From NCBI GenBank assembly GCA_048940445.1, contig JBHLON010000058.1, positions 1 to 14,552 on the forward strand: a stretch of 14,552 nt of DNA, given 5' to 3'. Numbering within the stretch: the stretch's first letter is position 1; each line of letters opens with the position of its first letter. Under the pieces are notes generated by a model, which saw only the letters and a program-made list of their open reading frames with translations, made no database searches and was not told the DNA's origin. This stretch comes from Promethearchaeota archaeon (GTDB taxonomy: Archaea; Asgardarchaeota; Lokiarchaeia; Sigyniarchaeales; SOKP01). The translations under genes were made by a program, and so were the position numbers. Below, one piece after another: positions 1 through 14,552 of the stretch.

Positions 1-1
1 A

Positions 2-565
2 TTAGTAGAAAAACCAAAAGCTTTTATATCAAATTTAGCAATTGCAGGACCTTATGCTTTTTCTTACTCTGCAACTAAAGCGCTTTTCAAGCATATAAAA
101 AGTTATCTTGATAAAAAAAATGAAAATTCAAAAGAAATATACTTAACTGAAAGCTTACAAGATTTAATTAATGATGGATTTAAGATTGCTGCGGTTAATC
201 TAAAGCAAGGTATCTTAGATTTTGGAAGACCTTCTGAACTTCTAAATGGTAATAGGTATCTATTAGAACATTATTCTACTAGTAAAGAACAATATCAAGA
301 TTCAAATATCTCAGTTAATAAATCTTTTATTAAAAATCCCGTCTTTATTGGGGTGGATTGCAGAATTATTAATTCCGTAATTGGTCCTTATGTGTCCATA
401 GGAGACTCCTCTAAAATTGAGAATTGTATATTAGAAAATTGTGTAATTGAAAAGAATTCAATTCTCAAAAACATTATCTCCAGTAATTCTATAATTGGTA
501 GTAATGTCAAAGTAGAAAATATTAGTAAGGATAATTTAATAATAGGAGATAAGAGTGTTTTCTAA
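2..565 (+). CDS. Sugar-phosphate nucleotidyltransferase (glucose-1-phosphate thymidylyltransferase-like) with C-terminal left-handed beta-helix; 5' end lies outside the window
   Basis: Frame 2 is open from the window edge to TAA at 563-565. It reads LVEKPKAFISNLAIAGPYAF (VEKP motif), EIYLTESLQ and LDFGRPSELLNGN, then hexapeptide-like repeats (NPVFIGVDCRIINSVIGPYVSIGDSSKIEN). The track ORF 353..565 is only its tail. Confidence 0.9.
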   Translation, partial: LVEKPKAFISNLAIAGPYAFSYSATKALFKHIKSYLDKKNENSKEIYLTESLQDLINDGFKIAAVNLKQGILDFGRPSELLNGNRYLLEHYSTSKEQYQDSNISVNKSFIKNPVFIGVDCRIINSVIGPYVSIGDSSKIENCILENCVIEKNSILKNIISSNSIIGSNVKVENISKDNLIIGDKSVF

Positions 566-669
566 GATATTAATAGTTAAAAATTAAGAATTTTAAAAAA
601 CGTTATTTACTTCTTAAAAATATAAGGATTAAATAAAAATTAATGAAACCAACTTAAAAGTGATCTATA

Positions 670-2028
670 ATGCCATATAATGTAGCTTTTGATGTTGCAC
701 ATAAACCAAGAGGTAAACTAGATGAGAATCTAACTGAAATGAGAGATTTTCTCAATGATAATGGCTTTTCATGTTATAACTTTTTAGAAACACCTATTAC
801 TCAGTTTTCATTAAAACCTTTTGATATTTTAATTTTTGTATGCCCAGATTTTGCAAAGATTTCACCTATGGAAATAACTGAAATAGTGAATTGGGTTAAA
901 GAAGATGGTGGGGGACTACTTTTATTATCCCATGCTGGAGGTGATAGAGGTAGAAGTAGTAATTTAAGCGAGTTAAGTCAACAATTTGGTATAGCATTTG
1001 AGAATGATCAGGTATTAGATGGGACTTATAACTTAGGGATGGAAAATATGCCTATTATTACCTCATTTATACCACCTCATCCAATAACTAGTGGAATAAA
1101 TTCTTTATGTTATCGTTCTGGATGCTCTCTCACTATTTTAGGATCTGCATTTTCCATAGCATCTTCTAATGAGACTTCAGAACCATTTTCTACCCCATTA
1201 ATATGCGTCTCTGAGGCAGAAAACGGTAGAATTTGCGCAATTGGCAGTTATGAAATGCTCCGTGATAAGGTAAGTGGTGGATTTAATTACGATGAACATC
1301 CAAAATTTATTTACAATTTATTTAATTGGCTTCTTTCTGATTATAGAATAGATTTACGTTCAAAAGGAGAAATCCCAAAAATAGCGCCTCAACCAGCAGA
1401 AGTCCCTACATCAGCACCTCAATATACTACCGAAACGGTAGACTCCATTCCCGTTAGCCAAAAGCCATTAGATATCGATTTTTCAATAAAGATAACGAAA
1501 AAGAAAGAATTAATTGAATTATTAAAAATTTTTCAAAATCAAATTAACAGAATACAGAATACGATTGAAAAATTAATTACTTTTTTAGGAGGATCTAGTA
1601 ATCAATCTGTAAAATTAGAGGGTTCAGAGATTTCTCCCCCTCCTATTCAAAAAGAAAAAGTACCCCAGGATTTAGGGATATTAGAACTCCCTAAAAATGT
1701 TAAGCTAACAGATTTACCCCCTAAACCAGAAAAATTAAAACAACCAGGAGATAATATGTTCATAGGACTTCCATTAGAAGAGAAAGCTGATTTTAAAAAA
1801 GTTCCCAAACTTAAGCCGAAGAAAAAACAAAAGAAAAAAGATTTAATTGCTGAGAAGGATGCTTTAGAAAGCAAGTTAAATTCAGTGCATAATCTATTGG
1901 ACTTTGTTGAAAAAAAGCATAAAGCAGGAACAATTGATAAGAAAGATTATGAAAAACGAATAAATCAGTTGAAAGCTGATATCAATAGAACACAAAACAG
2001 GATTGATGAAATAAATAAAATGCTATAA
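670..2028 (+). CDS. GIFT-domain (GldG/IFT52/DUF4350, class I GATase-like fold) protein with Pro-rich linkers and C-terminal coiled coils
   Basis: The N-terminal ~220 aa contain VAFDVAH, FDILIFVCP, GGGLLLLSHAGGD..SNLSELSQQFGIAFENDQVLD, HPITSGI, YRSGCSL, GRICAIGSYEMLRD and FIYNLFNWL. These are followed by Pro-rich segments, heptad helices and a G-T-I-x-x-x-D-Y (SHOCT-like) end. No signal peptide. Confidence 0.75.
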   Translation: MPYNVAFDVAHKPRGKLDENLTEMRDFLNDNGFSCYNFLETPITQFSLKPFDILIFVCPDFAKISPMEITEIVNWVKEDGGGLLLLSHAGGDRGRSSNLSELSQQFGIAFENDQVLDGTYNLGMENMPIITSFIPPHPITSGINSLCYRSGCSLTILGSAFSIASSNETSEPFSTPLICVSEAENGRICAIGSYEMLRDKVSGGFNYDEHPKFIYNLFNWLLSDYRIDLRSKGEIPKIAPQPAEVPTSAPQYTTETVDSIPVSQKPLDIDFSIKITKKKELIELLKIFQNQINRIQNTIEKLITFLGGSSNQSVKLEGSEISPPPIQKEKVPQDLGILELPKNVKLTDLPPKPEKLKQPGDNMFIGLPLEEKADFKKVPKLKPKKKQKKKDLIAEKDALESKLNSVHNLLDFVEKKHKAGTIDKKDYEKRINQLKADINRTQNRIDEINKML

Positions 2029-2071
2029 TCTTTATTAATTTTTAAAAAAGTATTTAAGATTAAATGAATTT

Positions 2072-2551
2072 CTAATGGTGGCCACATCCACACCCGCAAG
2101 CTTCAGGAGGATCTGGTTCACATCCAGTTTCAACAATCTTAATTTTGAAATTTAAATTTTTACCTGCTAAAGGATGATTCATATCAATAGTAACTGAATC
2201 TTTTTCAATTTCAGTAACTCTTGCTATGGAATGAGTGCCATTAGGTCCATCAATTCTTAGAATCATGCCGATTTCTGGTTTAATGTCCTTAGGGAATTTT
2301 TCCCTATTAATTTTATGCTGTAATGTTGGGTTAAATTCTCCATATGCTTCTAATGGTGAGAGAGTTATTGAAAATTCTTCTCCAATATTTTTTCCAATCA
2401 TAGCATTATCAAAACCATTAATGACTTGCCCAGACCCTACTTCGAACTTTAAAGGAATTCCATCATTCAAATCTGTGCTATCAAATATTGTGCCATCCTC
2501 TAAACGGCCTTCATATTCAACTTTAATTATATCCCCTTTTTTTATTGCCAT
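2072..2551 (-). CDS. slyD: FKBP-type peptidyl-prolyl cis-trans isomerase, SlyD family
   Basis: Motifs VKVEYEGRLEDGTIFDST, PLKFEVGSGQVINGFD, EAYGE, an insert-in-flap domain and VTIDMNHPLAGKNLNF. Short Cys/His tail CGCGCGHH. Confidence 0.93.
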   Translation of the reverse strand: MAIKKGDIIKVEYEGRLEDGTIFDSTDLNDGIPLKFEVGSGQVINGFDNAMIGKNIGEEFSITLSPLEAYGEFNPTLQHKINREKFPKDIKPEIGMILRIDGPNGTHSIARVTEIEKDSVTIDMNHPLAGKNLNFKIKIVETGCEPDPPEACGCGCGHH

Positions 2552-2666
2552 AATGATCTTAGTACTCTTCTTTAAATAGAATAAATAACAAGATTTTATA
2601 ACTAAATTGTTTATAAATTAAAAATATATAGAAATAAAACCTTAAAAAAGATTAATCCAAAAATTC

Positions 2667-3485
2667 TCAGGATTTTGAGAATCCACCATGATGGAATTCA
2701 ATACTAAAGTTATTTATTTTTTCCTCCTCACAAAAATCTCTTATCGATTGTTCTATTAATTCCCATCTAGAAGAAGTAACCCTAAAATCTTGATACACTG
2801 GTAAAAGTGGAGGGTAATGTGTTTTTATTAGTTTCATAATACGAGGAATATTGTGTGGACGAAAATTCAGATTTTCAAACATAAAATAATCAGTATAGGG
2901 TTTTGAAATTTTAATAATTTCTCGAAAGTTCGTCAATTTTGGAAAGAATGGAGAAATAAAAGTATACGTTTTGATATGATTGGTATGTATTTCTTCTAAT
3001 GCTCTTAATCTTTCTAATGGTTTAGAAGCTCCCCGTTCAATTATTTTAGAAAGATTCTCATCTAGGGTACAAATAGAAATACCCACTTCGATACTTTCGA
3101 ATTCTTTGAATAAATCTATGTCCCTAACAACAAATTTAGATTTAGTTAAGATTGATATTTCTGCTTTTGTTCCGATTAATTTTTCTAAAATCCTTCGAGT
3201 GTTTTCATATTTTAATTCTAATGGAATATAAGGGTCTGTTACTGAACTTAACAAAATCCTTTTACCATTATATTTTTGGGGTTTAATCTTATTAAAATCA
3301 TAAGTCTTTATATCCAAAAACTGCCCCCATTTATCTCCCTTATGATCTGTAAATCTTATCATAAATTCAGCGTAACAATAAATACAGCCATGTTGGCATC
3401 CAATATATGGATTGATAACAAAATCAACGCTTGGAATATTAGATTTGGTTATAATACTTTTAGCTTCTCGAAAATTAATTTTCAT
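2667..3485 (-). CDS. Radical SAM protein, spore-photoproduct-lyase-like (SplB/Rv2578c-type) family
   Basis: INPYIGCQHGCIYCYA (CxxxCxxC), SSVTDPY, ILTKSxxVVRDIDL, VGISI, and E-x-G-A-S...RL motifs. Confidence 0.88.
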   Translation of the reverse strand: MKINFREAKSIITKSNIPSVDFVINPYIGCQHGCIYCYAEFMIRFTDHKGDKWGQFLDIKTYDFNKIKPQKYNGKRILLSSVTDPYIPLELKYENTRRILEKLIGTKAEISILTKSKFVVRDIDLFKEFESIEVGISICTLDENLSKIIERGASKPLERLRALEEIHTNHIKTYTFISPFFPKLTNFREIIKISKPYTDYFMFENLNFRPHNIPRIMKLIKTHYPPLLPVYQDFRVTSSRWELIEQSIRDFCEEEKINNFSIEFHHGGFSKS

Positions 3486-3520
3486 TTTTATAATTTCTAA
3501 ATTGTATATTTATTAGAATT

Positions 3521-4714
3521 CTAAATTCGAAGATCAGAGGGTAAAATGGAATTAACCAAAAGCTTCTTAAAATTTTGAGGAGATGGTTGTTTTCCAAATT
3601 TCTCTTTAATTAAAATTTCCCCATATACATAATTAAATACATAAGAGGACCATAGTGGATGTCTTATGGATTTTAATTGTCGTTTAATATACTCTTCGGG
3701 AATGAGATTGAAATCTAAAGCATAATTTATCAGTTCATCATCGAGCCACCCATCCTCATGAGCATGAATAGCGATATTGCTGAAAATCTTTAGCATTTCC
3801 CCCTGAGATCGATAATAACTAATTATTGGATCGAGATCTAGATTAGATGGTTCATGGCATAATTCATTTAGAATAAATGAACCTTTTTCGTAATCTGAAA
3901 ACAAAACATCAGCAGCAGTATTTCCAATACCTTCAGAGATAACTGATTCGGGAGCAAGGATCAATAAAATACTATTCTCAAATCTTTTCTGTTCAATATA
4001 CAATTTTTGTTCTTTAAGTACATGCTCAGTATGATGTCCTGGATATGCCTCATGTGTCAATAATCTTAAGACACTTCCGCAATCCAATGGTATATCAATA
4101 TTAATATCAATTCTGGATTTAAATTTTCCTTGATACCAGTTATATGCCCCCCATGGTTTGTCATTAACAAAATGAATAGAAATTTCTTCTTCATTAGGAA
4201 ATAAATCTGGAAATACTTCATAAGTTTTCTCGCGAATCATTTTACTAGCTTTTTTAAACGTATTTTCCAAATTATTGATTGATAACCTATGCTTTTCTCT
4301 AAAATCATTAATGCGATCACTAAGTGCACCGGATCCTTTAAAAATAGAATCTAATTCAGCATGTAATTTATAAAATTCTGAGTCATCAAATAATTCAGGC
4401 TTAATATCATATATTTTAAATATTTTTTCTAAAAAAGGGATTTCTTTTCCCAAAATTACACTTAAAGAAGTTTCAATAGCCCCAAGTGTTTTTCTCAGAA
4501 ACTTGATGCGTTCTTCGGAGAAATTTTGCTCATCTAATTGATTTTGGAGATTTTTACAAGACTCTAAAAGTGTATTAGGAGAGAGAGGTTTTTCATTATC
4601 AACCAAATCACTTAATTCAGGTGGACCATAGTATGCATCAACAAAACCTTCAATTAATTTACCCATTCGTAAGGCAAGGAGTAAATATTCCTCTCCAAAT
4701 TTATCTAATGCCAT
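3521..4714 (-). CDS. DUF885-like zinc metallopeptidase-fold protein
   Basis: HEAYPGHHTE metal-binding motif, downstream SEGIG, N-terminal GFVDAYYGP, WGAYNWYQG and C-terminal YVFNYVYG. Confidence 0.75.
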   Translation of the reverse strand: MALDKFGEEYLLLALRMGKLIEGFVDAYYGPPELSDLVDNEKPLSPNTLLESCKNLQNQLDEQNFSEERIKFLRKTLGAIETSLSVILGKEIPFLEKIFKIYDIKPELFDDSEFYKLHAELDSIFKGSGALSDRINDFREKHRLSINNLENTFKKASKMIREKTYEVFPDLFPNEEEISIHFVNDKPWGAYNWYQGKFKSRIDINIDIPLDCGSVLRLLTHEAYPGHHTEHVLKEQKLYIEQKRFENSILLILAPESVISEGIGNTAADVLFSDYEKGSFILNELCHEPSNLDLDPIISYYRSQGEMLKIFSNIAIHAHEDGWLDDELINYALDFNLIPEEYIKRQLKSIRHPLWSSYVFNYVYGEILIKEKFGKQPSPQNFKKLLVNSILPSDLRI

Positions 4715-4789
4715 GCTCTATAGAGATTATCTTTTATGGTATATATTAATTATTAATTATAAATGAAAATTGTTAAAAAACAAAGAAGT

Positions 4790-5368
4790 TCAGTATGAAC
4801 TCATAAAAAATTCATATAAAACATCTTCCTTTAAATTTAAAAGAAAATCTGAATTTAAATCATCAATATTTATCCTTTTTGTTTCCTTGATTTTAAAATC
4901 TTCACCTTCCAAATCCGCGTCATACCAATGTTTTATTAATCCTATTCTTTTTAGTTTCTGAAATTTAAGGAGATTTGATATAAAATCCATCCATTTTTTA
5001 AGTTCTTGGTCTCGTTCTGAGGGGATTTTTTTATGGCTCTTTTTATGAGATTTTAACTTTATTTTATCCATAATCCACTCTTGAATTTGTTCATTAGACC
5101 ATTTTTTTTTCTTTAAGGATTTTATTTTTTTAGATTTAAGTAATTTCTCATATTCTTGTAGAGGATTATTGGATCCAAGAACAGTATCACAATCACAATA
5201 ATCCTTGGTTGTTCTAAAGTACAATTCTCCAGGTCTAAATTGTGTTTTTAATTTCTTATTGTCTATGGGAAAAAAATACATGTTGAATTCTTCAAAAATA
5301 GGTTTTAAATCTTCTAGGTTTGTTCCCTCTGGAAGTGTTGATGTAATGTAATAACACAAATTAATCAC
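4790..5368 (-). CDS. Hypothetical protein with CDCDT motif; true start may be TTG at 5359, giving M-C-Y-Y-I-T
   Basis: 192-codon ORF that fills the gap between co-directional genes. Contains CYYIT, TTKDYCDCDTVLGS and IGLIKHWY, plus a Lys-rich middle. Confidence 0.7.
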   Translation of the reverse strand: MINLCYYITSTLPEGTNLEDLKPIFEEFNMYFFPIDNKKLKTQFRPGELYFRTTKDYCDCDTVLGSNNPLQEYEKLLKSKKIKSLKKKKWSNEQIQEWIMDKIKLKSHKKSHKKIPSERDQELKKWMDFISNLLKFQKLKRIGLIKHWYDADLEGEDFKIKETKRINIDDLNSDFLLNLKEDVLYEFFMSSY

Positions 5369-5410
5369 ATATGATTTAATATTAAAATTTTGAAAAAATA
5401 AATTTAATGA

Positions 5411-5441
5411 AGGTTAACCTAACGTATGATGTGGCTAACCT
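5411..5441 (-). terminator. Stem-loop directly after the Lrp stop codon, followed by a U-rich tract
   Basis: The minus strand reads AGGUUAGCC-N13-GGUUAACCU, a 9-bp stem with one G-U pair, then UCAUUAAAUUUAUUUUUU. Confidence 0.4.
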
Positions 5442-5859
5442 ACTTAATAACATCAGTTATAAAACATGTTTCCATTATTTTTATTCCTTTAATTTGAGAA
5501 ATTTTTTCCTCAATCAAAGGATTAAACTGTTCTATTGACGGAATCTCAACCTTGACTAATAGGCCACAATCACCGCTAAGCCGCCATATATCAGTAATTT
5601 CCTCAATCTCATTTAATTCTTTCATGATTGATTTTATTTCCTTGAAATCAGGCTCGATTTTAACTGTTGCTCTTGTTTTAGGTTTTGAATTTATAGCATA
5701 TTCAATTGTATACTTTTTAATAATCCCTTCGTCTTCTAATTTTTTAACACGCCTCCGTACGGTAGCTTCTGTTTTCCCTACTCGTGAACTTATATCATTA
5801 AATGAGACTCTGCTATTTGCTTTTAATTCCTCAAGAATTTTTAAATCTATAACATCCAT
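5440..5859 (-). CDS. Lrp/AsnC family transcriptional regulator
   Basis: N-terminal HTH MDVIDLKILEELKANSRVSFNDISSRVGKTEATVRRRVKKLEDEGII; C-terminal RAM domain (WRLSGDCGLLVKV). GAGGT lies upstream of the ATG. Confidence 0.93.
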   Translation of the reverse strand: MDVIDLKILEELKANSRVSFNDISSRVGKTEATVRRRVKKLEDEGIIKKYTIEYAINSKPKTRATVKIEPDFKEIKSIMKELNEIEEITDIWRLSGDCGLLVKVEIPSIEQFNPLIEEKISQIKGIKIMETCFITDVIK

Positions 5860-6193
5860 AAAGTTTACCTCATAGAATTAATTCTAAGTCTGTGATATAA
5901 TTTTACAATTTCTCTATATTCTAATTATTAATTATGATAAATCAATATATATTTTTTTTCTTTTTACTATTAATTATAATACCATATTTCGTGGAATTCT
6001 TCATTTTGTCGAGAACAATAAAAACCTTTGTAATATTTTTAAATCTGGCTTATAAACTTCTATCAATTACTTAATATTTTTTCAAACTTTCAATAAAATT
6101 TAATGGAATTACAAAAATTTCTATGAATTTTGATGAACTTCATTTCCAAAATTAAATTAAAAATTTAAGAAAAACCTCATTATTTTTCAAAGC

Positions 6194-7813
6194 ATGTCTT
6201 TTCTGGGATTAGATTGTTCAACGCAATCATTTACAACAATTTTAATTAATTCTAATAATGTCCTTCACGAAAATACATTAATTTTCGATAGAGATTTACC
6301 TCATTATAATACGAAAAATGGAGCATATTTTTTTGAAGAGGGTAAGATAGTTCACTCGAATCCTCTTATGTGGATTGAGGCTTTAGAATTGTCTTTTGAA
6401 GAGTTAAAGGATTCTGAAGTTCAAATAAAGGATATAAAAGCAATTTCAGGTTCAGGACAACAACATGGAACAATTTATTTGAATAATAAATTTAAAAGTA
6501 CCTTACATAATTTAAAACCGAATTTATCCTTAAATGAACAATTAAAGGATGTATTTTCAAGAGACACAAGCCCCATTTGGATGGATTCTAGTTCTTCTAA
6601 ACAATGTGAAGAGATACGCCATAAATTAGGTGGTATAGAATCAACTATTAAAATTACAGGTTCAAACACCTTTGAGAGATTTTCTGGGCCTCAAATTAGG
6701 AAATTTTATCAAGAAAACCCAGATGCTTATGCCAAAACTTCCATTATACATTTAGTAAGCTCATTCTTAGCGTCTCTATTACTCGGAGAAAGTGCTCCAA
6801 TTGATCATGGAGATGGTGCCGGTATGAACTTAATGAATATTAAAACAAAACAATGGGATATAAGAGCTTTAGATGCAACTGCTCCTAATTTAGAGAAAAA
6901 GTTACCCAAATTATGCAATTCTTACGATATTCTTGGCGCAATTGCGCCCTACTTTGTGAAAAAATATGGTTTTTCTCCTGAAACCAAAATTTTAGCTTGG
7001 TCTGGTGATAATCCAAATAGTTTAATAGGGGTTGGAATAACAGAAAAAGGAAAAGCAGCAATTAGTTTGGGAACAAGTGATACTTACTTTGGATATTTGA
7101 AAAGTTTCACTTATAATGTAAATGCAGAAAGTCAGATATTTGTGGCTCCAACAGGAGATTATATGATTTTAATTTGCTTCAAAAATGGCTCTTTGACACG
7201 AGAGCGTATTAAAAACCAATATGAACTTTCATGGAATCAATTTTCTGATATTTTACGCAAGACACCTCCAGGAAATTATGGAAAGCTTATGCTTCCTTAT
7301 GTTTTCCCAGAAATTGTCCCACTTGTATTAAACCCAAGAGTTTATCGTTTTGGATTTGATGAAGATGACATTGCTGGAAATGTCAGAGGTATTATTGAGG
7401 CTCAATTTCTATCAATACGACTTCATTCTAAATGGATAACAGAGGAACTCAATGAGATATATGCTACTGGTGGTGCTTCTGAAAACAAAGGAATCATACA
7501 AACACTTGCTAATATATTTAATAAAGCTGTAAGGATTTTTCCAATTACTAATTCAGCAGTATTAGGAGCTGCGTTAAGAAGTAAAAAGTCATATCTTGAT
7601 TTTATTGGAAATGAAGTTACATGGGAAAATATTGTAAAAAGTTTTCTTAATATTCAATCTAGCACTGTAGTGCTACCTGTACAGAAATATAAAGAATTAT
7701 ATGATGATATGCTTGAATTATATAAAAATTATGAAAATTATATTTTAAAAAATGGAGAGAATCCAGAAAAATTAAGAAATTATTTCATTAAGAAGCATTT
7801 TAAATTCTCATAA
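6194..7813 (+). CDS. xylB: Xylulose kinase, FGGY family, eukaryote-type (XYLB/XKS1-like) subfamily
   Basis: LGLDCSTQS, FDRDLP, ISGSGQQHGTIY, SPIWMDSS, ERFSGPQIRK, LVSSFLASL, IDHGDGAGMNL, GDNPNSL, ISLGTSDT, CFKNGSLTRE and ATGGASxN. Confidence 0.88.
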   Translation: MSFLGLDCSTQSFTTILINSNNVLHENTLIFDRDLPHYNTKNGAYFFEEGKIVHSNPLMWIEALELSFEELKDSEVQIKDIKAISGSGQQHGTIYLNNKFKSTLHNLKPNLSLNEQLKDVFSRDTSPIWMDSSSSKQCEEIRHKLGGIESTIKITGSNTFERFSGPQIRKFYQENPDAYAKTSIIHLVSSFLASLLLGESAPIDHGDGAGMNLMNIKTKQWDIRALDATAPNLEKKLPKLCNSYDILGAIAPYFVKKYGFSPETKILAWSGDNPNSLIGVGITEKGKAAISLGTSDTYFGYLKSFTYNVNAESQIFVAPTGDYMILICFKNGSLTRERIKNQYELSWNQFSDILRKTPPGNYGKLMLPYVFPEIVPLVLNPRVYRFGFDEDDIAGNVRGIIEAQFLSIRLHSKWITEELNEIYATGGASENKGIIQTLANIFNKAVRIFPITNSAVLGAALRSKKSYLDFIGNEVTWENIVKSFLNIQSSTVVLPVQKYKELYDDMLELYKNYENYILKNGENPEKLRNYFIKKHFKFS

Positions 7814-7874
7814 TATTAATATACTATAAAAAAATTGATCTATCTTAACCAAATATTAAATTAGGTTTTTATTG

Positions 7875-8390
7875 ATGGAAATTAGAAAAATATTATGCCT
7901 TATAAGTGGATTATTGACTCTTGTTGCCACCTATGTTTTTGCTTGGTTTAATGTTGACTTATCAGGTACTGATTATTACGGTCATGGTATAGGAGTCATA
8001 ATGAGCCTTCCGAATACATTTGGAAATGCAGAAACAATTGCTACTAGTTGGAGTGTACCTACTTTTGCTATTTATATTGTAGGAGGGTGTCTTATATTCT
8101 TTTTGTTTTCAGGTGTCATAATCCTACTTGGATTAAAGTATCGGGCATTTGCAATTATTGGAGCGATAATGCCTATTCTTATAGCACTTGCTATTATATC
8201 GGGTCCTTTCAACGCTCCTCCAAATCTTATAGATTATATAGGACCATTCTCAAGCGAAAGTTTAGGGGGATTTCCTCTAAATTTAGCGATTGGACCATCA
8301 GGATTCGGAGCTTCTGTATCAGTGGGGAATTATTTATTACTTGGAGGAGGAATTTTAGGGATGATTAGTGGATTTTTACCTAAAGAGTAA
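7875..8390 (+). CDS. Hypothetical integral membrane protein (~4 TM segments)
   Basis: ATG at 7875 (TTG at 7872 is an alternative start). About four hydrophobic Gly-rich segments. Co-directional with the kinase and ~60 nt downstream of it. Confidence 0.8.
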   Translation: MEIRKILCLISGLLTLVATYVFAWFNVDLSGTDYYGHGIGVIMSLPNTFGNAETIATSWSVPTFAIYIVGGCLIFFLFSGVIILLGLKYRAFAIIGAIMPILIALAIISGPFNAPPNLIDYIGPFSSESLGGFPLNLAIGPSGFGASVSVGNYLLLGGGILGMISGFLPKE

Positions 8391-8435
8391 GAAGATGTAA
8401 TAAAAAGGGTAATTTTAAGAAAACAGTAAATAATA

Positions 8436-8447
8436 TTTTTTTTTTTT
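8436..8447 (+). terminator. Oligo-T (T12) archaeal-type terminator
   Basis: A run of 12 T about 45 nt after the TAA at 8390. Confidence 0.55.
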
Positions 8448-8451
8448 CTAT

Positions 8452-8482
8452 AAAAAATTTTATAAATAAACTCATATGGTGA
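8452..8482 (+). promoter_or_regulatory. Putative BRE/TATA box and GGTGA ribosome-binding site for the small ORF at 8492
   Basis: An A-run is followed by TTTTATAAATA (8458-8468). GGTGA at 8478-8482 lies 9 nt before the ATG. The AT-rich background lowers the specificity of the TATA call. Confidence 0.4.
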
Positions 8483-8491
8483 TTTATAATT

Positions 8492-8695
8492 ATGGACACT
8501 AAATTGTCTCAAGATTCGAGGAAAAAAAAAATCCTTCTCATCATCATTGCTATAGTAATTATCATTTCTGCTATTACTGCTGTAATGGTTATGCTATTTT
8601 TCTATTATTCTTATCCCACTGATGGAGAAGGATGAGGATGTGTTATTCTAATACATTATTCTCTAAAAATATTCACAAATTTAATATGGGTATGA
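8492..8695 (+). CDS. Small single-pass membrane protein, candidate selenoprotein (47 aa if TGA 8633-8635 is a stop; 67 aa with Sec at residue 48)
   Basis: Manual translation: MDTKLSQDSRKKK-ILLIIIAIVIIISAITAVMVMLFFYY-SYPTDGEG[TGA]GCVILIHYSLKIFTNLIWV[TGA]. It has a basic N-terminus, one clean TM helix, an upstream GGTGA and a SECIS-like hairpin downstream. Not in the ORF track. Confidence 0.6.
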
Positions 8696-8734
8696 GCCTT
8701 GGGAGTAAATTTTAGTCTCAAGAGGACCCACCCA
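8687..8734 (+). promoter_or_regulatory. SECIS-like / kink-turn RNA hairpin
   Basis: UGGGU-AUGA-GCCUUGGGAGU-AAA-UUUUAGUCUCAAGAG-GA-CCCACCCA. The AUGA (8692-95) and GA (8725-26) form the tandem G-A core. Helix CUUGGGA/UCUCAAG follows, AAA lies 11 nt after AUGA, and the lower helix is UGGG(U)/(A)CCCA. Confidence 0.6.
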
Positions 8735-8869
8735 GCAAGGGTAATAAAAAAATAATATCTCTAAGAATATCTTTTATAGTATGTTTGATTCTTATTTATT
8801 AATTAACAAAAGTCTTTTAAATCGTTAAAACCTCTTAAATTAAATCGCTTCACTAGATGTGAAAAATTT

Positions 8870-9667
8870 ATGTCAAAAGAGATTCCGGAAGCAGTTAAAG
8901 ATGCACTCCGCAATATCGGGTTAACTGATTATGAAATTGCTATATATCTTACTCTTATCGTAAAAGGACCAATGGATGCTCGAGAATTGTCGGAATCTTC
9001 CGGTGTGCCTTACTCACGTATATATAATATTTTGACTCAATTAGAAAAAGATAAAATGTTTTTAATTCGGGAGGAAGAATCACGTCCTTCGAGATATTTT
9101 GCCAAAAGCCCAGATGAGGCATTAGCTATCGCTAAAAAGCAGTATAACGATAGCTTTGATAAGTTTTCAAATCAAATAATCCACAATTTAACCCCTATCT
9201 ATCAATCTCATGATACACCAATAAAAATTGCATTATATATCCATAGAGGGAGAGATACATGTATTAATCGAAGCTTAGCCCTAATAAATATGGCTAAAAC
9301 TGCAGTTTATTTAATTGCTCCTGAATATGAATTTTTAGAAGTTTTTCACCAAGATATGAAAAAGGCTCGAGCAAGAGGAGTCACTGATATTAGAATTTTA
9401 ATTGAAGAATCAGCTTTAAAAGATGATAAATTTAAGGAACTTCTTAAAAAATATAATGAAATCTCAGAAATAAGGATTCGTGATCAGATCTTTGGAACAG
9501 CCATTATCATGGATGAAGGAGAGGATGCTTTCATCATTTTAACTCAAAAAATCTTTAAAAAGCTTAGTTATTTTGGGGCTGTTACGGATCATATTGCTTT
9601 TGGTCCAGCTGCAAATTACTATTTTAGTTATCTTTACGATACAGCAAAGAAAGCAAAAATAACTTGA
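8870..9667 (+). CDS. TrmB family transcriptional regulator
   Basis: LRNIGLTDYEIAIYLTL...ARELSESSGVPYSRIYNILTQLE...RPSRYFAKSP winged HTH, followed by a PLD-like effector domain (AKTAVYLIAP, RGVTDIRIL). Confidence 0.92.
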   Translation: MSKEIPEAVKDALRNIGLTDYEIAIYLTLIVKGPMDARELSESSGVPYSRIYNILTQLEKDKMFLIREEESRPSRYFAKSPDEALAIAKKQYNDSFDKFSNQIIHNLTPIYQSHDTPIKIALYIHRGRDTCINRSLALINMAKTAVYLIAPEYEFLEVFHQDMKKARARGVTDIRILIEESALKDDKFKELLKKYNEISEIRIRDQIFGTAIIMDEGEDAFIILTQKIFKKLSYFGAVTDHIAFGPAANYYFSYLYDTAKKAKIT

Positions 9668-9741
9668 TTATAACTTTTAAAATCAACGTATGTAATAATC
9701 AAACTGACTATTTTGGAGTTTGCATTACAAAAGCTTTCATT

Positions 9742-9996
9742 TTAAAACTTTATACTAATAGCATTTTCGGGGCATATTTCAACACATTTAAAGCAGCGTG
9801 AACACACAGATGGCCATATAGCAGTGATTTTCCAGTGCTGAGGATCATATACGTTTTCTTCCTTATATCTCAAATCTTCATGTCTTAAGAAAACACATGG
9901 GTCACATACATTAAGACACTTAGCACAATCTCTGGGATCTACATTACCATCGGGACCACATTTTGAATAATCAATATTAATTTTCGTTTTACTCAT
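9742..9996 (-). CDS. 4Fe-4S ferredoxin-like protein
   Basis: C-x10-CAKCLNVCDP and CSRCFKCVEICPENAI. An AGGTGA RBS overlaps the stop codon of the upstream gene. Confidence 0.88.
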   Translation of the reverse strand: MSKTKINIDYSKCGPDGNVDPRDCAKCLNVCDPCVFLRHEDLRYKEENVYDPQHWKITAIWPSVCSRCFKCVEICPENAISIKF

Positions 9997-10004
9997 TTCA
10001 TCAC

Positions 10005-10877
10005 CTAATAATGTCCGTTAAATCCTTGAAATTCTTGCCTTGGAATAAGTTGTAAAGCATCATGTGTACAAGCATGACGACAAACTCCACATCCAAAACA
10101 TTTGTCATAGTCAACTATTACCCTTTTAATTGATGGAATGTAACGTATAGCATTCCATTGACACATAACTACACAAGATTTACATCCTTGACAGTTATCC
10201 TGATTTAAATTGATGATATATTCTGATTTAGACATGATCATCAAATCAAAATCATTCCTTAAGCGTAAGGCTCCGCACTCGGGACTCTCACAATTACATA
10301 TAGCATTTATGTAGGGATATGGTTGATACCATACAGTTGATACCAATCCATTCTTATTATGTTCCTCTAAGCGTTCAACTGCCTCTTCCCGAGTTATTCT
10401 ATGTGCCCTTTCTTTCGGAATGAATCTCGGAAGTTTCTCTAACACTTCCGAAAGTACACCAAAATTAATACAAGATTGATAATTTATTCCACGTTGCATC
10501 TTTCGACACATACAGTATGTTTCTACAATGGGTTCTGCTGCGAGTTTTGAAAGAATAGTTTGAGCATCCTCCATTGGTATAACTTGTCCAATATGGCCAT
10601 CAGCTCTTATTGGGTTTGGATGCCTTATATCTCCATGGATCATCCTTTCAACAGACCATCGAAGAATCTTCCCAATGATAGGCATTTGTAATTTATATCC
10701 TAAACCTTTAGATGATAATCCAGCAATCTTTCTAATATAAACTGCTTCGAAATTCATCCACTGTTCAGTTAAATATTCACGAAAAGTGTCTTCATCACCA
10801 AGTTCACTAGCAGAATAATTTTTAGCGTTCATATACCATTTCTGACCAATACCATGCTTCATACACCATTTACACAT
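10005..10877 (-). CDS. 4Fe-4S dicluster domain-containing protein with additional Cys clusters; likely start ATG 10877 (track uses TTG 10889)
   Basis: MCKWCMKHG..KWY N-terminus, CMCRK...C and AICNCESPEC. C-terminal CQGCKSCVVMC and CFGCGVCRHAC motifs. Confidence 0.87.
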   Translation of the reverse strand: MCKWCMKHGIGQKWYMNAKNYSASELGDEDTFREYLTEQWMNFEAVYIRKIAGLSSKGLGYKLQMPIIGKILRWSVERMIHGDIRHPNPIRADGHIGQVIPMEDAQTILSKLAAEPIVETYCMCRKMQRGINYQSCINFGVLSEVLEKLPRFIPKERAHRITREEAVERLEEHNKNGLVSTVWYQPYPYINAICNCESPECGALRLRNDFDLMIMSKSEYIINLNQDNCQGCKSCVVMCQWNAIRYIPSIKRVIVDYDKCFGCGVCRHACTHDALQLIPRQEFQGFNGHY

Positions 10878-11020
10878 AACAAAAACCAATTCCCCAATTA
10901 TTGATATTAGTTATAAATTAATTTTTAATTTATTTAAATTTTGAATATAGAGGTCAATTAAACACTGAATATAACATTCAAAAGCTTATTTAAAAAATGA
11001 AAGAATAATTAATATTTAGG

Positions 11021-11599
11021 ATGAAAAAAATGATTTGTCCAGATTGTGGTAAGGAACTTAAAGAACCAAACCAAGGATTTTGCACCAAGTGTGGAAGTAT
11101 AATTCCATCTTCAAATAAAATAAGTTCTTTAAAAATAGAAGAAAATGAAGATACAGCACCTATAAGGCAACATTCGAAACCAATGCTTTCTGAAGGAATT
11201 ATTAGCCCACAAAAAGTTTTTTTAGATTTATATTCAAAAAGATATTTAATTGATGGGATTATTTCAATCGCAGTAGCGGTAATTTCTTTATTTTTTGGAG
11301 TAATTATTATTATATTTTCAATTTTGATGGAGATTTACTCTCCATTACCTTATGGGCAATTTCTGATTAGAACAATCATATTAATTATTCTAAATGTTCT
11401 TTATGCTACTGGATTAACATTTGCAATTGCTTCTAGGTTAAATGGTAAAAAACTGATAAGTAATGACCTAAAAAATGGTCCTAAAAAGATAAAAAGTGTA
11501 TTGTGGATAATAGGGCTAATTATCAATTCGTTTGCTTTAATCGCTTTCTTTATAATTCTTATTATTAGCATATTAAGCTACACTTCAATATTATATTAA
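11021..11599 (+). CDS. Zinc-ribbon domain membrane protein (3 TM), paralog 1
   Basis: CPDCG...FCTKCG zinc ribbon, a polar linker and three hydrophobic helices. Confidence 0.85.
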   Translation: MKKMICPDCGKELKEPNQGFCTKCGSIIPSSNKISSLKIEENEDTAPIRQHSKPMLSEGIISPQKVFLDLYSKRYLIDGIISIAVAVISLFFGVIIIIFSILMEIYSPLPYGQFLIRTIILIILNVLYATGLTFAIASRLNGKKLISNDLKNGPKKIKSVLWIIGLIINSFALIAFFIILIISILSYTSILY

Positions 11600-11760
11600 T
11601 CTTTTTCTTTGATTTTTCGAGGTTCCTCACACTCTCCCAATCTTCAATTATGTTTTAGAAATCTTATAAAAATTAAAGATTGGTCTATTAAACTTTTAAG
11701 AGTGATCTTATTTTTTAATATTATTAAGAAGTATTATATTTAATAAATTAATAATCAATA

Positions 11761-12354
11761 ATGGGAACTAAAATGTTTTGTCCAAATTGTGGTGAAGAAT
11801 TAAGAGATTCAAATCAAAGGTTTTGTAGTCGCTGTGGAAGTAAAATTTCACCTTCAGGTAAAAATATTGAATTAGAACCTGTACCAAAACAGATCATAAC
11901 ACCCGTGGTACAGCAATTAGAACAACAGCAATCTCAAATCCCAGTTGCCCCTCAAAAAGTGCCAATTAAAGGAGCAGTAGGTCCTTATTCTAAAAAAAGT
12001 TTAGCTGAGGGGATTATATCTATAGGTTTTACTGTAGCCGCTTTATATTGCAGTTTTATTGTATTTATGATTTCAAGAGCTTTTATGTTCCTTCCATCAC
12101 CTATGGTACAACCTGTTATTAGGCGAACAATTATATTGAGTGTTGTTGCTGTTATCTATCTAGTAGGGTTATTATTAGCAAATGGTGCGAGATCAAATAG
12201 TAAAAAAGCTAAAAATTATGAAACTGAAAATGGTATCCAAAAAGCAGGGAACACCCTGGGAATAATTGGGACTATTATTAATTCAATAGGTATAGCAGTT
12301 ATCCTAATAACTCTCTTTATCAGTATATTAGGTTCTGTGCTAATATTATATTAA
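11761..12354 (+). CDS. Zinc-ribbon domain membrane protein (3 TM), paralog 2
   Basis: FCPNCG...FCSRCG zinc ribbon, a Pro/Gln-rich linker and three hydrophobic helices. Colinear with 11021..11599. Confidence 0.85.
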   Translation: MGTKMFCPNCGEELRDSNQRFCSRCGSKISPSGKNIELEPVPKQIITPVVQQLEQQQSQIPVAPQKVPIKGAVGPYSKKSLAEGIISIGFTVAALYCSFIVFMISRAFMFLPSPMVQPVIRRTIILSVVAVIYLVGLLLANGARSNSKKAKNYETENGIQKAGNTLGIIGTIINSIGIAVILITLFISILGSVLILY

Positions 12355-12538
12355 TTCTTTTTTAATTTATTTCTATTCTATCATAAACCCATTTAACCTT
12401 TCAAATCCAAGATTTCACATAGATTTAAATATTTATTTTTAAACAATATATCTTATAATATTATAAAAAATTGTAAAATTCAATATTAAAGAATTAAATA
12501 GAAATTCTTTAATTAAAAAATTTTAGGCGAAATATAAA

Positions 12539-14552
12539 ATGGTTAGAACAAAATATAAAAAATTTTCCATCTATCTTTTACTACTATTATTAATATCGTT
12601 TTATTCTGTAATTGCTGTAAATTTCCAAGAAATTCGATTCAACCGTCTCAATCCGAAACCAAATAATTATGATGATTGGAATACATTTGATAGAAATGCT
12701 GATAAAAATAATAATGGAATTAGCGATGACTTTGAACCAAGGTTGAAAATTTTATCCGAAGTTGGATTTATTGAAGAAAATTTAGACCAATATAACTCAA
12801 ATATACCACAGATTGATTTTCCATCCAAGAATGTAAAAACTAATACTGTAACTATTACAAGTGATGCTATTCCTATCATTGTTTCTTTTCCTAAAGGTGA
12901 TTTTAAATATGCTTCTTCTTTTTTCGAAGAATTAGGAGGAACAGTTAACCACAAATATTCTATGGCTCTTAATGGTTTTGCAGGAAGAACTGATTATACT
13001 GCACTAAATAAATTCTGTGAAACCTTAAGAGAATCAAATATCCCTTTCTTACTTGAAGAAGACAGAATTTATCATGCGAATTTATATTTTACATCTCGAA
13101 ATATGAATCTCAGACCATATGTTTGGGATACTCTCTCATATAGAGGGGATCCATATAGCTCCATTGCAATAATTGATACTGGAATTGACGATTCCCATAA
13201 TTTCTTCATTCCAGGTTATTCTAATGGCGACTCTAGCTATAAAATAGTTGGGTGGCGAGATGTGATAAATTCATTATCAAGTCCCTATGATGATAATGGT
13301 CACGGTTCTCACTGTGGTGGAATAGCGGCAGGAATAGGGAGCCCTAATTATGATGGAAATGGACGTTCTGTAGCTACTGCTGCTTACAGTTTTAATTATA
13401 CTGGAATCAATCTACCTGAACAGGAAGTTCTGTTTGATTGGACAAGATTTCGAGTAAATACCACAGGTGTAATTGAAATGAATTGTGAATTTGATGATTA
13501 TACGCCAGGTTCAGATGATGCTTATTTTTGGGCTTATCTTTACTATGAAGGTACCCCTGTAGCCTCTTATATAGATAATTCTAGTTCGTGGAGTCACACA
13601 TTATCATTTACGGTAACCACGAGTGATTTTGGCGATTACTCCTTTATGTTTATGATCAGTTTAGTAGATAACACTGGAGATGGCTATTGTAGTGATTTTG
13701 ATGTGAGGTTCAGAAATCAAATTCACTGGCCATTCGATCCTGCTCTTTATGGGAGCGGTGATGCATGGCAAGGAATCGCTCCTGATGCAAATTTGGTGGG
13801 GATAAAAGTGTTAGATCAACAAGGGGGTGGTTGGTCATCAGATATCATTGATGGGATCGATTGGGCAATTGCAAATAAAATGACGTATAATATCACTACA
13901 ATTTCCTTGAGTTTAGGAGGTTCAGCAGGAGATACATCTTTTATTAACGCTGTAAATAATGCTGTAGAAAATGGAATTGTTACCGTAGTATCAGCAGGAA
14001 ATGATGGTCCTGGTTATAATTCTATCGGTTCTCCGGGAGATGCTGATAATGTAATCACTGTGGCGGCTATGAGTATTGATGATGAAATTACTAGTTATAG
14101 CAGTCAAGGTGGAACTTCATATACAGGAAATACTATTAAACCAGATATAACTGCTCCAGGAGGTAGCTTTTACAATGTCCAGATGTTTTCAACAGATACG
14201 AATGATAACGATGCTGAAGGTGTATACCCTTCAGATGTGTATGCAAATGATATGATGGGTGCTCAGGGAACTTCGATGTCTGCTCCTGCTGTTGCCGGAG
14301 CATCAAATCTATTGATTGAAGCGATGGGTGGCCACGAAAGTTGGGGTTATACTGCTACTGAAGCGAAAAAAGTTAAAGCATTGTTATTAATGTCTGCTAC
14401 GGAAACTTATCCACTGTTGAGAGAAACTTATGATCCTAGTTATTCTCCTTTACTTAATCGCGGTGGGAAAGATGCTCATGAAGGATATGGCAGATTAAAT
14501 GTTGATGTCGCTATAGAAGCATATACACAAGAGTTGACATCAGTATCAGATG
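12539..14552 (+). CDS. Secreted S8 (subtilisin-like) serine peptidase; 3' end lies outside the window
   Basis: ATG at 12539 and the frame is open to the window end. It has a signal peptide (MVRTKYKKFSIYLLLLLISFYSVIA) and an I9-like propeptide (YSMALNGFAG). Catalytic motifs are IAIIDTGID (Asp codon 13175), DDNGHGSHCGGIAAG (His 13301), oxyanion VVSAGNDG, KPDITAPG and GTSMSAPAVAG (Ser 14273). Absent from the ORF track because it has no stop in the window. Confidence 0.95.
   Translation, partial: MVRTKYKKFSIYLLLLLLISFYSVIAVNFQEIRFNRLNPKPNNYDDWNTFDRNADKNNNGISDDFEPRLKILSEVGFIEENLDQYNSNIPQIDFPSKNVKTNTVTITSDAIPIIVSFPKGDFKYASSFFEELGGTVNHKYSMALNGFAGRTDYTALNKFCETLRESNIPFLLEEDRIYHANLYFTSRNMNLRPYVWDTLSYRGDPYSSIAIIDTGIDDSHNFFIPGYSNGDSSYKIVGWRDVINSLSSPYDDNGHGSHCGGIAAGIGSPNYDGNGRSVATAAYSFNYTGINLPEQEVLFDWTRFRVNTTGVIEMNCEFDDYTPGSDDAYFWAYLYYEGTPVASYIDNSSSWSHTLSFTVTTSDFGDYSFMFMISLVDNTGDGYCSDFDVRFRNQIHWPFDPALYGSGDAWQGIAPDANLVGIKVLDQQGGGWSSDIIDGIDWAIANKMTYNITTISLSLGGSAGDTSFINAVNNAVENGIVTVVSAGNDGPGYNSIGSPGDADNVITVAAMSIDDEITSYSSQGGTSYTGNTIKPDITAPGGSFYNVQMFSTDTNDNDAEGVYPSDVYANDMMGAQGTSMSAPAVAGASNLLIEAMGGHESWGYTATEAKKVKALLLMSATETYPLLRETYDPSYSPLLNRGGKDAHEGYGRLNVDVAIEAYTQELTSVSD

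Follow-up and report, generated by a model that had tools for sequence, protein, structure and literature searches.

Several selenoprotein genes of Lokiarchaeia, which encode VhuU/FrhA, HdrA-VhuD/FrhD, PrxL and SelD, carry a lokiSECIS element (PMC4989117, PMC11227280). This element consists of an AUGA, a 9-bp stem, an 11-nt loop with leading adenines and a final (A)G, and a GA, and is known to escape standard tools (PMC4989117). In VhuU.1, the stop codon of the gene lies within the AUGA (Mariotti et al., PMC4989117). Huang et al. reported seven Asgard selenoprotein families, which were found by homology search with known families (PMC11227280). In addition, a 2026 review lists 119 prokaryotic selenoprotein families, of which 11 are archaeal (PMC13188914).

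Here we describe a gene of a Promethearchaeota genome whose in-frame TGA at 8633 is very likely decoded as selenocysteine (Sec). It is a conserved selenoprotein gene with a known decoding system, and its family is missing from both catalogues (PMC11227280, PMC13188914). The evidence is from comparative genomics only, and no expression, proteomic or biochemical data support the recoding. Similar to the known lokiSECIS genes, this gene uses the same decoding signal and machinery, and its stop lies inside the AUGA as that of VhuU.1 does. Different from them, its product is an unrelated, membrane-anchored peptide without an enzyme fold, whose length in the family ranged from 45 to 112 aa. The gene meets the testable sequence criteria of Lokiarchaeial selenoprotein genes, except for a clean Cys ortholog.

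Gene layout and the lokiSECIS element

The gene was found in a stretch of 14,552 nucleotides, which as a whole is called the window here. The features of the gene and its flanks are listed in Table 1. Its TGA at codon 48 is followed by GGA and TGT, and the frame then stays open until a second TGA. Standard gene calling gave a 47-aa peptide only. If used, the TATA-like box would yield a nearly leaderless mRNA. A first-pass annotation, made without database searches, had placed a T12 terminator, a TATA-like box and a GGTGA ribosome-binding site upstream of the gene and a SECIS-shaped hairpin downstream of the TGA, with its AUGA at 8692, 56 nt past that TGA. All of these sequences were confirmed at those places. 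The proposed ribosome-binding role of GGTGA, however, is unsupported, because most orthologs carry other bases there. Two other genes of the window were also noted. Positions 670–2028 (+) encode a 452-aa protein that matches the IFT52 GIFT domain (E 3e-12), and a large ORF for a subtilase-like secreted protease at 12539–14551 (+) runs past the contig end.

Table 1. Features of the gene and its flanks, in positions of the window
Feature	Positions	Strand	Remarks
T12 run 3' of the upstream membrane-protein gene	8436..8447	+	likely archaeal oligo-T terminator (function inferred)
A-rich stretch and TATA-like box TTTATAAA (8459-8466)	8450..8466	+	weakly conserved
GGTGA	8478..8482	+	present here; not kept by orthologs
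Read-through ORF	8492..8695	+	ATG at 8492, second TGA at 8693-8695; 67 aa plus stop; residue 47 is the end in gene callers
Basic patch R10-K13	8519..8530	+	precedes the helix; predicts N-terminus inside
Hydrophobic membrane helix, about residues 14-39	8531..8608	+	AlphaFold2 helix 8-39
Gly/Asp-rich flexible linker, residues 40-47	8609..8632	+	between helix and Sec
In-frame TGA, predicted selenocysteine 48	8633..8635	+	TGA in 103/103 curated loci
Cys50 (TGT), probable partner thiol	8639..8641	+	orthologs use TGT and TGC here
Hydrophobic/amphipathic tail, residues 51-67	8642..8692	+	doubles as Sec-to-SECIS spacer; open frame, near-neutral sequence
lokiSECIS core (type I eSECIS-like)	8692..8726	+	its AUGA supplies the stop codon of the gene
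Second small hairpin	8730..8742	+	3 nt 3' of the SECIS core; SECIS of known selenoprotein genes have one too

The UGA of the AUGA is the terminal stop of the ORF. It is followed by a 9-nt arm (8696–8704), an 11-nt loop (8705–8715), a second 9-nt arm (8716–8724) and GA (8725–8726). The arms are paired at seven of nine positions, and the loop has three A among its first five bases and ends with AG. The element at 8692–8726 matches the published lokiSECIS geometry (PMC4989117). An Rfam scan of the window gave no SECIS family match, only two chance snoRNA matches. Judged from the single sequence, the hairpin was unremarkable (z = −1.9), and a strict SECIS pattern matched 17 times in the genome, compared with 2–8 times in shuffles. 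A total of 17 short transmembrane ORFs ending in TGA were found genome-wide, and a SECIS was associated with only two of them, this gene and its paralog; the combination of such an ORF with a SECIS is therefore beyond chance. The paralog (L049:1666–1860 (−), contig C80) was found by the SECIS scan alone. It has U-P-C, a 20-aa tail and its own SECIS, and lies upstream of a probable secreted subtilase-like gene.

A SECIS-like element was present in 102 of the 103 curated loci of the family, and its stem covaries. In 36 diverse copies, 96% of the stem cells were paired and all 8 pairs showed double-sided changes. For the structure as a whole, 78.5% of cells were paired, whereas slid controls gave 36–55%. 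The distance from UGA to AUGA ranged from 34 to 122 nt across the 103 loci. A covariance model trained solely on the family's own SECIS copies ranked the two family genes of this genome first, followed by the elements of VhuD, PrxL and VhuU. In two other genomes, G107 and G060, the same model found the elements of VhuD, HdrA and VhuU. By this model, the family element is indistinguishable from known lokiSECIS. Of the evidence for a working SECIS, which is inferred from sequence alone, the recovery of the SECIS of known selenoproteins is the most independent.

The second hairpin 3' of the core was found in 65 of 65 family copies and in 12 of 12 copies from known genes. Its mean energies were −4.7 and −4.9 kcal/mol, respectively, compared with −1.7 and −2.0 kcal/mol after shuffling. 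A closing helix that forms a three-way junction was found in one genus and in the known genes, and was weak in this genus. The second hairpin was mentioned neither in the SECIS section of PMC4989117 nor, by word search, in PMC11227280, of which the text was covered without figures.

Other SECIS-bearing loci were also observed. A second family with two adjacent in-frame TGA codons is found in this genome at C44:27303–27761 (+) and C63:16537–16962 (+) (L050, L051); its homologs occur in 126 of 161 genomes of the class, nearly all with two TGA codons, and had no Pfam match. A degenerate copy of the 3' half of the SECIS of the C80 paralog lies at C89:5259–5297 of this genome; it is immediately preceded by a CcdA-like gene and followed by a duplicated copy of the same downstream gene. 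In genome G107, L178 (contig C1, SECIS at 1456670) encodes 72 aa with an in-frame TGA between two hydrophobic segments, followed by a lokiSECIS; its protein might be a different micro-selenoprotein. In genome G060, the 119-aa ORF of L173 (contig C3, SECIS at 786865) has an in-frame TGA in a G-U-G-G context, which recalls the HesB-like selenoproteins; these are not among the seven Asgard families (PMC11227280). Finally, SECIS-like elements without an assigned selenoprotein were found in this genome on C20 near 890 (−), where a short zinc-finger-like ORF with an in-frame TGA lies upstream, and at C78:61497–61583 (+), as well as at L177.

Selenocysteine machinery and distribution of the family

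The genome holds a full Sec set, consisting of SepSecS, tRNA-Sec(UCA), EFSec, PSTK and a Sec-type SelD. SepSecS is on contig C61 (E 2e-116), which also carries an EFSec-like GTPase (E 4e-69), and a PSTK-like kinase is on C59 (E 2e-42). The GTPase and the kinase were strong matches yet under the curated cut-offs. The tRNA, whose anticodon is UCA, adjoins SepSecS and scored under the Rfam cut-off. SelD, on C2, contains one in-frame TGA. The VhuU gene of this genome shares the layout of the new gene, with its stop within the AUGA. SepSecS was present in 152 of 161 genomes of the class. Four genomes that bear the gene had no SepSecS match; these MAGs are 79–95% complete.

A search with the single sequence revealed orthologs throughout the genus, which were upstream of trmB in 22 of 23 loci; at the remaining one, the contig ends. 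This position on the same strand as trmB would be compatible with a leader peptide that senses selenium and, through its read-through, regulates the gene downstream. Such a role is very unlikely, as other genera have different downstream genes, often on the opposite strand, and the start of trmB is 175 nt downstream of the stop of the 67-aa ORF.

Two rounds of profile search with manual checks, in which not all matches were inspected, gave 103 curated homologous loci from 93 Lokiarchaeial genomes. They come from seven genera of the same taxonomic family and from three genera that belong to another family of the class. Most genomes of the largest Lokiarchaeial family retain the gene. Three copies, the most paralogs per genome seen, occur in the single-contig genome G107. 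In the sister family f2, no member was found either, including in its three complete, single-contig genomes (G044, G050 and G055), which were searched by profile, RNA model and codon pattern. This result means not found rather than absent, because the RNA model also missed the known SECIS of these three genomes. In 239 genomes outside the class, no convincing member was found. Given that the gene is so short, neither result is proof of absence.

A search of 1.84 billion representatives gave 22 matches, of which the short ones were all cut just before the TGA and the three long ones were unrelated. Public records contain only truncated forms of 44–61 aa, which are named hypothetical. When 22 members were compared with Pfam and NCBIfam, only weak, below-cut-off matches to unrelated single-helix models were obtained, and a PDB sequence search with the 47-aa ORF gave no match.

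A TGA follows the linker in all 103 loci. The terminal stops, in contrast, varied (73 TAA, 21 TGA and 9 TAG). TGA accounts for 343 of the 2294 stops of long ORFs in this genome (about 15%). The count of 103 is partly selected, because among the weak matches the loci listing a TGA were the ones picked. In the unselected ranked lists, however, all strong matches spanning the codon have TGA, and never TAA or TAG alone. The sole copy without TGA (L148:995–1340, genome G114) belongs to a subfamily with an acidic linker. It has C-x-C, retains a SECIS that is read through in frame and carries a 30-nt tandem duplication at the Sec spot; a Cys variant, decay or misassembly are all possible. No clean Cys-for-Sec ortholog was found among the homologs. 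At the partner position, the Cys codon TGT of G116 aligns with a second TGA in G104, which is a Cys/Sec swap.

Membrane anchor, probable partner cysteine and tail

The constant parts of the protein are the basic patch, a hydrophobic helix of about 25 residues, a Gly/Asp linker of mostly 7–17 residues, and Sec, which is the only invariant residue of the family. The helix is poorly conserved, with a mean column identity of 25%. All members have 2–6 K/R before the helix, and the 12 residues before Sec contain on average 0.14 K/R, 0.56 P and 1.65 D/E. A single-pass topology with the N-terminus inside and the C-terminus outside is thus likely, as predicted from charge bias by the positive-inside rule alone. 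The placement of Sec on the outer face, which had been proposed earlier by this rule, agrees with the charge asymmetry across the helix and probably holds, as a prediction only.

A Cys is found within five residues of Sec in 93 of 103 members: at +2 in 56, at +4 in 14, at −2 in 12 and elsewhere within five residues in 11. The order and spacing of Cys ranged from −5 to +4, and a nearby Cys is missing in 10. The Cys codons after the TGA vary synonymously between TGT and TGC. The U-x-C motif of the first-pass annotation is therefore partly confirmed; it is the commonest form, but Cys can also precede Sec or be absent.

The tail after Sec varied from 1 to 61 residues and is in most members hydrophobic and of 10–33 aa. 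In 11 loci it is only 1–2 residues long, in one of which a second TGA cuts it short, and in some members Sec stands alone, one or two residues from the C-terminus. In close pairs, pN/pS was about 0.5 upstream of Sec and over the four codons after it, and 0.93–1.12 further into the tail, beyond codon +5. The frame of the spacer is nevertheless open (mean 0.80 vs 0.42 in shuffled sequences), over 75% or more of its length in 55 of 65 loci. In hydrophobicity, the tail exceeded base-shuffled controls in 52 of 60 loci, which include kin that are not independent. An open, hydrophobic frame with a near-neutral sequence suggests that the tail is translated and that its character is under constraint while its sequence is not. 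It is dispensable in several lineages, which do without it. With Cys in place of Sec, AlphaFold2 predicted two helices, 8–39 and 49–66, with the linker between them (pLDDT 73, pTM 0.42); the confidence of this model is only modest.

These results also bear on the possibility that the TGA is an ordinary stop, so that the product would be a 47-aa membrane peptide and the downstream element a relic or an element with another job. In its favor, databases contain only the truncated hypothetical forms, purifying selection at the amino-acid level is lacking in the tail beyond codon +5, and weak matches were chosen among loci listing a TGA. It is opposed by the unselected strong matches, all of which have TGA, by the synonymous variation of the Cys codons after it, by the open spacer frame and by an element that cannot be distinguished from known lokiSECIS. 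Hence, this possibility is very unlikely.

The claim that the TGA of this membrane micro-ORF encodes Sec very likely holds, supported by the conserved TGA, the SECIS and the machinery. The first-pass annotation had asked for an in-frame TGA in homologs, which was met at 103 of 103 loci, and for tRNA-Sec, EFSec, PSTK, SepSecS and SelD, which are all present in the genome. It had also asked for conservation past the TGA; a Cys codon within the next codons is conserved, and the rest of the tail drifts near-neutrally. The expectation that SECIS would be retained only in TGA-bearing copies was not strictly met, as the single TGA-less copy keeps it, but together with the tandem duplication. None of the conditions that would have refuted the claim, i.e., homologs ending here with TAA or TAG, nothing conserved past the TGA, or missing Sec machinery, holds.

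Cys-rich single-helix proteins of other Asgard classes were considered as homologs and rejected, as the alignment was limited to 10 N-terminal columns. Proteins with a similar layout, in which C-x-x-x-C repeats follow the helix and the end is hydrophobic, were observed at L157:792–1112 (−), L158:143–493 (+) and L149.

Comparison with small selenoproteins and possible functions

Similar to SELENOK and SELENOS, the family has a short N-terminus, one hydrophobic helix, Sec in an unfolded Gly-rich segment and often a partner Cys. Some members end with Gly-Gly-U-Gly-stop, as human SelS does (PMC13524514). Different from SELENOK and SELENOS, the family lacks a long Pro/Arg-rich linker, most members add the hydrophobic tail of 10–33 aa after Sec, and the orientation predicted from charge bias alone is opposite. 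The acidic linker spans few residues, whereas the disordered C-terminal segment of SelK is 52 aa long. Moreover, Sec is 19 residues from the end here, and only about 10 of 103 members carry it among their last few residues. None of 22 members matched the SelK_SelG or SelS Pfam models at E ≤ 0.1, nor did either of two short-tailed members at E ≤ 0.5. A search of five genomes with PF10961 gave no signal at the family loci, and a weak PF10961 match in G044 was not a credible ORF. Kinship of this archaeal protein with SelK/SelS, in which a Sec near the C-terminus would face the cytoplasm and the protein would serve the quality control of membrane proteins, is therefore very unlikely. The like order of parts, the SelS-like ends of some members, a eukaryote-like SECIS and a host in the sister group of eukaryotes speak for it, while the missing Pfam match, the basic residues before the helix and the short acidic linker speak against it. 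As the first-pass annotation had held, the likeness is architectural only; with negative homology tests, the family is an analog of SelK/SelS and not a member.

Small Sec-containing proteins in Table 1 of PMC13188914 include the selenobacteriocin TIGR04081, the mercuric transport family PF02411 and the SO_0444 Cu/Zn efflux family with UxC. Similar to the new family, they are small or membrane-bound and have Sec near Gly or Cys. Different from it, they use in-frame bacterial SECIS elements, and no NCBIfam or Pfam model of these families matched any of the 22 members. No family of this shape is among the seven Asgard (PMC11227280) or the 11 archaeal families (PMC13188914), so the earlier claim that no such archaeal family had been described holds in both catalogues. 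In the literature searched, which left subscription journals mostly uncovered, no description of a membrane micro-selenoprotein family was found. Double-glycine-leader bacteriocins and lipobox proteins were also considered, with the general features of such leaders and lipoboxes as the reference; these readings were rejected given the long membrane helix, the polar spacer and the tails of 1–2 residues.

As shown by comparative genomics, EFSec and tRNA-Sec very likely insert Sec at the TGA at 8633, directed by the 3' lokiSECIS, and the second TGA, too near the element for recoding, terminates the protein. The product would insert with the N-terminus in and the C-terminus out, so that Sec, carried by a short linker of Gly and Asp, would sit at the outer surface of the membrane, and the optional tail may rest on or in the membrane. 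This outward display of Sec is inferred and likely. Without a folded domain, Sec may cycle between selenolate and a selenylsulfide with the nearby Cys, and members without Cys may form a diselenide or mixed bond instead. On the envelope of an anaerobe, such a surface redox tag might reduce or protect lipids, thiols or partner proteins, and might be recharged by a CcdA-like membrane carrier. We favor a selenol/thiol redox tag without a fold, given the flexible linker, the usual presence of a partner Cys and the fact that no residue but Sec is invariant. Its function is only inferred in the absence of biochemical data, and as a whole this model could equally well prove wrong as right.

Evidence from gene context is limited. 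In four genomes of a single genus, genes of one paralog subfamily and a CcdA-like gene lie tail-to-tail; a copy of the latter with 59% identity is present in this genome. This link is weak, as the Pfam match is below the cut-off, the gene is on the opposite strand, and the cases are from one genus and not independent. A link to a neighboring radical SAM gene was rejected as block synteny within one genus. In the loci inspected, no functional gene neighbor is conserved across genera.

The variable spacing of Cys and the members without Cys fit ligand binding as well as catalysis. Thus, Sec, Cys and the acidic residues of the linker might instead serve at the cell surface as ligands for soft metals or metalloids (Hg, Cu, Ag and As), with the protein acting either as a sacrificial trap or as a hand-off site for a transporter. 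The flexible Cys/Sec spacing, the acidic Gly-rich linker, a strongly Asp-rich paralog subfamily, up to three paralogs per genome and the bacterial Sec-containing metal transport families in PMC13188914 favor this reading. We consider it unlikely, as no metal-resistance or transporter gene recurs adjacent to the loci inspected and several members have a lone Sec one or two residues from the C-terminus.

Alternatively, the protein may be a small Sec-donating subunit or processed peptide docked on a larger membrane or envelope complex, with a removable tail as in VhuU. The near-neutral evolution of an open and hydrophobic tail, the 11 loci with tails of just 1–2 residues and the same layout of VhuU in this genome are in agreement with it. 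However, no partner gene is co-located across genera, and a helix with so little column identity would be unusual for a docking surface. This reading is also improbable.

The catalogued archaeal selenoproteins are redox enzymes, subunits of hydrogenase and Hdr, and SelD; a membrane-anchored selenopeptide without a fold would extend them in kind. Given that gene callers cut this gene at the UGA, surveys of Asgard selenoproteomes by homology only miss whole families. Moreover, the gene and its SECIS form a cassette of 250 nt in which the spacing from UGA to SECIS naturally varies between about 40 and 120 nt, which offers material on how eukaryote-like SECIS function without SBP2. For SelK and SelS, whose origin and chemistry are unresolved, the family also provides a concrete point of comparison from archaea. 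A bolder reading, which is no more than possible, is that dedicated membrane micro-proteins display Sec on the outer face of Lokiarchaeia as an envelope system for redox or metal handling, without a described archaeal counterpart. If so, the ancestor of eukaryotic SelK/SelS would have living models in the short-tailed members, which may be related to it.
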